From Promethearchaeota archaeon (GTDB taxonomy: Archaea; Asgardarchaeota; Hermodarchaeia; Hermodarchaeales; Hermodarchaeaceae), in contig JBHLPH010000013.1 of assembly GCA_048939625.1 (NCBI GenBank), positions 1 to 61,414 on the forward strand: a stretch of 61,414 nt of DNA, in the 5' to 3' direction. Shown here piece after piece: positions 1 through 61,414 of this stretch (positions within the stretch are counted from its first letter, which is position 1; the number at the start of each line of letters is the position of its first letter). The position numbers were made by a program, and so were the translations under genes. The notes beneath the pieces were generated by a model, which was given only the letters and a program-made list of their open reading frames with translations, searched no databases and was not told the DNA's origin.

Positions 1-102
1 GAGCAAGAGCTCCTTGCCCATGCGACAAAAATCATCAAACGATCCATTGATGTCACCCAATCCCTGATGGATAACGGTTTCATCCCCAAAGCGCCTATCT
101 AA
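1..102 (+). CDS. 3' end of a gene truncated by the window edge (EQELLAHATKIIKRSIDVTQSLMDNGFIPKAPI*)
   Basis: Frame 1 is open from base 1 to TAA at 100-102 and is followed by an AT-rich intergenic stretch. Confidence 0.5.
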   Translation, partial: EQELLAHATKIIKRSIDVTQSLMDNGFIPKAPI

Positions 103-197
103 TGATGGTGTGCTTTTATATTGCTAAGAGTATCTTGTAGAAGGTCCCTCTCTTACGAAAATTACACACGGTTTTAAAATCCTTGGGAGAACGATGT

Positions 198-872
198 ATG
201 CCAATTCTTGTATCTGATTTAGATGGAACGCTTATCGATATCCGCGACCGTTTCCTCCACTCGCAAATCAACGCCTTAGCTAATTTTGGTTATACAATAG
301 CCTTCGAACAGGTTGAACCGTTCGTAGAGATCGTAATGGATTATGAACGATTTCTAAATGAGTTAGATATCACCCTTTCACAGGAACACTACATAGAGTA
401 TCTCCTAAGTATTGAACAGGAATTTTACAAAGGTTGGCAACATTCCTACGTTTTTCCAGGTGTTATTAAAGCGCTAAAATCCATTCGTCCACAAGTCGAT
501 GGTCTCCGCCTTATTACCTCAAGAGCTTGGGTTGAGGAGACCCGAGCTGAAGTCCAGCATTTCGGACTTGACCAAGTCTTTGACCGACCGGTCTTTACTC
601 GTGGGGACCTTGCTCGATACGAGGGGGTTGACGAAGTCCCATTCTATCCCTATGCAGATCACCGGCAAAGATTAATCCAACTAGCAATTGCTGATTTAGT
701 GAATAAAGACGATGTGTGGGTCATTGGTGATTTTCCCAACGAAATGCAGGTTGCGCAAAGTCTTGGGTTCACGACGGTTGGGGTCTTAACAGGATTCATC
801 AATCCTGAAGCCCTTCAACCCTATTGTACTCACATAATCGATTCAGTGGCGCAGATTGGTTCTCTGCTTTAG
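198..872 (+). CDS. HAD-superfamily hydrolase/phosphatase
   Basis: Motif I SDLDGTL, motif II ITSR, motif IV VIGD; ATG at 198 preferred over TTG at 183. Confidence 0.85.
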   Translation: MPILVSDLDGTLIDIRDRFLHSQINALANFGYTIAFEQVEPFVEIVMDYERFLNELDITLSQEHYIEYLLSIEQEFYKGWQHSYVFPGVIKALKSIRPQVDGLRLITSRAWVEETRAEVQHFGLDQVFDRPVFTRGDLARYEGVDEVPFYPYADHRQRLIQLAIADLVNKDDVWVIGDFPNEMQVAQSLGFTTVGVLTGFINPEALQPYCTHIIDSVAQIGSLL

Positions 873-934
873 TATGTGGTTGCAGGAAAATAGTCAAGCT
901 TATAATAACACCAATCTCCTTCTCTTCAACGATT

Positions 935-1612
935 ATGAAGTTGAAAGCCTTCCTCTCAGACCTTGATGGTACTCTAATTGATACTCGCGAACGAGCAATC
1001 CAAGCCCACGCTGACGCTCTGCGTCCCCTTGGGTATTCAGTAACTCCAAATCAAATTCGAAACCTGTACAGGTATGCCTTTGATTCCCACGATTTCCTCA
1101 ACAGGCTAAATGTCCATCTTTCCGATTCTGATTTTATCCAATACCTTACCAATTTCCGAGAACACTTCTTTTCCCACCCCGAGCTTTCACATGTCATTCC
1201 TGGCACCCCTGAGGTCTTAACCCACCTTCAATCAAGAACGAACCACATGCGAGTGGTCACATCACGGCACGATGCTCGACAAACCCGACAAGAAATTAGA
1301 TGGCACGGTCTCCACAAATGGTTCGAATCAATTTACACGCGCGGAGATCTTGCCCAGGCTCTAGGAAAAGAACGGGTCCCTCTTTTTCCCTACCTACCAC
1401 AACGACGCGCCCTCATTCAATTAGCATTGCAAGAAGTGAAAGCAGAAGGTGAGGTCTGGGTTGTTGGGGATTCGGCAGGTGAATTAGAAGCCGCACAGAG
1501 TCTGGGGTGTGTGACAATTGGAGTCCTGACAGGATTCGGGACACCAGACGATTTAGCCCCCTTCGCTAATCACATTCTCAATTCAATTGCAGATATTGTG
1601 CAACTTATCTAG
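935..1612 (+). CDS. HAD-superfamily hydrolase, tandem paralogue of the preceding gene
   Basis: SDLDGTLID, VTSR, VVGDS, and TIGVLTGF shared with the upstream ORF; ATG at 935. Confidence 0.85.
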   Translation: MKLKAFLSDLDGTLIDTRERAIQAHADALRPLGYSVTPNQIRNLYRYAFDSHDFLNRLNVHLSDSDFIQYLTNFREHFFSHPELSHVIPGTPEVLTHLQSRTNHMRVVTSRHDARQTRQEIRWHGLHKWFESIYTRGDLAQALGKERVPLFPYLPQRRALIQLALQEVKAEGEVWVVGDSAGELEAAQSLGCVTIGVLTGFGTPDDLAPFANHILNSIADIVQLI

Positions 1613-1630
1613 TCTGCTGCTATATGGTAA

Positions 1631-3109
1631 ATGAATATGACACGAAAACGGCGCGCTTCCAGTTCATCGGATTGCAATTCGGATACTCCACGTTTTGACA
1701 CACGACAGTATCAAGAATACATCCTTCAACGCATTAAGGCGCATCAAGGTCAAAACATTCTAGTAGAGTTGGACTGTGGACTTGGAAAACGAGTTCTAAC
1801 CTATAAACTTGTAACAGAACAATTCCCTGAAACCCAATTTATTATAACGGTGAACTCGTCTTCTTCGCTTCAAGAAACTGCACAATATCTCGAAGTAGAA
1901 TATGGCGGTGTTGAAGGACTAGGTGTGCTTTCTCCTCGTGTTCAAGGTCCTCGACGTGAACAACTGCTCCGTGAATCCCGCGTCGTATTATGCACCCCAC
2001 GAGTCCTCGCCAATATCCTAAAAAAAGGCAACCTACAACCAACTGACTTTGAAGGACTCTTGATCAATGAAGTTGATACAATTTTGCGACGCATGGGACA
2101 CAACCAGGTTCTCATCCAACCTTGGGGATTTCTATTAGACTTCTTTAAAGAGAACTGGATTCTGGGTCTCAGCGGAACCCTACGTGACGACCATGTGGTC
2201 TTTGATCAAGCCCAACTTCAAATTCGAGATGAACTTCAAACACTTGCAGAGTTTCTCCCCAATGTAGAACTCATCAGTATGAACGAATTGGCAGAGACTG
2301 ATTTAGTTCAATATATTAAACCCACCATTATCGATGTCGTTCCTGTAAAAGATCCAGTCATTCGAGCAATGGCTCTCATACTTGATGATCTTATCCAATC
2401 AACACGAGAAGAAATTTACAAAATTGTTCAAGAGGAATCAAGTGAGGTTCTTGGTGAACTCCCAGACTCCATACGAATGCTGCATCTAGTTCTCCACAGG
2501 CTCCCAATTCCCGAAGAACTCGCCCACCAATATAGTGGACTTCTAATGACTCGCAAATATCTCTACGGAATGACATCCAAAAGTTTTCGTCGATATTTGC
2601 ATCATCCCACTCTCAAACCCCAGATTGATGTAAACCGAATGATGAAGGATTGGCCAAAAATCACTCCCAAATCCATCAAGGTCCAAGAATTAGCCGTTAA
2701 TGCAAACAAAACAGTCATTCTTTCCTCTTATTTGAACGTGGTCACTGAAATTGATGAGCTTCTCAAGAAGAAAGGAATTCAAACCTTTCAGCTCACAGGA
2801 CGCACTCAAGACAAACAAGCTGTTCTTACAGAATTCAAACAGGCTCATCCACCTGCAGCGGTCATTCTCTCCCCGGTAGGCGAACGAGATCTCGACTTGC
2901 CTGATGCTGATTTACTTATCATTTGTGACACGGTCAATACGACTAAGACTATTTATCAGAAAATGAAACGGAGCCGCGGTGGACGAGTGTTTTTCCTTAT
3001 GTATGCTGATACCTCTGAGGTATTGAAACTTAGACGGCTCCTCGACAACATTATGCGGCGGTATCCTTGGTCAACGAAGCTAGGAAATACGAACGGATTG
3101 ATAAAGTAA
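1631..3109 (+). CDS. Hef/FANCM(Mph1)-like superfamily-2 helicase domain protein with degenerate motifs and no nuclease domain
   Basis: RQYQ (Q motif), LDCGLGKR (I), CTPRV (Ib), INEVD (II), LGLSGT (III), VGERDLDLP (V), QKMKRSRG (VI). Confidence 0.7.
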   Translation: MNMTRKRRASSSSDCNSDTPRFDTRQYQEYILQRIKAHQGQNILVELDCGLGKRVLTYKLVTEQFPETQFIITVNSSSSLQETAQYLEVEYGGVEGLGVLSPRVQGPRREQLLRESRVVLCTPRVLANILKKGNLQPTDFEGLLINEVDTILRRMGHNQVLIQPWGFLLDFFKENWILGLSGTLRDDHVVFDQAQLQIRDELQTLAEFLPNVELISMNELAETDLVQYIKPTIIDVVPVKDPVIRAMALILDDLIQSTREEIYKIVQEESSEVLGELPDSIRMLHLVLHRLPIPEELAHQYSGLLMTRKYLYGMTSKSFRRYLHHPTLKPQIDVNRMMKDWPKITPKSIKVQELAVNANKTVILSSYLNVVTEIDELLKKKGIQTFQLTGRTQDKQAVLTEFKQAHPPAAVILSPVGERDLDLPDADLLIICDTVNTTKTIYQKMKRSRGGRVFFLMYADTSEVLKLRRLLDNIMRRYPWSTKLGNTNGLIK

Positions 3110-3132
3110 CCCCGGTTCAACATGAGGTTTGC

Positions 3133-3651
3133 TTATGAGACGTATTTCAGATAACGATACCAAGTAAAGGCACTGATAACAACAATAAGGCCCAACATCA
3201 CTACTGAACCGACAATGTTCACTGGTAGGTTAATCAAGGCTTCATAAATGGGAAACATGGGAGGACTCGTAGAATAATCCCAATACGCGAATAATATCGT
3301 ACGATTAAACCACATTAAGGAAAGCATCATATAAATTCCGAACATTGAAAACACAATCTTTTCGATGTTCTTGTTCGATGATTTTGGATGGGTGCAGGCG
3401 AAGACTACAAGGAGTGCCGTCCAGACTCCAATGAGAATTGTTCCAAAATTCATTGGGACATAGGAGTTCATAATATGGATGCTAAGGTATTGTTGATTTG
3501 ACTGCAAAGCCATTTGACGCGCAAGTTCAAGGACTATGGCTTCCCAGAGAAACATCAAAACCGCGCCTATAGCAACCAAGTAGAATCCAATTCGCCATGA
3601 TGATTTTTGGACAAGAACTTCTTGAGATACAATTGAACCAATCAACCTCAT
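3133..3651 (-). CDS. Four-TM membrane protein of unknown function
   Basis: Four hydrophobic segments; shares WRxGF and THPK motifs with its neighbour. Confidence 0.7.
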   Translation of the reverse strand: MRLIGSIVSQEVLVQKSSWRIGFYLVAIGAVLMFLWEAIVLELARQMALQSNQQYLSIHIMNSYVPMNFGTILIGVWTALLVVFACTHPKSSNKNIEKIVFSMFGIYMMLSLMWFNRTILFAYWDYSTSPPMFPIYEALINLPVNIVGSVVMLGLIVVISAFTWYRYLKYVS

Positions 3652-3681
3652 TCACCAAGCTTTCCTTGTGAATTCCAGCAT

Positions 3682-4179
3682 TTATTCTGTCTTTTCAGGC
3701 TTAAGCCACTTCACCCATATTAAAACGCTCAGAGCTGCAATGAAGAATCCAACGATTCCATAAATCATTAAGGCTGCCGCTAAACTGATGAAAACCGTTG
3801 GACTCGGTGGATATGGCCAAGTAACATCGTTGATTAAAAGAACTAGTTGTGCCCAACACATAGCGATAAATAACATAACCGTAAGACCTTGTGATAACCA
3901 TTGCCAATACTGAGTGCCATATTTAGGGTGTGTGCTGCCAAAAATTACAATCATGCTAAACCACGGACCAATAAGCATGGTAATTATCACAGTAAATATT
4001 ACTCCAAAGAATTGTACATTGACGCTAAACCACCAATTAGATAAAAGAAAAGCTTGAAGTGTCAATTCAAACAAAATGATTTGGCTTACAAACAGGCACA
4101 GGATGGCAAGTGTGAGAATTAGGAATCCAAACCGCCAAGCCTTTTTTAAACCAGAGTAGACCTCTGCAGTTTTTTCCAT
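3682..4179 (-). CDS. Four-TM membrane protein, paralogue of 3133-3651
   Basis: WRFGF and FGSTHPK motifs; same hydropathy pattern. Confidence 0.7.
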   Translation of the reverse strand: MEKTAEVYSGLKKAWRFGFLILTLAILCLFVSQIILFELTLQAFLLSNWWFSVNVQFFGVIFTVIITMLIGPWFSMIVIFGSTHPKYGTQYWQWLSQGLTVMLFIAMCWAQLVLLINDVTWPYPPSPTVFISLAAALMIYGIVGFFIAALSVLIWVKWLKPEKTE

Positions 4180-4295
4180 TCATCTTCCTCTCCAAAGAGT
4201 ATTGATCTAGTCATCCTAAAGGCATGATTCCAATTAACTCTTTGTATTACAAGGATTTAACAATTCAAAACAATGTGTGAAACTGTGAAACAATT

Positions 4296-4928
4296 ATGGA
4301 TAGCGGAGAAATTCACCCTAACAATGACCAACGATCAACGCTTCCAGTATATCCTGTATACATCTTTGAAAGAACCTGCAAAGAAATCTTCAGCTTCTGC
4401 CTGAAGGAAGCATCAGGGCCCTCACGAAGTGAAGCACTTGGAGTCATTCTTGGATTTCGACGTACTTGGAACGGAAAAAAATACATTCGCGTTACTGATT
4501 GGGCGACAGGTCATGTCGAAGCCAGTCTCGCACATGCTCGCTTCACACCTGAAGGTATTCTCGAATATCGCCTTGCACTCCATGATCGCTATGGAAATAA
4601 TCCTCATGCCCCTCGAGTCGTTGGGCTCTGGCATTCTCACCCTTTTGGAGGTGACCCCCATTTCTCCTCAACAGACCTAAACACCTTCTTCAACACTCCT
4701 TTCTGTGCAGAAGGAAACATCTTCTTCTTAATTGATCCAATTAGCCAAATCTTCAAAGTGTATATGCTTCGCTCCCGCCCTGAAGAACCTGGGCTTCAAC
4801 TTGACCAAGTCGAATGGTGTACTTATCGACCCTCTGTTCCCCTTGGTGAGGACCTTTCACGTGAAGACACTGATATGACGAATGAGGAGGAACCTTCCCA
4901 TGACAAAGAAGAAACCAACTCCGGTTGA
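4296..4928 (+). CDS. JAB1/MPN+ (JAMM) metallo-isopeptidase
   Basis: EALGVILG and WHSHPFGGDPHFSSTD give the full E...HxH...S..D JAMM motif. Confidence 0.9.
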   Translation: MDSGEIHPNNDQRSTLPVYPVYIFERTCKEIFSFCLKEASGPSRSEALGVILGFRRTWNGKKYIRVTDWATGHVEASLAHARFTPEGILEYRLALHDRYGNNPHAPRVVGLWHSHPFGGDPHFSSTDLNTFFNTPFCAEGNIFFLIDPISQIFKVYMLRSRPEEPGLQLDQVEWCTYRPSVPLGEDLSREDTDMTNEEEPSHDKEETNSG

Positions 4929-5766
4929 TCTCCAATTCTTCGAAAAAGACCAACATGATCGCACGCGTCGGTGGCTAGGTAAAACCAACCTGGAGAAAAT
5001 CCAGCAATCGAGCGTTCTCATGGTGGGGGCTGGTGCAGTAGGGAATGAAGTATGTAAGAATCTTGGACTTCTTGGAGTGGGGAAAATCATTGTAGTTGAC
5101 CCTGACAAGGTTGCTGCTTCAAATCTGAATCGTTGTGTCTTTTTTAGACCAAGTGACCACGATGTCACGTTTAAGGTCGATGCGATTGCTGAACGATTAC
5201 CCAATCTTGCAACAGACACAATTGTCGAACCACATCCTGTTCCTATTCAAGATGCTCCAGAATCCGTATGGAACGTGGATTTAGTGCTTGTTGGAGTCGA
5301 CAATCATTATACTCGGTATTTATTGAATGCAAAGAATCTTAGTTTAGCCCCACCTCTTCCTGTTATCAATGGGGCGATGGGAAAGGACTTCGTCTCTGTT
5401 GAGGTCTTAGCTCCACCTAACACAGCATGTTTAGTCTGTTCCTGGAGTAAAACTTTCGTTGACCATGTAGTAGCCAATGAAGTTCGAACTCGCTGCGATC
5501 CCTTCTTCGTAAGGACTATTCCTCAGTTTCCGATGATTAGTTTTATCACATCGATTGTTGGAGCGGTGATGTCATGGGAAGCTACCAAGGTACTCGTAGG
5601 ATTAGAGAACTGGAAGCAAACTGGAGAATGGCAAGATGAGTTCGAACCTGCTGTTGGCCGGTTTATTCAATATAATTTGCACCACCATAAGGTTCTGACG
5701 GGACCCATCTTGCCAAATCCGAGATGTGCTGAAATTTTCTGTAGAGACAAGCGGAAGCACGCCTAA
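4900..5766 (+). CDS. Ubiquitin-like activating enzyme E1 (ThiF/UBA fold)
   Basis: VGAGAVGNEVCKNL, DPDKVAASNLNR, VGVDN, Zn sites CLVC and C-terminal CAEIFC, candidate catalytic Cys in RTRCDP; overlaps the JAMM gene. Confidence 0.9.
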   Translation: MTKKKPTPVDLQFFEKDQHDRTRRWLGKTNLEKIQQSSVLMVGAGAVGNEVCKNLGLLGVGKIIVVDPDKVAASNLNRCVFFRPSDHDVTFKVDAIAERLPNLATDTIVEPHPVPIQDAPESVWNVDLVLVGVDNHYTRYLLNAKNLSLAPPLPVINGAMGKDFVSVEVLAPPNTACLVCSWSKTFVDHVVANEVRTRCDPFFVRTIPQFPMISFITSIVGAVMSWEATKVLVGLENWKQTGEWQDEFEPAVGRFIQYNLHHHKVLTGPILPNPRCAEIFCRDKRKHA

Positions 5767-5770
5767 CAGA

Positions 5771-7375
5771 CTAGATTAAGCCTATGGTTTTCTGCCAATA
5801 CGTGGAGGTTGGTTTATGATCCGCCCAGAGTCGAATATTCAACGTGACCTTAGGTGCTGCGGTGGGCATTTGGATGTTTAACTGTAGGTTTATCGGGGAT
5901 TGTAAACGGGGTGCAAACGGCTCTATAGCTACGACCTGATCCATTAAGCCATCAGAAATAGTGGCGGTCATTACCATCTGGTCTAACGGATGTTGCCGGC
6001 TTGTTATGGGAATCAATGCCACTTTTAAGGGAATTTTGTTACCTCGAGGTATAGCGTCAGGAATTTGAACTTGGATTTCAGCTGGCGCTGCCTGAAGCTT
6101 GGGGTGCACTGACTCAGGTACACTAACTACGCGTTTCACTTTCCATCCTGTTTGTATTTGTGGTTGAGACCGTCCACCTTTTTTTCCATCAATGCTAGAT
6201 GTTTGATAATGCCAACTTACTTTGAATTCTTGACGAATTCGTGGGTCCATCCAATTTCCAATGATTAGAGGTATATGACGGTTTGTAACTCCTAGTAGCC
6301 CCATGGCTCCATGCCATGTCGGATCAACTGGAATCCATTGCCCACGAATCCAAACCTGACTCCACGCATGGCGTTCCCAGGCTTTGCCATCGAAGGCGTA
6401 TCCTGCTTCGAGACGTGCGGGAATTTTATTTGCTCGACATAGTGCTGTGAACAATGCTGCATATTCTGTGCAGTCGCCCACGCGTTTCTCAATAGCGTAT
6501 GCTGCTCCTCTTTCATGTTCTTGGCGAACATACCGCATTTTATTTGTAACCTTTTTCATGGCTGCTTGGATGTATTGGATAGGTGTGACGTTTTCTTCAG
6601 CGATATCTCGGGCTAAATCTTTGATGAGGTGATGGTGCGATTCGATGAAGTTTTCAGGTTGAGTAAATTTCATTATATTTGCTGGAATCGAGGTTGAAGG
6701 GTTGGTTGTTGGTAGAACGTAACGAATTGCCCGATTTCGAACCAGGACTGTGTATCCACAGGTGAAGGTTTCTCCTGCGGATAACTTTTTACACAGAAAG
6801 CGGAACCAGCGATTGCCGATCAAATCATTTTGTTGGACTCCAGTTCGTGGCGAGAGCTTTACGTTTAGTATATCTTGGCGTGGAGGTAATGAAGGGGGCG
6901 AGGCGATATTGACTTGCATATTGTTAATTGGACTCTGCATCGTATTCGTGACCGTTGCAGAATAATTGACGCGATGAACGACGATGGGGGGATGTCCACC
7001 TTCTAATAAAAAACATCCCAATACAAAGTGGTCCTCTGGAGGTCCTTGATGCGGGTATTTATCCACAGCTAGCTTAATGCGCGTTTCTTGAAATGCTACA
7101 AGAATCGTGTAAAACCCTGAAAGGAGCATTTTGTCCAAAGGCAATGCAAATTTACCTATATTTGCTGGTCCAAATCGGAAAGGAATCTTACTGATTGTGC
7201 GACCAAAGGGATCGATGATGTATAAAGCTCCACTATCAATTTTGATATTAGAACCAGCTTTACTTTTCCGTGTGAGTTGGATGGAAATCTTTTGACCTGC
7301 TTTTACGCAGGGAATTCCGTCTCGACGTGTTTGTGCGCTGATTTTCAGAGCGACTGGGAGATTACTCGTCATCAT
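5771..7375 (-). CDS. Transglutaminase-like (Cys-His-Asp) protein with beta-rich flanking domains
   Basis: GDCTEYAALFTALCRA, HAWSQVW and WIPVDPTW; ATG at 7375/7372 overlaps the upstream stop. Confidence 0.85.
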   Translation of the reverse strand: MMTSNLPVALKISAQTRRDGIPCVKAGQKISIQLTRKSKAGSNIKIDSGALYIIDPFGRTISKIPFRFGPANIGKFALPLDKMLLSGFYTILVAFQETRIKLAVDKYPHQGPPEDHFVLGCFLLEGGHPPIVVHRVNYSATVTNTMQSPINNMQVNIASPPSLPPRQDILNVKLSPRTGVQQNDLIGNRWFRFLCKKLSAGETFTCGYTVLVRNRAIRYVLPTTNPSTSIPANIMKFTQPENFIESHHHLIKDLARDIAEENVTPIQYIQAAMKKVTNKMRYVRQEHERGAAYAIEKRVGDCTEYAALFTALCRANKIPARLEAGYAFDGKAWERHAWSQVWIRGQWIPVDPTWHGAMGLLGVTNRHIPLIIGNWMDPRIRQEFKVSWHYQTSSIDGKKGGRSQPQIQTGWKVKRVVSVPESVHPKLQAAPAEIQVQIPDAIPRGNKIPLKVALIPITSRQHPLDQMVMTATISDGLMDQVVAIEPFAPRLQSPINLQLNIQMPTAAPKVTLNIRLWADHKPTSTYWQKTIGLI

Positions 7376-7757
7376 TTGGGCCTGCTGAATCTGTATGAGG
7401 ACTGGATTCCGGTCCTTCTTCATCTGGCAGAATAACTACCTTTCCACTTGGTTGTGTTACACGTCTACGTGGAACGTCAGCAAGAATGGTCACACTGGAG
7501 CTTCTTTCTAGTTCTGTAACCTCTGAAGAGTCACGTGGTCCCAGAAATCGTGTAAAATGTGGGGAATGAGGTTCACTGCCTTGAATAATCGCGCCAGGGC
7601 AAGTGTTCTGACCGGTTTCAAGAAAAAGGGTTCGGCAGTTTGGACAAATATAACTGCCACAGGTTGTGCATATCCACCACTGGCTCCTTGCTTCAACAAG
7701 CGAAGTTTGAGTATCACAAACCATGCATTTGAAATGAGACGCTCCGTGGACACTCAA
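7362..7757 (-). CDS. RING-like Zn-finger protein with a disordered acidic tail (candidate E3)
   Basis: CMVC...CTTC-x4-CPNC-x11-CP...H; start overlaps the upstream stop. Confidence 0.7.
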   Translation of the reverse strand: MSVHGASHFKCMVCDTQTSLVEARSQWWICTTCGSYICPNCRTLFLETGQNTCPGAIIQGSEPHSPHFTRFLGPRDSSEVTELERSSSVTILADVPRRRVTQPSGKVVILPDEEGPESSPHTDSAGPNDDE

Positions 7758-7966
7758 TCTTCCTGTTCCTCCTGGTTAGCAGGTTTTTGAATTCGATGTA
7801 CCTTAATAGAAAAATGTGGAGAATAATTCGGTGGGCGTTCTTCCTCAAAGGGAATTTCCCTCTCTTGTAAGATTATAATGCGATTCTTCTTCGGCTGGTC
7901 TATTGCGGATTGGTCTTCATTATCAGATTCCTGCTTTTCTTCCTTCTCAGGGGGAGTATCCGACAT
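7754..7966 (-). CDS. Small acidic, probably disordered protein in the Ubl operon
   Basis: Fills the gap between the E2 stop (7969) and the Zn-finger start with 2-bp spacing and a 4-bp overlap; shares SPHF and V/I-x-I-L motifs with its neighbours. Confidence 0.65.
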   Translation of the reverse strand: MSDTPPEKEEKQESDNEDQSAIDQPKKNRIIILQEREIPFEEERPPNYSPHFSIKVHRIQKPANQEEQED

Positions 7967-7968
7967 AA

Positions 7969-8742
7969 CTAGTTCTCCTTCGAATCCTCTGCCTCATCAA
8001 GAATCCGAACACTTGAGACCTTCTCTGATGCATCCAGAACCTTGGGTGATCTTACAGTGGGTTTCTGTTGTTTTTGCTGAGGACCAAGAATCTGGACGCG
8101 TCCTCGTCGAGGAGTTGCTGGTGATCCCAATTGATGTCGGGTCTCCCAGAGGCGATCAAGAGTTTCTACAATATTGTTCGTGTTCTGCTCATACCATGCC
8201 ATTGCTGTGCTGTTAAGCCCATGGTCGGATTGAAACTGAGATGGCGGTTCCACACGATCCGGTTTCAGTAAAACAAAGAAGGGGAGATCTTCTAAAATCC
8301 GGTCGAGTTCACCACGAACCGAATAACACGCATGACCAGTCCCACTGGCTGCTAATCGGGGATGAAAAAGCGGTGTCTCAGCGGCAGGGCGAATGGTTCC
8401 GATATTTTGAGGATATTCACGGGGTAAATCAAAAACAAACCGATGTTCATATCTGATGGCAGTTTCATCTGTCAAAGAACGGGGTTGCCGAATTATCCCT
8501 GGGAGGTTCCGTATAACGAACCGAATTCGCTTGTATGCCCCGTCTCGATACCTAGCGATGATTGCCACAGAAAAATCACGATTGCTCCACATGGTGTTCT
8601 CACGTATGGGAGGGTCTGGATTCCAACCCCTACGACCATACAAATTATTCATTGTATCAAAGAATGTTTGGATTTGGGTTTCCACACGGGCGTTGAAGAG
8701 TTCTGTTGAGAAGACTGGTCGGGTCATGGTTGGATCCCTCAT
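7969..8742 (-). CDS. Ubiquitin-conjugating enzyme E2 (UBC fold)
   Basis: FVFDLPREYP, TPLFHPRL, GHAC (catalytic Cys) and LNSTAMAWY follow the UBC pattern; alternative start at 8727. Confidence 0.8.
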   Translation of the reverse strand: MRDPTMTRPVFSTELFNARVETQIQTFFDTMNNLYGRRGWNPDPPIRENTMWSNRDFSVAIIARYRDGAYKRIRFVIRNLPGIIRQPRSLTDETAIRYEHRFVFDLPREYPQNIGTIRPAAETPLFHPRLAASGTGHACYSVRGELDRILEDLPFFVLLKPDRVEPPSQFQSDHGLNSTAMAWYEQNTNNIVETLDRLWETRHQLGSPATPRRGRVQILGPQQKQQKPTVRSPKVLDASEKVSSVRILDEAEDSKEN

Positions 8743-8771
8743 TCACCCATTCATGGGTCAGATCTGAAATA

Positions 8772-9092
8772 TTATTTTCCCACTTCTGGAACAACATCAA
8801 GGAGGAAGAATTCATCGTCGGTAATCTTAGGCTCAAGTTCTCCAAAGGTTACTCCTGGACTTAGGCGAGTTGGTTCAGGAGCTTTGCGAATTAGGACGAA
8901 TTCTGCTCGTTGATCACCGATTTTCGCCTTCGCCCAATCGTCGATGCTCACTCCCTCATCACGGGCTTGTTGGACCAAAGTGCGGATAACCTCTTCAACT
9001 CTAGTATCCTCGTCAATGCCAATTCGAAATTCCTTTTGGCGGGGTTCAACGTCGACGATGATTGAGCGCCAAAAACCTTCTTCGTTACTCAT
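8772..9092 (-). CDS. Ubiquitin-like (beta-grasp) modifier precursor ending VG-K
   Basis: Ubl-like pattern IGIDEDTRVEEVIRTL, FVLIRK, LSPGVTFGEL, ITDDEFFLLDVVPEVGK; AGGTGA SD; first gene of the E2 operon. Confidence 0.7.
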   Translation of the reverse strand: MSNEEGFWRSIIVDVEPRQKEFRIGIDEDTRVEEVIRTLVQQARDEGVSIDDWAKAKIGDQRAEFVLIRKAPEPTRLSPGVTFGELEPKITDDEFFLLDVVPEVGK

Positions 9093-9334
9093 GGCTAATC
9101 ACCTACAAGGTCAGGGTTATACCATCCACTTTAATTTTACTCGATGCTTAGGCGACTTCCTGCCCTTCTTTATTTGTGAAAGAGAATAGGTCGGATCAAA
9201 ATTCCAGATAAATGGCGCCCAGTCCTCGATTGGAGTGAAAGTTTAAGAGTCACGGTCTAGTTGGACTAAGTGTACTTGGGCACCAATAACAAAGGCGTCT
9301 GCTCAGGATAACCTGCGGGAGCTCATAACGAATA
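9093..9334. promoter_or_regulatory. Divergent promoter region shared by the Ubl operon and the SMC operon
   Basis: 242-bp gap between head-to-head genes; GAAAGTTTAAGA (BRE/TATA-like, +, about 9237-9248) and AAAATTAAAG (-, about 9129-9138). Confidence 0.5.
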
Positions 9335-12232
9335 ATGAACACTAGACATGAGACACCACTTTCTACCTCACAAGTCGTATTCCGTAGCATCCATCTAGTG
9401 AATTTTGTAATTCATCGTGATACTACAATTAAATTTGATACCGCTCCTGTTGTGCTAATCACTGGATCAAATGGAAGCGGAAAAACTCTCATTCTAGATG
9501 CACTCCTCCTTGCCATAGGTATTGAATCCCGTCGAGCTCAACGTCAGCGTAACTCTGCCTTCATTGGGCGCTTTGGTAAATATGCTGAAGTAGAATTATT
9601 ACTGAATAATTTTCAACTTAATGGACGCCGTGTTCTGAGGAGTCCTGATCCGGCACTCGCAAAGGTTCTGGACACTGATGAAGTGTCGATTCGTCTCCGA
9701 ATGCATGACACGAATCGCATTTCTTATTGGGTAAATGGGAAGCGATCAGTTAATGGACACCAGATTGCCCGAAAAGATATTCGAAAACTCTTCCAAGCTG
9801 CTGGTGTCTTTGGTGATTCACCCTTAGCAGTCACCGAAGCCGAAACACTCGACCATTTTGCATCTCAATCTCCGCGAAGAAAATTCGAAACTCTGTTGAA
9901 TGAAACCGGACTTAGGAATTGGATGGAAAAACTTGAAGAAGCCCGACTGCTTGTATTGCAAGCAAAAGCGAACGTCAAGCCACTCGAATACAGAATCCGC
10001 CACGAAGAACAACGACTTCAAGTATTGAAAGCCGCTTATGAAGCTTTTCAACAAAAGCAGCAACTTCTACAGCGACTAAAAGAGCTTGATATTGAAGCAG
10101 CATGGGCTGAGGTTGCCTATCGTGAAACGCTTGCAAATCAACTCCAATCACAAATCTCTGTACTTGACCATCAACTTGAAACTGAAAATGTAAAATTAGC
10201 AAAATTAGATCAACGTAAAGCCGATCTAGCTGACAAGTTGACAGCGATTGAAAAGAAACGTGAAAAACTTCATTCGAGAATGGATTCACTTCGCGATGCG
10301 CAAATGCAAGCTCAGGGTCACCGACAGGGATTGGAAAACGAACTTAAGGCCTTGCAGTTTCGGACCAAACGTTATTCGAAACGGCAAAAGCCTCCTAAGA
10401 CTAAGATTGAGACGCTTCAAAACGAATTAACGGCATTTGTCACTGATCGAGATAGTCTCGATGATGACCTTGCCCAAATCCGACAAGATATCGCATCTAC
10501 AGAAGAAGTTCTCTTTACTCAACCTCAACGTTATCCACACTTTGAGGAAACCGTTCTTCGCGCTTGCATTCGATACCGCTCCGAATTGGATAAGTTGGCT
10601 CTCTCCGATTCAGTGATTGGCCCATTATTCACGCTTATCCGAATGAAACCTGAATATTCCCAATATGAAACCGCAGTAAAGTTAGCATTAGGTCGGTACA
10701 CATACGCCTTTATCGCCTTGAATAGAGATGTCTTCGTTGAAGCAAAGAACCTCTACGACCGGTTATGGCTTCACGAAAGACCAGATCTTGTCGTTGCTCG
10801 TACGAATCCTACAACTGCGATAACGAAAGATCGACCCGCTGTCTCCTCACCAGTGATTGGCTGGGCCGCTGACCTAATCGAAGGGGATGTTTACGCCATC
10901 AGCTTTCTTAGCCGAGTTGTAAACACTGCCATCGCTGAAGAAGGGGCTGATCCCAACATTCTTGTGGATGCTTCTCAACAACTCAATGGGAACATTATCA
11001 CAAGCGAGGGCTCAAGTCATTATCTTCGCATTGGGGCTTTTGCACGACCTCCACGCCCTGTAACAGTCAACTTAGATGTCACACTCCCTGAACTGGGATT
11101 GGTCCAAGATTCTGCTGATGTCCGTCGCCAACTCCGAGAATTCCGGGAACGAGAAGCGAAGTTGATGCGAGATCGTATGCGGCTCAACTCAGAAATTAGT
11201 CAGCTGCGATCCACACTTCAAGACTTGCAACAAGATTCTGCTGGACCTCTCTCTGCTGAAGAAAAAAATGCGATCATTTTGGATTCTCAGCAGCGCGAAT
11301 CGGAACTTCATCAACAAATGCTAGAACTTGATACTCAATGTGATGCCTTAAGTCAAGAATATCAAGATTGCAATTCGGATTTATCCCCCCTGAATTCCCA
11401 ATTGCAAAAAATTACCAGTCAAATCCAAAGCGTGGAATCTCGACGCTCAAACCGTCAAACAATAATCACGCAGATTTCAATCGAACTTCACCAACGAGAA
11501 GATGAAAACGAACATCTTACGACTCAATTGAAAGAATTTCGAAAAGCTGCCAAATTGCTAGGGGAACGGCCTGAAGTCGTGCGAGAACCCACTCCAGTTC
11601 GTGAAGAGCAAATCCAGATTCAAGCCATGATTGAAACTATCACAGCTACATCTGAAGATCGACAAGTCTTTGAAGAACAAGAAAAAGTCGTTTCGCAGTT
11701 ACAGGAATACCTCAAACAACGTCAGCAACACTTAGAAAATCTCATGACGGACGTGGATCGCCGGCTTCTCGAATGGCGGCGCCAACTCGAAGAAATGGTC
11801 GAAACGCTTAATCATCGGATGAACCAGTTACTTAGTCATTTTCTCAAACAAGTCAAATTGCTTGTTCGTTTTCCTGATGAACCAAGTCGCGCAGAACTGC
11901 ATCTCCAATTAGCCATTAATCGTAAAGGAGATTGGCGTACTTATCAGGAAATGTCGGGAGGTGAGAGGGTCCTAGCGACTCAGACTTTCATTTTAGCACT
12001 TCACACCTTGGTTAAGAGTCCCCTACATGTGATTGATGAGTTTACTCAACGACTTGATGAAGCTAGCCGAGCAGCGATTCTCGGTGTGGTTCAGCGTACC
12101 TTAGATTTGACTCAACAAGACGCCTTGATTCATCCTCAATTTCTTCTTATGGCTCCCTCCACTGTTGGCTTACAAATTCCAGAGACAATGCATCACGTGG
12201 TTCTAATTAAAGGACAGGTGAAAACCAAATGA
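9335..12232 (+). CDS. SMC5/6-like structural maintenance of chromosomes ATPase
   Basis: Walker A GSNGSGKT, two coiled-coil arms, hinge VIGPLFTLI...ALGRYTYAFI, signature MSGGERV, Walker B VIDEFTQRLD, Pro at the H-loop position (QFLLMAP). Confidence 0.88.
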   Translation: MNTRHETPLSTSQVVFRSIHLVNFVIHRDTTIKFDTAPVVLITGSNGSGKTLILDALLLAIGIESRRAQRQRNSAFIGRFGKYAEVELLLNNFQLNGRRVLRSPDPALAKVLDTDEVSIRLRMHDTNRISYWVNGKRSVNGHQIARKDIRKLFQAAGVFGDSPLAVTEAETLDHFASQSPRRKFETLLNETGLRNWMEKLEEARLLVLQAKANVKPLEYRIRHEEQRLQVLKAAYEAFQQKQQLLQRLKELDIEAAWAEVAYRETLANQLQSQISVLDHQLETENVKLAKLDQRKADLADKLTAIEKKREKLHSRMDSLRDAQMQAQGHRQGLENELKALQFRTKRYSKRQKPPKTKIETLQNELTAFVTDRDSLDDDLAQIRQDIASTEEVLFTQPQRYPHFEETVLRACIRYRSELDKLALSDSVIGPLFTLIRMKPEYSQYETAVKLALGRYTYAFIALNRDVFVEAKNLYDRLWLHERPDLVVARTNPTTAITKDRPAVSSPVIGWAADLIEGDVYAISFLSRVVNTAIAEEGADPNILVDASQQLNGNIITSEGSSHYLRIGAFARPPRPVTVNLDVTLPELGLVQDSADVRRQLREFREREAKLMRDRMRLNSEISQLRSTLQDLQQDSAGPLSAEEKNAIILDSQQRESELHQQMLELDTQCDALSQEYQDCNSDLSPLNSQLQKITSQIQSVESRRSNRQTIITQISIELHQREDENEHLTTQLKEFRKAAKLLGERPEVVREPTPVREEQIQIQAMIETITATSEDRQVFEEQEKVVSQLQEYLKQRQQHLENLMTDVDRRLLEWRRQLEEMVETLNHRMNQLLSHFLKQVKLLVRFPDEPSRAELHLQLAINRKGDWRTYQEMSGGERVLATQTFILALHTLVKSPLHVIDEFTQRLDEASRAAILGVVQRTLDLTQQDALIHPQFLLMAPSTVGLQIPETMHHVVLIKGQVKTK

Positions 12233-13020
12233 TTACTAATGACACTTCCGCATTCCTTCGAGCGTTTCCACGCCGCAAAGCTTGGTTTGACACCTTCCAG
12301 CATAATTACAAACATAACCGTATTACACGTTATGGAATGAAGAGCGTTGTAATCACTCTCTGGAATCTAACAAAGAAATATGAAGTAGCCCTTAAACAGC
12401 ATGATGTTGTACCAGTGAAAGAAGCGGAGATTGACCGTGAAGAAGTCGCCGATGCATTTCGTGTTCTTGATACGCCTTGGGAAAGAAACCTCGATGGCCG
12501 CTTTTACCACACACTGGCCAAAATGCAGCACAACCGCGACTCACAATTAGCTGCACCTGAAATTGCACCTGAAGAATGGATTTCTCAATTTGCTACAGAG
12601 GTGAAAAGGCGAGCCACGCCTCTTCTGTTCCTAGTTAACCAAGACCGGACCATCCCCCCCTTCGATTTACCTCCAGGGGATACCCCAGTCACCATGGATG
12701 AGGCTCCCTCTACTGAAGATCGCCAAGCTATGCAAAAGCATCGGATATTCTATGATGAGATAACAATCAAAACGCTTGATGCACGTCGAGCTTCAATTCT
12801 GAAACGGCTTAAAGGAAAACGGTACAGCTATACTGCATTAGCAGAGATACTAACCAATTGGGAGTTAGATTTACTAAGTCAAATGGTCCGTGATAACATA
12901 CTTCCTGCCACATTTGAAAAAACAGCAATCATATTTCGGAATCCCCCATCACAATCCAATCCGGTTTTGACTGCGGTAGCTATTGCTGCGAAAAAGCATG
13001 AGGAGGTTCGATCGCAATGA
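12229..13020 (+). CDS. Putative kleisin (Nse4/ScpA-like)
   Basis: ATGA overlaps with both SMC and KITE genes; helical N-terminus, Pro/acidic linker, and C-terminal winged-helix-like segment ILKRLKGKRYSYTAL...LLSQMVRDNI...AIIF. The family call rests mainly on position and layout. Confidence 0.55.
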   Translation: MITNDTSAFLRAFPRRKAWFDTFQHNYKHNRITRYGMKSVVITLWNLTKKYEVALKQHDVVPVKEAEIDREEVADAFRVLDTPWERNLDGRFYHTLAKMQHNRDSQLAAPEIAPEEWISQFATEVKRRATPLLFLVNQDRTIPPFDLPPGDTPVTMDEAPSTEDRQAMQKHRIFYDEITIKTLDARRASILKRLKGKRYSYTALAEILTNWELDLLSQMVRDNILPATFEKTAIIFRNPPSQSNPVLTAVAIAAKKHEEVRSQ

Positions 13021-13664
13021 CCTCGAACCCCACCTCATCGCACCCAGGACCCTCATCTGGTGAACAAACCGAGGAAGAAGAATACGAACAACGCCATCTT
13101 TTAGGGCAACTCTTTGCTGCCCTTACTGCTCGCTTTCGCAATGAGGAAGGACAACTCAGCATTGGAGTGAAGCGACAGGATTTACTTGAAGCTCTTCATG
13201 TCAATAAGGTCGGACTAAGCCGTTTACTTGATTTACTTCGACAACAGATCGCTCCATTGGGACTGGAATTAGTAGAATACCGATTAAATCGAGATACACT
13301 CTATTGTGTCCGAACCCTATATGGTGTTCCAGGAGAACTCACCGATCCTGAATATGCTGTCCTTGGAGTCATCATTTCAACAGTAGAAAGAGCCAGCAAG
13401 AATCGTAGACCCCGACGAGTAGCTACAAAAGAAATTGAAACCATTCTCGTTGCTCGAGGTCGCCTTTCACGATATCAACTAGATAAAATCATGCGGCGTC
13501 TCATTGAACTCGGTTATCTTACACGTACAACGAAACGGATTGCATATGGTCCACGATTAGAACTCGAATTTGATTCTGAACGACGTGAAGCCATCGCTAA
13601 TGCTGCAACCCTATATCTTGCAGGAGCCATCACAGACAAGGAGGAAGAATCGAATGAAACTTGA
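13017..13664 (+). CDS. KITE subunit (Nse1/Nse3-MAGE/ScpB-type tandem winged helix)
   Basis: IAPLGLELVE (WH1), and IMRRLIELGYL...YGPRLELEF (WH2, GPR..E motif of Nse1/Nse3). Confidence 0.75.
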   Translation: MTSNPTSSHPGPSSGEQTEEEEYEQRHLLGQLFAALTARFRNEEGQLSIGVKRQDLLEALHVNKVGLSRLLDLLRQQIAPLGLELVEYRLNRDTLYCVRTLYGVPGELTDPEYAVLGVIISTVERASKNRRPRRVATKEIETILVARGRLSRYQLDKIMRRLIELGYLTRTTKRIAYGPRLELEFDSERREAIANAATLYLAGAITDKEEESNET

Positions 13665-14115
13665 CCTCTCAACTGTTGGCATCAGTTGTGTAGCCTGTGG
13701 CTCCCGAAGCACACTGGAACAGGCAATCCACGATGGTTGGCACCAATGCCTTCGATGCCAGTTCTTTATTGATCCTCAATGCCTACAAATTGTCAAAAAT
13801 ACCATGGGTGGTGTTTGTCCATCATTCAGCCAGGGTGTCTCTAGACACCTTATCCAAGAGGCTGATATTCCCTCGGAACAAATCCTCATTTTTGTGAAAG
13901 ACCAATACCAAAAGGGTCGCGTAGGGACCATCGTCGACTCGCTCTTCTACACCAAACCTTCCTATCTCGAAAAACCGCGACACGAAAATCCACAACAATC
14001 TGACGCCGAAGAAGCTTTGACCCGTGAAGAAATCTGGCAACGGTATGGACTTGTCTTGGTACAACGGGCACAAGGTAAATGGAAAACTTGGGAAAAAGTG
14101 GGGAGCACAGGATAA
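13654..14115 (+). CDS. RING-like Zn-finger protein, last gene of the SMC operon
   Basis: CVAC...CLRC-x4-DPQC-x11-CP...H; ATG at 13654 after GAGGA, overlapping the KITE stop. Confidence 0.7.
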   Translation: MKLDLSTVGISCVACGSRSTLEQAIHDGWHQCLRCQFFIDPQCLQIVKNTMGGVCPSFSQGVSRHLIQEADIPSEQILIFVKDQYQKGRVGTIVDSLFYTKPSYLEKPRHENPQQSDAEEALTREEIWQRYGLVLVQRAQGKWKTWEKVGSTG

Positions 14116-14116
14116 T

Positions 14117-15103
14117 TCAGATTAACAGTTCTTCCCCTAACTCCAATTTTGCTAGAATTTTATCCACCAATTCACGGGCTAATTGTTTAGTATTTTTAGA
14201 TTCTGTAACAGGTTCATCCTCGATATCCGCAATGAGTTGAGGTAAGCCAGCAAGTTTTCGTATGATACCCGAAATTGCGTGCTTCGCTACTGATACTTCC
14301 GAGCCTCCCGATAAGAGAACAACCAAGTGTCCGGAACACACTTCTTCCGCGGCTTGAAGTAAGATGTCGGTCATCGCTGGAAACGCCCGAAGGGAGAGGT
14401 TAAACCCACCATAATCCAAAGCGTGAGCGTCATGTCCCATATTCCATAGAATCATATTTGGTTGGATTCGACGGGCCCAAGGAATCACCAATCGTCGCAT
14501 CGCTTCAACAAAAGTTTCATCGCTACTATTACTGGGAAAGGGAACATCCACATGGCGCAGGGTTACGGTATCAAAGCTTTCGCGAAAACTAGCTTCGAAA
14601 TTCAGGTGGTATACTCCTTCGTCGTCACCAAGTGTATCCCGTGTGCCATCTCCGGGATGGGGATCAGTATCCACAATGAAAAATCGTTTGACTCCATACT
14701 TCTGTTGGAGCTGTCGAACAAGTAACGCTGAATTATTGTAATAACAAAAGCCCCAGAATGAGTCCCGACTCGCATGATGACCAGCACACCCAGTAAAGGC
14801 AAAGGCGTTCGCCGCCTCTCCGCGCCAAACAGCTTCTCCCGCTCTCACTGCAGCTCCCCCCGAAACTAGGGACGCAGGGTCGTAACCTGATCCTTTCACG
14901 CGTTTGATATGATTTGGTGTATGAACCGATAATAATAGCTCCTCTTTTACTTCAGAGGCTTGTTCTACTTTAACTGAAGAAGACGATAAGGTGCCTGTCT
15001 GCTCAAGGTAATCGAAAGCTGGTTGCACTCGACCAGCCAGAACCGGGTATCCTTCAACCGCCATCAAAGGATGATAAATTACCAGAGTTGGCTTCTTTTT
15101 CAT
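14117..15103 (-). CDS. Histone deacetylase superfamily (Zn-dependent) protein
   Basis: GHHA...GFCYYNN, DTDPHPGDGT and GHDAH motifs; SGGS in place of EGGY. Confidence 0.88.
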   Translation of the reverse strand: MKKKPTLVIYHPLMAVEGYPVLAGRVQPAFDYLEQTGTLSSSSVKVEQASEVKEELLLSVHTPNHIKRVKGSGYDPASLVSGGAAVRAGEAVWRGEAANAFAFTGCAGHHASRDSFWGFCYYNNSALLVRQLQQKYGVKRFFIVDTDPHPGDGTRDTLGDDEGVYHLNFEASFRESFDTVTLRHVDVPFPSNSSDETFVEAMRRLVIPWARRIQPNMILWNMGHDAHALDYGGFNLSLRAFPAMTDILLQAAEEVCSGHLVVLLSGGSEVSVAKHAISGIIRKLAGLPQLIADIEDEPVTESKNTKQLARELVDKILAKLELGEELLI

Positions 15104-15174
15104 CACAGGTCACATCCAAATACAAGGCAACAAAGGATTTAACAGGATATGATGTTCTACTCAACAGCTTCAGG

Positions 15175-16383
15175 ATGGGAAAAATTTTGGAGATTCGAAA
15201 AATCACCAACAAAGAACGAAGTACGCTGATGGATCTATATCGATATGCCTATACCGAATGGACGGATCAGCCAGTGAAAGATGAAGAACTAGACGAAATT
15301 ATTGTCGAGGAGACATTGGGTATATTTGATAATGGACAACTGGTGTCATCTCTTCGCATTCATGATTTTCAGCAATCCATCCGAGGGATCTTGAAAAACT
15401 GCGGAGGTGTTGCTGGAGTGGCTACCTACCCAGAAGCTCGAACGAAGGGGTATGTTCGTCAGTTGATGCGGGCAGGATTCAAGCAGATGCACGAGGATGG
15501 ACAATCTGTCAGTATGCTTGATCCATTCAAACCGAGTTTCTATGAGAAATTTGGATATGTTACCGCAAATGCCCCCTACATAGTAGAAGCACCAATCAAT
15601 CATCTCCAAGCGTCGAACCTCGAATCCTCTTCCTCTGAATGGACCTATGAGCGGCTTCGAGCGGTCGAGGTCCAAGAACCCTTTCTCAAATTTATTCGAG
15701 AGGTGGGTCCTAAGCAATACCACGGCTTTATCATTTTCAGAACGATAACACCCGCGATGTGGAAACAGCGCGTAAAAGACAGTCTGGTCGTCTTCATTCG
15801 ACATAAGGGGAAAATCCAAGCGGTGTGCAGGTATCGAATCAAAGGTGAACGTAGCTCAGGGCGTTGGCAGGCTAATTTAACAGTCATAGATAGTCTCTGG
15901 CGTACCCGCGAAGCACGGAATCACCTCTTCTATTTTCTATCACGACACCAAGATCAAATTGACAATATAATCATTCACGCTCCTTTTGAAACGAAAGTTG
16001 AACACTGGTTCAAGGATATTCGACTCAAGGTAGATCGTAAAACCCCCTGGATGGTTCGAATTGTTGATGTCATCAAAGCTTTCGAAAAACTTCCAGGGGT
16101 AGGTGAAGATATCATTACCATTGAGGTGTCCGATGCTGACTGTCCTTGGAATCACGGAATATTCTCCCTGACATCCGAAAAAGGCTCGCTACATCTCGCT
16201 AAAAGCTCAGGGCACCCCGTTGTAAATGCTTCTATTGAAGCTTTATCCTCTCTAGTGTATGGCACCCAACCACTAGAAGAACTCGAATTTGAGGGTAAAC
16301 TCACAATTACCGAGGAATGGGCTAGACATACCCTGCATCGATGGTTTCCCCCGCTCCCCCTGTATAATGTTGTATACTTTTAA
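15175..16383 (+). CDS. Eis-like GNAT acetyltransferase with C-terminal SCP2 domain
   Basis: VAGVATYPEARTKGYVRQL, FYEKFGY, MVRIVDV and DCPWNHG motifs; aromatic C-terminus. Confidence 0.88.
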   Translation: MGKILEIRKITNKERSTLMDLYRYAYTEWTDQPVKDEELDEIIVEETLGIFDNGQLVSSLRIHDFQQSIRGILKNCGGVAGVATYPEARTKGYVRQLMRAGFKQMHEDGQSVSMLDPFKPSFYEKFGYVTANAPYIVEAPINHLQASNLESSSSEWTYERLRAVEVQEPFLKFIREVGPKQYHGFIIFRTITPAMWKQRVKDSLVVFIRHKGKIQAVCRYRIKGERSSGRWQANLTVIDSLWRTREARNHLFYFLSRHQDQIDNIIIHAPFETKVEHWFKDIRLKVDRKTPWMVRIVDVIKAFEKLPGVGEDIITIEVSDADCPWNHGIFSLTSEKGSLHLAKSSGHPVVNASIEALSSLVYGTQPLEELEFEGKLTITEEWARHTLHRWFPPLPLYNVVYF

Positions 16384-16454
16384 TGAAATCATAACACGAG
16401 GTTTTATAGGCAGAAACATCCTTGGGTTGATTCTCACATTATCAGGTGTGTTCC

Positions 16455-16847
16455 ATGGGCTTTGAAATACCGCTTGATAAAATCCGTGAAGCGATTCAAG
16501 CACACTTAGCTTTTTCATCCGATCCCACTACTCGGACAATCACTCTTGAATTCAAAGGAACCATTTATGAAGAAATGCCCTTTGGCGACATGCTTGAAGA
16601 TGAAGAAGGACTGAAACGGATGGCTAAGAACTTCATGGACGAAGAGATCAAATATACCGCTGAACCCCTGCCAGAAGGGAAAGGCGTTATCCTGCATTTT
16701 CAAACTGATGAAGACTTCCAGAAAATGTACAACTTCATCGACGGAATCATCAATGGGGATTTACTGCAGGAACTGATGACCAAGGTCATGCAATCGATGT
16801 TTTCAGCAATGGATGATGACAGCTCAGAATTTGATAATACAACCTAA
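16455..16847 (+). CDS. Hypothetical acidic protein
   Basis: AGGTG SD before ATG 16455; coding-like composition. Confidence 0.65.
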   Translation: MGFEIPLDKIREAIQAHLAFSSDPTTRTITLEFKGTIYEEMPFGDMLEDEEGLKRMAKNFMDEEIKYTAEPLPEGKGVILHFQTDEDFQKMYNFIDGIINGDLLQELMTKVMQSMFSAMDDDSSEFDNTT

Positions 16848-16862
16848 ACTGACTAGATGCAG

Positions 16863-16908
16863 GAGCGATTCCTCTCATCCTTCGGAAAGAATTGCTCAAC
16901 CTCTTTTT
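16863..16908 (+). terminator. Hairpin followed by a T-run after the 16455-16847 gene
   Basis: gagcgattc/gaattgctc stem with an inner tcc-ttcg-ga loop, then ctctttttc. Confidence 0.35.
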
Positions 16909-17018
16909 CAATGATTCCTATTCGTTGAGGTCATTAATTCCCTTTCGAGAGATGTATGATAACATTGCATTCATCTGTCAGCAAAGGTTTTTGTTGCTGT
17001 GCCCTGTAAAGACATTCT

Positions 17019-17483
17019 ATGACCGGTGAATCCTCCGATCCAGTTCTACAGACTCTCAAATGCTCAGAATGCGGCGCTAAAATCACCCCTGATGCTCTAC
17101 AGCCAGGAAGCCCGCTTATCTGTGAATATTGTGGCGCTATCAACGTTCGCGCCACTCCTCCACTCCCATCTCAGAAAGCTCGAAGAGGTGCACGCCATCC
17201 TAGAATGCGAATACGACATAGTCCCTTCCGTGCTCCGCTTCTCCACACGACAAAATTACTCGCTGATAAGGGTGCCATCGACACAAAGATCCTCCGGCAA
17301 TATACAAAGCGGAACATTGACAACCGGATGCGCCCTGCAGTAGCTTTACGCCAAGCACTCAAGCAAATGCGCGATGAAGGCAAACTGGATCACGACAAGA
17401 TTCTTCGAACGATTGATGAACTTATTGCCGAGAAGAAAATTCCACCTCGGGCTCGTGACAATTTCGCCCGACTTGTACAATGA
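17019..17483 (+). CDS. Zn-ribbon protein with basic helical C-terminal domain
   Basis: CSECGA...CEYCGA; Arg/Lys-rich remainder. Confidence 0.7.
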   Translation: MTGESSDPVLQTLKCSECGAKITPDALQPGSPLICEYCGAINVRATPPLPSQKARRGARHPRMRIRHSPFRAPLLHTTKLLADKGAIDTKILRQYTKRNIDNRMRPAVALRQALKQMRDEGKLDHDKILRTIDELIAEKKIPPRARDNFARLVQ

Positions 17484-17587
17484 TTTGAAGCATCCTGTCT
17501 TTCATTCCTAGGTCCAGAGCACTTTCAGGAAGACGAACACTGTAATCAAGGACCTAGTTAACAAAAAATGGTAACAGAAAATGATGA

Positions 17588-17725
17588 AGGACACTGGGAA
17601 TTATGGCGGATTAGGCACCTCCATAAAAAGGACATTTGTCCTAAAGGACACAATTGGAGGGGAGAGGGAATGGTTTTCTAGGGGGGAGGGAAGTGCCAAT
17701 ATCTATCGCCAAACCCAGTGTTCCC
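17588..17725 (-). ncRNA. Candidate structured non-coding RNA, copy 1
   Basis: Nested stems ACACUGGG/CCCAGUGU, UGGCG/CGCCA and GGCACUUCC/GGAGGUGCC; 28-nt core identical to 47138-47165; TTTAAATA about 25 nt upstream and T-runs downstream on the - strand. Confidence 0.6.
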
Positions 17726-17843
17726 ATTTAAAGCGCTAAGTTTACTTATTTAAAGATTTCATTCGGCGCTACTTTAAAAACTACTTTACAGCCATAAAAA
17801 TCTACGGAACCCGGCATTAAGCAAGATTGGGCTCATTTGGGGT

Positions 17844-19307
17844 CTAGTCAAATTGGAGGGAAGCAGGAACGGGTAATTTGGGGTGGCGTTGGTAGTAGTC
17901 ATGGATAAGTTTCAGGATATCTGCTGCCTCTGCAATATTGGAGAACACCGGAAGATTGGCTTTGCGAAATTGTTCGCGCGTTGCGAGATTTTCGAGTGGA
18001 TAGCCAACAGCAGGAACAGCGACGAAAAAGGGTTTGTGCAATTTCCTCACACAGTATTGTCCCGCATTAATCATCATATCCCAGTACGTTGTTGCCATAT
18101 CCTTAAGTTCCATGTGATTGGCCATGAAGTTTACATAATGAGGTGCGGCTTCAACAATAATGGCGTCGATGTTTTTGTCTTCGGCAACGTAACGAATCGT
18201 TTGGACCGTATTTTCGGGATAGAAGTAGCTAGACGCCATATCTACTGGATTTTTAATATTAGTGCCTACGGCATTGATTACATTCGACAATGCTTGAATT
18301 GTTTCTGAGCTCAATCGAGGAATATCAAACCCATATTGGGCAAGAGAGTCGGTGCCAGCAACTCCAGCTCCTCCACTAATTGCGATTAAAGCGACGCGTT
18401 TTCCTGGAGGTGGTGGGCATCGAATAAAGGTCACAATGGTATTGACGAGGCGTTCAAAGCTGTTAACAGTCACTGCACCCGTTTGATGAAGTAATGCTTC
18501 CCAGATATTTGTAGATCCGGCTAATGCGGCACTGTGGCTGGATACTGCTCGTTTTCCTGCTTCGGTGACTCCAGATTTCCAGACAACAATAGGTTTGTCG
18601 GAGGCGCATTTCGCTATAGCGTTCCGAAGTCGTGGTCCATCACGCACCCCTTCGATATAAATTCCTATGACTTGAGTCTTGGAATCTTGGTGCAGGTACT
18701 CGACGAGTTCCCAGCTGCTAATGTCAGCTTCGTTTCCATAACTGAAGACTTTACTGCATCCGAGTTGAGTTTCAGTGACTGCTAGGTATGCATCGATCGC
18801 TTTGCCACCGGATTGGGAGATAAATCCAACTGGTCCTGGATTAGGTGTTAGATCTGGTCGAAACGAAAAACGGGATTCTGGACATGTTAGGCCCATGCAG
18901 TTCGGACCGAAGGCACGCATGGGACTTGCTTTGATAATCTCTGTGATCTCTTTTTCCCGCTGAGCTCCTTCTTTGGTTCCTAGTTCACTAAATCCACTTG
19001 TGAAGATTGTGACTGCTTTTACGCCTTTAGCGATGCATTCTTTGAGAACTTTCGGAACGAGATGGGCCGGAACCCGGAGAATAGCATAATCAATTGGGTC
19101 TGATATTTCGCTAAGTGTTTTGTAAAATTTGAATCCCAGGGTTTCCTCGACTTTGGGATTCACTGGGTAGATTTTTCCAGGAAAACCATAGTTGAGGAAT
19201 GACTTAAGCCAATAGAATCCGGCAGACGGACTAGTCCCGATGAGGGCAACGGATTTAGAATGGATGAAGTCGTCAAACTGCTGGAAGATCTTTGCGTCCA
19301 TAGGCAT
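17844..19307 (-). CDS. ADP-forming acyl-CoA synthetase alpha subunit (CoA-binding)
   Basis: IYPVNP, FTSGFSE, GPNCMG, ISQSGG, and phospho-His motif SHSAALAG. Confidence 0.88.
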   Translation of the reverse strand: MPMDAKIFQQFDDFIHSKSVALIGTSPSAGFYWLKSFLNYGFPGKIYPVNPKVEETLGFKFYKTLSEISDPIDYAILRVPAHLVPKVLKECIAKGVKAVTIFTSGFSELGTKEGAQREKEITEIIKASPMRAFGPNCMGLTCPESRFSFRPDLTPNPGPVGFISQSGGKAIDAYLAVTETQLGCSKVFSYGNEADISSWELVEYLHQDSKTQVIGIYIEGVRDGPRLRNAIAKCASDKPIVVWKSGVTEAGKRAVSSHSAALAGSTNIWEALLHQTGAVTVNSFERLVNTIVTFIRCPPPPGKRVALIAISGGAGVAGTDSLAQYGFDIPRLSSETIQALSNVINAVGTNIKNPVDMASSYFYPENTVQTIRYVAEDKNIDAIIVEAAPHYVNFMANHMELKDMATTYWDMMINAGQYCVRKLHKPFFVAVPAVGYPLENLATREQFRKANLPVFSNIAEAADILKLIHDYYQRHPKLPVPASLQFD

Positions 19308-19372
19308 CCCTGGGATTTACTCGTGGATAGTCGAAGGGCAATGATGAACTACTATTTTATGCTTCGGAAGAA

Positions 19373-19876
19373 TCAGGATTCTTTAGAGTCTACGAAGATC
19401 TGGGGAAGCGCCTTTTCAACAGCAAACATCACAGCTACACCAATAGCACAGAGAATACCTGTGCTACTCATTATTGAAATGACCCATAAAGCAAATGGTT
19501 GGGCAAAGAAGATTGTCATCATTGCTGGGATGCCTAGCCCGATAATGAGTGTGGGATATAACCAGGCGAGAAACCAATGTGGACAGGTTTTTCGGTTCGA
19601 CGCTAACAATCCGGCCAACAGGTTCAGTAAGCTTCCAATCACAATATCGATGGGTCCAAAGAAGCTTAACCAATTGGCTAATGCGCCACCAATGAAGAGG
19701 GCTAAAGCCATGGGCCATCCAAGGATGAATGGGAAGGGTAGTAGAATATCTGAAATTCGGAACTGAAAAAGACCATAAGCCAAAGGCTGAATCAACCAGG
19801 TCAGAACCGCATAAACAGCGGACATAATTGCCATCAAGGCTGTGCTTTGAATAATATTCAATCTTGCTTGTCGCAT
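19373..19876 (-). CDS. queT: QueT-family queuosine-precursor (7-deazaguanine) transporter
   Basis: AVYAVLT...PLAYGLFQFRISDIL and ANWLSFFGPIDIVIGS; five TM segments; GGTGA SD before ATG 19876. Confidence 0.8.
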   Translation of the reverse strand: MRQARLNIIQSTALMAIMSAVYAVLTWLIQPLAYGLFQFRISDILLPFPFILGWPMALALFIGGALANWLSFFGPIDIVIGSLLNLLAGLLASNRKTCPHWFLAWLYPTLIIGLGIPAMMTIFFAQPFALWVISIMSSTGILCAIGVAVMFAVEKALPQIFVDSKES

Positions 19877-19881
19877 TTTAG

Positions 19882-19942
19882 TCACCAAGCACCCGGGATT
19901 TATTTAGAGCGGAGCACGGTGCTAGGAACCCACCCGCTCGCA
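19882..19942 (-). promoter_or_regulatory. preQ1-I-riboswitch-like pseudoknot in the queT 5' UTR
   Basis: P1 GAGCGG/CCGCUC, loop containing GUUCCUAGCACC, A-rich tail UAAAUAAA, and P2 AGCACC/GGUGCU adjacent to the SD; TTATAA at 19963-19968. Confidence 0.5.
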
Positions 19943-20087
19943 CATCGCCAAGCTCTTCTACCTTATAATTGCTTTGTCAGTGCAACCCGCATCCGAAAAA
20001 AGAGAGGCGCTTGTGCTTCGAGCCTTGAAACTTGAAGCAAGCTTCTAGTTATAAAAGGAGCTAATACAGAGCAAATCATCTGTAACG

Positions 20088-22022
20088 GTGGGTGGCACGG
20101 TGCCAGTTCAAATTGAAGATGATTTGTTTTTTGAAGAAAAGAATGTCATTCGGAACCCTGACGACAAATGGTTCGCTGAGTATCTCAAGCCTTATTATGT
20201 TCAAACCACTGACGGGCAGTACCTTTTTGGTAGTACACAAGCAGGTCGCCGCCCAGACCGAGCTTTCTATGTGATTCCTAAAGGATATAAGCTGGGTAAA
20301 GGTCAACGCAGCTTTGATCGCAAAATCGGATTGAAACTCTTTGACGTAGTCCTTCGATACCTTAGAACTGCCAAGGTTATTGTACAAGACGGAATCCAAG
20401 GTGAGGCTGGCTACAAGACAGGACTCCGTATCGTTCTTAGTGTCGAGAATCTCCAGACTGCGTATATCACATGGTTTGGCCGATTAATGGTATATCCACC
20501 AGAACCCAATATGAAAATTAACTGCTGGAATTATATTGTTCAAGAACGGCTCCCAGACGCCATCATCAAAGAAATCCAGTCTTTTTGGCCTGACTTCGAT
20601 CCCGATGAACCCTTAACGCTCTATGATCTCACACGTATGGATGCAGATCACCGACGAGTAGTGAGTCTTCGAGTTGATTATTTTGGAGGTGCATACAAGA
20701 AACCTAACCTCACCATGGTGTGGAACCGAGGTGAAGCTGATGGATGTATCTCCTATCATGCAGGATGCACCAAAAACCGAGTTCTTAAAGGACTTTCTGG
20801 CACTGGAAAAACGACACTAACGGTTGGTCCTCAGTTAGAACAAGATGATGCAATACTCGGATTACTCAAACATGATTCCGCTTCCAAAATTCAGGAAGTC
20901 CAGCTAATTGGTCTTGAAGCTGCATCGTATGCCAAGAGTGAAGGATTGGTTCCAGAAAGCCCTGAATGGCCTGGATTAATGAAATCACAAAAGATTCGTC
21001 CTGACGGAACACGCGCCGTAGTTCTTGCCCAAAATATCGATTGTGATGGCATTGAATACCAAATCGAAGAAATTGCTGGCTTTCAGGTAAAGGTTCCTAA
21101 ATCCCTCAAAGGTCAAAGTGTTGGTCACCTGCAACCAACACGCTACGAACAATCAGGAACAACCAATGGTCGGTTTGTCTTTCGCTTCTATGATCTTAAT
21201 CCAGACTGGACCCCTGGATCGCCAAAAACTTTACAGACTGAAATGCTCTCCTTTCGGCGATTTGATGTCTTCCCATTAGTTGTTCGAATTACTGATCCTA
21301 TTATGGCGGTTGCCCTTGATTCTGCCTGTGAGTCTGTAATTACCTCAGCTATTGGAGGAAAAATCCCTGGTACCCGCGTGCGGTCATATGCCGCCACTGA
21401 CTTCATGGCTCGGGAACAAGCCAAACAAGCCCTACTGAAAGTCCGAATGTATACGGACATGGATCTCAGTTTGAACGGAAATCTCGTTTTTGCCATCGTT
21501 AATTCCGGATATGTTGGCGAATTTGACCTATCTGGTAGCCAACGTCCACGGCTGGATGAAAAGAGTCAACCCGTGCCGAAAATCGACCATGCGACTGGAA
21601 AGCCCTACCTCAATGCCCAAGGTAAACCTGTGTACTTAGGCTTAGGCGAAAAAATTCGCGTTCAAGATACTAAACTCCTTGTCCATTTGACTGAAACTCG
21701 AGCTATCAAAAATTGGCTCCCTCATCCGGTGTTTGGTGACTCATATCTCGTTCCTGAACCTGCTGAACTCGAAGAAACTCACGGACTCCACAACTATCGA
21801 CACCGTTTCAACCCCTTAAGATTTTATTCCGCAAATGAATACCTCTCCTTCTGCCAACGAGATATCGACGAACGAACCACCTATCTGCACGACCTCTTTT
21901 CAGGCCAAGAAGGCGCCGAAGACCTTCGCCCAGTTATCGATGTTTGGAAGAAAATCCATCTTCCTGGAGCCCAAATAATCCAAGACTTTTATGATACTCA
22001 TTTCGGACCAGTACCGCAATAG
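20088..22022 (+). CDS. Divergent ATP-type phosphoenolpyruvate carboxykinase-like protein
   Basis: FGGAYKK, YHAG, GLSGTGKTTL, QDD, EAASYAK and TNGR occur in the order of the PEPCK(ATP) motifs. Confidence 0.75.
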   Translation: MGGTVPVQIEDDLFFEEKNVIRNPDDKWFAEYLKPYYVQTTDGQYLFGSTQAGRRPDRAFYVIPKGYKLGKGQRSFDRKIGLKLFDVVLRYLRTAKVIVQDGIQGEAGYKTGLRIVLSVENLQTAYITWFGRLMVYPPEPNMKINCWNYIVQERLPDAIIKEIQSFWPDFDPDEPLTLYDLTRMDADHRRVVSLRVDYFGGAYKKPNLTMVWNRGEADGCISYHAGCTKNRVLKGLSGTGKTTLTVGPQLEQDDAILGLLKHDSASKIQEVQLIGLEAASYAKSEGLVPESPEWPGLMKSQKIRPDGTRAVVLAQNIDCDGIEYQIEEIAGFQVKVPKSLKGQSVGHLQPTRYEQSGTTNGRFVFRFYDLNPDWTPGSPKTLQTEMLSFRRFDVFPLVVRITDPIMAVALDSACESVITSAIGGKIPGTRVRSYAATDFMAREQAKQALLKVRMYTDMDLSLNGNLVFAIVNSGYVGEFDLSGSQRPRLDEKSQPVPKIDHATGKPYLNAQGKPVYLGLGEKIRVQDTKLLVHLTETRAIKNWLPHPVFGDSYLVPEPAELEETHGLHNYRHRFNPLRFYSANEYLSFCQRDIDERTTYLHDLFSGQEGAEDLRPVIDVWKKIHLPGAQIIQDFYDTHFGPVPQ

Positions 22023-22038
22023 ACACATTTTTTCAGGA

Positions 22039-23313
22039 GTGTGTCGCCAATCTGATGTGTCATCCCAAAGAATTGCTGGTCTAAGTTTCATCCTTATCCT
22101 TGGTGTTAGTCTCCAACCTTTCACAACAGCCGCTTCCCTATTTCCGCAATTTAATATCCTACAAACACTTAACCTGAACCAACACCTTCTATGGCAATTC
22201 CTCCTGCCTAACGAATTAGGATTCGTCTGCCTTAGCGCCAACGGACAAACTGTCGCAGTTACAACTGGATTAGAACCCAGTACGTTAACCGTCCTTGATG
22301 GAACTACCGGACACGTTCTGTGGGACTTTATTCCAACAGGCCTAGAACAAGAAAACCGCACTATTACGGCCATTGGAATGTCCACAGATGGAGAATATCT
22401 CGCCATCGGCACCGCAGGCGGCAGCATCTATATGTTCCATCGAAGTTCCAATACCATTGTACAAACCTGGCATGCTTATCACCCAATCACCGCTATCACA
22501 CTCTCAGAACTTGGCACTTTCATTTCTATAGCCTTTGCTGGTTCCCTTTACTATCTCAGACGCATTGACGGTGTGGTGCTCTGGAGCCTCACAATTGCCC
22601 TCCCACCACATCAAATCACTAACATCACTAACGACCAAACCGGAAATCACCTCACAATAAGTACCAACACTCCCTCATTGACCTTCATCTTCACTAGCAC
22701 TGAATATTATTGGAATATTAGCCTCACCGAACCATCCCAAGCACTCCAACTCAACGCCGATGGAACTCGAATTCTGTTGATTAGTCAATCAGCATGTCGA
22801 CTCCTCGATCAAAATGGAGCCACTGAACAACAATATCCTCTCGCTTCCCCAATCTTTTCCTTCAGTACATCAGGAAACTACCTAGCTCTCGCACCAAATG
22901 AAACGGTTTTCTTCTATTCAACCCAATCAACCACTCCAATAAACCAATATACCTTCACAGGAGAAACACCATCTAGTCTTGGAATAACCTTCGATGAACG
23001 CGTTTTACTCCTCGGAACTATTGCTGGAACAATCTGCACAATAAATCCCGTCAACTTCGAATCCTTATGGACACTCAACCTGGGAGAACCAATAAATCGC
23101 ATCCTTACTCCCCAACAAGGCGATACATTTCTTGTCGCCACCCAAACAACCCTCCTGTTTCTCAGAATATCCAGTGTTAGCGGGTTTTACATCCACGTCC
23201 TTCCTATCTTAGTAATCCTGGTAGTAACAGTAGTTGCAGGAATAATTACCATAATGTTCCTTAAGCCAAAAAAGAAACGATACAATCTTACGCAAGAACA
23301 ACAGGCTAAATAA
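22039..23313 (+). CDS. Secreted/membrane-anchored WD40/PQQ-like beta-propeller protein
   Basis: Hydrophobic N-terminus, repeats such as ITAIGMSTDGEYLAIGT, and C-terminal TM followed by a KPKKKR tail; start uncertain. Confidence 0.75.
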   Translation: MCRQSDVSSQRIAGLSFILILGVSLQPFTTAASLFPQFNILQTLNLNQHLLWQFLLPNELGFVCLSANGQTVAVTTGLEPSTLTVLDGTTGHVLWDFIPTGLEQENRTITAIGMSTDGEYLAIGTAGGSIYMFHRSSNTIVQTWHAYHPITAITLSELGTFISIAFAGSLYYLRRIDGVVLWSLTIALPPHQITNITNDQTGNHLTISTNTPSLTFIFTSTEYYWNISLTEPSQALQLNADGTRILLISQSACRLLDQNGATEQQYPLASPIFSFSTSGNYLALAPNETVFFYSTQSTTPINQYTFTGETPSSLGITFDERVLLLGTIAGTICTINPVNFESLWTLNLGEPINRILTPQQGDTFLVATQTTLLFLRISSVSGFYIHVLPILVILVVTVVAGIITIMFLKPKKKRYNLTQEQQAK

Positions 23314-23406
23314 GAAACTCAGTTACCGATTCCACCTCTTTCAGAGGAAATTGAAGAAGACTCTTAATCTGCCACAACCGAGATGACAGCCTAGAGGTTC
23401 TTCGGA

Positions 23407-24159
23407 TTGTCGATATACAACGAATTTGCTGCGACATATGCTGCTGGTACATATCCACAATTTAGCAGGCAAATGGCAACCGTAATTCCATCCCTCTTAA
23501 CCGCACTCAAATTTCAACCAAAAACTCTCCTAGATATTGCCTGTGGCGAAGGAACCTTCGCAATTGCGATGGCTCAACAGGGATTTGATGTAACCGGTAT
23601 TGACCAATCATCTGAAATGCTGTCTATTGCAAAGAGACAAGCAAAACAGCACGTGCGAAAAGTAGTCTTTCAGAGAATGGATATGCGAAACCTAAAATTG
23701 CGAGAAACCTTTGATTTAATCACTTGCTGGTTCGATAGCCTCAATTATCTCTTAACAAACAAGGATCTCGAAACGACCTTCAAAGGCGTTCATGCGCATT
23801 TGAATTCCGGTGGCTTCTTCATCTTCGACATGAACACCATCTTTTGGTTGAAGACACTGGCAGACCGTTATGCCGTTATCATTGAAAAAGAAACCAATGA
23901 CATTTTCCAAGTTCATCGCCATACTTTCGATGAGGAAAAAAGCATCGCGACCTTTCATCTTATTGCCTTTCTCAAGGAAAATGATTGCTGGCATCGTCGC
24001 GTTGATGAAACTCACTATGAGCGTGGATATACTATTGAAGAAATTCGGTCCTGTTTAAACAATGCAAAACTTACCGAAGTCGCTTGCTATGGAAATCTGG
24101 AAGAACGCCATCCATACACTCCGCAAAGTAAGCGAGTTTGGTTTATCACTAAAAAATAA
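23407..24159 (+). CDS. Class I SAM-dependent methyltransferase
   Basis: LLDIACGEG, GIDQSSEML, FDSLNY and GGFFIFD motifs. Confidence 0.9.
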   Translation: MSIYNEFAATYAAGTYPQFSRQMATVIPSLLTALKFQPKTLLDIACGEGTFAIAMAQQGFDVTGIDQSSEMLSIAKRQAKQHVRKVVFQRMDMRNLKLRETFDLITCWFDSLNYLLTNKDLETTFKGVHAHLNSGGFFIFDMNTIFWLKTLADRYAVIIEKETNDIFQVHRHTFDEEKSIATFHLIAFLKENDCWHRRVDETHYERGYTIEEIRSCLNNAKLTEVACYGNLEERHPYTPQSKRVWFITKK

Positions 24160-24164
24160 GTCCA

Positions 24165-24508
24165 CTACTTCTCTGCCCTAAGCGCGTTCTGGTAACTTTT
24201 CATCACATAAGGCATTACTTCAAAAAATTTTGATTTTTCTTTGATGGGGAGCTGCACCCACTTTTGCTTCACACGCTGGTCTGATTCAAAGGCCTTTGCC
24301 TTGGGAAGATTGAAGGCTTCTGCCCGATCCGCTTCAGGCAATCGCGTGAGTACAAAACCATCGGTGACTAAAAAACAAACAACTTCTCGCCAGCTTTGTA
24401 ACATGGACAGCCAACCATCTTCTTAGTGGACAGATTGGGGTGTTGCAGCATTTCCTCTTCGAACTCTTCGCGAATCCCCTTCATTTGCTCCTCTGAATAA
24501 AACTTCAC
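24165..24508 (-). pseudogene. TfoX/YjbR-like small protein split by a 1-nt frameshift in a T6 run
   Basis: MKFYSEEQ...KKMVGCPCYKAGEKLFVF continues in the -1 frame as LVTDGFVLTRLP...KWVQLP...SYQNAL; junction GTT TTT TAG at 24368-24376. Confidence 0.6.
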
Positions 24509-24617
24509 GGTTATTAGCTCGACTTGCTTCCGCTCTTGCTGCCTTATAGATAATTTTAACATACTACACAATATAAGACACCTCATACCAACAAGTATGT
24601 GAGAATTGGTGATACCC

Positions 24618-25817
24618 ATGGAAATCCGCAAACTCACCAAAGAGGACATGACTCAAGTGGTCAAACTCCACCAATATGCCTACGGGTTCTGGACCGACCA
24701 GGATGTCCGCGACGAAGACTACACACACATGATTCCTGAAAACATCCTCGGGCTCTTCGAAGGAGACACACTCCTCACGGTTCTCACCATTATGCGAACG
24801 CAGCAATCTATCCGTGGCGTCCTCAAGAGTATGGGTGGAATCTCCATGGTGGGGACTTACCCTGAGGCTCGAATGAAAGGGTATGTCCGCACCATCATGC
24901 AAAGCGCCTTCTTGGAAATGAAAGAGACAGGTCTTTCAGTTAGTATGCTTGAGCCATTTCGGGAATCATTCTATTCTCGACTCGGATACGTACCTGCCCA
25001 TGAGAAATTCCGACTGAAAGCCCCCTTTGACGGGCTTCGCATTCCGCCAGATGATGTCATTGGAGAAAGCTGGGTCTTCGAACGCGTTCCTGGCCATGAA
25101 GCAAAGGATACGTATATGACATTCATCCAAGAGTTTGCTCCTAAAGCCTTCCACGGATATGCATTCAATCCAGAAATTCGTGATGAAGAATGGAACCGAC
25201 GGAACAAAAACCGGCTTTTCGTCTTTATCAAGAAAGCAGGGAAAGTCGAAGCTTTGGCTCGATACCAGATCAAAGGCTACATGCACTTTGACGAATCTGG
25301 CGAACTCATTGTCGAAGAAATGTACTGGCGCACCCTCCCTGCGAAGGCTGCCCTCTTTAACTATTTAGGCAAACACCGCGACCAAGTTCAGACTCTCCGA
25401 ATGATAATACCCTATGGGGTCGACTTTCAACACTGGTTTGAAGATCTCAGAGACTGGATTGAACTCAAGGTCTGGCACCCATGGATGGTTCGAGTAGTTG
25501 ATGTCAAAGAAGCCCTCATGGGACTTCCCGTGACTACAGATGGCGAACTGGTCATCACAGTAATTGATCCCCAATGTGGCTGGAATAATGGCAACTATGT
25601 AATCCAAACAACTAATGGTCGATTCACCGTCAAAACTACAAAACGGGCTGCGAAACTCGAATCTTCGATTCACGGATTAAGCGCCCTCGTATATGGAACT
25701 CACTCCATTGAAGCCCTCGAATATGCTGGCTGGATTAAAGGCGTTACCCAGTCAACGCGAGAACTTCTCGGCAGCTGGTTCCCCCAACTTCCTCTTTATA
25801 ATCCTTATAATTACTGA
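24618..25817 (+). CDS. Eis-like GNAT acetyltransferase, second paralogue
   Basis: VGTYPEARMKGYV, FYSRLGY, MVRVVDV and QCGWNNG motifs; collinear with 15175-16383. Confidence 0.88.
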   Translation: MEIRKLTKEDMTQVVKLHQYAYGFWTDQDVRDEDYTHMIPENILGLFEGDTLLTVLTIMRTQQSIRGVLKSMGGISMVGTYPEARMKGYVRTIMQSAFLEMKETGLSVSMLEPFRESFYSRLGYVPAHEKFRLKAPFDGLRIPPDDVIGESWVFERVPGHEAKDTYMTFIQEFAPKAFHGYAFNPEIRDEEWNRRNKNRLFVFIKKAGKVEALARYQIKGYMHFDESGELIVEEMYWRTLPAKAALFNYLGKHRDQVQTLRMIIPYGVDFQHWFEDLRDWIELKVWHPWMVRVVDVKEALMGLPVTTDGELVITVIDPQCGWNNGNYVIQTTNGRFTVKTTKRAAKLESSIHGLSALVYGTHSIEALEYAGWIKGVTQSTRELLGSWFPQLPLYNPYNY

Positions 25818-26004
25818 ACTGATTTAGATCATGGACCATCTCTGAGTGTTTTTCCATTCACAAGTACTTTTACAAGCTTGTTCTTTTTATTAGACCATTT
25901 ATCCGGATTAAAATATTACTCGTTTTAACGTAAAAACAGTAAAATTGAAATGTGGCCAATCAACAAATAAAATTGAATTCCGGTTCAAAGGAGAGACATA
26001 CAAC

Positions 26005-26709
26005 TTGATTGAAGGAAAAAGTAGCCAATCATTAGCGCGTACATTAATAATTCAATACCTGACTATTACCCTTTTCAGCTACTTGTTCATCAATCTCGCC
26101 TTTTTCTTAGTTCTGTCTCCTCTTATTCCCAATGAACTCTGGGGTCCACTAGCTTATACTGGCTCTGAACCTGCGTTCATAAGATGGACAATTCTCACGC
26201 TACGATTTTACATCGCCCTTATCCCCTTTTTCATTAATGCCGCTGTTGGGCTCTGGTGGCTCATGCAAACCTTCGATCCCGATCCACCAATTCCTATGCG
26301 TCTTTTCTGGGGAAATCTTGCTGGACTTTTAATTGCACTACCCTTACTTCTACAACTCCCATATTTTATGGCAAGTCTCGCATTTGATCCTGAATTCGCT
26401 GCCGCTCAGGCTTGGTTGTGGTCAATACCCATCTTTGTTTGGACCGTTCTGATTTATCTTCTCGTAGTCTCCACAATAACCGCAAGCCATCCTTTTACAC
26501 ATATCAGGAAACTTTTCCTTAATCCCCTTTTCTGGCTGCTATTTGTTATTCTCATTCTTCATGCGTATTTCGCCTTCATTGGACTAGTGTTAATTGACCT
26601 CTCTATGACTCCACTGGTCTCAATTCTACTCGCAATTCTTATTCCTCTCCTTCTTCTTTGCTTCACTTCCCCCGCACACACAAAAATTTACCAAAAATCC
26701 GAATACTAA
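26005..26709 (+). CDS. Polytopic membrane protein of unknown function
   Basis: About 6 hydrophobic segments; start uncertain (TTG 26005 after GGAG). Confidence 0.65.
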   Translation: MIEGKSSQSLARTLIIQYLTITLFSYLFINLAFFLVLSPLIPNELWGPLAYTGSEPAFIRWTILTLRFYIALIPFFINAAVGLWWLMQTFDPDPPIPMRLFWGNLAGLLIALPLLLQLPYFMASLAFDPEFAAAQAWLWSIPIFVWTVLIYLLVVSTITASHPFTHIRKLFLNPLFWLLFVILILHAYFAFIGLVLIDLSMTPLVSILLAILIPLLLLCFTSPAHTKIYQKSEY

Positions 26710-26740
26710 CGAATTTAAACGCCTTAAGATTCAAACCGGT

Positions 26741-28225
26741 TCATACTTCTCGGATTTCAAAGAGAGAAATTCGGTTCTTTTGGATTTCTTCTAAGAAAAC
26801 TAGCCCATCGATTAATTCATAGGGTGCGATGATTCCGCCCTGCCTGAGGACTTGGTCAATGGTTCGATTGAACGCAGTCACTGAATTGTGAGGTCGGAAA
26901 AAACCGTGATTGTGAATATTCTTATTTTCTGGATGATGTTGAAGTAAAGACATAGCCAGCAGGACAGTAGGCCATCCTGTTAAATGCTGCATGGCGGTAA
27001 ACCCCTGAGGGCTGCCAATCGAAACATCGTCATGCAAAGTGATGACTTCGATGGCGTGCGGCTTGGATTTAGGTGTGGCTTGTGCCCATACACGAAGCAA
27101 GACAAGGTCAGGATATCCTGAGATTCTTGGATCATTAATGTGTTGTTTCCAATGAGCAAGGATGGAAGTTAATTTTCCGGTTTGTTGTAACTCTTTCCAA
27201 GTTTTGTAGTGGGGAGCAAAGCGGAGCGTTTTATATTCCAAATGGGAAACCATGTGTTGAAAACAGGGATCGTAACACATTCGTGAGGTTCCATCGGCAG
27301 TAGGACGCGCCTCCAACTGTGTTATTAGAAGCTGATTTTCAACCTCTTGAAGGAATTCAGGTTCCATTCGATGCGTCAAGATGGCTTGTATCTGGGACTT
27401 ACTAATCGTAAATGGGGCAATACCAAATGGTAAAGGAGTATCTGTAACTGATTCCCAATATTCGGAGTGCGAAAAAGTTGTAGGTGTAACCAGCGTGCCA
27501 TTCCGCAGTCCGTTGGCAATATGCTCATATTCGAAGATAAGCCCTTCAGGGGAAAATGTGGGACCATAATGGAGTTTTCCCCCTTTTGAGGTATGTTGTG
27601 GGAGTCCACCTACGCGCATCTGTACTGAATAGACTTTATCTCCAGAAACTTGTTCTATGGCTTTGTTATACATACTAACCGCTAGAATATTAGCGAGTCC
27701 CGGTGCGAGTCCATTCTCTTGGATGATTCGTGCACCTTCTTCGTTTTTAGCGATTGTAGCATCGAGCGCCTTAAGCTCTTCAAAAGCGGGGAGGTTTTGT
27801 CCTAAATCGAGGTAATCACATCCCAGTTCTCGAGCAAGGGGGATATACATTTGATGCGCCAAGTAAGTTGCAGCATTCAGGATAAGCCTGGGTGCTAGTT
27901 CTCGTACTGCATTTGAAACCACTTCGGTAACTTTAGTTGACTTTTCAGGGTGATCTTCTGGTGAAAAGTTTGATACTTCTTTGTCATCAGATTGGGAGAA
28001 TGTTTCACGGAGTGACTTCACAGGACCAGAAGCTTCATTCTGCTGGATTTCCTGAAGGCACTGGGTTTCTGCAGGGAGAAATGGGTCATATATCCAAAGA
28101 TCAACTGGAAAGTGCTGATGCTCTTGTTCTCGTAGGAGCATTCGTGCAATACCTCTACCCATTCGTCCGCAACCACTGAGTAGAACCGTTGGTCTTTGCA
28201 TACGCACAACAGAATAATTAGACAC
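26741..28225 (-). CDS. Saccharopine/lysine dehydrogenase-family NAD(P) oxidoreductase
   Basis: GCGRMG, YLDLG, GLAPGLANILA, RVGGLPQ, FSPEGLIFEY and YKTLRF motifs. Confidence 0.8.
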   Translation of the reverse strand: MSNYSVVRMQRPTVLLSGCGRMGRGIARMLLREQEHQHFPVDLWIYDPFLPAETQCLQEIQQNEASGPVKSLRETFSQSDDKEVSNFSPEDHPEKSTKVTEVVSNAVRELAPRLILNAATYLAHQMYIPLARELGCDYLDLGQNLPAFEELKALDATIAKNEEGARIIQENGLAPGLANILAVSMYNKAIEQVSGDKVYSVQMRVGGLPQHTSKGGKLHYGPTFSPEGLIFEYEHIANGLRNGTLVTPTTFSHSEYWESVTDTPLPFGIAPFTISKSQIQAILTHRMEPEFLQEVENQLLITQLEARPTADGTSRMCYDPCFQHMVSHLEYKTLRFAPHYKTWKELQQTGKLTSILAHWKQHINDPRISGYPDLVLLRVWAQATPKSKPHAIEVITLHDDVSIGSPQGFTAMQHLTGWPTVLLAMSLLQHHPENKNIHNHGFFRPHNSVTAFNRTIDQVLRQGGIIAPYELIDGLVFLEEIQKNRISLFEIREV

Positions 28226-28342
28226 GAATAAGCCTTGCTCTAAGGGATTTTCTCTGGTTGCGATTCGTTACTTATTGATAACACTCCGTAACAATCATAA
28301 ACCCGAAAGCGCTTCCACAAACCTGGGAGGCACAACGCAGCA

Positions 28343-30352
28343 TTGGTTACATCTCGAAAGTTCGAACTCAACCCAGAATACAAACCAAGAGGCGATCAAC
28401 CACGAGCAATCCAACAACTCATCGATGGGTATACACAAGGAAAAGCTCAGCAAACGCTGCTGGGAGTGACTGGTTCAGGAAAAACCTTCACAGTGGCTTC
28501 TATCGTGGAAGCCTTACAGAAACCAACCTTAGTAATTGCTCCTAACAAGACCTTAGCTGCTCAGCTTACAAGCATGTTTCGTGAATATTTTCCTAATAAT
28601 GCCGTAGAGTACTATACATCCTATTACGATTATTTTCAACCCGAAGCTTACATGCCTACCTCTGATGTTTACATCGAAAAAGATGCTTCAATTAACGAAG
28701 AAGTCGAGCGTATGCGATTATCCGCAGTGGCATCTCTTGCCGTTCGTAGTGATGTACTCATTGTTGCCACAGTGTCGTGCATCTACGGCATAGGCGCACC
28801 TGGCTCGTATCGAAATCTTGTTGTAGAACTCGAAAAGGGCCAGGAAATTCCTCGCGATGAGCTCTTTGCTCGACTTGTGCATATCAACTATACTCGCAAT
28901 GATTTTGACTTTCATCGTGGTACCTTTCGGGTTCGAGGAGATGTAATCGAAGTCTTTCCAGCTTATGCAAATCATCCGATTCGATTAGAGACCTTTGGTG
29001 ACACAATCGAGCGGATTACAGATATTGCGCCCGTGAAAGGGACGGTATTGTTTGAAAGGGAGAAGGTGAAAGTGTTCCCAGCCAAACAGTTTACTACAGA
29101 CCAGCGCGTGCTCCCTGAAATCTTAGAACAAATTGAAGATGAACTAGCAATCCGTCTTAAGGAACTTGAGGCACAAGAAAAGATACTAGAAGCAGATCGT
29201 CTTCGTCGCCGAGTGAAATATGATATCGAAATGATGCGCTCTGTGGGGTGGACCGGAGGTATCGAAAACTACTCTCGCTACTTCGATGGACGTAAAGAAG
29301 GACAGAAACCCTACTGCCTCTTGGATCATTACCCAGCAGATTTTCTTCTCGTCATCGATGAATCCCATATCACTGTCCCACAAATCGGGGGCATGTATTA
29401 CGGGGATTTATCGCGAAAACGGAACCTTGTTGATTATGGCTTCCGGTTGCCTTCAGCATATGATAATCGCCCTCTCACCTTCGAAGAGTTCGAACCTTAC
29501 ATGCAGACCATACTTTTCACCTCCGCCACACCTGCAAACTATGAGCGAAAACATTCGAACCAAATAGTTGAGCAAATCATTCGACCAACGGGATTAGTGG
29601 ATCCGGAGATTATTGTTCGACCAACTGAAGGACAGGTTGAGGATTTGCTTGGAGAAATCCGAGCTAGGGCAAAGAAGGACGAAAGGGTTCTAGTCACCAC
29701 GCTGACGAAACGGATGGCTGAGGATCTCGCTGACTATATGGTTCACGCTGGTGTCAAAGCTGAGTATCTCCACTCGGAGGTGGGAACTCTTGAACGAATT
29801 GAGGTTTTACGGAACCTCCGGCGTGGGAAACATGATGTCGTTGTGGGAATCAATCTCTTGCGGGAAGGGTTAGATCTTCCTGAAGTTTCCCTTGTAGCGA
29901 TTCTCGATGCAGATAAAGAGGGTTTTCTCCGCTCCGATACGAGTCTGATTCAAATCATGGGGCGGGCAAGCCGGAATGTGAGTGGCACGGTTATTCTATT
30001 TGCCGATCGGATGACAGACTCCATGAAACGCGCAATCAACGAAAATAACCGACGTCGTGCCCTTCAAATCAAACACAATGAGAAATATGGGATCACGCCC
30101 ACCACAATTGTGAAATCGATCACGGATATTGCTGAAGGGGTTGAACGTGTCACCGCTTCTTCGCGTACTGAAGTTGGGGTGCCCAAGAACTGGAAGACTG
30201 CAAATGAAAGTGATTTAGCTTTGTTGATTGTGGAATTACGAGAAGAAATGTTACAGGCGGCCGAAGAACTGGAGTTTGAACGAGCAGCGGAGCTCCGTGA
30301 CCTAGTCAACGAGATTGAAGCGTATCTCGGATTACAGCCAAAGAAAACCTAG
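28343..30352 (+). CDS. uvrB: Excinuclease ABC subunit B
   Basis: GDQP, LGVTGSGKTFT, YYDYFQPEAY, IDESH, GINLLREGLDLPEV and C-terminal UVR domain. Confidence 0.97.
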   Translation: MVTSRKFELNPEYKPRGDQPRAIQQLIDGYTQGKAQQTLLGVTGSGKTFTVASIVEALQKPTLVIAPNKTLAAQLTSMFREYFPNNAVEYYTSYYDYFQPEAYMPTSDVYIEKDASINEEVERMRLSAVASLAVRSDVLIVATVSCIYGIGAPGSYRNLVVELEKGQEIPRDELFARLVHINYTRNDFDFHRGTFRVRGDVIEVFPAYANHPIRLETFGDTIERITDIAPVKGTVLFEREKVKVFPAKQFTTDQRVLPEILEQIEDELAIRLKELEAQEKILEADRLRRRVKYDIEMMRSVGWTGGIENYSRYFDGRKEGQKPYCLLDHYPADFLLVIDESHITVPQIGGMYYGDLSRKRNLVDYGFRLPSAYDNRPLTFEEFEPYMQTILFTSATPANYERKHSNQIVEQIIRPTGLVDPEIIVRPTEGQVEDLLGEIRARAKKDERVLVTTLTKRMAEDLADYMVHAGVKAEYLHSEVGTLERIEVLRNLRRGKHDVVVGINLLREGLDLPEVSLVAILDADKEGFLRSDTSLIQIMGRASRNVSGTVILFADRMTDSMKRAINENNRRRALQIKHNEKYGITPTTIVKSITDIAEGVERVTASSRTEVGVPKNWKTANESDLALLIVELREEMLQAAEELEFERAAELRDLVNEIEAYLGLQPKKT

Positions 30353-30543
30353 CCCTGATTACTTTCAACTTGGTCCCCCTTCAGCTTATATGTTTAAACA
30401 AACCATTCGGTTTCAAAAAACAGATAAAACACATCTGCTAAGCTGCTGAATCGGACACACACCAGGGCTGGGCTGGGTGTAGAACCGTAACTCTTATGTC
30501 AGCTGGTGTCATCGATGCCGCTGACAAGATAGGTGACAGATGG

Positions 30544-33474
30544 GTGAGCGACGACAAGTACATAACCGTCAAAGGTGCCCGCGTACACAACCTGAAAAAC
30601 ATCACTGTACAGATTCCTCGGGACAAATACGTAGTCATCACTGGGCTCTCAGGATCGGGTAAATCATCACTGGCATTTGATACCCTCTTTGCAGAAGGTC
30701 AACGCCGATATGTCGAATCCCTGTCTGCATATGCCCGACAGTTTCTTGGTCGAATGGATAAACCAGACGTCGACTCCATCGAAGGGCTAAGCCCTGCAAT
30801 CTCAATTGATCAACGATCCGCTGGAGGGAATCCACGGTCAACAGTAGGCACGACCACTGAAGTTTACGATTACATGCGATTACTTTGGGCTCGCATTGGA
30901 ATCCCACATTGTCATCAATGTGGTCGTCGCATCTCACCGCAATCTGCCCAACAGATTGTTCGTCAAATTATGGATTTTGACGAAGGGATACGAGTCCGTA
31001 TTCTCTCACCCGTTGTCCGCGGACGAAAAGGTACGTATAAGGCACTCTTCAAGAAACTGCAAAGCGAGGGCTTTATTCGGGTTCGCGTTGATGGTAAAGA
31101 CTATCGATTGGAAAAAGAAGAGATTGAACTCGATCGCTACGTTATCCATAACATCGAAATCATTGTTGACCGATTAGTGCTCAAACCATCGGTTGAACCA
31201 CGGTTGACGCAATCGGTTGAAACAGCCCTTGAATTCGGTGAAGGTCTTATCATTGTCGATGTGCAAGGGGATCAAGAATATCTCTTCAGTGAATCCGCCG
31301 GCTGTCCTGTATGCGGAATCAGTTTCCCCGATTTAGCTCCACGCCTCTTCAGTTTCAATTCACCCTATGGAGCATGTCCCGAATGCAAAGGGCTAGGATA
31401 TACACTTGAAGTTGACCCCGACCTGGTCATCCCAGATGATACGAAATCAGTTAGAGAAGGAGCTATAGCTCCCTATCACGTCCCACTTAATGGTTGGCGG
31501 TTACGGAGCCTTACCAGCATTGCAAACCATTATAGGTTCAGCCTGGATACTCCATGGAATCAGCTAGACCCGGAAATTCAACAGGTGCTGCTCTACGGGT
31601 CGGGAGATGAGGAAATCCGTTTTGAACATAAAGGCGTCACACAGTCTGGACGCAAATGGGAGTGGATTAGCGAAAAACCCACTATGGGAGTTATTCCTGG
31701 ACTGAAGCACAGATACAAGTATACCAGTTCTGAAGTTGTTCGGGAATCGATAACTCGATTTATGGCGCAACTTCCTTGTCCTGTATGTAAGGGTCGGAGG
31801 CTTCGCCCTGAAGCTTTAGCGGTCACAATCCAAGACAGAAGCATTGATCATATAACTGACCTCTCGATTGGTGATACCCTCACTTTCTTTAAAACCCTGA
31901 AGCTTACCGAGAAAGAAGCCTTGATAGCCCGACAGACCCTCCGGGAAATCAAGGAACGGCTACAATTTCTTTCTTCGGTTGGGCTTGACTATCTTACCTT
32001 AAATCGTCAATCTGCGACCCTGGCAGGTGGTGAAGCTCAACGTGTTCGACTCGCAACCCAAATTGGTTCCCGCCTTGTCGGGGTGACGTACATTCTTGAT
32101 GAGCCTAGCGTCGGGCTTCATATGCGTGATAATAAGCGGCTGCTCTCAATGCTCCTCCAACTACGCGACCTTGGGAATACCGTTTTAGTCGTTGAACATG
32201 ATGAAGGCTTCATTCGGGCTTCAGACTGGATAATCGACCTCGGGCCCAGCGCAGGAATCCATGGAGGGCAGGTCATTGCGGAGGGTACCGTTACTGATAT
32301 CGAGGCAAATCCGAAATCAATCACTGGACAATACCTTCGTGGTGATAAAGTCATCTCCGTTCCCCCCACCCGCCGCATCGGTAATGGAGCAAGAATCCAG
32401 ATCAAGGCAGCTCATCATCACAACCTGAAACATATCGATGTAACTTTCCCACTTGGCACCTTCATCTGCATCACTGGCGTCTCAGGATCTGGAAAAAGTA
32501 CACTCATCACTGACACACTCTATCCAGGACTCATTTGGCAATTCCGTCGCCGGCGTCACCGACAATCCGATGCATTACTTGCCGGCTCTCTTCAGAAACC
32601 TGGTCCCTTCGACTCAATTGAAGGAATCGAAAATATTGACAAAGTCATCCTTGTAGATCAATCGCCTATTGGCCGAACTCCCCGTTCCAACCCTGCCACT
32701 TACACTCAATTATTCGGTCCAATCCGCGAATTATTCTCGAAAACGGAAGAAGCCCGAAAACGCGGGTACCAGCCCGGTCGGTTCAGCTTCAATGTCAAAG
32801 GTGGACGCTGTGAAACCTGCAGAGGTGCTGGGGTTCTGCGAATTGAAATGCAGTTCCTTCCTGATGTCTACGTTGTATGTGATGAATGTCACGGAAAACG
32901 TTTCAACAAAGAAACACTACAAGTTCGATATAAGGGCAAAACCATCTACGAAATCCTGCGCATGACAGTTGACGAAGCTGCAAAATTTTATGAAAACATC
33001 CCCCGAATTAGTCGCATTCTTGAAACATTGCAGCGGGTCGGATTAGGATACATGGAGTTAGGACAACCCTCACCGACCCTGAGTGGTGGCGAGGCTCAAC
33101 GCATCAAACTGAGTCGCGAGCTCGGAAAACGTAGCACTTCTCAAACACTGTACATACTTGATGAACCCACCACTGGTCTACATCTAGCCGATGTACAGAA
33201 ACTCCTTGATGTTCTGAACCACCTTGTCGATGCTGGAAACACTGTGATAGTAATTGAGCATCAACCAGACGTCATCAAAGGTGCTGATTATATCATTGAC
33301 TTAGGTCCCGAGGGTGGTGAAAAAGGTGGCTATATCGTGGCTCATGGAACACCTGAAAAGGTGGCCCAGAACCGGAAATCCTATACCGGGGCGGTGCTTC
33401 GTGATGTGTTAAGTCAAAAACCTGATCGAGATTCTCAGGACTCAAAGGGTCGAGTAGAGATTCTTTCTCGGTAA
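30544..33474 (+). CDS. uvrA: Excinuclease ABC subunit A
   Basis: [23 protein letters not shown], two ABC cassettes and Zn fingers; GTG 30544 after AGGTGA (the ORF is open from 30496). Confidence 0.97.
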
Positions 33475-33525
33475 GAGCGAACGGTTCTTCAACATGGACC
33501 GTATTCTAGTAGAGTGATTTTGACA

Positions 33526-35352
33526 ATGAATCTTGAGCAGGAACTGAAGGATTTACCCGACGCACCTGGTGTCTATATCCTCTATGATGCTAATGACACG
33601 GTGATCTACGTAGGAAAAGCTCGCTCACTTAAGAAACGAGTTCCTGCCCATTTTCGAGGGATTGGAAGTGGCAATGTCTTCTCACCAATCGGGCAAGAGG
33701 TAACAGAGCTAGAATATATGATAACAGCAAATGAAGCCGAAGCCCTGGTCCTCGAAGACAACATGATCAAGCGCTATAAACCACGTTATAATATCCGACT
33801 GAAAGATGATAAAAGCTTCCCCTACGTCCGGATTACCCTTCAAGAGGATTTCCCACGAGTAGAAAAAACTCGCACCCTTATCAATGATGGGAGTCGCTAT
33901 ATCGGTCCCTACTCTAATGTCAAAGCCTTAGATGGACTGCTGAAATCCATTAACCGCATCGTTCCTATTGCCACATGCAAACCCGTAATAGTTCCCGGAA
34001 AACGAAAACGTGCCTGCCTCAAATACGATATCGGGTACTGTCCCGCACCCTGTATGAACCTGATAAGCAAAGACGAATATGCCGAACTTGTGCAAGAATA
34101 CACTCTCATGCTCATCGGGCAACATGATGAACTCGAAGCACACCTCCAACGTCTCATGAACAAAACCTCCAAAGCCCAAGAATTTGAAAAAGCTGCCAAA
34201 TATAGAGACAGGTTACGTGCAGTGCAACGAGGTCGCCAAGCTCAACGAGCCACCTACTGGAATCAACTTCCAGGCCATCGGGACGTCTTGGGGTTAGCCC
34301 GTGCTGGTGCTGATGCGCTCGTCCAATTACTTGTAGTCCGTGAAGGGCGAGTGGTTGGACAACAACCATTCCCGCTTAGTGCTCCATCAGAACTTCCAGA
34401 TGATACAGTTATGGAAGCGTTCCTCAAACAGTATTATCTTCGTGCAACTGAAATTCCTGAAGAAATCATCATCTCTGTCTCAATTACAGATACTCAGTTT
34501 CTAGAAACTTGGTTAACCCAACGACGCAAGGATAAACACCCTGTGACCATTGTTCATCCGAATCAGGACCCGCTTTTAAGCTTAATTCAAATGGCAAATG
34601 AAAACGCTCAGTTTCATCTACACCAATTGATTGAACGAATGGCCCGAGATGAAGGTCGAAAACAACAAGCCTATAATGATCTTATACAAGCGCTGAGACT
34701 CTCTGAAGAACCAGCTCATATCGAAGGTTTCGATATTTCCACCTTACAAGGAACTGAATCTGTGGGTGTGTGTGTTGTTTTCAAAGATAGCGTCCCATTC
34801 AAGAAAGGGTATAGACGCTTTAAAATCCGCGACGTCGAAGGCCAAGATGATTTTGCTATGATTCGTGAGGTAGTCGAAAGGCGATATCGCCGTCTTGTTT
34901 CTGAAAACAGTCCACTCCCTAATCTAATCGTGATAGATGGTGGTCGAGGGCAATTGCATATGGCAATAAAAGCCCTTGAGACAGTTGGTGCATCAGAAAT
35001 ACCGGTGATTGGTCTGGCTAAAGGAGATCGCCCTGATCCTGATGTGGTGTATATGCCAGGTCGGAAAACGCCCGTTAATCTTCCAGGTGATAGTCAGGGT
35101 TTGCGGTTGCTGATGCGGGTTCGTGATGAGGCACATCGATTTGCCATTTCGTATCATCGAAAGATTCGGCGAATCAAAGGGATGAAACTTACACTAACTG
35201 ATATTCCGGGTGTGGGGGTGAAACGAGCTACACTGCTGCTTCAACACTTCGGCAACCGAGAAACACTCGAAAAAGCCTCACTAGACGAAATTGCTGCAGT
35301 CCCAGGTATAACCAAAAAACTCGCACAAGAAATTGTAGAGCATTTCTCATAA
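33526..35352 (+). CDS. uvrC: Excinuclease ABC subunit C
   Basis: GIY-YIG domain (PGVY...IYVGKA, YNIRLKDDKSFPY), FDIS, DGGRGQ, RDEAHRFA and HhH motifs. Confidence 0.97.
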   Translation: MNLEQELKDLPDAPGVYILYDANDTVIYVGKARSLKKRVPAHFRGIGSGNVFSPIGQEVTELEYMITANEAEALVLEDNMIKRYKPRYNIRLKDDKSFPYVRITLQEDFPRVEKTRTLINDGSRYIGPYSNVKALDGLLKSINRIVPIATCKPVIVPGKRKRACLKYDIGYCPAPCMNLISKDEYAELVQEYTLMLIGQHDELEAHLQRLMNKTSKAQEFEKAAKYRDRLRAVQRGRQAQRATYWNQLPGHRDVLGLARAGADALVQLLVVREGRVVGQQPFPLSAPSELPDDTVMEAFLKQYYLRATEIPEEIIISVSITDTQFLETWLTQRRKDKHPVTIVHPNQDPLLSLIQMANENAQFHLHQLIERMARDEGRKQQAYNDLIQALRLSEEPAHIEGFDISTLQGTESVGVCVVFKDSVPFKKGYRRFKIRDVEGQDDFAMIREVVERRYRRLVSENSPLPNLIVIDGGRGQLHMAIKALETVGASEIPVIGLAKGDRPDPDVVYMPGRKTPVNLPGDSQGLRLLMRVRDEAHRFAISYHRKIRRIKGMKLTLTDIPGVGVKRATLLLQHFGNRETLEKASLDEIAAVPGITKKLAQEIVEHFS

Positions 35353-35424
35353 CTATCTCTTGATGGGATGGTTCTACTTCGATTCTTAGTAATTTGCTTC
35401 GTAGTTATCTTCTTAGTCGAGAAT

Positions 35425-36138
35425 TTAGAAGATGAAGACGATGATACTGAGGGAGAGAAGGAATAGGGCAAGGTAGTAAGTAGGAAAGATAAAGAGTTCT
35501 GCTTTGTTGAAGTGATGGTGGAACTCTTTAATAAATAAGCTTAAGTCTGAAATAACGAAGAAAAAGGCACCAAGAACAGGGACGAAACCAAGGAGAACTC
35601 CAGTAGTAAGCCAGAGCATTAGCGCGCTACAGAAAGTGAGTGAAACAGTAATCGAATAGATAGTAATTGGGATTTTCATATTCCCAAAGCCGTTTTCTGA
35701 AGAATCAATATATTGAGTATTGAAGATAATAACGAGTATCCAAGCGATGAATGAGGTTATGAAGCCTGCATATGGGAGAAAAGAAACTCCAAGCAAAATG
35801 CTTTGCCAGATGAAATTCCCGATAAAGAACAATTGAGCGATGAGAAAGAGAATGCCGCCAACGAGTAGTTTGATCTCCATTCCGATGTCTCCGAGGAGGC
35901 AGAAAATGAATGCGATTGCAAGAAGTAGATAAAACAAGCTGACCGTAGGTCGAAAGAGTAGAATACTAATTGCTGCCGTGAGTGCAGGAAGGAATTTGAT
36001 TACCATGAAAGCAACTGTTGGTAATTTCGAGATCTGTTCTTTCTGGTATGATATTTCATTTTCTCGAACTGATTTGATTAGGGTTGATACTATTGCAATA
36101 ATCCAGAAAATTAGTGCATAAGGAACCAGGAACAACAT
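35425..36138 (-). CDS. YhhN/TMEM86 lysoplasmalogenase-like membrane protein
   Basis: IKFLP, LLGDIG, LFLIAQ, GAFFFVISD and TYYLA motifs. Confidence 0.75.
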   Translation of the reverse strand: MLFLVPYALIFWIIAIVSTLIKSVRENEISYQKEQISKLPTVAFMVIKFLPALTAAISILLFRPTVSLFYLLLAIAFIFCLLGDIGMEIKLLVGGILFLIAQLFFIGNFIWQSILLGVSFLPYAGFITSFIAWILVIIFNTQYIDSSENGFGNMKIPITIYSITVSLTFCSALMLWLTTGVLLGFVPVLGAFFFVISDLSLFIKEFHHHFNKAELFIFPTYYLALFLLSLSIIVFIF

Positions 36139-36190
36139 ATTGCAAAATTATGGTTTGTGCTGCTTAAGAGTGTTTGATTTTTGATGGAAA

Positions 36191-36709
36191 TTATGATCGT
36201 AGTTTTATTTTGAGGAGTGGGATTGCTCCCCCTGCCTTTAGGTATTCAAGAAGAAATGAAGGGATTTCTTTAAATGTATAGGTCTTTTTGGTGCTTTTGT
36301 TTGCTAGAATCCCATCACTCAGTGATATTTCGATTATATCCCCCTCACGAATTAAGTCTGGGTGTTTTATTAGATTGGGAAATTCTATTGCAGGAATACC
36401 TAGGTTATACGCGTTGCGAAAGAAAATTCTTGCAAAAGATGCAGCAACGATAGCACCAACTCCTAATTGGTGGAGAATTGCTGGTGCTTCTTCACGACTT
36501 GACCCGATCCCAAAGTGGTCATCTGCCACAATGATATCGCCAGGTTGAACCGTCTTTGCAAATTCGGGGCGAAGATGCTCAAAGACAAATGGGGTTAATT
36601 CACTAGTGGAGATTTTGGTAAGATGTATACCAGAAATTATATCATCAGTACTGATGTTACTGCCGAATCGCCAAACCTTTCCTCTTATGGCTGCTTCTGG
36701 TTCTGTCAT
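36191..36709 (-). CDS. leuD: 3-isopropylmalate/homoaconitate dehydratase small subunit
   Basis: NISTDDII, FGIGSSREEA and SFARIFFRNA motifs; substrate specificity not determinable. Confidence 0.88.
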   Translation of the reverse strand: MTEPEAAIRGKVWRFGSNISTDDIISGIHLTKISTSELTPFVFEHLRPEFAKTVQPGDIIVADDHFGIGSSREEAPAILHQLGVGAIVAASFARIFFRNAYNLGIPAIEFPNLIKHPDLIREGDIIEISLSDGILANKSTKKTYTFKEIPSFLLEYLKAGGAIPLLKIKLRS

Positions 36710-36714
36710 GGTGT

Positions 36715-37977
36715 CTAAGTGCCTCCACGTGGATCAGTAATTTTACCTGTCAATGCACTAGCAGCAACTGTGGCAGGAGAAGCAAGGTAAATTTTGGCCT
36801 CAGGGCTACCCATCCGTCCAGGAAAGTTTCGGTTAGTGGTACTCACACACACTTCGCCCGGAGCAAGAAGCCCGCAATGACCACCAAAGCATGCCCCACA
36901 CGTTGCTGGTCCAATCGTGGCTCCTGCCTGAACAAGTGTTCCAATCGTCCCATCTTCAAGAGCTGCAAGATAGACTTGCCGACTGGCCGGATTCACAATA
37001 AATCTAACACCGGCTGTCACTTGGTGCTTCGCCACGATTCTAGCGGCTATATGCAAGTCCTCAAGTCGACCATTCGTACAAGAGCCCAAATAGGCTTGAT
37101 CAATTGGTATTCCAGCAACTTCCGATACTGGAACTGCTTGTGTCGGTAGGGATGGTGTTGCGACCTGTGGAGCCAGGTCTGAAACGTCAAGTTCAAGAGT
37201 CTGATGATAATTGGCATTCTTATCAGGATAAGCAGCAGTGAATTTCTGTTTGGTCTTAGTTTGGACATATTTGATAACACGTTTATCGGGTGGAATCAAG
37301 GCAGCCATAGCACCAGCTTCAATAGCCATGTTCGTTAGAGTCATCCACGCATCCAGGCTCAACTTTGAAAGCGTTTCTCCATGATATTCTATTGCTTGAA
37401 AGGTGGCTCCCTCCACGCCCAATTGGGCTAGCGTGTGAAGGATCACATCTTTTCCCATCACACTTGGTGGGATTGATCCAAAGTAGGTGATTTTGATGGA
37501 CTCGGGGACTCGAAACCACAACCGTCCTGTCGCTAATACAATCGCCATATCTGTAGCTCCAATTCCCGTTGCAAGGGCTCCAAACGCCCCGGCTGTTGTG
37601 GTGTGAGAATCAGTGCCAACGATGAGTTCACCAGGTCGAACATGCCCTTCTTCAACAAGAACTTGATGACAAATTCCTCGCCCAGCATCATAGAAATGCT
37701 CAATCTGGAAATCTTTAACGAACTGACGGACTCGTTGATGAATCATAGCCACTTCCACAGTGGGAGCTGGGACCCAATGATCTAAAATCATCACAACACG
37801 GCTAGGATCCCAAACCTGTTTGACCTCAGCTTCTTCCAAATGAGGGAGTACACGAGTTCCCATCATTTCATGTGACATGGCAACATCAATGGACGCCTCA
37901 ATGATTTCTCCGGGTTCAATGGATTTCTGGTCGATGTGGTTGAGTAGAATTTTCTCGACCATCGTCTGGTTGGGCAT
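36715..37977 (-). CDS. leuC: 3-isopropylmalate/homoaconitate dehydratase large subunit
   Basis: GICHQV, DSHT, GSCTNGR, CGACFG and STTNRNFPGRMG motifs. Confidence 0.9.
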   Translation of the reverse strand: MPNQTMVEKILLNHIDQKSIEPGEIIEASIDVAMSHEMMGTRVLPHLEEAEVKQVWDPSRVVMILDHWVPAPTVEVAMIHQRVRQFVKDFQIEHFYDAGRGICHQVLVEEGHVRPGELIVGTDSHTTTAGAFGALATGIGATDMAIVLATGRLWFRVPESIKITYFGSIPPSVMGKDVILHTLAQLGVEGATFQAIEYHGETLSKLSLDAWMTLTNMAIEAGAMAALIPPDKRVIKYVQTKTKQKFTAAYPDKNANYHQTLELDVSDLAPQVATPSLPTQAVPVSEVAGIPIDQAYLGSCTNGRLEDLHIAARIVAKHQVTAGVRFIVNPASRQVYLAALEDGTIGTLVQAGATIGPATCGACFGGHCGLLAPGEVCVSTTNRNFPGRMGSPEAKIYLASPATVAASALTGKITDPRGGT

Positions 37978-37984
37978 GGGGTTC

Positions 37985-39163
37985 TCACAACTCCTTCAGT
38001 TGCTGTTGCACAATCTTCCTAATGGCTGTTCCGACCTGTTTCGTTGTGGAGGGGTGAATATCTGCAAATGCTCCTACACACAAATCATAGGTTCGGACTT
38101 GCGTCTCGGTTAAGACCTGAATGACTGCCGTTTCTATGATGGAGGCCGCCTTCGACGCTGCTTTATCCTCGTGTTGTTCTCCAAGCCATTCAAGCATCAT
38201 TTTCGCTGCTAAAATCGCCGCAATCGGGTTTACCCGGCGTTTTCCTGCGTGACGAGGGGCGGATCCATGAATCGGTTCAAACATGGCATGGGTGTCTCCA
38301 ATGTTCCCTCCAGCTGCAACCCCCATCCCGCCTTGGATTCCCGCACCAAGATCCGATATAATGTCTCCGTACATATTCGGGGTCACGACCACATTGTAAT
38401 ATTCAGGACGACGGAGACACCACATCGTCCAGGCATCGATGTAAGCAACATCAGGGATAATTTTGGGAAAGGCTCGTGTTCGTTCCTCGAAAACACGACG
38501 AAAAAGTTGATCACCAATCAACACATTACTCTTATCCACACAAGTAACCCGTTTCTTTCCATCACTCGGAGCACCTTGCGTTCGTTTCAGAGCTAAGTTA
38601 ATGGCATACTGAATGACCCGTTCAGACCCCAAGCGCGAGATAGGTCGCATATCAATCGCTAGCTCCTCGCGTTCGTTTTCACCATAATGTTTACCAATCC
38701 CCGCATACAACCCCTCCGTGTTTTCTCGGATAATCACGAAATTGATTTCTTCAGGTTGTTTATCGGCTAGCGGGGTGGGAACGCCTTGGTACAATTTCAC
38801 GGGTCTCACATTAGCATATAATTCAAGTTCGCGTCGCTGACCTAATACCACAGCTGCACCCGCAAGTTGTCCATCATCACGGCGCACCGGCTCTCCTGGA
38901 GATTTCTCCCACCCAACAGCACCTAAGAGAATTGCATTGGCTTCTTGTTTGGAGAAGACTTCAGCTTCTCCTGGCCATTCCACACCGGTGTCCAAGAAGT
39001 ATTTACCCCCACAGGGGAATTCGTGAAAAGATAGATTTAAGCCAGAAATATCTGCTGAAACGGTTTTTAATATTTTAACAGCTTCTTGAATGACTTCAGG
39101 TCCAATCCCATCGCCTGGTAACACTTGAATCTTATACGTGCGTACCACAGGAATCCGTTCCAC
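37985..39163 (-). CDS. Isocitrate/isopropylmalate (beta-decarboxylating) dehydrogenase family protein
   Basis: [30 protein letters not shown] and FEPIHGSAP motifs. Confidence 0.9.
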
Positions 39164-39251
39164 GAATCCTGTTGACTTTCAGCTATACAAAGTTTCCGGC
39201 TCACACAGTTGAATTAGAGGCGAGCTTTTTTCAATAAAAGTTATTGAATGC

Positions 39252-39368
39252 TCACTTATTGAAAACGTCATCATCATCCACAAATATTTCTTGCAGCCTT
39301 TGGCAAGTTCCACAAAGTTTTCCCTTTTGAATAGCTTCTCCACAGACAATGCATTTGTTTTCAGTCAA
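39252..39368 (-). CDS. 38-aa Zn-finger microprotein (MTENKCIVCGEAIQKGKLCGTCQRLQEIFVDDDDVFNK)
   Basis: TTG start with GGTGG 10 nt upstream; two CxxC pairs; below the ORF-track size cutoff. Confidence 0.6.
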   Translation of the reverse strand: MTENKCIVCGEAIQKGKLCGTCQRLQEIFVDDDDVFNK

Positions 39369-39447
39369 AATTCTAAATCCACCGATTCTAGAATATCTAA
39401 TTTGTTCTCTTCTGCAGTTCTCTTTTTGACCTGAAATGTCTGGAATC

Positions 39448-40665
39448 TTATTCTAGGGCTTCCTCAACAAATTGAATCAAATCCACCATTTTCAGTTTGG
39501 ATCCGCTCTTTTCAATTGCTAACTGAAGGCTAGTCTCGCAGAATGGACATGCACTGACAAGGTGGGTTGCTCCGGTGTCTTCAGCTTCTTTAATGCGTTC
39601 GATGGAGGTGTCGAGGGTCCAATCGGGGAATTGTGCGCGGGCACCGCCACCAGCTCCGCAACACCAGGCATTTTCTTTGTTACGAGGCATTTCTACAAAA
39701 TTGTCTCCCAGAAGTGTTCGAAGGATTCTCCGAGGTACTTCAAACCATTCAGCCTTCTCTTTTCGGTTCTTGATGAGGTGGGCGACATGACGTCCGTAAT
39801 GGCAGGGATCGTGGTAGGTGGCATTGATTCCTTTGAGTGGCTTGAGCTTCGCTTTTCCGGCTTCAAGGAGTTCAGCGATGTAGTTTACGCTATGCTTAAC
39901 TTCAAAGGGTAAGGGACCATAATATTTTGGCCAGTCCCGTTTCATGGTGCGGAAACAACCGGCACAGGAGGAAACAACCACCTTGGCGCCGGAATTCTTG
40001 AAAAGCTCGACGTTATGTTTAACGTAATCGTTGACCAACTCTGTTTTTCCCACCCGAATCAACGGGGAACAACAACACCATTCATCCTCTTTCACTGTCA
40101 TATCGGCACCCAGCTTATTCATGACCCGCATTGTGGAGATTGCAAGTTCCTGCAACCGATAGGAGGCAGTACACCCAACAAAATAAATTACGTCAGCTTT
40201 CTCTTTAAGCTTGAATTCTTTGGGGACCCAGGCTGTTCGGTTGGCATGCTCCTCGTTATAGGGGTTCCGTTTAATTTCGGTAGCCTTTGAGTATCCAATT
40301 TGTTTATCTAACGGGCCAACACCGGCTTTCACGGCTTCCGCCCGCATGGCTTCAATGATATCCACTGTTGGTAACTCGTTTTCACATTGCTCTTCGCATT
40401 GACCACAAGTGGAACAACGAAAGAGCATGTCACCGATGTCTTTGTCAAGTTTATAATTACCATTAAGAATTGCTCGTGCAAGCCATAACTTGGCTCCACC
40501 ACTGTATGCTTCCCATTCCATAGCGCTCCATGCAGGGCATCCTACTTCAAAGCCACCTTTGGGGTTAGCGGCATCCGCAATGGTACAAGCTTTGCAGTGT
40601 ATACACCGAGCGATTTCCAGCTCAAAGTCTTTGAGTTCGGTTTTGGGTTTTTCAGATTCGGTCAT
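39448..40665 (-). CDS. GlcF/HdrD-like Fe-S oxidoreductase (ferredoxin domain plus two CCG domains)
   Basis: CIHCKAC, CSTCGQCEEQC, YFVGC, WCCCSP, YHDPCHYGR, CCGAGGG and ACPFC motifs. Confidence 0.9.
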   Translation of the reverse strand: MTESEKPKTELKDFELEIARCIHCKACTIADAANPKGGFEVGCPAWSAMEWEAYSGGAKLWLARAILNGNYKLDKDIGDMLFRCSTCGQCEEQCENELPTVDIIEAMRAEAVKAGVGPLDKQIGYSKATEIKRNPYNEEHANRTAWVPKEFKLKEKADVIYFVGCTASYRLQELAISTMRVMNKLGADMTVKEDEWCCCSPLIRVGKTELVNDYVKHNVELFKNSGAKVVVSSCAGCFRTMKRDWPKYYGPLPFEVKHSVNYIAELLEAGKAKLKPLKGINATYHDPCHYGRHVAHLIKNRKEKAEWFEVPRRILRTLLGDNFVEMPRNKENAWCCGAGGGARAQFPDWTLDTSIERIKEAEDTGATHLVSACPFCETSLQLAIEKSGSKLKMVDLIQFVEEALE

Positions 40666-40792
40666 GATGCTGATCCTCCAAGTGAGAAGGAGAATTGATG
40701 TGTTTCACATATGTTAGCCCCTTTTACAGTTTGCCTTTTTTCGAAAAATTCACGGTGTTAAATCTGGTTAACCTGAATCCTCAAACACTTTT

Positions 40793-41437
40793 TTAGGCAT
40801 CTGGGGCTTCCTTGTTTAAAATTGCCGAGAAGATAAAGATAACAAAGAACAATACGGTCAGCGCAATCACGATTATTGAAAGAATATCGCTAGCTGGACC
40901 CCAAGCAAACTGCGATAAGATAATTAACAGCACGATTACTGCAAGAGAAGGAATTCCAACGGTTAGGAAAAGTTCGCCTTCTACGAAAAATGATCTCTCT
41001 ATAAGTTGATGATATCGTGAACCTAGGTAAAAACTCAGAGCTGCGCTAAAGAAGGTGAAAAATGAGGAGGGAATTAGAAACAAACTTTCCCAGCGGTTCA
41101 CTGTAAGAAAATCAGAAAATTGATCAATCCCCATTAAAAGGAATGCGCTCGCTCCTAGGAGAAATGCTACTAACAGGCCAACTCCACAGCCAAAGAAGTT
41201 TCGTCCTCTGCTTATTTCTTTCTCAACTTGTTTTTCAATTTGTAATGTCCGGTAAATGGCAAAACCAAAAACCAGGATAAGTGACCCCACAATAAGTATA
41301 ATCAAGTCCACAGAAGCCACCGTTAGTCCCAGTAGAGCGACTCCTATGTAGCTAATACCGAGGAGTACACTAAACACTCCCAGAAGTCGAACGCGAAAAA
41401 TCGTGCGAGTGGATGGCTCTTGCGCTTTGTCCTGCAT
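40793..41437 (-). CDS. Six-TM membrane protein of unknown function
   Basis: Hydrophobic helical segments across the ORF. Confidence 0.65.
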   Translation of the reverse strand: MQDKAQEPSTRTIFRVRLLGVFSVLLGISYIGVALLGLTVASVDLIILIVGSLILVFGFAIYRTLQIEKQVEKEISRGRNFFGCGVGLLVAFLLGASAFLLMGIDQFSDFLTVNRWESLFLIPSSFFTFFSAALSFYLGSRYHQLIERSFFVEGELFLTVGIPSLAVIVLLIILSQFAWGPASDILSIIVIALTVLFFVIFIFSAILNKEAPDA

Positions 41438-41550
41438 GGTGTCGCATCAACCGGCTATTAATGAACAACTCCCTCAGGAATATTGCCTTATCAATCCTGC
41501 GCCTTTTTCTGGCATCCTTTTTTCGGGTTCAATACACTGAGGGTTTAGGT

Positions 41551-42045
41551 TTAATACCAACCCACGTTGGTTCCACACACATGGCAGTATTGATCAACGC
41601 GATCAAGGTCAGCGCCACAATTCACGCATTTCTTGGTACCCACATTTCTAGGTGGTACCAAGTAGGCAGTACCATGGGATGATGATGGCGATTGCACATA
41701 TCGCAAGTCATAGTAACGTTCTGTGGATGGGGCTGGGCCAGAACTTGCTACTAAGGCACCTGCAACGATCAGTAAAATGCCACCAATGAGAAAGATAAAG
41801 ATCAGGCTAATAATGCCTGAAATGATGAGCAGGGCGCCTGCTGACCCGCGGTTTCCCTTTGGAATATCGCTATACGCAATAATAGGTAGTACGATTCCTA
41901 CGACGAACCAAATCATCGTGAGAAACATGTAAGGGAAAAAGACAAGAGAAAGCAGGAATTCAAAGAGCAGGATAAATCCGTTACACACAATTCCGATAAT
42001 AGTTAGCGTTTGTGCACTATCATGAGTTCCCATTTTCTTAACCAT
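41551..42045 (-). CDS. Membrane protein with C-terminal Zn ribbon
   Basis: Three to four TM helices followed by CVNCG...YCHVCG. Confidence 0.75.
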   Translation of the reverse strand: MVKKMGTHDSAQTLTIIGIVCNGFILLFEFLLSLVFFPYMFLTMIWFVVGIVLPIIAYSDIPKGNRGSAGALLIISGIISLIFIFLIGGILLIVAGALVASSGPAPSTERYYDLRYVQSPSSSHGTAYLVPPRNVGTKKCVNCGADLDRVDQYCHVCGTNVGWY

Positions 42046-42164
42046 ACCTCAACATGGACCGATGTCCAAGTAATCCCTCAAGGAACGGGCTGAAAAATAT
42101 TTGCAGGTTATACCTAAAATGGGCTGCGATAGCGGCAATAAATCAAAGGAACGATTTGATGTTT

Positions 42165-43634
42165 CTAGACCTCAAGTCGCCCAGGATGCATGATGTTATT
42201 CGGATCCCACAGGGCTTTGAGCTCCTTAAGCATCTTCACATACTCAGGCATCAAGGGGCGCATTGCTGGCCAATGAATGAATGCGTTCGGACGATAGTTA
42301 AGCCAACCTTTCTTGTGGGCAATCTCAGTGAAGTGCTTGTCCCAAGCTTCTGCTTGTTCATAACCCTTCTCAGTTCGACTATCGAATGTGACAATAGGCA
42401 TTGAGATACACTGCCTGCCCTGCTCGATACTCGCCACCCATTGAACTGGGGGAATGTCGAATTTCTCCATGGTTTCAACGGAGATGCGAGAGATTTCAGC
42501 ACAATCCTTCCAGGGACAGTACCAGGTAATGAAGACAAAGCCTGCCCGGTGCATGGCATAAGGAACTGCGATGAGATTGGGTTTGGTCAGGCGGACCGCC
42601 TTAGCACGGGGGTGGAGCTCCATTGGGTCCGCTTTTTCGTCTGTGTCACGGATTTTCTTGGCTTCTTCCTCGATGATATCCATTTGGCTTTCCATTTCTT
42701 TCTCAGTGTGAGCCCAAAGTTCATAATTCATGAGCCATTCAGGAATGTAGTATTTCTTTTCTCGCCATTCTTCAATGGTAGTGGGGACCTCTCGTTCATC
42801 TTTTCGGCTAGGAACTAGCCACCAGTTGCCCCCTTGCACCATGACTCCCACTTCTTTTTTCAGCACAGCCATTGAGTGATTTTGCATGGCTTCAGGTGTA
42901 TCATAATCGTAAGCAACCAGATCAATATAGGGTGGGTGAGGAATGATTCGGATGGCGGCTTTGGTGATGATGCCCATGGTTCCTTGGGCTCCGAGGAATA
43001 ATCCGGTAAAGTCGGGTCCTGGTCCCCACGGGTAGAAAGGCTTGAAGTTTTTCAGCGCCCAGCTTCCAGTGTAGATGAGTTCACCACGTGGAAGGATAAC
43101 TTCCAAGCCATTAATCATCCGTCCTTGAGGGCCATACTTGCTGGTGACCAGGCTAAACCCCCTTTCAAGAGCATCCCCGATGAGGGTCGCACGAGGTGGT
43201 GCCCCATCAGGAACAGGAGGTGCCCATTCTGGGTGGTGCTTCCGAAAATATGCCCAAACCTGACCAGCGGTAACACCTGCTTCTACGATAACGTATCGAG
43301 CATCTTCATCGACTTCGATGATCTTATTCATCCGAACTAGGTCAAGGATGATGCCTTCAGGCTTCAATGGTTGCGCGTATCCACCACTCAGCCCTCCAGA
43401 ATAGGGGCTAATGGGGATTTTGTACTTGTTGCAAAGTGTGACGATTTCAAGGGTTTCATCTCGGTTCGCTGGTTTCACAATGGCTTCCGCGACTGCTGCG
43501 CGAATACCCATCACGGACCGGGCCATGTAGCTGTGACGCATTGCTAGGTTAGTAGTAAGGTGTTCAGAACCAAGAATTTTGGTGGCTTCATCAACGAATT
43601 TATCAATATTACTGGACACACTGGACGCCTCCAT
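42165..43634 (-). CDS. FAD-binding oxidoreductase (GlcD/VAO family)
   Basis: IVKP, ILDLVRMNKI, VEAGVT, GAQGTMGIITK and DPNNIMHPG motifs. Confidence 0.9.
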   Translation of the reverse strand: MEASSVSSNIDKFVDEATKILGSEHLTTNLAMRHSYMARSVMGIRAAVAEAIVKPANRDETLEIVTLCNKYKIPISPYSGGLSGGYAQPLKPEGIILDLVRMNKIIEVDEDARYVIVEAGVTAGQVWAYFRKHHPEWAPPVPDGAPPRATLIGDALERGFSLVTSKYGPQGRMINGLEVILPRGELIYTGSWALKNFKPFYPWGPGPDFTGLFLGAQGTMGIITKAAIRIIPHPPYIDLVAYDYDTPEAMQNHSMAVLKKEVGVMVQGGNWWLVPSRKDEREVPTTIEEWREKKYYIPEWLMNYELWAHTEKEMESQMDIIEEEAKKIRDTDEKADPMELHPRAKAVRLTKPNLIAVPYAMHRAGFVFITWYCPWKDCAEISRISVETMEKFDIPPVQWVASIEQGRQCISMPIVTFDSRTEKGYEQAEAWDKHFTEIAHKKGWLNYRPNAFIHWPAMRPLMPEYVKMLKELKALWDPNNIMHPGRLEV

Positions 43635-43921
43635 ACAGGAATTAGGATTTGTTGCGGTGAAGGTGTGACAGCCTGTACATAAGCGTTACAGTCGTTAGGC
43701 TTTTCGTCCTCAAGGGGATTTAGATTCAACGAGTGCACTTGTCTAGCGGAAACGGTTACAAACATCTAAAAAAACTAGCATCTTTGTCAACAAAAGCAGG
43801 CTGGAATATCTTTCTGAACAGCAACAGTATATAAGGCAAAAGCACGCGTTAAGACAAGTTCAATCGTCATGCGACAAGGAACACAATTCCTTGGCAAACT
43901 CACTGGATTTGAGGTAATAGT

Positions 43922-46240
43922 ATGGGAATCTTCAGCACCTTCCTTCACCTGCAATGGTACGAACAAGTAGCAATTCTCCTAGTTATCGTCGCGGCGATTA
44001 TTAGCTTAATTTATGCCGTCTGGCTTCGCCGTGACGTTCTTAAAAACGACAAAGGTACCAAGAAAATGCAAGAAGTGTGGACTGCCATCAAAGATGGCGC
44101 GCACGCATACCTGCGCAAACAATTGCGAACCATCCTACCAATTATTGCCTTTCTCACCATTGTGCTCTTTTTCACTGTTTATATCGTCCCACCTAGCCTC
44201 GAAGCTCTCGAAGTTTTTCCTCCAAGCGAGGGATATACCTACCAGCAGGTCCAACTCGTCATTGCCACTGGTCGTGCAATCGCCTTTGTGGCAGGTGCCC
44301 TCAGCTCCCTTGCCGTCGGACAACTTGGCATGCGAATTGCGATTGAATCCAATATCCGGGTTGCGTCCGCCTCAGGACGAAGCTACCGTGAAGCCCTGAA
44401 AATCGCCTACCATGGCGGCACATTCACCGGTATGCTCACTGACGGCCTCGGGCTCCTCGGTGGCACCACCATCTTTATTGCCTTTGGCATCTCCGCCCCC
44501 GACGCTCTCCTTGGCTTCGGTTTTGGTGGCACCCTACTCGCCCTCTTCATGCGAATTGGCGGCGGAATCTATACCAAAGCTGCCGATGTCGGCGCCGACC
44601 TCGTCGGCAAAGTCGAAGCCGGACTTCCCGAAGACGATCCCCGCAATGCTGCTGTCATCGCTGACCTCGTCGGAGACAATGTCGGCGATTGTGCGGGGAT
44701 GGCAGCCGACATCTTCGAATCCTACGAAGTCACCATCGTCTCTGCCCTCATCCTCGGCGTTGCACTCTATGTGATCACGGGGCAAATCTTCTGGATTATC
44801 TTTCCTCTCGTCGTCCGAGCCATAGGCGTCATTAGCAGCATCATCGGTACCTTTATGGTTGCTGTCTGGAAAACCGAGAAAGCTGAAAAAGCCATGTTCT
44901 ACAGCTACGAAGTCAGTAGCGCTTTCACAATCACCGTTTCCTGTGTCTTCGCCTACCTCTATACTGGCGATATCCGCCTCGGCATCCTCGTTGCCATCGG
45001 CGTCCTCCTCGCTGTCAGCTTCAACCCCCTCACCAACTACTTCACTAGTCACCGCCATCGACCCGTCGAAGAAATCGTCGAACAAGCCCACGGCGGACCA
45101 GCCACTATTGTCCTCAGTGGTATCAGCACCGGCTACGAAGCCGCTGTTTGGATCCTCCTTGTCATCGTCGCCACCTTCATCGCTGCATTCCTCATTGCCC
45201 CCGAATACGTCCTCTTTGGCATCGCCCTTATCGGCATCGGAATGCTGAGTCATACCGGAAATAACGTGGCTATGGATAGCTATGGTCCGATTGCCGATAA
45301 TGCGGGAGGGATTGCGGAGCTGACGGATATGCCAGAGAAGTCACGGAAAATTTTGGCGGATTTAGATGCGGTTGGGAATACAACGAAGGCGATTACGAAG
45401 AATGTGGCAATTGCGTCAGCAGTGATTGCAGCCAGTGCGTTGTTTTATAGTTTCGTAGTGGATGTGGCTCGGGCAGCAGCCGCTGCTGGGCTGCCTAATC
45501 CTTTAGCAATGGGTATTCGAATAGACAATCCGCTGGTATTGTCTGGATTGTTGATTGGAGCGGCGCTGCCATGGTTGTTTTCCGCATTAGCTATTCGCGC
45601 CGTGAGTCGCGCGTCCACGCAGATTATCGAAGAAGTGCGTGACCAGTTCCAAATTCCTGGAGTGATGGAGGGTACAGTGAAGCCTCATTATGACCGGGTG
45701 GTCTCCATTACGACGGCTGCTGCACAAAAGGAGCTGGTTAGCTTGACGATTCTTTCAGTGATTACGCCGATTGTGATTGGTCTCCTGCTACAGGTTGAAG
45801 CCTTGGGTGGCTTTCTCGCAGGATTGATTGCGTCTGGGTTACTGCTAGCTGTGTACATGTCGGTGGCAGGGGGTGCTTGGGATAATGCGAAGAAGTTCAT
45901 CGAAGACGAGGTCTGTGCACCGGAACTAGGAACTGGAAAAGGCTCGGAACGTCATAAAGCCGCGGTTTGTGGCGATACAATTGGTGATCCACTAAAAGAT
46001 ACGGCTGGTCCAGCTTTGAATCCGATGATTAAAGTGGTGAACCTGATTAGCTTGATTACGGCACCGATTCTGATTCTTTATCGGTTCTACAATCCAGGAT
46101 GGCCACCAGATCCGAATGTGCTGATGTGGAATTACATCATTGGTGTTGTCGTCATCGTTCTGTTGGCATTGTTAGTTTGGGCGTTCCGTCGGAGCCGTCG
46201 GTCGATACCACCATTAGCTCAATGGGAAAGTCGTGATTAA
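43922..46240 (+). CDS. hppA: Membrane-integral pyrophosphatase, probably K+-independent H+-PPase
   Basis: GGIYTKAADVGADLVGKVE, EDDPRN, DNVGDCAG and GDPLKDT motifs; GNTTKA carries Lys at the K+-dependence determinant. Confidence 0.95.
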   Translation: MGIFSTFLHLQWYEQVAILLVIVAAIISLIYAVWLRRDVLKNDKGTKKMQEVWTAIKDGAHAYLRKQLRTILPIIAFLTIVLFFTVYIVPPSLEALEVFPPSEGYTYQQVQLVIATGRAIAFVAGALSSLAVGQLGMRIAIESNIRVASASGRSYREALKIAYHGGTFTGMLTDGLGLLGGTTIFIAFGISAPDALLGFGFGGTLLALFMRIGGGIYTKAADVGADLVGKVEAGLPEDDPRNAAVIADLVGDNVGDCAGMAADIFESYEVTIVSALILGVALYVITGQIFWIIFPLVVRAIGVISSIIGTFMVAVWKTEKAEKAMFYSYEVSSAFTITVSCVFAYLYTGDIRLGILVAIGVLLAVSFNPLTNYFTSHRHRPVEEIVEQAHGGPATIVLSGISTGYEAAVWILLVIVATFIAAFLIAPEYVLFGIALIGIGMLSHTGNNVAMDSYGPIADNAGGIAELTDMPEKSRKILADLDAVGNTTKAITKNVAIASAVIAASALFYSFVVDVARAAAAAGLPNPLAMGIRIDNPLVLSGLLIGAALPWLFSALAIRAVSRASTQIIEEVRDQFQIPGVMEGTVKPHYDRVVSITTAAAQKELVSLTILSVITPIVIGLLLQVEALGGFLAGLIASGLLLAVYMSVAGGAWDNAKKFIEDEVCAPELGTGKGSERHKAAVCGDTIGDPLKDTAGPALNPMIKVVNLISLITAPILILYRFYNPGWPPDPNVLMWNYIIGVVVIVLLALLVWAFRRSRRSIPPLAQWESRD

Positions 46241-46525
46241 GCATAAACTGCTATCAACTCAAATCTTCGCTACTTCGTTATCTGTTCAGATGGTAGTGAC
46301 TTAGTCGTCTTCAGAAGTGAGGGCTCGGATTTTAGCTTGGTTCTGGCGGATTTGTTCAGCTTTATATTTAGCCAGCCATTGGCGGACCATCTGTTCAATC
46401 CAAGATAACGGCATCAAGCCCACTCCGTGAACCAGTTTTTCAGTATTCTGGTTTAAATTAAAAAGCCTTACTCAGAGGTTCTAGAAATAAGAGGGATAAA
46501 AAGCATATAGATTTCTGGGTTAAAC

Positions 46526-46735
46526 ATGTCCAATCCTTACCTGGTTCAAATTGAAGACATATTACGTGGGAAAATCCAACTAGATAACATCTCGTCAGAA
46601 TATATCATAGTAGGTTCAAAGAGACCCGACACACTAGCTGAAGGAATTAATCACATGGCAAAATTTGGTTGGCGGCCTATCGGAATTGCCAGCCAGGAGC
46701 GTTCGTGGGTTTGCTTAATGCAACGAGTTGAATAG
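46526..46735 (+). CDS. Small hypothetical protein (DUF4177-like pattern)
   Basis: INHMAKFGWRPIGI...CLMQR pattern. Confidence 0.55.
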   Translation: MSNPYLVQIEDILRGKIQLDNISSEYIIVGSKRPDTLAEGINHMAKFGWRPIGIASQERSWVCLMQRVE

Positions 46736-46824
46736 AACATAATCCCCACTGGCTTGGTCACGAAACGGAACACCCAAAAGCAATAATCTCATAATCATAT
46801 TTGATAAAATTTGAGGAACTGGAT

Positions 46825-47004
46825 ATGTTCTCACAACCTAAGATAGTAATTCTGTTAATTTTCATGGGAATTGTGTTTATGGCTGCTGGGTTTGGGTTAT
46901 TGTTGATTCCACTACTTGGTACACACTCGACTGTGGCATCCATCTTTTTATTAGCGGTTGGGGTTGTTGCACTTTTAGTGGCAGGGTGTTTAAGTCGTAG
47001 ATAG
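46825..47004 (+). CDS. Small two-TM membrane protein
   Basis: GAGGA SD before ATG 46825; two hydrophobic helices. Confidence 0.5.
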   Translation: MFSQPKIVILLIFMGIVFMAAGFGLLLIPLLGTHSTVASIFLLAVGVVALLVAGCLSRR

Positions 47005-47088
47005 CTCTCTCAGCAGTGCCAGTAAACCCTGTGTCTTCACACACAGCTAGTTTTTCCTTTATTCTCCTCACTGAGTGGGTTCTGTGAG

Positions 47089-47200
47089 GCATCAACCAGT
47101 GCATTGGCGGATTAGACACCTCGGAGAAAATTACATCGGAGAGGGAATGGTTTTCTAGGGGGGAGAGAGGTGCCAAATTTCTCGCCGCACTAGTGATTCC
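47089..47200 (-). ncRNA. Candidate structured non-coding RNA, copy 2
   Basis: Stems ACUAGUGC/GCACUGGU, GGCG/CGCC and GGCACCUC/GAGGUGUC; same 28-nt core as 17661-17688; TCATATAA upstream on the - strand. Confidence 0.6.
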
Positions 47201-47363
47201 AGCAGAAACCAAGTTCTCGCTAGACCAATCCTTATATGAAAAGGCATTCGTGAAATATAAAGGTATATTGTTACATTCACACCTCTGTTATTGTCAGCAC
47301 GAACTACAAACTTTTAAGCGGGTTTCCTAACTAGTCGCCTCACCCATTCTGAGGCTGATATTA

Positions 47364-48635
47364 ATGGTTGACTTTGCCCTGACAAAACGTGAACAAGAAA
47401 TCTATGACACTGCTATGGCTTTTTCTAAGAAATGGATTGTCCCGTATGCTCGGGAACTTGAAGAAGCAGATGAGTTTCCCTGGGAGCTCGCTCAGAAAGC
47501 TTTTGATGCGGGGCTCATGAACTCCCATATCCCCAAGGATTATGGCGGACCTGCCCATTCAATGGTTGAAGAAACCCTGATTGGTGAAGCCATTGGTTAT
47601 GGAGATGGAGGTATTGCGACCACTATTTTAGCAAACAATCTTGCCCTCACCCCTCTTCTGATTAGTGCGACTCCTGAACAGATGGAAAAATACATTAAAC
47701 CATTCGCCACTGGAAAAAGCCCCAACTTTGCGGCATTTAGTCTGACTGAACGTGAAGCTGGTTCTGATGCTGCAGCTGTGAAGACCACTGCCACCAAGGA
47801 TGGCGATGATTGGATTATTAATGGTCGGAAATGCTTTAGCACGAATGGTCACGTGGCGAAATATCATAGCGTTTTCACCACTGTCGATCCCTCGTTGGGA
47901 TACAAAGGGATGGCTGTTCACATGGTGGATACTTCGCTTCCTGGCGTCAAAATTGTGATGCTGGAAGATAAGTTGGGTCAACGTGCTTCCTTTCAGGCTG
48001 AGGTCGAATACAATAATGTGAGAATTCCTGGAGATTGTCTTTTCGGTGAAGTTGGAAAGGGTTTCAAGATTGCCATGCAAACCCTCGACCGCACCCGTGC
48101 CGCTATTGCTGCACTTGGTGTCGGAATCGCCCAACGGGCTGTTGATGAAGCCGCCATTTTTGCCAACCATCGAAGACAATTCGGTAAACCCATTGGAGCT
48201 TACCAGGGCATTAACTTCATGATCGCTGATATGGAAGCTCGTGCCATGCACGCTCGTTGGGCAACACGCTATTCGGCCTGGCTTGTGGACCAAGGGCAAC
48301 GTAATACTAAGGAATCCAGTTGTGCGAAATTCTTTGCCACAGATGCCGCGATGCAAAACACATTAGATTGTATCCAAATCATGGGTGGTTATGGATATTC
48401 GAAAGAATATCCAGCAGAACAAATGATGCGGGGTGCCAAATTAACTCAAATCTATGAAGGTACCAACCAAATTCAACGTATGGTCGCTGGCCAAGCGGTT
48501 CTGAAAGACGCTAAAGTCACCGAGCTTGATACCGGCTTCCGGCTACAATTTTCAGGCAATGACTATCCCGATCCATGGGGTCCACGTGAAGGGAAGGTCC
48601 CAGATTTCTGGGGTAAAAAGAAAACCAAGAAATAG
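47364..48635 (+). CDS. Acyl-CoA dehydrogenase
   Basis: FSLTEREAGSD, INGRKCF, RRQFGKPI, IMGGYGY and QIYEGTNQIQR motifs. Confidence 0.95.
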   Translation: MVDFALTKREQEIYDTAMAFSKKWIVPYARELEEADEFPWELAQKAFDAGLMNSHIPKDYGGPAHSMVEETLIGEAIGYGDGGIATTILANNLALTPLLISATPEQMEKYIKPFATGKSPNFAAFSLTEREAGSDAAAVKTTATKDGDDWIINGRKCFSTNGHVAKYHSVFTTVDPSLGYKGMAVHMVDTSLPGVKIVMLEDKLGQRASFQAEVEYNNVRIPGDCLFGEVGKGFKIAMQTLDRTRAAIAALGVGIAQRAVDEAAIFANHRRQFGKPIGAYQGINFMIADMEARAMHARWATRYSAWLVDQGQRNTKESSCAKFFATDAAMQNTLDCIQIMGGYGYSKEYPAEQMMRGAKLTQIYEGTNQIQRMVAGQAVLKDAKVTELDTGFRLQFSGNDYPDPWGPREGKVPDFWGKKKTKK

Positions 48636-48681
48636 ATCTATTTGTGACCAAGACTCCAGGGTTCTACAAGAAAAAGGGGCG

Positions 48682-48715
48682 GGAAGTCGACTAAAGGCTG
48701 AGCTAAGTCGACTCC
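48682..48715. terminator. Inverted repeat between convergent genes
   Basis: gg(a)agtcgact...agtcgactcc in the gap between two stop codons. Confidence 0.35.
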
Positions 48716-48740
48716 TTCGCGTTTCGAATGCCTGGGTTGT

Positions 48741-49709
48741 CTATTTTTCTGGACGTTTGCGGCGAAGCTGCTTCACTGGGGCAGGTTGACCTGCTCCTAC
48801 CAAGCCTGCCAATCCCATTATTTCACCTCTGACCATGTCCATTGGAATGGCAAAGACTATAGTATTGCTTTGATCAAAGCTGATATCTTCGAGGCTAGAC
48901 AGGGTTCGTAGATATAATGCCTGGGTGCTCATTTGTTGAACAGCTTCTTCGAGGTTTCGGGCGGCGACTAACTCGCCTTCACTCTTGATGATAACGGCGC
49001 GGCGTTCACGTTCCGCTTCTGCTTGTCGAGCTATGACCCGTTTCATGTCCATTGGAAGCTCGATGTTTTGGAGGTTAACACTTTGGATATCGATGCCCCA
49101 GCGCTCTGTTTCCTTGTCAACGATGGTCTTGATACGTTCAGCGATTTGGTCACGTTTGGCGAGAAGGTCGTCTAATTCGACGTTTCCGATGACATCACGC
49201 ATGGTCGTCTGAGCGTATTGAACCGTGCTAAGGCGGACGTCTTGAATGTTGATGAGGCTTTTGGGCGTGTTGATAACTTTCATGAACACGACGGCATCGA
49301 CCATGAGACTAATGTTATCCCGGGTCATTAGTTCCTGTTTCATTACGTCCAAGGTTTGGATTCGGATATCTTGACGTATGAATCTTTCAATTCCTGGCCA
49401 TTTGAAGAACATTCCTGGCCCAACAAGTCGTGTGAATTTTCCAAATCGAAGGATAATTGCTTCTTGCCACTGTTTATTGATGGCGATTGTAGCGGGAATG
49501 AAAATGAAACAGAACACCGCGAAGAAGCCGAAAATAAATGGCATAAAGAAAGCAAAAAAGCCGAGAAGTGGAGCAAAGAGTTGAAAGCCAAATAATGCGA
49601 GTATAAGAAAAATGATACCCAGAAACAGGAAGGTCAAAAAGGGAAGCGGCGATCCGCGATATTCGTACATTCGTTTTTGTTCTTTTTCAGATGAAGTTTC
49701 AATACTCAT
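48741..49709 (-). CDS. SPFH/band-7 (stomatin-like) membrane protein
   Basis: ILRFGK, TRDNISLMVDAVV, AQTTMRDVIG and RQAEAERERRA motifs. Confidence 0.93.
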   Translation of the reverse strand: MSIETSSEKEQKRMYEYRGSPLPFLTFLFLGIIFLILALFGFQLFAPLLGFFAFFMPFIFGFFAVFCFIFIPATIAINKQWQEAIILRFGKFTRLVGPGMFFKWPGIERFIRQDIRIQTLDVMKQELMTRDNISLMVDAVVFMKVINTPKSLINIQDVRLSTVQYAQTTMRDVIGNVELDDLLAKRDQIAERIKTIVDKETERWGIDIQSVNLQNIELPMDMKRVIARQAEAERERRAVIIKSEGELVAARNLEEAVQQMSTQALYLRTLSSLEDISFDQSNTIVFAIPMDMVRGEIMGLAGLVGAGQPAPVKQLRRKRPEK

Positions 49710-49986
49710 TTAGTTCACCAATTTTGACCTCAGAGTAATCAAATGAACTGGTTGACTTATTTGAAATAAACCGGTTGACCAATACATGGTGATTCACTTT
49801 GAGGTTGAGGGCATATTGTATACTGGCACTATGTATAGAGGTTGTAAATAAACGTCGATAAAACGTGGACTTCTATGTTGTGTTTCCTGCGCCAGGTTAG
49901 AATCTCCCTCGTACTAGTCTGCAGGAATTCAAGCATTTAAAATTACGGAGTCAAACGGTTTTGTAACTCATCAAGAGAAGTTTGGT

Positions 49987-50181
49987 TTAGATTAGAGGGG
50001 TTTTGTACACTTTGTTGAGGATGAACATTGCTATTCCATTAATCAAGAAGACTGCTCCGAGTATAATTCCGACTGTGACAGCTTCATAGAATTTGAGAAT
50101 GAAATTCACGATTGTCGCAATAAAGCCTAGAAAATCGACTAAAGCTAATTGTGACCAGTTATGGGTCTATCCAAGGTTCAT
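49987..50181 (-). pseudogene. Possible small two-TM protein with an in-frame TAG at codon 5
   Basis: ATG AAC CTT GGA TAG, then an open frame encoding ...FLGFIATIVNFILKFYEAVTVGIILGAVFLINGIAMFILNKVYKTPLI*. Confidence 0.3.
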
Positions 50182-50261
50182 ATTCTGTCAAACCTTACTT
50201 CTTGCTAGGTAGAGGGACGAGGATATTATTCTGTCATTTGGCAAAAATGGCTTACTACGAC

Positions 50262-51257
50262 TCATTCCTTCTCGAGCTGCAAATGCGGGTAGTCCGGATC
50301 TAGTTCGAGAACCTGCTTGAAACAGGCTTTAGCCTCCTCATGACGTTTCAACTCAACTAAAATCCGCCCTCGAAGGTACACACCATTCACATGACGTGGA
50401 TTTGTGTTAAGAAGCCTGTTTACAATATCAAGCGCTTCACGATATTGAGCAAGATTCTGTGCCAATGTATTAGCAAGATTGTACAGAGTCATCTCATCAT
50501 CGGGGTTGAGGCGAGCTGCCTGCTGATATGCTTCAACTGCTTCAACATATTTCTCGAGTATGCCTAATGCGACTCCCTTATCATACCAAGCGCGAGCATT
50601 ATCTGGGGCTAAAGCAATTACTTTTTGAAATACGGGAAGCGCTTCGTCAATGCGACCTAATTTTCCGAGAAGTTCACCCATATCCAACCAAGCATCTAGA
50701 TGTTCCGGAGCGAGTTTGGTGGCTTTCTTGAAACAAGTGAGTGCCTCGTCGAATTGAGTTAATCGTTCATGAAGGACTCCTCGATAATGCCATGCCCGTG
50801 CGTCACCAGGGTTCAGGTTAACGGTCTCAATAAAGCACTCCAAAGCCTCATCCACGCGTTCAAGTTCTGTGAGAATGACGCCCCGGTTATACCAAGCATT
50901 GGCATAATCAAGGCGACTTGTGGGTCGAGTCTGAGTAGCGCGAATGAAGCTCTGTAACGCATCTTCTGTGCGGTCTAATTCTTGATATGCTGTTCCAAGG
51001 TTATTCCACGCTTCTGTATTATTGGAATCCAGTTCCGTAGCACGTTGATAGCAATCTAGGGCTTCATTAATTCGACCTAGCTCATCGAGAACCAATCCCT
51101 TATTGAACCATACAGCTGGGTCTTGAGGACGGAGTTCACTGGTAGTTGAAAAAGCCTCTAACGCTTCCTCCAGTTTTCCTTTTTCTGCCAACGATATTCC
51201 TAGATGGAACCAGTCCTCCGCTTTAAGCTCTGATGTCTGTTGTTTCTTCTTTACCAC
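50262..51257 (-). CDS. Tetratricopeptide-repeat protein (about 9 TPRs)
   Basis: Roughly 34-aa repeats AWxNxGxxLxxLGRxDEAL...ELDP. Confidence 0.92.
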   Translation of the reverse strand: MVKKKQQTSELKAEDWFHLGISLAEKGKLEEALEAFSTTSELRPQDPAVWFNKGLVLDELGRINEALDCYQRATELDSNNTEAWNNLGTAYQELDRTEDALQSFIRATQTRPTSRLDYANAWYNRGVILTELERVDEALECFIETVNLNPGDARAWHYRGVLHERLTQFDEALTCFKKATKLAPEHLDAWLDMGELLGKLGRIDEALPVFQKVIALAPDNARAWYDKGVALGILEKYVEAVEAYQQAARLNPDDEMTLYNLANTLAQNLAQYREALDIVNRLLNTNPRHVNGVYLRGRILVELKRHEEAKACFKQVLELDPDYPHLQLEKE

Positions 51258-51261
51258 TTAC

Positions 51262-51639
51262 TCACCCAGTCTGTTGTAATACGCGTAACATTAGTTGACC
51301 CAAAGGAACAGATTCGTGGCCTGCACCAATGATGACGAGGTCCCATTTTTTCATCAGATCGCGAAATGTGGCTTGTCCTGTAAAAAGGCTGAGGAGCGTC
51401 TTTGTCGAGGCTTTGTAAATAACATCCGGAGATGGATATTGCCCTTCTCGCATTTCCATAGTTCCCCGACGATGAAGGAGAATATGAAAAGTTTGTTCAT
51501 CCGTTTCAAGTTGAAGGACCTTCCCTTGATAGGGACCTACCCAAGAACGAACAAATTCGCGAAAGTCTGGTGTCTCATTTACCTTTGCAATAAGCTCCTC
51601 AAAAATCTGAGACAATTGATTTGTCAAGTGAATCACCAC
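51262..51639 (-). CDS. SCP2 sterol/lipid-binding domain protein
   Basis: PDVIYKASTKTLLSLFTGQ...LVIIG matches the SCP2 pattern. Confidence 0.7.
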   Translation of the reverse strand: MVIHLTNQLSQIFEELIAKVNETPDFREFVRSWVGPYQGKVLQLETDEQTFHILLHRRGTMEMREGQYPSPDVIYKASTKTLLSLFTGQATFRDLMKKWDLVIIGAGHESVPLGQLMLRVLQQTG

Positions 51640-51642
51640 TAA

Positions 51643-51909
51643 TTATCGCTTCATCCACGCCTGTACCGCTTCAACGACAGCATCATTTACATGACGTGCT
51701 CGGATGTCTCCCTTTTTTTCACGTACCTTCTCAAGAAATTCTTTGTACAACTCTTGGTCCATTAAGACAACAACACGGCCTTTTCGGTTATTTACTAAGG
51801 TCTCGGCGACATGCTTGTTCTGCCGAATCGTTAATGTCTCAATATCACTCAGCTGTAAATTCGGGTATCCAGGCCATTGTCCATCTGGTGCTTTCTTATA
51901 TCGTGGCAA
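51643..51909 (-). CDS. Hypothetical protein with ribbon-helix-helix-like C-terminus
   Basis: TTG 51909 after GAGGAGG; VVVLMDQELYKEF...VNDAVVEAVQAW. Confidence 0.55.
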   Translation of the reverse strand: MPRYKKAPDGQWPGYPNLQLSDIETLTIRQNKHVAETLVNNRKGRVVVLMDQELYKEFLEKVREKKGDIRARHVNDAVVEAVQAWMKR

Positions 51910-51910
51910 A

Positions 51911-52207
51911 CTATCTTCCTCCTCTTCCTTTATCGATGGATTGATCACCGGGTATTTTCACTAGACCTGGTTGAAACGGCCAATCCACCACGTACCGCAT
52001 TCCTTTCTGCCCCTCTTTATTTCCAGATCGCCAAGTGCCCGCATATATAGCACTTCCAAATATACGCACATACTCTGAGAGGATCAAGGTCGCGGCTGCT
52101 TCAGGGCTGATATTCGCTTCCTTGGCTTTGGCTTCAAGCGCCATCTGTACATCAGAGTCTAATTCTAGTTGCATTCTTTCACTCACCACACTAACCCCGT
52201 TCGTCAT
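51911..52207 (-). CDS. Hypothetical protein with ribbon-helix-helix-like N-terminus
   Basis: MQLELDSDVQMALEAKAKEANISPEAAATLILSEYV; operon-like packing. Confidence 0.55.
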   Translation of the reverse strand: MTNGVSVVSERMQLELDSDVQMALEAKAKEANISPEAAATLILSEYVRIFGSAIYAGTWRSGNKEGQKGMRYVVDWPFQPGLVKIPGDQSIDKGRGGR

Positions 52208-52982
52208 TTTTAGGTTGCTTTGGTTTTTGGTCTCTAAACGCCAAGCGTTGATATGGTACTCCCCATCTTTCTGAATAGAAACTGCCTTCTAGAGGCCATC
52301 GTGAGGGTCCAAGCATGCGTTTTTTCTCCGGGACACCGATGCAGAAAGCTGCGAGGGGAGTCCAAGTTCTCGGGATTCCGAGTTTATCACAAATATATTC
52401 CACGTGTCGTTTATCAGCAAAAGCCACAGCTTGATATGCACAGGCATAACCCATTGAATGCGCGACTAGCCACATGCTTAAAACCCCCATTCCAACGACG
52501 ACGCTTCCACATAGCTCGTTGGAATACATGGCGGTGCTGTCATGCCATGTTTCTGAAGCACAACAAACAATCACTGCATCAGCTTTTTCGGGATACCGAA
52601 ATAGAGATCCATCTCGCATTTTCTCATAAGTTCCTGGGCGACTCGCATCTGGCATATACCACAATCGTCCCTGGGTTGCCTCGTAGGGGAAATTACCAAA
52701 CACATACCGTGCTGCTTCTTGACTAATATCTGCGATTAGACGTTTCATTTCCGAATCATCACGGATAATCACATAACGCCACATCTGCATATTCTCTGGA
52801 GACGGAGCATAACGCGCAGCGTCTAAAATCAATTCAAGATGTTCATCAGGAATTCGCTCCCCGGTCATATGACGAATACTCCGTCGCATGCGAATTAACT
52901 CAATCAGCTGGTTTGTGGATTGGCTGAGGGCGGTTGATTCAACCTTACTGCCATTGGTTAGGCTTCCTTTTGCTTCCGTCAT
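52191..52982 (-). CDS. Nitroreductase-family flavoprotein
   Basis: RRSIRH, ARYAPSPENMQMW, MWLVAHSMG and FCIGVP motifs. Confidence 0.88.
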   Translation of the reverse strand: MTEAKGSLTNGSKVESTALSQSTNQLIELIRMRRSIRHMTGERIPDEHLELILDAARYAPSPENMQMWRYVIIRDDSEMKRLIADISQEAARYVFGNFPYEATQGRLWYMPDASRPGTYEKMRDGSLFRYPEKADAVIVCCASETWHDSTAMYSNELCGSVVVGMGVLSMWLVAHSMGYACAYQAVAFADKRHVEYICDKLGIPRTWTPLAAFCIGVPEKKRMLGPSRWPLEGSFYSERWGVPYQRLAFRDQKPKQPKNDERG

Positions 52983-53099
52983 GAACAACTCACCTTAGTA
53001 TTATCTACCGATACCATGTAACTGATATTAAATGGTAGCTTCGCTCCCAACGAAGTGATTTCCAAGACAACAAGTGAACGAAGACCTTAATCCTGTAAG

Positions 53100-53786
53100 T
53101 TAGGAGGAACTGATATGCATATTCAGTTCTTCTAGCTTCGCCACAACCGTTGCCACTGTGTCAGGTGGTAAATCTGAGGGGCTAGATTTCAAGAGGGCAA
53201 TAAGCTCCTTATACAAACTCGCGGCTTTCGCTCGACTACTCAAATTGTTCATTGCAGTATCTCGAGCCTGTTCTATGAGTGGCTTTAGGTACTCTCGTTG
53301 AACGCGTTGTCGATTCTTCAAATCATTGATGATATTCTCGTTCGCCTCAATCACAGTAGCGACCTTCGAATCTGGTACATCAGATGGACGACGTGGTTCA
53401 GGAACGGGTGCAGGTGTCGGTGTGGAAACAGGGGTCGACGCAGGCGCTGGACTAGGTTTCGGTACTGGTGTAGGAGCTGCTGCCTTTATTTGGGGGATAA
53501 TCTGTTTAGTCATTGCTGATCGAATGGTCTTATCAATTACTTCTGCAAGCCTTAACTCAATAGGGGCAAGTCCATCGGCAACTGCTTTTCCTGTTGCCGT
53601 CATCACAGTACCAATCGCCTTATCCACGGCATCAATCCGTTTTTCAAGATTCGTAATTTGGGCAGCCATTTTTTTCTGTGATTCGTTGAGGTGGCTGATG
53701 TATGAAATGATTTTTTTCAATTCAGCTTCAATTCCACCAGATGCTGCGGGTGTTGCTGCCGGAGCTGCTTTTGGATCCTTAGACAT
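53100..53786 (-). CDS. Hypothetical coiled-coil protein with Pro/Thr/Ala-rich linker and helical C-domain
   Basis: Heptad N-terminal region, APTPVPKPSPAPASTPVSTPTPAPVPEP linker, helical tail. Confidence 0.7.
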   Translation of the reverse strand: MSKDPKAAPAATPAASGGIEAELKKIISYISHLNESQKKMAAQITNLEKRIDAVDKAIGTVMTATGKAVADGLAPIELRLAEVIDKTIRSAMTKQIIPQIKAAAPTPVPKPSPAPASTPVSTPTPAPVPEPRRPSDVPDSKVATVIEANENIINDLKNRQRVQREYLKPLIEQARDTAMNNLSSRAKAASLYKELIALLKSSPSDLPPDTVATVVAKLEELNMHISSS

Positions 53787-53916
53787 CAGGTATCAATCTC
53801 CATGAACTCTTCCTATTTAGAAAATGGACGCTAAGAGTATAACCCTTCCGATACTCCCTCATCTGCAGATATTTCATAAATGTTTAGCTCAATATCTAAG
53901 AAAGTCGACTAAAAAG

Positions 53917-54363
53917 TCAGGTCTCTTGTAAAATTTCAACATCTACTGGAATCCCCTGTCTTACGGATGATGTCACTATGCAGTAATTCTCAAAGATTTC
54001 AACGCACCGTTGAAACCGCTTAGGTTCATCTTCTGTCATCTTGATGTATACCTTGACATTAAGATGTTGAATTCGCCACCGCCCCTCTTCATTCCGTGCT
54101 ACCGTTGGTGTCACCTCGGATCGAATGGAATCCACTACTAGCTTGCTGCGCTGTAAGCAGAACATCAAGCTTGCAGACAGACAATTCCCAATAGCTGCAG
54201 CCAGAGTTCGTGTCGCGTTGGGTCCCTTATCATTGCCCAATGGAGCGGGTTCGTCTAACGTCCAATTATCGAATTCGAGATTATCAAAACGGACACGAAA
54301 CTCGTAATTTTCCACTCGTTCAACGATTACAAAATACTTGCGTGAATCATCTGTATCTGACAT
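53917..54363 (-). CDS. OsmC/Ohr-family protein
   Basis: DEPAPLGNDKGPN, AAAIGNCL and ENYCIVTSSV (two conserved Cys). Confidence 0.88.
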   Translation of the reverse strand: MSDTDDSRKYFVIVERVENYEFRVRFDNLEFDNWTLDEPAPLGNDKGPNATRTLAAAIGNCLSASLMFCLQRSKLVVDSIRSEVTPTVARNEEGRWRIQHLNVKVYIKMTEDEPKRFQRCVEIFENYCIVTSSVRQGIPVDVEILQET

Positions 54364-54582
54364 AGATTTCACCTGGAGTTGGATGATTTCATACTATGCT
54401 TATCGAACCTAATAATTTTGTATACTAGCTGGTTGAGCTCTGGGGCTCTTCTTAAGGAAGCCTTAGTGTGGAGTAGTACAATTTGGAACCGAGTGAATCT
54501 ACCTGTAATTAGATATGTCTTGAATTCCAGACTAGGCTGAATGGTAGTGTCGGATGCTTTGTGTGATTTAACTTAGATTGGC

Positions 54583-56265
54583 TTATTTCCTATCCACAAT
54601 AGACTTTTTGCCTATCTTTTCTAGATGCTCTTCTTGGAGTACGCGCCGGAGAACTTTGCCCACCATTGATTTTGGAAGTTCATCGCGGAATTCGACGAAT
54701 TGGGGGCGTTTGTAATATGCAAGTTTATCCTTGGTGTATTCGATTATTTCGTCTGAAGTGGCTTCTTCACCTTCTTTGAGGACGACGACTGCCATGACGG
54801 TTTCGCCGCGTTGTTCATCTGGGATGCCAAAGACTGCAGCTTCAGCGATTTTGGGATGTTCGAAGAGGACTTCTTCGACGTCACGTGGCCAGACTTTGAA
54901 GCCTGCACGGTCAATCATTTGTTTGGCTCGGTCGACGATATAGAAATATCCGTCTTCGTCCATTTTGGCAATGTCACCTGTACGGAGCCATCCATCTTCA
55001 CTTAGTTGTTTGGCTGTTTCTTCGGGTTTGTTCCAGTAACCTTTCATAATTTGGGGTCCTTTGATAACAAGTTCACCTTCTTGTCCTGGGGGGAGGTCCT
55101 CACCTGTATCTAGGTCAATGATTTTTGCGAGAGTACTGGACATTGGAACACCTACGGATCCTTCTCGTTTCTTGTCGAAGGGAGGGTTCTGTTGGATGGG
55201 ATTCGCATGAGTCACTGGGCTGGCTTCCGTCAGGCCATAGCCTTCCACGAGGTTGGCTCCAGCAATTTTTTCGAAGGCTTTTGCCACTGCCATTGGGAGA
55301 GGAGCTGCTCCTGAAAGACAGGCAGTCATGGATTTGAGGTCGTATTGATCAAGGTCGTCACGTTGAAGAAGTGATGCGTACAGGGTTGGAACTCCTGGGA
55401 AGAAGCTGACATTATATCGTGGGATATCACGGAGGACTTGATCGAGGTCAGGGCGTGGGTGTAACACGAGGCGGTCTGCGAGGATTACAGTGTTCAGCAT
55501 ACAGACAGTTAATCCGAAAGAATGGAAGAAAGGCAGCACGGCAAGAGTTGTGTCGCCTGCACCACGTTCAGCAAAGGGAATCCAGCTCTTACATTGGTAG
55601 GCATTCGCAACAAGATTATAGTGTGTCAGGATCGCTCCCTTTGGAACGCCTGTGGTTCCACCAGTATAGAGCAAGACGGCAGGGGTCTCTTTTGGTTTTA
55701 TGGAAACCTTCGGTGCTTTGGGTTCAGCACTTTCTAAGATTTCACCCCACATATGGTATCCTTTCACACCTTCAGGAGGTGTAAAGCTCACTTGCATGCC
55801 TGGAAATGCATCAGCCATGGTGGTTACTATAGTGTGCTCAACTTTGGTATCATCACGAATCTTTGCATAATTGTCGTGCATAATATCAATGATGATTAAG
55901 GCTTTGGCCCCTGAATCGTTGATTTGGAATTTGATTTCAGGAGCTTGGTAAAGTGGGTTGATAAGGGTCAGAATCGCTCCGGCTTTGAGAGCACCAAAGA
56001 ATGCAGTCAAAAATTGGGGCATGTTTCCTAACATAAGGGCTACTACATCGCCCTGTTTGAGGCCCATCTTATTCAAAGCATTAGCCAAGCGGTCGACTTC
56101 TTCTTGGACCTGTTTGTAAGTCTTTTCTTGTCCAAGAAAAATACCAAGAGTATTATCCGGAAAATCCTTTGCAGAATCTTCGAGAAGTTGATAGAGGGGG
56201 ATTTCGGGAATATCAAGGGTTTCAGGAACACCGGGTTCATAGAATTTTAGCCAGGGTTTTTCCAT
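54583..56265 (-). CDS. Long-chain fatty acid--CoA ligase (FadD-like)
   Basis: YTGGTTGVPKG, EGYGLTE, WLRTGD and LPKSMVGKVLRR motifs. Confidence 0.93.
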   Translation of the reverse strand: MEKPWLKFYEPGVPETLDIPEIPLYQLLEDSAKDFPDNTLGIFLGQEKTYKQVQEEVDRLANALNKMGLKQGDVVALMLGNMPQFLTAFFGALKAGAILTLINPLYQAPEIKFQINDSGAKALIIIDIMHDNYAKIRDDTKVEHTIVTTMADAFPGMQVSFTPPEGVKGYHMWGEILESAEPKAPKVSIKPKETPAVLLYTGGTTGVPKGAILTHYNLVANAYQCKSWIPFAERGAGDTTLAVLPFFHSFGLTVCMLNTVILADRLVLHPRPDLDQVLRDIPRYNVSFFPGVPTLYASLLQRDDLDQYDLKSMTACLSGAAPLPMAVAKAFEKIAGANLVEGYGLTEASPVTHANPIQQNPPFDKKREGSVGVPMSSTLAKIIDLDTGEDLPPGQEGELVIKGPQIMKGYWNKPEETAKQLSEDGWLRTGDIAKMDEDGYFYIVDRAKQMIDRAGFKVWPRDVEEVLFEHPKIAEAAVFGIPDEQRGETVMAVVVLKEGEEATSDEIIEYTKDKLAYYKRPQFVEFRDELPKSMVGKVLRRVLQEEHLEKIGKKSIVDRK

Positions 56266-56403
56266 TTTTTGTTATCCTCCCTGTTAAGAACAGCAGTATA
56301 ATGTTCTTATTGAAGGAAAAGGCTTACCATTTCTTCATCTTTGACACGGTTCATCTACTATAGTTTTTATTGAAGAATCTCGTAGTCCTCATTGGGTGTA
56401 AAT

Positions 56404-57027
56404 ATGGAATTTCAACCGGATCCCCAGCTTCAGACAAAATACTTCTTGCAACTATTTTTTATCCCCTTGTTCCTTTTCCTGATTCTTGTTCTTCCAACGG
56501 CCTTGATGTATTTACTACTGTTTTCGGTTTTTCCTGGCTTTCTTTGGATGTGGTCTTCAGTACTGTTCTGGGGATTTGTAATATGTTTCATTTGGACGAT
56601 TCCTGGGCTCATTCTTATTCCTCTCTATTATCGTCGGATTCACTATGTCATTCACGAAGATGAAGTCATTGTTACGCGTGGTTTAATTACGATAACCCGT
56701 CGTGTCGTGCCCATTCGGGCAATTACCAACGTATCATTACGTCGTGGACCCTTTGACCGATTATTAAGAATTGGCAGTGTAACAATTGAAACTGCAGGAC
56801 AAATGGGTGCTCGATCAGGTAAGCCCTCACCAGAACTTGCTTTGGATGGTTTGGTAGCTTATGATAAGGTCAACAATCAGATTCTGGAGCTTGTGCGCCG
56901 CTATCGGGCAGGGTATGTGCTAACAACTGAAATTGAACCCACTCCAATAACGGATTCATCTACCTTGCTTCAGAAGATCCTAGTTGAGTTGCAAAAACTG
57001 AATGTGAACCTCGAAAAGTCTGGATAG
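56404..57027 (+). CDS. Membrane protein with bacterial PH domain (YdbS-like)
   Basis: Two TM helices, then RGLIT...VPIRAITNV...GPFDRLLRIGSVTIETAG. Confidence 0.85.
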   Translation: MEFQPDPQLQTKYFLQLFFIPLFLFLILVLPTALMYLLLFSVFPGFLWMWSSVLFWGFVICFIWTIPGLILIPLYYRRIHYVIHEDEVIVTRGLITITRRVVPIRAITNVSLRRGPFDRLLRIGSVTIETAGQMGARSGKPSPELALDGLVAYDKVNNQILELVRRYRAGYVLTTEIEPTPITDSSTLLQKILVELQKLNVNLEKSG

Positions 57028-57139
57028 CACTGTATTTCCGAGGAATTCGTGAGCCTGCTTTTTGGTTTGCATCGGCTTGCGGACACTTAAAAGTCATCTC
57101 GACAAAGACAACTATGGATTCTGGCGAGGATGCACATGA

Positions 57140-58315
57140 ATGGAAACTGCTAATCTTCGTTCCTACATTGCAGATTATTTGGACTCCGTTCGCGAGTTTA
57201 ACCGAAGTGTCATTCTAATTGATACTGGTGTGTTTCATCCGACAGATTACCAGCAATTGATTACACAACCTGAAGTGGTTTTAAATCTCGAAAACCAGTT
57301 CGTTGGAGAACTTGTGCACCTGCTTAGCGAGTTGGATCGAGCACTTCGCCATGCTCGAGATTGGCGGCTTCATTTGGAAGATTTAACTCGGAATCTCTAT
57401 TTTTCTCCCCAAAACCAAATGGCACTTTTTGAAAGGAAGAAGAAAGCGGTGCGGATTCTTGCCCAAGACGAGGTTAAACAACGGATTCATTCACAGACGA
57501 GTGATATCGGCTATTTACGGTGGGTTGTTGCTGATACTGGCGGAGAACTGGAACGCTTACTTATTGAAATGCGCAGTCTCGGTGTCACAGATCGTGGATT
57601 TCGGAATTTCTTCGCTAAGTATCAATCACCCGAATTATCCCGTTGGGAAAAGGCCCTTGACCTATGGTTGGATCTAGATATTGCCTCCCTGATTACTGGG
57701 TTACAAGGGTTCCTAAACGAAGCAAGTAATAGTTCCTTTGAACAAGCGCTTCATGCGTTGGGAAGTTACCTTGATGTAATTATTAATTTGCTAGCCCAGT
57801 TTTCATCATTTAGTAGTGACTTTGATTTCTTGTCTCTTGATTGGGTATCAAAAGTGCAGATCCAATTTGATCTCTTAACCGAAGCGAGTGTGGCACTTCA
57901 TGAATTATTAGTTCAACGAACTCGGTTAGGTGGTCTCTACGTTGACCATGAACGGGCTATCCTCAACGCCATTCTACCCAAGGAAATCGATGTCAATGAA
58001 TGGTTTACAATGTTCGCTTCTAATCCTGCAAAATCCGCCCATGAACTCCTGCCACCCGATATCCGAACTGATACACTTTCTTATGCTCTCCGTCAATCAG
58101 AAAATGCCCTCATTGCAATGGACGATCAAATCCAAATAGGCGGTTATCTCATCAAATCCGTTGAAATCCTTCCCGAACTGTTAAAATCTCCGGTGGTTGC
58201 GAAGTTCTTGGAAGCTGACCAGAAACGACTTGAAATCTTCCGCACAGGTCGCCATGACCTTTTGCGGCGTTTACGGCGTCTCCAGAATCAAGTGGCCATT
58301 ACAGAAACTACCTAA
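57140..58315 (+). CDS. Hypothetical alpha-helical protein
   Basis: 391-codon ORF, Leu-rich and amphipathic; no motif recognised. Confidence 0.7.
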   Translation: METANLRSYIADYLDSVREFNRSVILIDTGVFHPTDYQQLITQPEVVLNLENQFVGELVHLLSELDRALRHARDWRLHLEDLTRNLYFSPQNQMALFERKKKAVRILAQDEVKQRIHSQTSDIGYLRWVVADTGGELERLLIEMRSLGVTDRGFRNFFAKYQSPELSRWEKALDLWLDLDIASLITGLQGFLNEASNSSFEQALHALGSYLDVIINLLAQFSSFSSDFDFLSLDWVSKVQIQFDLLTEASVALHELLVQRTRLGGLYVDHERAILNAILPKEIDVNEWFTMFASNPAKSAHELLPPDIRTDTLSYALRQSENALIAMDDQIQIGGYLIKSVEILPELLKSPVVAKFLEADQKRLEIFRTGRHDLLRRLRRLQNQVAITETT

Positions 58316-58521
58316 TGATCTGCTCATCTCCTCTTGGAATGGTAGTTAATGCCTTTTTACGGCATTTGTAACTCTATTTGTCGTCTAGGTAAATGATTTT
58401 AAAGCGAGTTCTCCTTAAAGAAGTGTGAGGCGACAACAGCGGGAGGCTTTGGATGTCTCTGCCTAGCCAATGCTTTCCGTTCACAATCCTGATCATAATG
58501 GCTCCTCAGGAATGAGTTTGA

Positions 58522-61414
58522 ATGAAACGTTATTCTTTCACAAAATGGTTTGTATTTCTACTAATCTTTCTTCTTACCTTTACAGTGTTTATGCCAATAA
58601 TTACTCCAACCTCGTCTTTACCGTCGAATAAGGCACTGAACTCTGGGTCTTTGGTTTCTCACTGGGTATCCGGACCACCAGTTCCCCAACCGGCTAGCTC
58701 TGTCTATTTAATCATCACACCAAATAGTGCCTGGGTCCAATCCTTTGCTGAATGGAAAAACTTGAAAGGCGTCCCCACTCAGGTGGTTAATGTAAGTTGG
58801 ATTCAGACAAATTATCCGCTATCTGCTACCGTTCGGGATAAAGCCGAACAAATCTGGACCTTCATCGAAGACGTGTATGATAATGCTTCACCGGCAACCC
58901 TGCAATGGGTGCTCCTTATCGGTGATAACGCTACTATTCCCTCACGCTACGTGTATCTCCCTGATACTAGTGAATGGGTCGGTCAGGATCCAAACCGAAA
59001 ACCCACGGATTTCTATTACTCGGTGATGGATGATGCCGACTGGGATGATGATGGTGATGGTCGATGGGGTGAATGCGCCACCTTCAATGTGGGAGGACCT
59101 CTATGGGACGAAATTGGTGACTGGCAACCAGATTTGTATGTGGGACGGATTCCTTTCAGCGACCAAACCAATATTACCGGTATTCTTACCAAGTCGATGA
59201 ATTATGCTCGAAACCCTACGAGTTTCTCTGCAACAGGTTGGGATACTTTTCTCCTCGGTGGAGCTATCAGTAATTACGATGAAGAAGTCTGGGCATGGCT
59301 TGATAATGACTATACAGATGAAGCAGAACTCAGTGATTATATCAACGCCAATCATATTCCTGGCTATTATGATGTGTATCGCTTCTACGAAGATCGCTAC
59401 TTCTTCTGGAACTATACCTCACCAAATAGTTTTCAGAAATTAAATGAAACAGCAATACTCCAAGGATTAAATGCGTATTCACCAGCTCTCATCAACCTCG
59501 CCGCTCATGGAAGTCCCACTGATATCCAACGAAAGTACGATCCTTGGGGCTTCCCATACGGAAATACATGGTCCGCAGCAACGGCTGGATGGAACGTTCC
59601 TGTAACGGGCGTTGCAATTGGGGACCCGAATACTGATGGAAATAACGAGATTGTCTATACCTTAGGAATAGGTCCAAGTGGTGCGGCTCAGAATGGTACT
59701 GTTTGGCTCCGTGATGCTAATACAATGACAGACTCACTAATATGGGATCTTTGGAATACTCCACCTGGTTCGATACCTCCTCAGACCTGCTGGGCAACTT
59801 GTGTTGACATTGGTGATATCTGGAATAATAACACAATCGCTGTAGTTGTTGGTACAAACGTTGGGGCAGTGATCGTTTTTACATATCTCAGCTGGGTGGC
59901 TTCACCACATTGGTCAGCTATAGTCTTGCCGATACTTGAGTGGTGGGATCCAATACTTTGCATTGAAGTGGGTAATGCTGATAATGCCTTGGAACCTAAT
60001 TCTCCAGTTCCTTGGACTAATGTTGATATTGCTTGGGGGCACCAAAGTGGGGCCGTAAGGATTGCGACCTGCGTTGGTGGTGTGGCAGTACCCTTCATTC
60101 AAATCATACAAGGAAATGTTTGGAACCTTGCCCACGCTGTATATTCAATTGATGTTGGTGATCCTGATGATGACATGCTTGGGGAAATTACCTGTGGAAC
60201 TGGTTACACTAATGTAAGCGTTCTTCAGGGTGACTGCTATCAGTTTTGGTACAACATAGGTATTGGATGGAATCAGCTCATTGTGCAGAAAGCTCTCGGT
60301 GGCATTGTTTATGGGTGCGATACGGGAAATGCAGCGAATGACGGTTATAACAAGGTAGTTGTTGGAATTAGTGATGGCGCTATTTACATGTATGAATCCG
60401 GTTGTATCGCACTGGGACAAACAGGCTTCCAAGGTGGTACAGATGCAGGAACAAAGAAAACAATTACGAGTTCGGGTGCAAATGCAGGCATGGTACGTTG
60501 TCTGAACATTGGCTTTGTTGACGATAATGATCTTCTTTCAACCTATCCCTCACCAATAGAAAAATATTCTATTATTGCTGGCAACCAATATGGTGGAATC
60601 TGGAAATATCACGCCAACAACAACACCGGCTTCATTGATTCCTACCATATTGCAATTGAAAACTACATGTTTGGTGTGAATGTCACTGATCTTGATGTCG
60701 GGGAACTCAGCCATGTAACCGGAGAAAAAACACTGAATGAAGAGGTAGCGGCGGGCAGTGAAGTAGGATTAATGCCCTTGTCCTATGTATACTGGTTTGA
60801 GTGGCCTTGGAATCTCTGGGGGAACATGTTGAATACAACACAAGTGAATGTTTCGACAGCAAGTATTCCTGCCCTGGTTTATGCTGATTCCTGCCATACT
60901 GCAGGATACGACTATACGCAAGAGGCTCTTGCTGAAACCTTCATCCGCAATATGGCGATAGGATATATTGGATCCATGCGGATCTGCTGGTACTATCGTG
61001 GAACCATGTCGCAGTCCTTTAACTGGGGTTTGGGTCGCTACCAGTCACAGGCCTTCTGGGACCTCTTCTTCAGTGGAAGCACAAATTACCAACCGGGTGC
61101 AACTTTATATCAAAACAAAATCGACTACCAAACAGCTTTCGCCTCGATTGCTTCAAGTTATCCATCAACCTGGGAAACTTATCATCGTAAGAACCTAATC
61201 AGTTATGCTCTCTTTGGCGATCCTGAAGTCGATGTCTTCACTAATAACCCACGAACTCTGACAGTCACTCACCCAACGCATGCTAATTTCAATGGTGATA
61301 CACTCTTTCGGGTTATGGATGGTACCAGCCCCGTTAGTGGAGCAACTATCTGCTTATGGGATACAGATGGTTCCTACTATGAGATCTTAACCACCAATGC
61401 GTCTGGATATGCCG
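58522..61414 (+). CDS. Secreted C25 (gingipain-family) cysteine peptidase with an inserted FG-GAP-like propeller; runs off the window and is absent from the ORF track
   Basis: Signal peptide, YLIITP, FAEWKNLKG, VLLIGD, TDFYYS, DLYVGRIP, AAHGS (His329), DSCHTAGYD (Cys791) and LFGDP; frame open to the window end. Confidence 0.88.
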   Translation, partial: MKRYSFTKWFVFLLIFLLTFTVFMPIITPTSSLPSNKALNSGSLVSHWVSGPPVPQPASSVYLIITPNSAWVQSFAEWKNLKGVPTQVVNVSWIQTNYPLSATVRDKAEQIWTFIEDVYDNASPATLQWVLLIGDNATIPSRYVYLPDTSEWVGQDPNRKPTDFYYSVMDDADWDDDGDGRWGECATFNVGGPLWDEIGDWQPDLYVGRIPFSDQTNITGILTKSMNYARNPTSFSATGWDTFLLGGAISNYDEEVWAWLDNDYTDEAELSDYINANHIPGYYDVYRFYEDRYFFWNYTSPNSFQKLNETAILQGLNAYSPALINLAAHGSPTDIQRKYDPWGFPYGNTWSAATAGWNVPVTGVAIGDPNTDGNNEIVYTLGIGPSGAAQNGTVWLRDANTMTDSLIWDLWNTPPGSIPPQTCWATCVDIGDIWNNNTIAVVVGTNVGAVIVFTYLSWVASPHWSAIVLPILEWWDPILCIEVGNADNALEPNSPVPWTNVDIAWGHQSGAVRIATCVGGVAVPFIQIIQGNVWNLAHAVYSIDVGDPDDDMLGEITCGTGYTNVSVLQGDCYQFWYNIGIGWNQLIVQKALGGIVYGCDTGNAANDGYNKVVVGISDGAIYMYESGCIALGQTGFQGGTDAGTKKTITSSGANAGMVRCLNIGFVDDNDLLSTYPSPIEKYSIIAGNQYGGIWKYHANNNTGFIDSYHIAIENYMFGVNVTDLDVGELSHVTGEKTLNEEVAAGSEVGLMPLSYVYWFEWPWNLWGNMLNTTQVNVSTASIPALVYADSCHTAGYDYTQEALAETFIRNMAIGYIGSMRICWYYRGTMSQSFNWGLGRYQSQAFWDLFFSGSTNYQPGATLYQNKIDYQTAFASIASSYPSTWETYHRKNLISYALFGDPEVDVFTNNPRTLTVTHPTHANFNGDTLFRVMDGTSPVSGATICLWDTDGSYYEILTTNASGYA

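Follow-up and report, generated by a model that had tools for sequence, protein, structure and literature searches.

The eukaryotic Smc5/6 holocomplex is built from Smc5-Smc6, the kleisin Nse4 and the kite proteins Nse1 and Nse3, with a variant RING on Nse1 and with Nse2 as an SP-RING SUMO ligase. Archaeal relatives have already been published as SMC5/6-related SMC-kleisin-kite operons of TACK and Asgard archaea, where they are described as three subunits (van Hooff et al., bioRxiv 10.1101/2024.01.07.573240; Yoshinaga and Inagaki, PMC8665677), and the preprint presents the archaeal kites as being without the Nse1 RING and that RING as a eukaryotic innovation (10.1101/2024.01.07.573240). A eukaryote-like ubiquitin operon has been described separately in Caldiarchaeum and Asgard archaea, encoding ubiquitin, an E1, a UQ_con E2, a small RING protein and Rpn11 (PMC5654768, PMC6043591). 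Here, an Asgard (Hermodarchaeota) archaeon appears to carry a second, Smc5/6-type complex with its own RING-like zinc subunit, encoded beside a private ubiquitin-like (Ubl) tagging kit. As with the published archaeal operons, an Asgard genome has, in addition to its canonical SMC, a second one whose gene shares an operon with those of a presumed kleisin and an Nse1/3-like kite. The locus differs from them in that a RING-like gene always follows the kite gene and that a full Ubl pathway is linked to the operon in four Asgard families. We found no paper describing the linkage of an SMC5/6-like operon with a Ubl kit.

The window, that is the whole 61,414-nucleotide stretch of DNA that was analysed, contains eleven tightly packed open reading frames at positions 4296-14115, confirmed by an ORF check on the sequence. 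They form three arms, JAB and E1, then Ubl-E2-small acidic protein-RING-like-transglutaminase-like, then SMC-"kleisin"-kite-RING-like, and the ORF coordinates bear out the preliminary description of 11 contiguous genes in these arms with a 242-bp divergent gap. The close spacing it reported also holds, with overlaps of 4-62 bp or gaps of at most 29 bp inside the arms, and the convergent E1 and transglutaminase-like genes have stops 4 bp apart. Its gene labels stood to differing degrees: JAB, E1, transglutaminase-like and SMC are supported by Pfam, the E2 by profile, the kite by fold, the RING-like proteins by fold at low Z and the Ubl by a Val-Gly tail and its position, whereas the kleisin is placed by position alone.

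The SMC gene (9335..12232, + strand, 965 aa) matches Pfam SMC_N (E 1.4e-21) and also shows a weak match to the hinge. A profile built from 11 family members was run against all PDB chains, and the best solved chains were those of Smc6 at 137.8 and 133.9 bits, the latter end to end, as a ranking by score and not a phylogeny with eukaryotes; for yeast Smc6 against the profile, 8-949 aligned to 82-1083. Lower scores went to a Pyrococcus Smc head construct (109.6 bits), Smc4 (97.7), Smc5 (84), Smc3 (70), Smc1 (64) and Smc2 (58). The genome's canonical SMC, of 1199 aa, lies with ScpA on another contig, and the gene at 9335..12232 is, judged by its sequence, a second SMC of SMC5/6-related type. A single SMC gene of the SMC5/6-related type is present in the locus, and each genome gives one such match, so there is no Smc5 + Smc6 heterodimer pair, and the single gene presumably forms a homodimer.

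The gene at 12229..13020 (+, 263 aa) overlaps both the SMC and the kite genes by 4 bp and lies between them in every lineage, including Planctomycetota. Its product is presumed to be the kleisin from this position; Pfam, the PDB profile search and Atlas gave no family match, and there was no detectable similarity to ScpA or Nse4, with hhalign against the genome's own ScpA also negative. The protein at 13017..13664 (+, 215 aa) is, on the fold of its model (pLDDT 82), a tandem winged-helix KITE of the Nse1/Nse3 type. Its best structural match (VIA) is Nse1 (7dg2_A, Z 11.4, rmsd 3.1 over 161 residues), and it matches chain 7qcd_D of the Smc5/6 holocomplex at Z 10.0 and full-length ScpB at an rmsd of 7.9-8.9. 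Foldseek matches include ScpB, Nse1, Nse3, MAGE, MukE and JetB at E values of 1e-5 to 1e-2, with ScpB, Nse1 and Nse3 at 1e-5 to 1e-3. With Smc6 as the best solved SMC match and Nse1 as the best structural match of the kite, the likeness to Smc5/6 proposed earlier is well founded.

The last gene of the SMC arm encodes a RING-like zinc protein (Zn protein 2; 13654..14115, +). Because alignment with its orthologues begins only at residue 29 of the longest ORF, translation probably starts from the ATG at 13654 rather than from the TTG at 13570, which gives a protein of 153 aa and an 11-bp overlap with the kite stop. Every lineage, even those that lack the Ubl kit, has this gene 3′ of the kite, and it appears to be a fixed part of the SMC operon, coding for a fourth subunit. 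The protein family has eight conserved zinc ligands with PHD/variant-RING-like spacing, and the window's protein has Asp at the fifth Cys ligand of its orthologues. The fold, confidently modelled over residues 1-90, is probably RING-like, as the best 50 VIA matches are mostly RING, U-box, ZZ and other RING-like zinc domains with Z of only 3.3-5.2; the Nse1 RING is among them at Z 3.6 and 3.5, level with many other RINGs. Foldseek returned nothing significant, and none of the 72 profile hits showed a kite-RING fusion or a link to the Nse1 family.

Taken against eukaryotic Smc5/6, the two share an SMC closest to Smc6 by profile, a kite closest to Nse1/Nse3, a RING-like domain encoded right after the kite (the Nse1 domain order) and a tie to Ubl conjugation. 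In contrast to the eukaryotic complex, there is one SMC gene and one kite gene here, with no Nse2, Nse5 or Nse6, and Pfam scans found no Nse2-like SP-RING among the locus proteins. The RING-like domain is also a separate polypeptide here, likened to the Nse1 RING by fold and gene order. The modifier, E1 and E2 here are private, divergent and co-encoded, whereas the eukaryotic ligases draw on the general ubiquitin or SUMO of the cell.

The Ubl conjugation kit includes the JAB/JAMM metalloprotease (4296..4928, +, 210 aa), which matches Pfam Prok-JAB (E 9.9e-6) and PADLOC JAB models and contains an HxH...SxxD motif. It is predicted to deconjugate the Ubl and to trim its tail, and in the Heimdall, Asgardarchaeum and Planctomycetota loci its gene is directly 3′ of the SMC-arm RING gene. 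The ThiF-type E1 (4882..5766, +, 294 aa; Pfam ThiF, E 1.4e-34) has as its closest solved relatives the active adenylation domains of UBA6, UBA1, UBA7, UBA3 and UBA5, with ThiF/Uba4 ranking lower. The protein at 8772..9092 (-, 106 aa) is a candidate ubiquitin-like modifier, from its invariant C-terminal Val-Gly (10/10 orthologues) and its place, always between E1 and E2 or immediately 5′ of E2. Val-Gly is the last residue pair in seven of the ten orthologues, with K, IK or F after it in the other three; the window's Ubl has one trailing Lys. The Ubl had no match to the Pfam ubiquitin model, and its profile search found no relative among solved structures.

The neighbouring E2 (7969..8742, -, 257 aa) is of a divergent UBC type. 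It has no Pfam match and falls below the UQ_con threshold, and all 60 PDB matches listed for its family profile, of 70 matched, are UBC E2 enzymes (best E 0.0063), with the alignment spanning the active site (PxxYP...HP[N/R]...Cys). HPR and Cys139 are invariant in the family, and the tail is of low complexity. The same genome has canonical UQ_con E2s on a separate contig (C45), and the Ubl pathway encoded here is therefore a dedicated one. Like the archaeal ubiquitin operon, the locus co-encodes a Ubl, E1, E2, RING-type protein and JAMM protease; unlike that operon, its E2 and Ubl are unmatched by the Pfam UQ_con and ubiquitin models, and the set includes a transglutaminase-like protein and is linked to an SMC operon.

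Three further genes complete the Ubl arm. The small acidic protein (7754..7966, -, 70 aa) has no Pfam match, has a conserved IxIL-ER[DE]...PPN core and is encoded directly 3′ of the E2 in Hermod and Heimdall loci. The second RING-like protein (Zn protein 1; 7362..7757, -, 131 aa) shares its Cys/His spacing with Zn protein 2 and has [RK][IV]xI[IL] motifs in its tail. It cross-hits the genes of Zn protein 2 in tblastn (down to E 6e-12) and in phmmer (1e-7 to 1e-4), and on these similarities the RING-like proteins of the two arms are paralogues. The transglutaminase-like, papain-fold protein (5771..7423, -, 550 aa; Pfam Transglut_core, E 3.4e-23) may start instead at a later Met near 7375. Its gene follows Ubl-E2 in the Hermod, Asgardarchaeum and f20 Heimdall loci and is ~6.5 kb downstream in the f21 Heimdall loci.

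Structure prediction of the complex, proposed with the original reading, was run on E2 residues 1-205 with SMC-arm RING residues 1-95. The pair scored 0.63 against 0.00 for the best control. Among solved complexes 58 of 80 attain this mark, compared with 2 of 110 mismatched pairs, although the pass may stem from resemblance to solved E2-RING pairs. Three runs share at least 97% of contacts, with partner pLDDT of at least 85, and the interface sets helix 1 and the YP loop of the E2 against both zinc loops and the central helix of the RING. The SMC-arm RING is thus predicted to bind the E2 through the canonical E2-RING surface.

The linkage of the two gene sets was followed through related genomes. 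In Hermodarchaeota, the divergent arms are shared by 13 species within the genus and 4 species from the sister genus. Heimdallarchaeota (6 genomes) carry SMC-kleisin-kite-RING-JAB-E1-Ubl-E2-acidic protein as one row. "Ca. Asgardarchaeum abyssi" has SMC-kleisin-kite-RING-JAB-E1 in a single row, and in "Ca. Asgardarchaeum" Ubl-E2-transglutaminase is at a separate locus. The genes flanking these Hermod-, Heimdall- and Asgardarchaeum-type orders differ, and because the linkage is kept through three gene orders with different flanks, it is more than local synteny; the gene-neighbourhood check on which the earlier proposal had staked itself therefore came out in its favor. Of 400 Asgard genomes, 32 have the E2 and 68 the SMC5/6-related SMC; both occur in 31 of the 32 E2 genomes, and all four Asgard families with the E2 also have this SMC. 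Since other lineages have rearranged these genes and still kept the two sets together, the connection of Smc5/6 with ubiquitin and SUMO ligases in eukaryotes may be older than eukaryotes themselves.

The pairing extends to bacteria, again with different flanking genes. All three Planctomycetota MAGs with the E2 also match the SMC5/6-related SMC strongly (E 1e-241 to 1e-182). SMC-kleisin-kite-RING-JAB reaches the contig end in two MAGs and E1-Ubl-E2 begins at a contig end in one; these ends fit together, and the whole module apparently moved into Planctomycetota as a unit. On one complete planctomycete scaffold, an SMC-like gene lies far from the E2 genes.

We consider it fairly probable that the locus is one functional system of two modules, an Smc5/6-related SMC complex and a private Ubl conjugation pathway, with the SMC complex recruiting E2~Ubl. 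The basis in hand is the gene identities (kleisin and Ubl fold excepted), the conserved linkage and the predicted E2-RING interface; we infer the cascade order, the targets, the DNA dependence, the biological role and Ubl modification as the "output" of the SMC complex. The first module would probably consist of an SMC homodimer, the kleisin, the Nse1/Nse3-like kite and the small RING-like zinc subunit, the kite and RING gene pair having what may be the layout of eukaryotic Nse1 split in two genes. In the second, which would run apart from the genome's canonical ubiquitin E2s, the JAB protease would take a one- or two-residue cap off the Ubl and also reverse conjugation. The E1 would adenylate the C-terminal Gly of the ~103-aa Ubl and the Ubl would pass to Cys139 of the E2, with a RING-like protein directing ligation. 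The second RING-like protein, the small acidic protein and the transglutaminase-like protein would be accessory factors, and may be substrate adaptors or a second isopeptidase. Once loaded on DNA, the SMC complex would recruit the charged E2~Ubl through its RING-like subunit and then tag itself or nearby DNA-bound proteins, as a possible prokaryotic counterpart of the Smc5/6-Nse1/Nse2 ligase axis for chromosome maintenance.

It is unlikely, in our estimate, that the modules are co-regulated or co-inherited without the SMC complex being a ligase platform, so that the SMC subunits are only substrates, their amount or turnover being set by the Ubl pathway, or both modules work in one shared process, for example the response to DNA damage, with no direct contact between them. 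The Ubl arm's own RING-like protein, encoded near the E2, could be the sole E3, and the Ubl-E2-transglutaminase unit is able to occupy a separate locus. Several other Asgard families also have SMC-kleisin-kite-RING without the Ubl kit, and the SMC complex therefore does not need it. However, JAB-E1 is directly 3′ of the SMC-arm RING gene in three lineages, that RING is predicted to dock on the E2's canonical surface, and the RING-like proteins of both arms are paralogous, all of which favor the SMC complex as a recruiter of E2~Ubl.

An anti-plasmid or anti-virus role, with the SMC sensing foreign DNA in the manner of Wadjet or Lamassu and a Bil/CBASS-like Ubl arm tagging invader proteins, strikes us as distinctly improbable. 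The locus does resemble Bil and CBASS Cap2/Cap3 in co-encoding E1, E2 and JAB in a prokaryote (in Bil also the Ubl), and Wadjet (JetABCD) and Lamassu (LmuABC) in that an SMC-family ATPase is accompanied by a presumed kleisin and by a kite, which has JetB as one of its structural matches. In PADLOC, the SMC partly matches LmuB (2.4e-25) and JetC, and the CBASS-type JAB and E1-E2 models match the JAB and E1, but the JAB and E1 matches are weak, E2, Ubl, kleisin and kite go unmatched, and the models concerned are generic SMC, JAB and E1 ones. Unlike in Bil and CBASS, E1 and E2 are separate proteins here, with RING-like proteins and an SMC complex and without a cyclase or effector. Neither JetD nor LmuA, nor any other nuclease or effector gene, is found among the 11 genes or their neighbours, which are housekeeping genes and form no defence island. 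The SMC has a hinge and Smc6-like length, aligning with Smc6 end to end, and the kite is nearer Nse1 than JetB (Z 11.4 vs 8.0). Defence genes are usually patchy in distribution. The SMC, in contrast, is present in 17/18, 11/12 and 28/31 genomes of three families and syntenic across species, a housekeeping-like distribution. Of the two roles first suggested, chromosome maintenance and defence against mobile elements, it favors the former, even though the module seems to have been transferred between Asgard archaea and Planctomycetota, as defence systems frequently are, and eukaryotic Smc5/6 restricts extrachromosomal DNA (PMC10586767).

Chance adjacency of two unrelated systems is extremely improbable: synteny within Hermodarchaeota alone proves nothing, because the flanking helicase and deacetylase genes are likewise syntenic there, but the linkage outlasts the change of gene order and flanks, and the SMC accompanies the E2 in 31/32 Asgard and 3/3 planctomycete genomes.

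The two modules of the proposed system are separated in the window by the 242-bp divergent control region (9093..9334), between the Ubl arm and the SMC arm. Its mean column identity is 79% across 10 species, and in the same species it contains two near-invariant AAAGTT(T)AA blocks in opposite orientations, which would seem to resemble TATA/BRE promoter elements.

The locus consists of 11 tightly packed open reading frames (ORFs) between positions 4296 and 14115 of the window; the preliminary description had claimed this 11-gene packing, and the ORFs are indeed present at those positions. Two plus-strand genes, encoding a JAB protein (4296-4928; Pfam Prok-JAB, E 9.9e-6) and an E1 (4882-5766; Pfam ThiF, E 1.4e-34), converge on the end of a minus-strand row. 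This row begins with the putative ubiquitin-like protein (Ubl; 8772-9092), assigned by its conserved C-terminal Val-Gly and its place next to the E2, and continues with an E2 (7969-8742), identified by its family profile against the PDB, an acidic protein of 70 amino acids (7754-7966), a RING-like protein (7362-7757), whose zinc-ligand spacing and sequence match those of the second RING-like protein at the locus, and a transglutaminase-like protein (5771-7423; Pfam Transglut_core, E 3.4e-23). The other arm, on the plus strand, encodes an SMC protein (9335-12232; Pfam SMC_N, E 1.4e-21, with a weak hinge match), a presumed kleisin (12229-13020; 263 amino acids), a kite protein recognized by its fold (13017-13664; 215 amino acids), and the second RING-like protein, also assigned by fold. 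The latter ends at 14115. Because its orthologues align no earlier than residue 29 of the longest ORF, translation probably begins from the ATG at 13654, which overlaps the kite stop by 11 bp.

The two arms are separated by a divergent gap of 242 bp (9093-9334), which runs from the Ubl start to the SMC row and is unusually conserved, with a mean column identity of 79% across 10 species. It contains a near-invariant GTnAAAGTT(T)AAG motif twice, in inverted arrangement: one AAAGTT(T)AA-type block precedes the Ubl start by ∼35-48 nt, the other precedes the SMC start by ∼175-190 nt. The two blocks are probably a pair of BRE/TATA promoters of a single type and thereby hint at common regulation. Elsewhere in the genome assembly (2.3 Mb, 83 contigs, 88% complete), a canonical SMC (1199 amino acids) with ScpA is found on a different contig, and contig C45 carries a close pair of canonical UQ_con E2 genes (2220-4519). 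The locus thus supplies the genome with its second SMC complex and likewise with a second Ubl pathway, a private one. The C45 pair is probably part of the eukaryote-like ubiquitin system that has been described in Asgard archaea.

A profile of 11 SMC family members scored highest in the PDB against human-type Smc6 (137.8 bits) and yeast Smc6 (133.9 bits, in a single end-to-end stretch), followed by Smc4 (97.7), Smc5 (84), and then Smc3, Smc1 and Smc2, so that the likeness to Smc5/6 is one of PDB score ranking rather than of position in a tree with Smc1-6. A word-based protein search with the SMC found only Hermod-type relatives and one canonical SMC. The kite model (pLDDT 82) is a tandem winged helix that, of 48,161 chains compared, resembles Nse1 most closely (7dg2_A; Z 11.4, rmsd 3.1, 161 residues), followed by a chain of the Smc5/6 holocomplex (Z 10.0), with ScpB, MukE and JetB giving lower scores or poorer superposition. 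With Smc6 at the head of the SMC profile and Nse1 at the head of the kite fold matches, the SMC5/6 likeness proposed in the preliminary description stands. The name kleisin for the 263-residue protein reflects its constant place between SMC and kite, and the label is positional only: Pfam gave no match for the protein or 10 family members, nor did a PDB profile search, the ESM Atlas, or hhalign against the genome's own ScpA. Around residues 160-175 of the SMC, a conserved Thr-Glu-Glu-Gly (consensus LAFTEEGT), including a Thr167 invariant in 11 of 11 sequences, appears in our reading of the alignment at the position of the canonical Q-loop Gln.

The Ubl kit resembles a conjugation system. The nearest solved relatives of the E1 are the active adenylation domains of UBA6, UBA1, UBA7, UBA3 and UBA5, with ThiF and Uba4 behind. 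The E2 has no Pfam match. With a profile of 10 orthologues, the best 60 of 70 PDB matches are all UBC enzymes, and the alignments run over the PxxYP...HPN...Cys core; every one of these orthologues has HPR and Cys139. The putative ubiquitin-like modifier is conserved (84-46% identity of orthologues to the window's copy) and has the Val-Gly ending in all 10 orthologues, at the very C-terminus in seven and followed by a one- or two-residue cap in the other three, which include the window's copy. No solved relative was found with the Ubl profile. The presence of an E2, a JAB and RING-like proteins led us to reject a sulfur-carrier reading of E1 and Ubl. Repeated [RK][IV]xI[IL] motifs, often with acidic residues behind them, occur in the acidic protein and in the tails of both the E2 and the Ubl-arm RING-like protein; these motifs (7362-8110 in the window, and in orthologues) are conserved from Hermod to Heimdall genomes and may be Ubl-binding (SIM-like) or beta-strand docking motifs.

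The SMC-arm RING-like protein has eight conserved zinc ligands (C-x2-[CH]-x16-C-x2-C-x4-C-x2-C-x11-CP-x8-H), with Asp at the fifth ligand position in the window's copy. Residues 1-90 are modelled with confidence, and the top 50 structural matches are mostly RING, U-box, ZZ and other RING-like zinc domains, the Nse1 RING among them, at Z scores of only 3.3-5.2; neither Foldseek nor a PDB sequence profile search gave a significant match. The Ubl-arm RING-like protein has the same ligand spacing, and the two sequences cross-match. None of the 72 matches of a RING-like profile search over 1.84 billion proteins is a kite-RING fusion. In the longer matches, the domain lies C-terminal to coiled-coil, SWIM-like zinc or Ras-like GTPase parts, without a Nse1 Pfam match, and Pfam recognizes the domain in none of 10 scanned proteins. 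Such varied N-terminal parts fit a modular E3-type domain, and the proteins that carry it may form an unrecognized family of modular E3-like proteins. Divergent RING-like orthologues were found on contigs that are too short or in unrelated genomic context.

A complex prediction paired residues 1-205 of the E2, its core, with residues 1-95 of the SMC-arm RING-like protein, its N-terminal domain. The best of three controls scored 0.00, whereas the pair scored 0.63 (runs 0.58-0.66), a mark that 58 of 80 solved complexes attain, as do 2 of 110 mismatched pairs; the runs share at least 97% of contacts, with a partner pLDDT of 85 or higher. On the E2 side, the predicted contacts involve helix 1 (9-26) and the YP loop (111-112), and on the RING-like side both zinc loops and the central helix, with the invariant Cys55-Pro56 among them. 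Since these contacts make up the textbook E2-RING surface, the score may stem from likeness to solved pairs. We take the prediction as support for both assignments, E2 and RING, and for a possible contact, rather than for binding itself.

We consider it fairly probable, with each functional step inferred, that a DNA-loaded Smc5/6-like complex serves as a ligase platform through its RING-like subunit. The RING-like subunit would bring in the charged E2~Ubl, the Ubl tag would be placed on the SMC complex itself or on neighbouring DNA-bound proteins, and JAB would mature the Ubl and remove the tag. Alternatively, the Ubl-arm RING-like protein could be the sole E3, with the SMC subunits being substrates only or merely co-regulated with the Ubl pathway, which we regard as unlikely; the predicted E2 contact is with the SMC-arm protein.

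The ligase-platform reading draws on linkage across lineages. Within Hermodarchaeota, 13 species of the genus and four of the sister genus preserve the full layout, which alone proves little because they also preserve the helicase and deacetylase genes on its flanks. In ‘Ca. Asgardarchaeum abyssi’, where the SMC is 33% identical to the window's, the row reads KaiC-HTH-SMC-kleisin-kite-RING-JAB-E1, then fructose-bisphosphatase, with Ubl-E2-transglutaminase on a separate contig. Six genomes of Heimdallarchaeota (SMC ∼30% and E2 ∼35% identical to the window's) have one co-directional row, SMC-kleisin-kite-RING-JAB-E1-Ubl-E2-acidic protein, flanked by subtilase and histidine ammonia-lyase-type genes, with the Ubl-arm-type RING-like protein and transglutaminase-like genes ∼6.5 kb beyond it. 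The linkage of the SMC with all or part of the Ubl kit thus holds in all three lineages despite differing flanks, and chance adjacency of the two modules is effectively excluded.

Among 400 Asgard genomes, the E2 family occurs in 32 and the SMC family in 68, and 31 of the 32 E2 carriers have both, a count that is no statistical test because the genomes are kin; SMC was found in all four E2-bearing families. The largest family lacking the Ubl kit has the SMC in 28 of 31 genomes. Families of this kind retain SMC-kleisin-kite-RING; the fetched stretches contain no Ubl gene, and the E2 query used here detected no E2 in their genomes. This makes the RING-like gene a constant fourth operon member and the Ubl kit a losable addition. 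This distribution, with an SMC near-universal within families, and the housekeeping-like neighbours led us to reject a defence island as the main reading; with no effector at the locus either, a defence system seems rather improbable.

Outside Asgard archaea, three of three Planctomycetota MAGs with the E2 family match the SMC profile (E 1e-241, 1e-235 and 1e-182), compared to ∼1e-6 for their canonical SMC against the Asgard-type profile. In two of them, SMC-kleisin-kite-RING-JAB runs into a contig end, and one of these two also has E1-Ubl-E2 starting from a contig end, the pattern that an assembly break within a single operon would leave. A 5.97-Mb planctomycete scaffold has an SMC-like gene alone, with two E2 genes unlinked to it. 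The Planctomycetota genomes with the Asgard-type SMC-kleisin-kite-RING-JAB set are high-GC, and its presence there points to inter-domain transfer, in either direction. When 14 SMC sequences are placed in an unrooted tree, the Ubl-linked lineages fall into more than one clade (moderate support, 88-89).

Smc5/6 is the least understood eukaryotic SMC complex and, to our knowledge, the only one with built-in ubiquitin and SUMO ligases; we know of no explanation of why, or when, ligases came to sit on an SMC motor. Archaeal SMC5/6-related SMC proteins have been published (PMC8665677), and TACK and Asgard operons are reported to pair such an SMC with a Nse4-like kleisin and a Nse1/3-like kite, where the archaeal kites lack the Nse1 RING and the RING is regarded as a eukaryotic innovation (10.1101/2024.01.07.573240). 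In contrast, the kite gene here is always followed by a RING-like gene, and several Asgard lineages add their own E1, E2, Ubl and JAB. A full-text search that covered few subscription journals found no paper tying such an SMC operon to a RING-like gene or an E1-E2-Ubl-JAB set, and the preliminary description likewise knew of no account of the linkage.

It is possible, if tentative, that a ligase-bearing Smc5/6 predates eukaryotes, with the RING-like subunit of an Asgard ancestor having recruited a dedicated E2~Ubl to complexes loaded on DNA, and that eukaryotic Nse1 (kite-RING) and the ubiquitin/SUMO dependence of Smc5/6 descend from it. If so, the Nse1 fusion and this dependence would be inherited rather than eukaryotic inventions. 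The locus and its relatives sit in the closest archaeal kin of eukaryotes, and they bear on eukaryogenesis because they suggest chromatin-linked Ubl signalling before the nucleus. The system is small and self-contained, with 8 to 11 genes and without the rest of the eukaryotic ubiquitin network, and with its genes a coupling of Ubl ligation to DNA loading could be reconstituted in vitro.

Two neighbours of the locus deserve mention. At 14117-16383, a histone-deacetylase-family gene converges on the SMC arm, 1 bp from the RING-like stop, and is joined by an Eis-like GNAT acetyltransferase; every Hermod genome has both of them behind this arm. One other Asgard genome has a GNAT from that Pfam family (Acetyltransf_9) immediately upstream of its SMC gene. 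By analogy, these neighbours may recall the cohesin acetylation cycle, or may be there by chance. An XPB/ERCC3-like helicase gene (1631-3109), shortly upstream of the JAB-E1 arm in all Hermod genomes, has a 32%-identical homologue ∼6 kb upstream of the ‘Ca. Asgardarchaeum’ SMC operon, and may be a loose tie to DNA repair.

Follow-up and report, generated by a model that had tools for sequence, protein, structure and literature searches.

The window (the whole 61,414-nucleotide stretch of DNA analyzed) carried on its minus strand, at 8772..9092, a gene for a 106-aa acidic ubiquitin-like protein (Ubl), predicted from its open reading frame (ORF), an AF2 model, and fold searches to be a beta-grasp protein whose pro-form ends in Val104-Gly105-Lys106. 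The C-terminal sequence was ...DVVPEVGK, followed by a TAA stop and lacking di-Gly; the codons of Gly105 (8778-8780) and Lys106 (8775-8777), together 8775..8780 on the minus strand, encode the proposed mature C terminus and the proposed removable cap. The protein had a pI of 4.52, 24 Asp and Glu versus 15 Lys and Arg residues, and no Cys. An earlier note on this DNA had described an acidic 106-aa protein ending VVPEVG-K without di-Gly, with which the ORF, composition, and stop codon agreed. Residues 46-59 (8916..8957, minus strand), linking the main helix to strand 3, formed an inserted second helix region, in which W53 was nearly invariant and G59 invariant across the alignment of relatives.

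Also on the minus strand were genes for an E2-like protein (7969..8742; a 257-aa ORF, 252 aa from the second Met, with a predicted UBC fold), a 70-aa acidic protein (7754..7966; conserved after the E2 gene in f1 and f12, two of the four families named below), a 131-aa Cys-rich zinc-ribbon/RING-like protein (7362..7757; a candidate E3 or adaptor), and a 550-aa transglutaminase-like protein (5771..7423; Transglut_core, 3.4e-23). The plus strand carried a 210-aa JAMM/JAB metallopeptidase (4296..4928), with invariant E46, H113-S-H115, S124, and D127, and a compact 294-aa ThiF-type E1 with a single ThiF domain (4882..5766). Further along the plus strand was a block of genes (9335..14115) that began with an SMC-family ATPase (9335..12232) and included a 263-aa ORF, a 215-aa winged-helix (kite-like) ORF, and a 181-aa Zn-finger ORF (13570..14115), the last a paralogue of the zinc-ribbon/RING-like protein.

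The Ubl ORF is not a chance reading frame, since it had 19 close homologues, 25 cluster representatives among 1.8 billion proteins, and single-copy matches in 31 of 400 Asgard genomes. These matches fell in 4 of >30 families of the phylum (f1, f2, f11, and f12), with the Ubl present in 17/18 genomes of f1 and 10/12 of f12; a locus search with one Ubl alignment returned only close Hermodarchaeota-type loci. Ubiquitin (PF00240) and SUMO (PF11976) profiles matched none of 30 Ubl members, and the window Ubl ends in Val-Gly rather than Gly-Gly. NCBIfam gave no match for the Ubl or the E2-like protein, Pfam none for the latter, and the PADLOC models none for the Ubl, E2, zinc-ribbon, or transglutaminase-like protein. 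The Ubl family is a previously unannotated, Asgard-restricted family of candidate modifiers.

The AF2 model of the Ubl (30-sequence alignment; mean pLDDT, 86.1; pTM, 0.76) had strands at 9-15, 20-26, 63-69, 75-77, and 94-102, a helix at 32-45, and an extra helix at 50-58. The extra helix thus lay inside the segment 46-59, where a beta-grasp fold with an insert after the main helix had been predicted from the letters. Foldseek against the PDB returned the Ubl domain of EccD5 (5e-5), SUMO1 (1.2e-4), ubiquitin, ISG15, and a ubiquitin "35-36 MoaD insertion" mutant (2gbr), whose insert occupies the same place as the extra helix. VIA-align scored EccD (Z, 10.6), the parkin Ubl (10.0), SUMO (9.4), and BilA (8tyz_B; 8.8), and NEDD8 was also among the fold matches from these searches; the EccD match spanned the extra helix (88 residues; rmsd, 2.5). 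Structure prediction and fold comparison, set beforehand as a check, gave a beta-grasp with matches to ubiquitin, SUMO, and YukD-type EccD. An ESM Atlas feature search returned only generic beta-grasp domains (kindlin F0, PI3K p85B, RA; scores, ≤0.90). UFM1 was missing from the 50 fold-search matches listed by Foldseek and VIA-align, an absence that does not argue for a different fold.

Among 42 relatives, Val104 was invariant, and position 105, whose conservation had been proposed as a check, was Gly in 38 and Ala in 4. Beyond it, 13 sequences had no tail, 15 had one residue (ten different residue kinds), 8 had 2-9 residues, and the rest had long tails, including direct fusions to a whole E2 after V-G-G. 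Constraint that ends after position 105, with tails varying freely behind it, is the pattern expected of a processed pro-Ubl, and the Ubl-E2 fusions would require an endopeptidase cut at the V-G site. The conserved V-[G/A], the free tail, and the beta-grasp model support the candidate status of what the earlier note called a distinct single-Gly modifier. Its word "non-canonical" was too strong: Atg8 and UFM1 also have a single terminal Gly plus a short cap, as does BilA. A Gly with a one-residue cap is precedented and the tail chemistry is not new, because BilA (...AG|A, cut by the JAMM protein BilC) is the closest mechanistic precedent; BilC of the E. aridi system removes exactly one residue from BilA, at Gly97|Ala98 (PMC10557695).

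The E1 carried GAGAxGNE, D73, NLNR84C, K98, and D140, a zinc site (C183xxC186 and C282x4C287), and a candidate catalytic Cys205 in the crossover loop; the nucleotide-binding residues, zinc-site residues, and Cys205 did not vary among 11 orthologues, the most distant at 42% identity. Its best solved relatives were the active adenylation domains of UBA6/UBA1 (1e-20), followed by UBA3, UBA5 (2.4e-11), and ThiF, with SAE2 at 4e-7. The sequence bore out the compact E1 of roughly 290 aa postulated earlier: it is 294 aa long and retains every adenylation residue as well as the invariant loop Cys. In the relatives' loci, the JAMM gene always adjoined the E1 gene. The E2-like protein had an invariant PREYP...HPR...Cys pattern, with Cys139 (ORF numbering) its only Cys; its tail, predicted to be disordered, had conserved [RK]-[VI]-x-[IV]-L motifs, and partner tails contained SIM-like hydrophobic motifs with acidic residues behind them. 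Foldseek of the E2 model returned Ube2G1/UBC9/Rad6 at E values of about 1e-4, with UBC9 recurring, and VIA-align placed UbcH10/Ube2K at Z scores of 8.8-8.9 and canonical E2s at 8-8.9, against 6.0-6.8 for UFC1. The E2 gene adjoined the Ubl gene and co-occurred with it in 31-32 of 400 Asgard genomes, in the same four families (18/18 genomes in f1). As read from sequence and predicted structure, the Ubl has a cognate E1 (adenylation site and Cys) and a cognate E2 (putative catalytic Cys).

Gene order linked this set to the SMC block. In f2 and f12, the SMC, 263-aa, 215-aa, and 181-aa genes immediately preceded JAMM-E1 and shared its strand. The f12 order, all on one strand, was SMC-263-215-181-JAMM-E1-Ubl-E2-70aa; in f2, SMC-263-215-181-JAMM-E1 shared one strand, with Ubl-E2-transglutaminase elsewhere, and the f1 arrangement was that of the window. 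The SMC protein matched genuine SMC heads and Smc5/Smc6; no SMC paralogue was found in its own genome at an E value of ≤1e-8, a result of little weight because the metagenome-assembled genome is 88% complete. What is new here is the family itself, at the sequence level, and its tie to an SMC-kleisin-kite-Zn finger-JAMM-E1 operon.

The same genome carried a separate RING-Ub(...GG)-E2(HPN)-E1 operon (contig C45) and another ThiF-family gene (contig C9). Because the Val-Gly Ubl is placed with its own E1, E2, and JAMM while the Ub(GG) operon lies elsewhere, it belongs to a second ubiquitin-type system beside ordinary ubiquitin. The Caldiarchaeum and Asgard ubiquitin operons are likewise archaeal E1-E2-(RING-like)-JAMM cascades in which JAMM matures the pro-modifier, Caldiarchaeum Rpn11 processing pro-Ub (PMC5654768 and PMC6043591). 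Their modifier, however, is a true ubiquitin (PF00240) that ends in Gly-Gly, and their E2 is of the UQ_con type with HPN; neither of these Pfam families matched the Ubl or E2 of the window. Eukaryotes have no closer known relatives than the Asgard archaea, whose ubiquitin machinery serves for reconstructing the origin of the eukaryotic Ubl repertoire. On sequence and models, Hermodarchaeota and three other families among the Asgard lineages appear to have two separate E1-E2 cascades, one for Ub(GG) and one novel in sequence; parallel Ubl pathways (Ub, SUMO, NEDD8, UFM1) are otherwise a eukaryotic hallmark.

We consider it likely that the product of the ORF is, in its pro-form, a conjugatable Ubl with its own E1-E2-JAMM cycle and SMC-linked targets, separate from the Ub(GG) system. 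In the cycle we propose, an endopeptidase, for which the operon's JAMM is the most likely candidate, would cut after Gly105 and free Lys106. The compact E1, probably a homodimer (one adenylation domain per chain), would then adenylate Gly105 with ATP and take the Ubl onto Cys205, from which it would be handed to the single Cys139 of the divergent UBC-fold, HPR-motif E2. Ligation to target lysines may be aided by the zinc-ribbon/RING-like proteins, and reversal may fall to JAMM, the transglutaminase-like Cys protease, or both. The targets would most likely be the SMC complex or its chromatin surroundings, a suggestion drawn solely from gene order, as JAMM-E1 appears cotranscribed with the SMC, kleisin-like, and kite-like genes.

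Which enzyme cuts the tail was weighed separately. All f12 Ubls ended exactly at Val-Gly though f12 keeps JAMM, so tail removal cannot be the only or conserved role of JAMM; together with two distant E1-Ubl(-E2) loci, which had a tail-less Ubl and no JAMM within 10 kb, this indicates that JAMM is not universally needed for maturation. In an alternative that we hold to be unlikely, the transglutaminase-like Cys-His-Asp protein, papain-like, would cut both the tail and the Ubl-E2 fusions, much as Atg4, UFSP, and ULP process Ubls in eukaryotes, and JAMM would serve only as a deconjugase or have a different substrate within the SMC module. Besides its Transglut_core match, the transglutaminase-like protein shows Cys, His, and Asp in its sequence; its gene comes after Ubl-E2 in f1, f2, and f11 (in f12, it lies 7-42 kb off on the same contig), and JAMM-E1 may occupy a locus separate from Ubl-E2-transglutaminase (genome G001). 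The retention of JAMM in f12, whose Ubls require no maturation, points the same way. The transglutaminase-like gene is, however, also kept in f12 without tails, and the phyletic pattern therefore favors neither enzyme: both are present in all four families, so that tail presence against enzyme presence discriminates nothing. The peptidase activity of this protein is putative, read from its sequence, whereas the maturase is JAMM in each characterized prokaryotic Ubl-E1-E2 system cited, namely, BilC (PMC10557695) and Caldiarchaeum Rpn11 (PMC6043591). A predicted complex of JAMM (residues 18-185) and the Ubl, both entered as alignments, scored 0.00 and bears neither way.

That the Val-Gly Ubl is a dedicated modifier of an Asgard SMC5/6-related complex, and thus a prokaryotic forerunner of the coupling of Smc5/6 to Ubl ligation, is a tentative reading that we think possible but would not yet favor. 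It builds on the placement of E1 and JAMM in one operon with genes for SMC, kleisin-like, kite-like, and RING-like Zn-finger proteins. Likenesses to the SUMO/Ubc9/Smc5/6-Nse2 system were the SUMO1 fold match, UBC9 among the E2 matches, an acidic modifier, SIM-like motifs, and the SMC-kleisin-kite linkage; on the other side, the Ubl had no Gly-Gly and no Rad60-SLD/SUMO Pfam match, the E1 was not closest to SAE2, and no SP-RING was identified. A current proposal holds the coupling of Smc5/6 with Ubl ligation (Nse2 SUMO ligase, Nse1 RING) to be a eukaryotic innovation (bioRxiv 10.1101/2024.01.07.573240). If the tentative reading were true, that coupling would be older than eukaryotes; the operon link makes the SMC complex a concrete target candidate and touches on when Smc5/6 gained Ubl-ligase activities.

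Bil, the closest mechanistic precedent, is a defense system, and the locus might likewise be a mobile antivirus or antiplasmid defense, a Bil-like Ubl module joined to a Wadjet/Lamassu-like SMC module and tagging invader proteins rather than host chromatin. Consistent with this, the SMC protein matched the PADLOC models LmuB (2.4e-25), mad3, and JetC, the E1 and JAMM matched the PADLOC CBASS-type E1-E2 and JAB models, and a fused Ubl-E2 relative lay on a 4.4-kb contig beside a Rep_1 replication gene. We nevertheless judge a defense role improbable, as the SMC protein also matched genuine SMC heads and Smc5/Smc6, PADLOC matched neither the Ubl nor the E2, nearly all genomes in the families that have the system carry it, in one copy (Ubl in f1 and f12 and E2 in f1, counts above), and its conserved gene order and divergence tracking taxonomy are unlike patchy defense islands. 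The same four parts make up BilABCD (Ubl BilA, E2 BilB, JAMM BilC, and E1 BilD), with the same conserved single Gly and short variable tail, but BilD is large, with inactive and active adenylation domains and a mobile CYS domain, where the E1 here is a 294-aa single domain with a loop Cys. The present system, moreover, is archaeal, has no detectable Ubl or E2 sequence similarity to Bil, has an SMC operon and a transglutaminase-like gene as linked neighbors, and appears vertically inherited.

Two further readings concern the Ubl itself. It would be very unlikely to be a nonconjugated adaptor of the YukD/EccD N-domain type or a sulfur carrier (MoaD/ThiS/SAMP/Urm1 type) that E1 only adenylates. 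EccD/YukD was among its best structural matches, with the extra helix covered, and YukD (PF08817) gave sub-threshold Pfam matches in 10/30 members (best E value, 0.0086; window Ubl, 14.9 bits, below the cutoff of 27); the E1 resembled ThiF/MoeB/SAMP-E1 at a sub-threshold level, and one distant locus was Ubl-E1 only, with no E2 detected. YukD-type domains serve type VII secretion and are not known to be conjugated or to have a conserved terminal Gly, and the strictly conserved terminal V-[G/A] with its free tail is not YukD-like. The Ubl is accompanied by, and in some relatives fused to, a UBC-fold E2 whose Cys is invariant, and the cluster has no rhodanese domain or cofactor-biosynthesis genes, the ThiF-family gene on C9 being available for such roles. 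ThiS/MoaD Pfam profiles matched neither the window Ubl nor the members of its family, and the terminus is Val-Gly rather than Gly-Gly. An Asgard orthologue of eukaryotic UFM1 is scarcely credible, despite the mature Val-Gly end after loss of a short tail, the UBA5 match given above, and a compact single-domain E1 whose zinc site (CxxC...Cx4C) and loop Cys (some 20 residues past CxxC) have a spacing that we take to be UBA5-like. Pfam Ufm1 (PF03671) matched 0/30 members at an E value of ≤1, the window protein gave none at ≤0.1, and its own genome held no Ufm1 match anywhere at ≤1, so that the resemblance to UFM1 was, as the earlier note had it, limited to the tail. By score, the E1 is nearer UBA6/UBA1/UBA3 and the E2 nearer canonical E2s than UFC1; the E2 also has HPx, where a UFC1-type E2 lacks HPN, and the neighboring peptidase is a JAMM, not a UFSP-type Cys protease. 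Asgard Ufm1 homologues have been reported for nine Asgard clades in a 2026 paper (PMC12962969), whereas this family occurs in 4 of >30 families.

Searches of PDB sequences with phmmer using the E2 and JAMM proteins gave nothing significant. Comparing the profiles of the two families by hhalign with the Ub and E2 of the C45 operon gave no significant match either (probability, about 2%), so the assignment rests on predicted structures and motifs. The same E2-E2 alignment nevertheless put PRxxP, HP[RN], and Cys in register.

The ubiquitin-like (Ubl) gene (8772..9092, minus strand; 106 codons) began with ATG and ended ...DVVPEVGK before TAA. Its product contained no Cys and was acidic (pI 4.52; 24 Asp plus Glu versus 15 Lys plus Arg), unlike the neighboring E1, E2, and transglutaminase-like protein, which were basic (pI, 8.4 to 9.9). 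AlphaFold2, run on a 30-sequence alignment (A3), gave a model (pTM, 0.76; mean pLDDT, 86) with two strands, a long helix (residues 32 to 45), a short second helix (50 to 58), and three more strands. The insert EGVSIDDWAKAKIG, which the earlier note had placed after the main helix, as is seen here, corresponds to this second helix; its region holds W53 and G59, among the best-conserved residues in family alignments. Foldseek matched the model to the EccD5 ubiquitin-like domain (5e-5), SUMO1 (1.2e-4), ubiquitin variants, ISG15, and NEDD8 in the PDB, and to a ubiquitin mutant with a MoaD insert at positions 35-36, topologically the Ubl insert site. A Foldseek-independent aligner matched EccD (Z, 10.6; 88 residues; rmsd, 2.5), parkin Ubl (Z, 10.0), SUMO (9.4 to 9.5), and the bacterial Ubl BilA (8.8; 8tyz_B, from a bacterial E1-E2-Ubl complex), and an ESM Atlas shape search once more returned YukD/EccD-type and ubiquitin-type domains. 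The predicted model, Foldseek, and the second aligner thus confirm the beta-grasp fold that the note had proposed.

A word-indexed search found 19 close homologues in MAGs of Hermod-, Odin-, and Promethearchaeota, where their only label was "hypothetical protein"; when 1.8 billion cluster representatives were searched exhaustively with HMMER, only 25 matched. Among named genome records, the close relatives were assigned to Candidatus Hermodarchaeota. Family members had no Pfam match above threshold: YukD matched 10 of 30 below threshold, none of the 30 examined matched Ufm1, ubiquitin, Rad60-SLD, or ThiS, and no NCBIfam or PADLOC model matched the Ubl. Across Ubl alignments (42 sequences), Val104 was invariant and position 105 was either Gly (38) or Ala (4), in line with the single-Gly modifier proposed in the earlier note; constraint stopped sharply past position 105. 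The tail was absent in 13 proteins, one residue in 15 (K, Q, E, R, D, G, F, L, S, or I), two to four residues in 7, nine residues in 1, and a long extension in several, and species of one genus had Q, K, F, L, I, FSS, QKQ, VLP, or none. In relatives P0029 and P0036, ...V-G-G was followed without a break by a full-length protein homologous to the E2 encoded downstream of the Ubl; P0030, which is truncated, started like these fusions. Judged by sequence, natural fusions must be cut to free the Ubl domain, and a small conserved residue with a freely varying tail, fusions included, is the signature expected of a processed pro-Ubl. Another natural fusion, of a Ubl ending V-G-G and an E2-like protein, lay on a 4.4-kb Logan contig (SRR22808069; locus L002, 2940-3845); because the following gene carries a Rep_1 rolling-circle replication domain (6.7e-7, under the Pfam cut-off), this copy may be borne on a plasmid or virus.

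The E2-like ORF (7969..8742, minus strand), directly downstream of the Ubl, had a predicted UBC fold and no match in Pfam, NCBIfam, or PDB sequences. Invariant in its alignment were PR-x-YP, HPR, and, about 10 residues later, the sole Cys of the protein. The model (pLDDT of >85 over most of residues 10 to 200; disorder from about 204) matched Ube2G1, UBC9, Rad6, and Ube2S by Foldseek (E, ~1e-4) and resembled canonical E2s, scoring higher with UbcH10/Ube2K (Z, 8.8 to 8.9) than with UFC1 (6.0 to 6.8) or with BubB (5.3). The Ubl occurred in 31 of 400 Asgard genomes and the E2 in 32 of them, confined to the same four families (f1, 17 to 18 of 18; f2, 1 of 1; f11, 2 of 2; f12, 10 of 12), and the two genes adjoined in every case. 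In its disordered C-terminal tail (7969-8130; columns ~225-275 of alignment A4), the E2 had two [RK]-[VI]-x-[IV]-L motifs (RVQIL, VRILDE) followed by acidic/polar residues and kept in relatives at just 30 to 35% identity, which may be a SIM-like element binding Ubl noncovalently.

The E1 (4882..5766, plus strand; ThiF family, 1.4e-34) was 294 aa long, close to the roughly 290 aa given for the compact E1 in the earlier note. Among solved structures, it was most closely related to UBA6/UBA1, in their active adenylation domains (1e-20 to 4e-16), then to UBA7, UBA3, UBA5 (2.4e-11), and ThiF. Eleven orthologues (down to 42% identity) kept the glycine-rich loop, D73, N81, R84, K98, D140, the CxxC and Cx4C zinc site, and Cys205, 19 residues past CxxC. 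The JAMM protein (4296..4928, plus strand; Prok-JAB, 1e-5) kept E46, H113-S-H115, S124, and D127, and its gene adjoined that of the E1 in all cases. The minus-strand arm was completed by two proteins, one transglutaminase-like (Transglut_core, 3.4e-23) and the other a Cys-rich Zn ribbon, both found again in all four families. The 131-aa Zn-ribbon protein (7362-7757) and a 181-aa Zn-finger protein (13570-14115) were paralogues; with the former as query, tblastn matched orthologues of the latter in loci L032 (9.5e-5) and L070 (1.6e-12).

Computation gives the fold, conserved residues, and genomic linkage of the system, and we infer the chemistry of its cycle at every step: the pro-Ubl would be cut after Gly105, adenylated by the E1 and held as a thioester at Cys205, passed to Cys139 of the E2, ligated with the assistance of Zn-ribbon proteins, and finally deconjugated. 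Maturation by the JAMM protein would have a direct precedent in BilC of E. aridi, which cleaves BilA between Gly97 and Ala98, one residue before the end; Bil Ubls have one conserved Gly followed by ≤9 residues (PMC10557695). Pro-Ub is likewise processed by Caldiarchaeum Rpn11 (PMC6043591). However, f12 retains the JAMM though its Ubl requires no trimming, so the conserved role of the JAMM is more likely deconjugation; the alternative candidate protease is the transglutaminase-like protein.

The single Gly with one capping residue, which the earlier note had singled out, does not represent new chemistry. Atg8 and UFM1 likewise have a single Gly and a short cap. BilA also has a single Gly plus one residue (PMC10557695). 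Asgard Ufm1 has been reported in nine clades (PMC12962969); UFM1 identity was rejected for the Ubl because the Ufm1 profile did not match, the E2 is canonical-like, and only four families carry the system, and on the same grounds the reported Asgard Ufm1 is probably a different protein. New elements are a sequence family of Ubl and E2 that had no annotation and is limited to a few Asgard lineages, the pairing of a compact single-domain E1 with a UBC-fold E2, Ubl-E2 fusions in nature, and linkage at the operon level to an SMC-kleisin-kite set (kleisin-like and kite-like members putative).

The same genome held a compact canonical Asgard ubiquitin operon (contig C45, locus L050, ~3130-6852; ORFs 270-521, 535-771, 971-1432, and 1429-2472 in L050), encoding a small RING-H2 protein (83 aa), a 78-aa ubiquitin ending ...TEGG without a tail (PF00240, 4e-11), an E2 (HPN...C; UQ_con, 4e-34), and a 347-aa E1 that carries a ubiquitin-like domain at its C terminus. 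The window Ubl and E2 had no significant similarity to this ubiquitin and E2, and the cell therefore has two separate Ubl cascades. The significance of the Ubl system encoded in the window rests mostly on its being a second, parallel cascade and on its SMC link.

E1 and JAMM belong to an SMC-complex operon. In f12, a single strand carried SMC, the kleisin-like 263-aa ORF, the kite-like 215-aa ORF, the 181-aa Zn-finger ORF, JAMM, E1, Ubl, E2, and a 70-aa ORF; in f2 (genome G001), SMC through E1 formed a tight same-strand block on one contig, with the Ubl, E2, and transglutaminase-like genes on another; f1 was arranged as in the window. By sequence, the SMC gene is a genuine family member, matching SMC heads, Smc6, and Smc5 in the PDB and NCBIfam SMC_prok_A (5e-37, under cut-off); the 215-aa protein gave weak leads only, to winged-helix, MAGE, and MksE-type kites. 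Operons of an SMC5/6-related archaeal paralogue have been described, with Ubl genes unmentioned and the Nse1 RING considered a eukaryotic innovation (bioRxiv 10.1101/2024.01.07.573240). In L070 (7419-13411; G001 contig C20) and L026 (1286-9477), from two other families, the SMC, 263-aa, 215-aa, and 181-aa genes directly preceded JAMM-E1, all on the same strand with small gaps or overlaps.

Distant metagenomic relatives had a minimal E1-Ubl-E2 or Ubl-E1 unit, with no JAMM or SMC within 10 kb, and their Ubl terminated exactly at V-G or V-A. One 37.8-kb metagenomic contig carried a distant Ubl-E1 pair, the Ubl ending in V-A, and, two genes upstream of the pair, encoded a 2675-aa protein (L052, 873-8900) that has an STT3 oligosaccharyltransferase domain. 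A 329-aa ORF of the window (14117-15106, minus strand) adjoined the cluster in two further f1 genomes (79% identity in L031 and 65% in L032).

Follow-up and report, generated by a model that had tools for sequence, protein, structure and literature searches.

The window, by which we mean the whole 61,414-nt stretch of Promethearchaeota archaeon DNA analysed here, carries four successive forward-strand ORFs, which encode a divergent SMC ATPase (965 aa, 9335..12232), a kleisin candidate (263 aa, 12229..13020), a tandem winged-helix kite subunit (P0003, 215 aa, 13017..13664) and a RING-like protein (153 aa from the ATG at 13654; 13654..14115). The first three represent a second SMC-kleisin-kite set of the genome, beside the canonical SMC-ScpA-ScpB operon located at a separate site (contig C12:56877-61660).

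The SMC ATPase is the genome's second SMC paralogue. It returned a hit to Pfam SMC_N (1.4e-21) and a weak match to SMC_hinge, with a score far under the cut-off for canonical SMC proteins. Judged by its context, it is probably SMC5/6-like, and the SMC5/6 assignment of the operon leans on a published analysis (bioRxiv 10.1101/2024.01.07.573240). The kleisin candidate matched neither Pfam ScpA nor Nse4_C, and its designation therefore derives from its position between the SMC and kite genes. Its start and stop overlap the neighbouring genes, and its homologues hold the corresponding position in all related operons that were examined.

Foldseek analysis of the kite AF2 model (pLDDT 79.8) revealed MAGE-G1/Nse3, ScpB, Nse3 and Nse1 as top matches (E 1e-4 to 8e-4). 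In VIA-align, the best whole-length match was chain A of the Nse1-Nse3-Nse4 complex (7dg2_A: Z 11.2, rmsd 4.0, 159 residues), leading JetB (Z 9.6) and ScpB (Z 9.5) by only ~1.5 Z. On its modelled structure, ORF 13017-13664 is thus a genuine tandem winged-helix kite, as a preliminary description of this locus had proposed; the motif YGPRLELEF, however, which that description took to end the protein, closes the second winged helix and is followed by ~30 residues comprising a helix and an acidic tail. Sequence comparisons were less informative: single-sequence phmmer of the kite against PDB gave chance matches only, its profile returned nothing meaningful against PDB sequences, and the Pfam matches of kite family members were confined to generic MarR/HTH models. 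The kite, kleisin, RING-like, E2-like and Ubl proteins matched no defence-system model in PADLOC.

The junction between the kite and RING-like genes

The RING-like ORF shares 11 bp with the 3′ end of the kite gene, including the stop codon, and lies in a different frame; the overlap noted in the preliminary description is therefore borne out by the ORF coordinates. An 11-bp overlap with a change of frame is superficially frameshift-like, and the pair could be read as a single fused kite-RING gene broken by a sequencing error, or the downstream ORF as spurious. Several lines of evidence make this reading vanishingly improbable. Kite and RING-like protein are encoded by two ORFs in dozens of genomes, covering all lineages compared, and the junction varies among them: it measures -11 nt in the genus of the window, -1 or -4 nt in the sister genus and, in other families, between +20 and +30 nt. 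The relative frame of the two ORFs also differs between lineages, and in one case they are separated by an in-frame stop and a 30-nt gap. Positions 13654-13664, for which the preliminary description had sought confirmation from reads, are crossed by contigs of runs from three studies with zero indels; these contigs include strain variants with 8-18 substitutions, again without indels. In addition, the RING-like family is conserved down to ~25 % identity. Because junction length and frame vary across lineages and the contigs of three studies are free of indels, the artefact reading is refuted and the split is genuine.

The natural KITE-RING fusions that might have been expected among homologues were not found: no fused form was detected among 1.84 billion representatives, and none turned up from either the RING side or the kite side. 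A kite-side search for longer fused proteins of 400-2000 aa also returned none, although this result is weak evidence.

A RING-like protein family with eight conserved ligand positions

Judged by its sequence, the product of 13654-14115 belongs to an unnamed, conserved, Asgard-specific family that has been undescribed until now. Its members are 89-192 aa in length, apart from one 397-aa protein (P0072) that carries the RING-like domain at its N-terminus and displays no kite or other recognisable domain. In the window's protein, a predicted N-terminal two-zinc domain (approximately residues 5-80) is followed by a helix and then by a hairpin-like C-terminal motif that is conserved (residues 120-150). 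We rejected the 102-aa 'short forms' as a natural N-terminal truncation; since Cys-rich codons continue in frame upstream (L001), these forms are start-codon miscalls.

Re-reading of the ORF gave C12-x2-C15-x16-C32-x2-C35-x4-D40-x2-C43-x11-C55-P56 followed by H65, which is exactly the CxxC...CxxC-x4-D-x2-C-x11-CP spacing originally reported. The eight proposed zinc ligands, derived from a ligand table of 35 homologues, are encoded within 13687..13848 on the forward strand. Close homologues keep all six Cys, P56 and H65, and the ligand pattern persists across the 35 diverse family members, with C32 and C35 invariant and C43 and C55 nearly invariant in the family alignment. In the 35-sequence alignment, 23 members have Pro directly after ligand 7, and the others most often carry Leu.

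Two features of the alignment bear on how the ligands pair. In P0063 and P0067, positions 12, 15, 40 and 43 are all lost together, while 32, 35, 55 and 60 are retained. Residues H65 and C60 are mutually exclusive: 26/35 sequences possess H65 without C60, and the nine that lack H65 all possess C60, lending support to the earlier proposal that a distal His serves as ligand 8. Because the first set of ligands is lost jointly and H65 and C60 alternate, the pattern fits a cross-brace pairing (1+3, 2+4) and not sequential fingers, with two predicted zinc sites (site 1, C12/C15/D40/C43; site 2, C32/C35/C55/H65, with C60 as the alternative to H65). The variant with Asp as ligand 5 is indeed present in the window, but it does not echo the His of Nse1 as had been suggested: nearly all homologues have Cys at position 40, and the alignment therefore identifies Asp40 as a change derived from an ancestral Cys in the window's clade.

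The AF2 model of the RING-like protein reaches pLDDT 82-92 over residues 4-80 and falls below 50 in the C-terminal half. The Foldseek search proposed in the preliminary description returned nothing at E≤0.001 for this model against PDB, whereas VIA-align matched RING and U-box domains in general. Its top rows were almost all RING, U-box or ZZ domains at Z 4-6, values that are modest for the 48,000 chains searched, and included Prp19 (Z 5.9), APC11 (Z 5.4), RNF4 (Z 5.3-5.4, rmsd 2.5 over 58) and TRAF6 (Z 5.2). Shape matches in the ESM-Atlas were to RING and B-box clusters; the feature search there hit no named cluster (best score 0.87).

At the sequence level, a profile of the domain produced sub-threshold PDB matches that were nearly all RING E3s (RNF4 0.0026, CesA RING 0.009, NOT4 0.049, TRIM21, CBL and TRAF6), and single-sequence phmmer of the RING-like protein against PDB gave chance matches only. 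Single family members returned sub-threshold Pfam matches to zf-RING_4 (2.7e-4), zf-RING_UBOX (5.5e-5), zf-C3HC4 (3.8e-4) and also zf-UDP; the window's protein matched C1_1 only (0.03-0.09), and no curated RING model in Pfam reached its cut-off with either. For this domain, RING has close competitors in the ZZ, B-box, FYVE and PHD folds. From the ligand pattern and the model, the N-terminal ~75 residues are probably a binuclear cross-brace zinc domain of the RING type with a RING/U-box-like fold. The downstream gene thus stands as a separate, conserved gene with an eight-ligand cross-brace pattern, while the specific likeness to Nse1 ascribed to it was not recovered.

Linkage to the kite and to Ubl-conjugation genes

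Of the 59 sampled genomes with both a kite and a RING-like gene, 56, drawn from eight Asgard families, have the two side by side and on the same strand; the order kite then RING-like, which the preliminary description emphasized, is kept in at least eight such families. The pair stays joined in locus L025, even though the SMC-kleisin genes lie on the other strand. In the Loki CR_4 locus (L017), ABC/FtsX genes are inserted and the kite is positioned ~5 kb upstream of the RING-like gene; we therefore rejected an initial reading of this locus as unlinked.

In the window, a linked Ubl-conjugation set (4296..9092) is present upstream of the SMC gene. Two of its genes are on the forward strand, namely JAB (4296-4928; Pfam Prok-JAB, PADLOC JAB model) and E1/ThiF (4882-5766; Pfam ThiF, PADLOC E1-E2 model). 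The reverse strand encodes a transglutaminase-like protein (5771-7423; Pfam Transglut_core), a 131-aa paralogue of the RING-like protein (7362..7757; family profile E 1.1e-9), a small protein that is a member of the Ubl gene arm (7754-7966), an E2-like protein (7969-8742; ESM-Atlas features pointing to UQ_con clusters, score 0.94) and a Ubl candidate (8772-9092). The paralogue has all-Cys ligands plus His, adjoins the E2-like gene and is kept near the operon across the genus; it is also present in the Heimdall-labelled locus L021. The canonical ubiquitin/UQ_con locus of the genome lies elsewhere, on contig C45, where the profile of the RING-like family matches nothing.

JAB, E1, Ubl and E2-like genes follow the kite/RING-like pair directly or lie within ~6 kb of it in at least 4 of the 8 families that have the pair. 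In L021, where the cluster of the RING-like protein carries Heimdallarchaeota labels, JAB-E1-Ubl-E2-like genes are located directly 3′ of the RING-like gene, and JAB-E1 directly follows it in L023 and two further loci. The Ubl genes share the strand of the RING-like gene in L021, L023 and L024 and are divergent in the window. An E2-like gene is found 2-6 kb from the pair in families f1 and f27. With the query used, the linked E2-like gene had no homologue in family f4, the largest with the pair (26/29 genomes), and Ubl genes are absent nearby in the f4 locus L020. Because f4 displays no linked E2-like homologue, an E3 function with a linked Ubl system cannot be general.

Proposed function and relation to Nse1

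We consider it moderately likely that the RING-like protein is a separate, probably E3-like, RING-type accessory subunit of an archaeal SMC5/6-like complex and a counterpart in trans of the Nse1 RING. Its gene would share a transcript with, and be translationally coupled to, the kite gene of the second SMC-kleisin-kite operon, and its product would join the complex as a fourth, accessory subunit. There it may act as a RING-type E3 or adaptor, delivering a Ubl-charged E2 to the complex or to chromatin substrates. The E2 would come from the neighbouring non-canonical E1/E2-like/Ubl/JAB set or, in lineages without that set, from the canonical Asgard ubiquitin system. The protein would thereby perform in trans the function of the RING that is fused to the kite in eukaryotic Nse1. 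We infer both that the protein binds the kite or the complex and that it is active as an E3; a co-fold of kite and RING-like protein scored 0.00, which speaks neither for nor against binding.

Alternatively, the domain may be a non-catalytic zinc module, a ZZ/B-box/FYVE/PHD-like SMC adaptor with a structural or a nucleic-acid- or protein-binding role and no part in Ubl transfer, the Ubl genes being neighbours for other reasons. Some members are matched about equally well by ZZ, B-box or FYVE models and by RING models, f4 retains the pair without a linked E2-like gene, and the Nse1 RING, too, contributes structurally to the stability of Nse1/3/4 (PMC8750328). We nevertheless regard this as quite unlikely: Ubl genes lie beside the RING-like gene in several loci whose arrangement differs (L021, L023, L024 and the window), a second RING-like paralogue is embedded in the Ubl arm beside the E2-like gene, and the frequent Pro after ligand 7 also argues against it.

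A stronger claim than an E3-like subunit in trans is that the locus encodes a 'split Nse1', in which the Asgard kite and RING-like genes are direct ancestors of Nse1 by fusion and the RINGs are homologous by descent. The gene order matches the WH-WH-RING domain order of Nse1, including in the Heimdallarchaeota-labelled operon, and over its whole length the kite is structurally most similar to a chain of the Nse1-Nse3-Nse4 complex. The ligand spacing is compatible with the C4HC3 RING type (PMC8750328). We nevertheless rate this descent as rather unlikely. The family gives no sequence signal to Nse1 or its RING: Pfam SMC_Nse1 (PF07574) and zf-RING-like (PF08746) were without a match in direct scans and in the whole genome at E≤10, and the Nse1 RING structure 2ct0 scored Z 4.3, under generic RINGs and no better than many RINGs and U-boxes. 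The ancestral ligand 5 is Cys, and ligand 8 is oddly spaced (+5 Cys or +10 His), the canonical RING spacing of ligands 7-8 being C-x2-C. The narrow lead of the Nse1 complex chain over JetB and ScpB and the absence of a fused intermediate in searches from either side also count against it. Nse1 is absent from the sequence-match lists and low in the fold lists, which is still compatible with distant homology. Thus, of the claim that gene order and Cys spacing reproduce Nse1, the order and the two polypeptides hold and the C4HC3 ligand series does not. A 'pre-fusion Nse1' is plausible but remains a hypothesis, as no match specific to the Nse1 RING was recovered, Asp40 is derived and no natural fusion was found.

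A survey of SMC-complex evolution described archaeal kites as lacking the Nse1 RING, which it reported to be a eukaryotic innovation (bioRxiv 10.1101/2024.01.07.573240). Our analysis revealed that in many Asgard genomes the kite gene of an SMC5/6-like operon is directly followed by a gene for a RING-type protein, often with a complete E1/E2-like/Ubl/JAB module next to it. If this protein is a subunit, an SMC5/6-type machine combined with RING-mediated protein tagging predates eukaryotes, and a simple prokaryotic system becomes available for the role of the RING in SMC5/6, which is still debated for Nse1. The RING partner of an SMC5/6-like complex may therefore be older than eukaryotes; descent of the Nse1 RING from the Asgard protein is a separate matter and at most plausible. 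That an unfused Nse1 ancestor existed in Asgard archaea before eukaryotes, with an SMC5/6-type complex, its own RING ligase and a dedicated Ubl module, so that the Nse1 RING was not a eukaryotic invention, is an improbable scenario on present evidence. The origin of Nse1 nonetheless becomes testable as gene fusion versus independent recruitment.

Among the closest known systems is Nse1: both it and the Asgard pair combine a tandem-WH kite, placed first, with a two-zinc cross-brace RING-type domain, which in the Asgard case would belong to a probable SMC-kleisin-kite complex of the SMC5/6 lineage, and both are linked to ubiquitin-type conjugation. They differ in that Nse1 is one polypeptide and the Asgard pair two. 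The RING of Nse1 is a C4HC3 variant with His as ligand 5 (PMC8750328), whereas the Asgard domain is C4-D-C2-H, ancestrally C7H or C8. The last ligand lies at C-x2-C in Nse1 and at +10 (His) or +5 (Cys) in the Asgard family, whose protein also has an extra C-terminal region of ~75 residues and no detectable similarity to Nse1 models.

Like Nse2/Mms21, the Asgard protein is a separate RING-type protein that would be attached to an SMC5/6-type complex, and SP-RING domains were among its structural matches (Z 4.2-4.8). The SP-RING has just one zinc site, one of its RING loops lacking ligands, and an N-terminal helical domain anchors Nse2 to the Smc5 arm, whereas the Asgard RING is N-terminal and the family keeps eight ligand positions for two sites; we rejected an SP-RING identity on the latter ground. 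The srfp of Caldiarchaeum ubiquitin operons is likewise a small stand-alone RING-type protein beside E1, E2, Ub and JAB/Rpn11 genes (PMC5654768), but the Asgard family is linked instead to an SMC operon, through its kite gene, and to a Ubl/E2-like set of non-canonical type. Finally, the C4C4 RINGs of NOT4 and cellulose synthase (zf-UDP) differ in biological context, in their below-significance matches and in lacking the displaced ligand 8 of the Asgard family, but share the all-Cys spacing CxxC-x(13-16)-CxxC-x4-CxxC-x11-C and were among the best sub-threshold sequence matches.

The second SMC operon and its kite protein

Four genes are tightly packed on the + strand of the window, encoding a divergent SMC ATPase (9335–12232, 965 aa; Pfam SMC_N, 1.4e-21), a kleisin candidate (12229–13020, 263 aa), a kite protein (13017–13664, 215 aa) and a Cys-rich RING-like protein (13654–14115, 153 aa). 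A canonical SMC-ScpA-ScpB operon is also present on another contig (C12), indicating that the window operon represents the second SMC complex of this genome. The second SMC complex of TACK and Asgard archaea has been placed in an SMC5/6-related lineage (bioRxiv 10.1101/2024.01.07.573240; PMC8665677). Neither Pfam SMC_Nse1 nor Pfam Nse4_C gave a match.

Sequence searches assigned the kite to no named family. Its AF2 model (pLDDT 79.8) is a tandem winged helix, for which the best Foldseek matches were MAGE-G1/Nse3, archaeal ScpB, Nse3 and Nse1 (E values 1e-4 to 8e-4). A Foldseek-independent aligner placed chain A of an Nse1-Nse3-Nse4 complex first (Z 11.2, rmsd 4.0 over 159 residues), followed by JetB (9.6), ScpB (9.5) and a Smc5/6 holo-complex chain (9.4). 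We take the first of these (7dg2 chain A) to be Nse1 by its length and likeness to 5hvq_C, as the tool output is silent on its identity. Together, the matches from both aligners identify the 13017–13664 product as a genuine kite, leaning slightly towards Nse1/3. The motif YGPRLELEF closes the second winged helix, but it is not the end of the protein, as had been described; approximately 30 residues are still to come.

Downstream (14117–16383), a histone-deacetylase-family gene on the − strand converges on the RING-like gene and is followed by an Eis-like GNAT acetyltransferase gene on the + strand; both hold the same positions in two Thor-type loci (L001 and L002).

Separate genes, paired across genomes

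The RING-like ATG (13654) lies 11 bp before the end of the kite stop codon, in agreement with the overlap noted previously. The junction was compared in 17 related loci: members of the window's genus share the value of −11 nt, the sister genus shows −1 or −4 nt, and all others fall at +20 to +30 nt. Frame relations are not constant, and an in-frame stop occurs at one locus. Run contigs from three studies span the junction with zero insertions or deletions, strain variants included. Given the variable junctions and the indel-free reads-derived contigs, the split is not a frameshift error, and the kite and RING-like protein are truly separate genes.

A RING-like profile searched against 1.84 billion representative proteins matched 39 clusters, all of 89–192 aa with the single exception of a 397-aa protein (P0072) carrying the domain at its N-terminus. 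No natural kite-RING fusion was found among these clusters or in searches from the kite side. Close homologues of the RING-like protein are all 150–153 aa; 102-aa forms were put down to miscalled start codons, since their Cys-rich N-terminus is encoded in frame upstream. In P0072, the sole long family member (locus L019, 3431–4624), some 300 residues without a recognisable domain follow the RING-like domain, and its gene has no adjoining SMC operon.

Among 301 sampled genomes of the phylum, the RING-like profile detected 65 and the kite profile 59, both in the same families. Of the 59 genomes having both genes, 56 encode the RING-like protein immediately 3′ of the kite and in the same orientation; in the other three, the genes are on separate contigs of fragmented assemblies. 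At locus L025, the pair is intact although the SMC and kleisin genes are on the opposite strand. One Lokiarchaeota MAG has the two genes separated by an inserted ABC transporter. L025 also carries an actin-family gene (10820–11905) approximately 2.3 kb from the pair.

Predicted zinc ligands and fold of the RING-like protein

The Cys spacing was as previously reported (C12xxC15-x16-C32xxC35-x4-D40-x2-C43-x11-C55-P...H65). The strongest evidence on domain type comes from aligning these ligands in 35 diverse homologues (sharing 23–85 % identity with the window's protein). No homologue varies at C32 or C35, and C43 and C55 are nearly invariant; H65 occurs in 26 homologues, none of which has Cys60, while the nine lacking H65 all have Cys at 60. 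Two sequences have jointly lost 12, 15, 40 and 43 yet keep 32, 35, 55 and 60. The joint loss and the H65/Cys60 swap point to two interleaved zinc sites, {12,15,40,43} and {32,35,55,60/65}, a pattern suggestive of a cross-brace like that of RING, PHD or FYVE domains and not of two sequential fingers. Position 40 is Asp in the window's clade and Cys everywhere else bar those two sequences. Plant 'RING-D' variants provide a precedent for Asp as ligand 5. With Cys at 40 nearly family-wide, Asp40 is derived from Cys and does not correspond to the Nse1 His.

AF2 modelled residues 4–80 confidently (pLDDT 82–92) and the remainder poorly. Structural matches to this model were nearly all RING, U-box or ZZ domains, including Prp19 U-box (Z 5.9), APC11 (5.4), RNF4 (5.3–5.4; rmsd 2.5 over 58 residues) and TRAF6 (5.2); the Nse1 RING (2ct0) reached only 4.3. 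Foldseek by itself returned no significant match, and ESM-Atlas shape matches fell in RING and B-box clusters. A domain-only profile against PDB sequences gave sub-threshold matches, nearly all to RING E3s (RNF4, 0.0026; cellulose-synthase RING, 0.009; NOT4, 0.049; also TRIM21, CBL and TRAF6). Pfam and NCBIfam hold no model for the family, single members of which weakly touch the Pfam zf-RING_4, zf-UDP, FYVE and B-box models. Alignment and model thus agree on a predicted RING-type cross-brace, its ligand series nearest to C4C4 RINGs, but provide no pointer specific to Nse1, the Pfam Nse1 RING model having zero matches across the window's genome.

Linked Ubl-conjugation genes and relation to Nse1

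Divergent from and upstream of the SMC operon lies a complete non-canonical Ubl-conjugation set (4296–9092), which includes JAB, a ThiF-type E1, a Ubl candidate of 106 aa that terminates in VG-K, an E2-like protein bearing the motif HPR...GHAC, an acidic protein of 70 aa, a transglutaminase-like protein and a paralogue of the RING-like gene (7362–7757; family profile E value 1.1e-9). Another contig (C45:2220–5547) carries a canonical eukaryote-like ubiquitin locus (ubiquitin PF00240, 4e-11; two UQ_con matches, 4e-34 and 2.5e-16), indicating that the organism has two distinct Ub/Ubl systems. Elsewhere, locus L021 encodes SMC-kleisin-kite-RING-like-JAB-E1-Ubl-E2-like on one strand, followed further downstream by a paralogous RING-like gene and a transglutaminase-like gene; its RING-like protein belongs to a cluster bearing Heimdallarchaeota labels. 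The SMC-kleisin-kite-RING-like operon is followed by JAB and E1 at L023 and by JAB and ThiF at two further loci. Homologues of the E2-like protein occur in genome families f1, f5, f27 and f29, in f1 and f27 usually 2–6 kb from the RING-like gene. In f4, the window's query found no E2-like homologue, though the kite/RING-like pair is kept, and no Ubl genes were nearby at the one locus examined. The RING-like gene is linked most tightly and most generally to the kite; its association with the Ubl module is frequent but not universal. At L024 (GCA_054014235.1), the gene for a large TPR-containing protein that matches Pfam Cohesin_load (15940–16480) lies approximately 7.5 kb downstream of an SMC-kleisin-kite-RING-like-JAB-E1 cluster.

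The best-supported reading is that the RING-like protein is a separate accessory subunit that would bind an Asgard SMC5/6-like complex. It would probably act as a RING-type E3, with putative catalysis, or as an adaptor, and would correspond functionally, in trans, to the Nse1 RING, which in eukaryotes stabilises Nse1/3/4 and works with Ubc13/Mms2 (PMC8750328). The preliminary description went further, suggesting that the two genes, a 'split Nse1', represent a pre-fusion state of Nse1. Gene order and the structural affinity of the kite are compatible with this evolutionary claim; however, neither the RING sequence nor the ligand pattern, with its Cys-derived Asp40 unlike the Nse1 His, backs it. 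We found no description in the literature of a RING-type gene adjoining archaeal SMC5/6-like kites; the closest study regards the Nse1 RING as a eukaryotic innovation missing from archaeal kites (bioRxiv 10.1101/2024.01.07.573240).

Residues 120–150 of the RING-like protein (14011–14103) carry the motif EE-W-x3-G-x-V-x-V-[KR]-R-x2-G-[KR]-[FW]-x-[TAS]-W-E, which, even where identity falls to 25 %, ranks with the family's most highly conserved segments. It is modelled below pLDDT 50 and may fold only upon binding a partner.

Follow-up and report, generated by a model that had tools for sequence, protein, structure and literature searches.

The window, by which we mean the whole 61,414-nt stretch of a Hermodarchaeia contig analysed here, contains two intergenic sites that carry an identical 28-mer on the minus strand (CTCCCCCCTAGAAAACCATTCCCTCTCC; 17661-17688 and 47138-47165). 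A second, 18-nt match precedes the 3' stem of each copy and differs by one base between them (GAGGTGCCTAATCCGCCA vs GAGGTGTCTAATCCGCCA, 17/18). Both repeats had been pointed out in a preliminary description of this DNA and were recovered exactly. Copy 1 is co-directional with the acetyl-CoA-synthetase-like gene upstream (17844-19307, minus strand) and converges with the zinc-ribbon gene alone (17019-17483, plus strand), so that its earlier placement between convergent genes is right for one neighbour and wrong for the other. The elements of the two copies are as follows; bit scores and E-values come from covariance model R1, and BHB stands for the bulge-helix-bulge motif, both dealt with below.

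Copy 1 (class c1)
17747..17760, minus strand: promoter GAAATCTTTAAATA, a purine-rich BRE-like GAAATC followed by the TATA box TTTAAATA
17589..17724, minus strand: whole folded precursor, 136 nt (R1 122.9 bits, E 2e-34)
17711..17724, minus strand: outer helix h, 5' strand GGAACACUGGGUUU, partner 17589-17601
17704..17710, minus strand: 5' strand of helix H, GGCG (17707-17710), and bulge AUA (17704-17706), from the BHB parse
17602..17608, minus strand: 3' strand of H, CGCC (17605-17608), and bulge AUA (17602-17604), canonical register
17603..17704, minus strand: predicted excised circular product, 102 nt, following the canonical BHB register
17689..17697, minus strand: inner stem, 5' strand GGCACUUCC, partner 17614-17622 (GGAGGUGCC)
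17623..17688, minus strand: large C/U-rich loop, predicted to be unpaired, with invariant columns in 37 aligned copies
17563..17568, minus strand: T6 run 20 nt past the stem, a likely archaeal terminator as read from the sequence

Copy 2 (class c2)
47255..47261, minus strand: promoter TATA box TTTATAT, about 55-62 nt ahead of the modelled stem
47090..47200, minus strand: whole folded precursor, 111 nt (R1 95.7 bits, E 7e-26)
47104..47180, minus strand: predicted circular product, 77 nt, canonical BHB register
47123..47166, minus strand: loop, the 28-mer in common with copy 1 and then the class-specific GAUGUAAUUUUCUCC

The TATA box of copy 1 begins 30 nt ahead of the first stem base, and its loop holds the invariant 28-mer, the module CCCCUCCAAUUGUGUCC (17646-17662), a U5 tract and a copy-specific GUCC/GGAC hairpin at 17638-17649. 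The promoter, the downstream T-run and the extra hairpin had all been reported before, and each was found in place; runs of T5 or longer also lie downstream of many orthologues, not all. On the minus strand both copies fold into a closed, interrupted stem, as had been proposed from the pairing of their ends (copy 1: MFE -42.7 kcal/mol, z -4.66; copy 2: MFE -34.7 kcal/mol, z -4.10), and the plus strand folds worse (z -2.5 and -1.0, respectively).

Two other features of the window lie close to these copies. Within the 1.1-kb 'intergenic' gap at copy 2, a 67-aa ORF with two hydrophobic helices (46801-47004, plus strand) converges on the RNA; this block is conserved in three relatives at 67-74% identity and is therefore probably a real gene for a small membrane protein. 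The sequence AATTGGAGGG, the core of a candidate target motif discussed below, occurs at 17851-17860 (plus strand), 127 nt upstream of copy 1 and antisense to the last codons of the acetyl-CoA-synthetase-like gene, probably by chance.

Distribution, covariation and inheritance of the family

With up to three mismatches allowed, CTCCCCCCTAGAAAACCATTCCCTCTCC has no third site in the 2.3-Mb assembly of the window's own genome (G000, 88% complete); BLAST gave several matches per genome in relatives. Covariance model R1 was built from 37 copies (alignment A1) and R2 from 68 copies. A search of the window's genome with R1 returned three matches, i.e. copy 1, copy 2 and G000:C75:5002-5116(+), and R2 added a fourth, G000:C58:61942-62062(-), plus orthologues. 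The genome thus carries at least four copies, and not the two that had been counted. Building and scanning such a model had been suggested as a check, and the scan found the family in all 19 of 19 Hermodarchaeia genomes (two genera, one family), with 1-5 R1 matches per genome, the further copies retaining compensatory pairing. Outside the class, 2 of 132 other Asgard genomes gave weak R1 matches (E 0.003-0.01). An exact 23-mer of the loop was present in 35 contigs when one genome for each of 185,579 species was scanned. Their labels are mostly Hermodarchaeota, 'Hermod' or Hermodarchaeum, or generic (Promethearchaeota, uncultured archaeon), and two MAGs were labelled by their submitters as Thorarchaeota (one) and Odinarchaeota (one).

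We distinguish at least six paralogue classes, named c1-c6, of which c1 and c2 are the two copies in the window, c3 is the C75 copy and c6 the C58 copy; searches of the window's 88%-complete genome did not find c4 or c5. Rfam 15 gave nothing at gathering score across the whole window, and at E-values up to 10 the locus returned noise alone (SNORD82 at 13 bits, a lncRNA at 11 bits), in line with the earlier remark that no known family was recognised. A literal search of the literature for the core sequence retrieved unrelated primers only. This is an uncatalogued family of small non-coding RNAs, confined to Hermodarchaeia among the Asgard archaea.

Compensatory change is found throughout the stem. 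In the model-made alignment of 68 copies, 24 of the 25 modelled pairs have changed on both sides, the share of paired cells is 88.8% compared to 36-46% with the 3' partners slid, and the observed pairing values were reached by none of 500 shuffles. Since an alignment made by the model leans towards structure, the pairs were also counted in a plain MAFFT alignment as a control, where 96.8% were paired vs 36-51% when slid (12 in-register pairs). All ten pairs of the outer helix have changed on both sides across the family, which extends to the family the previous observation that this helix differs in sequence between the two copies and still pairs. The inner stem is paired in 94-97% of cells and has double changes at 7 of its 8 pairs. 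Over the 68 copies there are 142 G-U pairs vs 56 A-C oppositions, which favours the minus strand; the orientation assigned in the preliminary description therefore stands, but its statement that mismatches are G-U only was too strong.

Promoters are equally regular. Every c1 orthologue, in either genus, has the box TTTAAATA at -30 to -23 relative to the first base of the stem, and a c2 promoter of the form ..TATA(C/T)CTTTATAT.. is found at a constant distance in 13 of 14 c2 orthologues; c3 and c4 have GAGAAGTTTTTATTAA, and c5 has TTTTTAC. Chromosomal positions are conserved too: c1 lies directly behind the ADP-forming acetyl-CoA-synthetase-like gene in both genera, and c2 between the genes for an H+-pyrophosphatase and an acyl-CoA dehydrogenase (in the genomes of the genus for which flanks were fetched). 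These class promoters at fixed distances, together with the conserved positions, lead us to conclude that the members of the family are old, vertically inherited and independently transcribed genes and not mobile repeats.

These data bear directly on the possibility that the locus is not an RNA gene at all. The stem resembles an inverted repeat and the copies are dispersed, as would be expected of a MITE, and the complement of the loop reads GGAGAGGGAAUGGUUUUCUAG, which could be taken for a plus-strand mini-ORF or attenuator (RBS-AUG-GUU-UUC-UAG). A MITE, which the preliminary description had named as an outcome that would count against an RNA, is rejected because synteny of the loci, copies 1 and 2 included, extends over the genus and the class and even between genera, and because the stems differ in sequence with their pairing kept, through substitutions that are compensatory and G-U-tolerant. 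The mini-ORF is disfavoured by the G-U asymmetry, by synteny and by the side of the promoter, TATA boxes having been found upstream on the minus strand only; moreover, the plus strand of copy 2 folds no better than shuffled sequence. We consider either version of this reading extremely improbable, and that we are dealing with a real small-RNA gene family is close to certain. The earlier proposal of an independently transcribed minus-strand small-RNA family with covarying stems and an invariant pyrimidine-rich loop is thereby upheld.

Bulge-helix-bulge geometry and predicted circularisation

Besides the further paralogues, the preliminary description missed a BHB geometry within the stem. We parsed each strand as helix, 4 nt of central helix, 3-nt bulge and helix (natural register). 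In 59 of 66 parsed copies, spread over six classes, the central helix H has four standard pairs with bulges of exactly 3 nt on both strands. H itself covaries (GGCG/CGCC, GGCA/UGCC, AGCG/CGCU, AACG/CGUU), and the outer helix, the short helix h', the inner stem and the loop inserts are variable in both length and sequence. The BHB geometry is the most constant structural feature of the family.

The canonical BHB is the unconstrained MFE structure in 23 of the 66 copies, and forcing it costs no more than 1 kcal/mol in 43, 2 kcal/mol in 55 and 3 kcal/mol in 65 of them. The strict motif with both flanking helices (hBHBh') is the MFE in 17 of 66, and textbook examples occur in c3, c4, c5 and c6, including the C58 copy of the window's genome. 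The two copies in the window have relaxed forms, with the canonical register lying 2.3 (copy 1) and 2.0 kcal/mol (copy 2) above the MFE. Copy 1 is loose on its outer 3' side (U-A, two U-U oppositions, GGG/CCC), where the MFE has a 5-nt/2-nt internal loop. Copy 2, in which H pairs GGCG (47183-47186) with CGCC (47106-47109) next to the bulges AGA (47180-47182) and AAU (47103-47105), is loose on its inner 5' side (an A-C opposition followed by AUU/AAU); its MFE has the 3' bulge and the outer helix in canonical form, and the 5' side carries the 2.0 kcal/mol. The C75 copy has an A-C mismatch inside H.

Other structured RNAs were looked for and rejected. No tRNA or tmRNA was found at any of the three loci tested, inspection of the alignments revealed no C/D, H/ACA or k-turn (L7Ae) boxes, and no Rfam snoRNA match rose above noise. 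The pairs that follow the bulge are Watson-Crick (GAU/AUC or AUU/GAU) and do not include sheared G-A pairs.

The window's genome encodes two EndA paralogues (PF01974; 188 and 202 aa; regions G000:C38:8695-8949 and C46:2767-3027) and one RtcB (PF01139). The relaxed BHB forms described above need an EndA of broad specificity; heteromeric (alpha-beta)2 EndA is reported to cut non-canonical motifs (PMC5829648), and the two subunits found here probably fit this type. Cleavage at a BHB and subsequent ligation into a circle is the established archaeal route for tRNA introns and pre-rRNAs (PMC12558985, PMC7714728). In the papers searched, EndA is described as acting on tRNAs, on rRNAs and on one 5' UTR of Haloferax (PMC7714728), and surveys of circular RNA list rRNA, tRNA introns, 5S, SRP and omega-RNAs (PMC12558985). 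The literature searched contained no family of stand-alone BHB sRNA genes, and nothing of the kind for Asgard archaea.

We suggest the following course of events. A transcript started from its own TATA promoter would fold into a rod composed, in order, of the outer helix, the 4-bp helix between opposite 3-nt bulges, the short helix, the inner stem and an almost invariant, C/U-rich terminal loop of 45-66 nt. The bulges and the 4-bp helix would be recognised as a BHB motif by EndA, probably in its two-subunit, broad-specificity form, which would cut both bulges after their second base, and RtcB would join the inner piece into a circle of 102 nt for copy 1, 77 nt for copy 2 and 77-108 nt across the class. 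Such a circle would have a stem of 12-14 bp, the invariant loop at one end and, at the other, a 7-nt loop made of CGCC and the rejoined bulge bases; the flanks left over are not conserved in sequence. The predicted junctions are ..AAUCCGCCAU|AGAUAUUGGC.. for copy 1 and ..AAUCCGCCAA|AAAUUUGGCA.. for copy 2. Judging from the geometry of the modelled stem, we consider it fairly probable that the transcript is processed at the BHB into a circle.

Alternatively, the gene could give rise to a linear trans-acting sRNA, its stem protecting the ends and presenting the loop, with the bulges serving as protein-binding or structural sites that EndA leaves uncut. In agreement with such an RNA, 43 of 66 copies have an MFE other than the canonical BHB, both copies of the window have a relaxed form of it, and the promoter and T-run already bound a transcript of 110-140 nt. 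A linear product would not account for the 3-4-3 geometry alone being invariant over six classes in which every other helix varies, for an H that covaries yet stays exactly 4 bp long, or for the hBHBh' motif present in the MFE structures of c3, c4, c5 and c6, and we regard it as unlikely, though worth keeping in mind beside the predicted circle.

L143 (G062:C297:57958-58072, minus strand), one of the two weak matches outside the class and from a different family of the phylum, is a probable homologue with a canonical BHB, a compensated H (GGUG/CACC), a predicted circle of 81 nt and a related loop with CCUCUCCCCUCAAAUUG; given this locus, the family may reach beyond Hermodarchaeia in a divergent form. 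In L094 and L096 of the second genus (G017:C185 and G016:C18, respectively) the loop is kept and the 4-bp helix and bulges are gone, and these may be decaying copies or a BHB-less variant.

The invariant loop and its candidate partners

The loop part common to all classes is GAAA(A)CCAUUCCCUCUCC, with the version CAGUACCUCUCC in c5. In c1, c3, c4 and the second genus it continues with CCUCCAAUUGUGUCC and a U5-6 tract, in c2 with GAUGUUUUCAU, and c5 and c6 bear small hairpins. Over 28-40 nt the loop is 100% identical among paralogues and between the two genera, compared to just 59-86% identity for the flanking proteins. Such identity across two genera exceeds what pairing with mRNAs alone would require.

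A few mRNA leaders have complements of 12-20 nt to one module of the loop, and these include the ribosome-binding site. The complement of the c1/c3/c4 module, ACACAATTGGAGGG, has three sites outside the RNA genes (0.023 expected). In front of two paralogous ORFs (C53:91630 and C29:53499) it overlies the SD, 7-9 nt ahead of the start; two other genes (C61:54252 and C51:29512) have shorter versions, CAATTGGAGGGG, ~30 nt upstream. A perfect 20-nt complement is located in the 3' UTR of a gene for an 80-aa membrane protein (G000:C61:51301-51320), where the plus strand reads as the loop in sense; on the minus strand the stretch makes up the 5' half of a terminator hairpin (GGGGAGA/UCUCCCC) with U7 behind it. 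This hairpin is retained with compensatory changes in two relatives. The complementary sites persist in relatives with variable flanks; the SD itself and a structured leader may be another reason for this conservation.

The first two ORFs (G000:C53:91485-91622 and G000:C29:53358-53492, both on the minus strand) encode multi-copy, Lys/Arg-rich proteins of 45-46 aa. This protein family gives up to six matches per genome in 18 of the 19 genomes of the class, and its conserved, apparently structured leader has ACACAAUUGGAGGG over the SD. None of the candidate target proteins, these ORFs included, has a Pfam match.

Genome-wide enrichment of such sites was not seen. Using crude gene calls, in which the SD signal was visible at -13 to -8, 9-, 10- and 11-mer complements numbered 41, 9 and 2 in 5' regions vs 35, 7 and 1 for the reversed loop, nor was there enrichment over the sense control, and 10-mer counts across the genome were near the second-order Markov expectation. 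For CAUUCCCUCUCC, where the loop is most conserved, there is no long complement at all, and complements of the class-specific modules of c2, c3 and c6 do not go beyond chance. Of the earlier suggestion that the CU-rich loop could pair with SD-like sequences, the few long leader sites are thus retained and a general preference for such sequences is not. We propose that the exposed loop of the putative circle may pair in trans with purine-rich leaders that include the ribosome-binding site, e.g. ACACAAUUGGAGGGG, and could thereby limit translation or alter mRNA stability, as is done by 'sibling' sRNAs that have one seed in common and extensions particular to each class. Based on these sequence complementarities, antisense action on SD-containing leaders is put forward tentatively, as a possibility that falls somewhat short of probable.

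Ribosomal RNA does not offer a better partner. No 16S or 23S gene is assembled in the window's genome; against rRNAs of relatives (16S and 23S) the loop finds no complement longer than 8-9 nt and forms duplexes no more stable than those of shuffled loops, the sole exception being a non-conserved site in an intron-bearing 16S. Since 16S has the usual GGAUCACCUCCU at its 3' end, the leader motif ACACAAUUGGAGGGG does not represent an extended SD. One 16S gene of the same genus (L129, G005:C71:619-4212, minus strand) spans 3.6 kb vs the 1.5-kb model and is therefore heavily interrupted by insertions or introns.

The identity of the loop over 28-40 nt among paralogues and genera, and the missing global enrichment of targets, would both be expected of an RNA, circular or linear, that works as a scaffold or decoy of the Y RNA or 7SK type, its loop and U tract binding a protein such as SmAP/LSm or a KH-type poly(C)-binding protein. 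Almost every class has a conserved U4-6 tract beside the inner stem; this tract could be a site of the Sm type, and the genome has three LSm-domain genes. Of the two kinds of partner that the preliminary description had proposed to look for, LSm proteins are therefore present, but Ro60/TROVE is not among the genes of this 88%-complete genome (no PF05731 match). Furthermore, no partner gene adjoins any of the copies, and the U tract can pair with the conserved AGAAA(A) run instead. Such a helix, joining the AGAAA(A)C run to the U tract, could have 6-8 bp in most classes (mean 5.8 vs 4.6 when shuffled), although it rests on low-complexity A/U runs. On balance we hold a protein-binding scaffold or decoy to be improbable.

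Relation to known RNAs

In its biogenesis the family appears most like the BHB-released circular RNAs of archaea, and in its layout most like sibling sRNAs with C/U-rich seeds. The released circles compared here are those of tRNA introns (including the C/D-box intron of tRNA-Trp), pre-16S/23S rRNA and the 5' UTR intron of HVO_1309 (PMC7714728, PMC12558985). As in these, two 3-nt bulges lie 4 bp apart between flanking helices, and the same enzymes are expected to act; as in rRNA and the tRNA-Trp intron sRNA, the conserved and presumably functional part lies between the two cuts. Unlike in these systems, the 'host' in Hermodarchaeia is a short, non-conserved stem with a promoter of its own, the RNAs form a multi-copy family with a shared invariant loop, and the processing is a prediction. 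The sole role of the gene appears to be the production of the excised piece.

Plagens et al. are said to have described, in 2015, a permuted and circularised SRP RNA in Thermoproteus tenax. Like the RNA studied here, it is a stand-alone non-coding RNA gene that matures through a BHB and ligation (a maturation that is predicted in our case). It is a universal RNA that has been rearranged, whereas the Hermodarchaeia RNA belongs to no known family and is not permuted.

LhrC1-5 of Listeria, RsaE of Staphylococcus and sRNA41 of Methanosarcina mazei are multi-copy sibling sRNAs in which an unpaired, C/U-rich seed binds the SD region. They share with the present family paralogues under their own promoters, an identical single-stranded C/U-rich motif, variable stems and candidate pairing with ribosome-binding sites. 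The targets of sibling sRNAs, which are linear and come from bacteria or euryarchaea, have been validated, whereas the Hermodarchaeia RNA has a far longer loop, targets that are only suggested and a BHB processing stem. The likeness to Y RNAs, proposed earlier, extends to ends that close a long stem and a pyrimidine-rich loop (internal or apical) of about 100 nt; it does not hold beyond this, as no TROVE/Ro60 gene was found for a partner in the 88%-complete genome, no Rfam Y RNA model scores and no tRNA-like module is present.

Taken as a whole, the best explanation of these observations, and one we place just on the probable side, is a set of paralogous sRNA genes whose product would be released as a circle through the BHB and would act in trans through its loop. 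It is possible, if speculative, that they are genes for 'free-standing introns', in which the tRNA-splicing machinery would serve to make stable circular regulatory RNAs with an invariant, anti-SD-like loop that would tune the translation of a regulon or titrate a conserved partner. If true, this would add to the tRNAs, rRNA precursors and few mRNA segments now known a new class of EndA substrate (PMC7714728, PMC12558985) and a new route to regulatory RNA, which was not found in the literature searched. It would also place genetically encoded circular riboregulators in archaeal relatives of eukaryotes, a setting in which innovations in RNA processing bear on the origin of eukaryotic RNA biology. 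The back-splice junctions are predicted exactly to the nucleotide and can be directly tested, and the covariance models can be used for annotation, e.g. as an Rfam seed.

A further conserved block, GACCAAAGG(G/A)TTAAAT followed by ..GATAGCGGA.., was observed behind the c3 and c4 genes in many genomes. In the window's genome it lies at about 1650-1680 of L054 (G000:C75), about 35-60 nt past copy 3. It is not a tRNA and has no Rfam match; it could be a further small RNA or serve as promoter for the gene that follows.

Follow-up and report, generated by a model that had tools for sequence, protein, structure and literature searches.

The window, by which we mean the whole 61,414-nucleotide stretch of DNA analysed, comes from a Hermodarchaeaceae contig of an Asgard archaeon whose nearest relatives are Hermodarchaeia, an Asgard lineage. 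Its minus strand carries the transporter gene queT, which starts with the ATG at 19876, and the 60 bases upstream of that gene constitute the leader under study. The promoter, the parts of the leader and the gene are given below in the direction of reading.

19963..19968, minus strand: TATA box TTATAA of the queT promoter; TATA-like boxes recur across the family
19934..19939, minus strand: P1 5' strand GAGCGG; GCGG is invariant and the flanking pair covaries (G-C, A-U, C-G, U-A)
19932..19933, minus strand: G-U at the start of L1, invariant in the alignment; may pair with A-Y at the L3 end
19917..19926, minus strand: anti-SD, or P2 5' strand, CCUAGCACCG; it pairs better with its own partner than with permuted partners
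19913..19916, minus strand: L2, UGCU, with invariant G19915 and invariant U19913, the latter at the position of the class I specificity C
19907..19912, minus strand: P1 3' strand CCGCUC, covarying with the 5' strand
19896..19906, minus strand: A-rich L3, its 3' end the near-invariant AAA-Y-CC of the alignment
19885..19895, minus strand: P2 3' strand CGGGUGCUUGG, extending into the Shine-Dalgarno (SD) sequence, as judged by P2 pairing tests
19882..19886, minus strand: SD sequence GGUGA, 5 nt (CUAAA) before the ATG in the window sequence
19373..19876, minus strand: queT, ECF-type S component, 167 aa (PF06177, E 1e-25)

The elements named in the original prediction (TTATAA, GAGCGG and CCGCUC, GGUGCU, GGUGA and the ATG) were all found on the minus strand where it had placed them. 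TTATAA (19968-19963) and GAGCGG (19939-19934) are 23 nt apart. In the family as a whole, the first G of GCGG is preceded by a TATA-like box that starts ~30-37 nt before it, and the RNA is therefore expected to begin at P1; the transcript start predicted for the window is at ~19938-19940, the 5' end of P1. The SD sequence of relatives reads GAGGU or GGAGG; no clear 16S 3' end was found for an anti-SD check. Elsewhere in the window, a 644-amino-acid ORF (20088-22022, plus strand) is divergent from queT and has a weak, partial match to PEPCK_ATP (E 4e-8, residues 51-290). An Eis-like GNAT/SCP2 acetyltransferase gene (15088-16383, plus strand) adjoins a histone-deacetylase-family gene (14117-15106), and a second gene of this type (24606-25817, minus strand) was recognized by resemblance only. 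An acyl-CoA ligase-like gene (17844-19307) comes after queT in the Hermodarchaeia loci examined.

Across all copies, the motif has the consensus GCGGGU…G-N-UCCGC…AAAYCCCGG together with an anti-SD:SD helix. From the 5' end, its parts are the first P1 strand (N-GCGG), GU, a variable loop of 9-23 nt with the anti-SD at its end, and G-N-U; the 3' half then consists of the second P1 strand (CCGC-N), an A-rich linker, AAA-Y-CC, CGG and the SD. This is an H-type pseudoknot with a P1, an A-rich L3 and a P2. In the window copy, GAGCGG and CCGCUC are separated by a 21-nt loop, and UAAAUAAAUCCCG lies between CCGCUC and GGUGCU (19893-19888), which is followed by a U and then by GGUGA (19886-19882). The pairing of AGCACC (19923-19918) with GGUGCU, as first proposed, holds, and the helix can be extended by two G-C pairs: beyond a single U.U mismatch, G19886-G19885 are available for pairing to C19925-C19926, which takes the loop-tail helix into the SD. 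The computed energy of the window anti-SD/SD duplex, including this extension, is -13.4 kcal/mol. The nested fold alone has only modest stability (z -2.1 for the 46-nt core and ~0 for longer stretches), so it is conservation and covariation, rather than energy, that carry the case for the element. A good many of the invariant bases are not in helices, as is seen in ligand pockets. The invariant GGU could pair with A-Y-C of the tail as a third helix, Y being only C or U opposite G.

When leaders were fetched by QueT protein, the same core was found in 17/17 Hermodarchaeia loci; two distant Asgard families, with a QueT ~30% identical to that of the window, have it in a shortened version. A pattern search matched 30 of 400 Asgard genomes, once each except for one false second match (in G016, rejected because it lies inside an ORF); reversed-pattern controls gave no matches among the same number of Asgard genomes. 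The source genome (2.3 Mb) contains a single match and its reversed sequence none. Taken together, these counts show that the match in the window leader is not due to chance. Each of the 30 Asgard pattern loci lies directly upstream of a QueT-like ORF, one of them truncated by a contig end (L065). A covariance model added one genome, in which AAA reads ACA, bringing the total to 31 Asgard genomes in six families; in a search of 150 genomes with this model, no second real copy was found in any. A weak model match in G144 (L265) was rejected, as P1 is missing and no ORF lies downstream. Invariance among pattern-found copies is partly circular and only the protein-first set is free of this; in that set, 31 of 32 loci from motif-bearing lineages retain the full core. 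The original prediction would have been refuted by a leader not conserved among orthologues, and this first of its refuting conditions clearly does not hold.

In metagenomes, 54 matches passed a structure filter blind to gene content, of which 51 precede queT, one queE-queC (L090) and one an ECF-S-like gene; the last passes by chance (L174). None of the 67 matches that failed the filter lies upstream of queT. Metagenome contigs with a named queT belong to TACK archaea, and source names place some copies in Bathyarchaeia and in a marine Nitrososphaerota lineage. Of eight Bathyarchaeia-type loci picked by protein alone, seven carry the motif at 51-77 bits; it is absent before the related queT of the eighth, Bathyarchaeota BA1 (L266). 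The motif is also absent from 29 other Asgard genomes with a PF06177 match, and families f5, f9, f15, f16 and f19 have queT without it. All copies found here are on archaeal or archaeal-looking contigs; viral contigs gave 45 pattern matches, none of which passed the structure filter or preceded queT. Two QueT proteins labelled 'Acidobacteriota' probably reflect misbinning, and the one contig examined has the Bathyarchaeia gene order STT3-GT4-queT-polB.

The order motif-queT-queC was found on eight contigs (L079, L086, L100, L118, L135, L144, L183 and L184), where the possibility arises that CDG or ADG is imported and converted locally to preQ0. Neither a queD nor a queE motif was seen at those eight loci. 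At L176 (246-983), a copy lies upstream of a 245-amino-acid membrane protein with no Pfam match, a candidate second deazaguanine transporter. This protein bears a weak likeness to the ECF S components that come after queT in L167 and L271.

Both the P1 stem and the helix that covers the SD are backed by covariation, the check that the original prediction had proposed for archaeal queT leaders. In P1, 88.5% of alignment cells are paired, and 71 two-sided changes were counted, vs 33 in shuffled alignments and above all slid controls. The pair flanking GCGG/CCGC is standard (G-C, A-U, C-G, U-A or G.U) in 76 of 80 copies. For P2, the anti-SD/SD energy with own partners was -15.9 kcal/mol in 18 dissimilar copies vs -12.8 +/- 0.6 kcal/mol with permuted ones (0/20000 permutations), and -15.5 vs -13.4 kcal/mol in 80 copies, though kin are not independent and relatedness inflates the result of these permutation tests. 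The count of distinct P2 helix sequences is independent of relatedness; anti-SD and SD change together as CCUCC/GGAGG, CUCGCA/UGCGAG, CCUCUU/AAGAGG, CAUCU/AGAUG and UUCCGA/UCGGAA, the window having AGCAC/GUGCU. P2 ranges from 8 to 13 bp across copies. Its CCG/CGG base showed no covariation in any copy and is broken in two (L055 and L099). A small hairpin within L1, which sequesters part of the anti-SD, is predicted for the majority of the copies shown; L150 and L164 have compensatory changes in it, and in the shortest copies (L069 and L138) it is weak or absent. Plausibly, this hairpin is the ON state.

We are therefore all but sure that the motif is a real, conserved RNA element acting at the level of translation. 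A conserved 5'-leader structure with a covarying anti-SD:SD helix, as expected of a translational riboswitch in general, is present, and the motif is probably a new OFF class of this kind for a 7-deazaguanine, most likely preQ0. The mRNA would begin at P1, judging by the position of the TATA box, and P1 would fold first. Without ligand, the anti-SD strand would be loose or held in the small L1 hairpin, leaving the SD free and QueT made. When a 7-deazaguanine (most likely preQ0, the arcTGT substrate) is abundant, it would bind a pocket at the P1/P2 junction comprising the invariant GGU, G-N-U and AAAYCC nucleotides, and would lock the pseudoknot helix P2 over the SD. The importer would thereby be turned off and, in some TACK archaea, queC or queE-queC would be shut off as well. 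Both the existence of two states and small-molecule binding are predictions of this model.

A lock on the SD need not be set by a metabolite. A conserved archaeal RNA-binding protein, such as arcTGT or a preQ0-dependent factor, might bind the leader as a translational operator, and the invariant single-stranded bases would suit a protein site too. arcTGT was present in all 24 motif genomes examined for it, and it may act on RNAs other than tRNA (PMC4770233). However, the small size, the pseudoknot, the A-rich L3 and a regulon confined to one metabolite (importer and synthesis genes) are typical of metabolite riboswitches, and no conserved regulator gene lies beside the motif, whose neighbours vary. 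We consider a protein operator unlikely.

The known riboswitches most like the motif are those of preQ1-I (RF00522, types I-III; T. tengcongensis, B. subtilis, C. antarcticum and E. coli), with which it shares the small H-type pseudoknot, a GC-rich P1, an A-rich L3, a P2 over the SD and a place before queT or que genes, matching the preQ1-I gene context (upstream of queT, yhhQ or queCDEF). Unlike preQ1-I, with a P2 of ~4 bp, the motif has a P2 of at least twice that length and an optional L1 hairpin, and its hosts are archaea in which QueF was not found. The defining features of class I are a C ahead of the P1 3' strand, an L1 that opens with U and an L3 that ends in A (PMC11625349); UC or AC precedes the P1 3' strand, the C being the specificity cytosine (PMC11625349). 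In the motif, that base is U in 31/31 protein-first copies (N-U), L1 opens with G-U-R and not with U or UU atop a G-C floor, and L3 ends in AAA-Y-CC before P2 and not in the conserved A (A29/A30). The original prediction of a preQ1-I-like element with an enlarged loop fares poorly here: the GUUCCUAG stretch on which it leaned is GAUGCUCG, GAUACUCG or GAGUGGACCUCC in relatives and occurs only as GGCCCAUCC in one Asgard, it is partly anti-SD, and the invariant bases are elsewhere. The search with preQ1 models that it had proposed came back empty. Scanning the region (E up to 10), eight homologous loci (E up to 5) and the whole window (at gathering thresholds) against Rfam revealed no preQ1 or other riboswitch family, and RF00522 found no match in five motif genomes, the B. 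subtilis positive control being matched. Given the absence of an Rfam match, the variable GUUCCUAG, the U in place of the specificity C, the G opening L1 and the YCC ending L3, the motif is not, by its sequence, a preQ1-I; it would work like one, as a small pseudoknot over the SD before queT, but falls outside the class.

The motif might still be rescued as a divergent preQ1-I if P1 were one pair shorter and the first C of CCGC, after the U, were the specificity base. That register yields the 'UC' of type I, and the topology, the A-rich L3 and the gene are the same. Yet it opens an invariant G-C pair, its L1 opens with GG and not UU, the invariant G is placed to pair with the very C in question, and the YCC end of L3 and the silence of RF00522 in genomes with the motif are unaccounted for. 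We find this reading improbable.

PreQ1-II (RF01054) and preQ1-III (RF02680) resemble the motif in being found before queT (COG4708/DUF988) and in controlling translation by anti-SD:SD pairing (PMC11625349); indeed, all three known preQ1 classes regulate queT (PMC11625349). These two, however, are HLout pseudoknots of 4-5 helices with a pocket of C-U and U-A-U triples, unlike the motif, which has 2-3 helices in about 45-65 nt and no U-rich tracts. In alignment A1, U tracts are not conserved and helices of the kind expected from an HLout fold with a ten-nucleotide pocket of U-A-U triples are missing, and the Rfam models of both classes gave no match to the motif. The pocket residues of classes I, II and III being missing, there is no structural precedent for how the motif might read a guanine-like base. 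The motif is absent from Rfam 15 and from the literature searched, most subscription papers lying outside its coverage. We suggest that it forms a class distinct from preQ1-I, -II and -III, most likely undescribed.

A constitutive or temperature-dependent structure with no ligand, damping translation or protecting the 5' end, is hard to credit: P2, with its length and stability (mean ~-15 kcal/mol), could form by itself, but such a structure has no need of ~20 invariant bases over two archaeal groups, nor of restriction to one pathway. A T-box-like leader sensing the modification state of tRNA G15, or a tRNA mimic, is more doubtful still. The AAAYCCCGG tail resembles the 3' half of the archaeal T-arm, and tRNA-like stretches occur among the false matches; however, the matching 5' half (GGUUC) is not conserved, no other tRNA-like features were found in the motif, and T-boxes are much larger than this element. 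A transcription-factor operator in the DNA, in which GCGG...CCGC would be an inverted repeat directly after the TATA box, much as other Asgard queT promoters carry a palindromic repeat, is strongly disfavoured and can be practically set aside, as the arms stand at widely differing distances (loop segment 9-23 nt), pairs of the G.U type are tolerated and the loop changes in step with the SD.

The palindromic repeats themselves occur in queT leaders of Asgard families f16 and f19 that have no motif (L275-L279, L281, L285-L287, L290 and L293). In 11 of 12 such leaders, two or three tandem TACGTA palindromes with a 10-bp period stand just before the SD, 10-50 nt upstream of the queT start, one copy being degenerate in L285. 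They are probably a transcription-factor operator and a second mode of queT regulation.

The ligand was approached through gene content. The source genome encodes a single TGT, which is of the archaeal G15 type (arcTGT, over cut-off), and a hydrolase of the Q_salvage family (G000:C45:22003-22527; PF10343, Qng1-like); full-length QueC or QueE was not found in this genome. A PF10343 gene (L266:3692-4675) also lies directly behind the motif-less queT of Bathyarchaeota BA1, and both archaeal proteins are candidate archaeosine/preQ0 nucleotide hydrolases. Full-length QueC was not found in 30 of the 31 motif genomes. The exception, G314, has it with folE2 and a 798-amino-acid TGT-like protein carrying DUF6884 (L345, G314:C46:9000-13146), probably a deazaguanine DNA-modification cluster. 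No QueF-family gene was found in the 31 motif genomes, a result that means only 'not found with PF14489', because none of 14 control genomes provided an archaeal QueF-like positive control and a QueF-like protein may escape the model. ArcS was not found in the same 31 genomes, three of them single-contig; their DUF5591 matches are weak and, where placed, lie inside arcTGT, four motif-less control genomes giving E values below 1e-43. RaSEA was not found in the five motif genomes tested.

The TGT was of the archaeal type in 24/24 motif genomes in which it was examined. Its specificity loop reads GSPT in 22 of these and GTLA in the other two. Four motif-less Asgards that have ArcS and QueC show GSVV or GSVT at this place, and P. 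horikoshii shows GGVV (source genome G000:C28:47500-49161, L237; orthologues L306-L339), a comparison in which controls are few and lineage and gene content are confounded. V197/V198 determine the preQ0 specificity of arcTGT (PMC5699537), and archaeal tRNA receives preQ0, a base that archaea are expected to salvage (PMC5699537, PMC5372724). Lacking detectable ArcS, QueF and mostly QueC while having arcTGT, the motif genomes fit salvage.

Feedback by preQ0 is indicated by the copies that precede queC and queE-queC, since preQ0 is the free product of those enzymes, and for preQ0 as the ligand we judge the chances about evenly balanced. The archaeosine base must be taken seriously but is the less favoured candidate: the absence of ArcS and the arcTGT loop pattern suggest it, and modelled pockets of ArcS-less Crenarchaeota might accept it (PMC5485725), but the base readily decays to preQ0 (PMC5485725). 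On this view, the finished base would be imported by QueT and inserted directly into tRNA by an arcTGT with Pro-Thr (Leu-Ala in two) in its loop. We give a limited chance to the archaeosine base or a different deazaguanine (CDG or ADG, for example), and a smaller one to an archaea-specific class common to Asgard and TACK that responds to the archaeosine base or its nucleoside and not to preQ0. As no QueF-family gene was found in the motif genomes, preQ1 is a very improbable ligand. Of the translational preQ0/preQ1 sensor first proposed, then, the conserved pseudoknot over the SD stands, with a 7-deazaguanine most likely as its ligand, and the preQ1 half is unlikely.

The riboswitches established in archaea are the fluoride and TPP classes only, both of them bacterial (PMC5473149). 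Like the motif, they are cis-regulatory RNAs before transporter genes; unlike the motif, whose copies here all lie on archaeal or archaeal-looking contigs, they are bacterial classes that are sparse in archaea (PMC5473149). The lineages revealed here have arcTGT, and no known enzyme for the last step from preQ0 to archaeosine was found in the 31 genomes; direct insertion of the archaeosine base, if true, would be a salvage route not described so far. The motif occurs almost only before genes for the import or synthesis of preQ0, a tRNA-modification precursor, and it marks archaeal QueT as a likely salvage transporter for the archaeosine pathway. If our preferred reading of a preQ0-type switch is correct, archaea would have a riboswitch class of their own, one that spans Asgard lineages as well as Bathyarchaeia; it would be a fourth way for RNA to bind a 7-deazaguanine, and probably the first tuned to preQ0.
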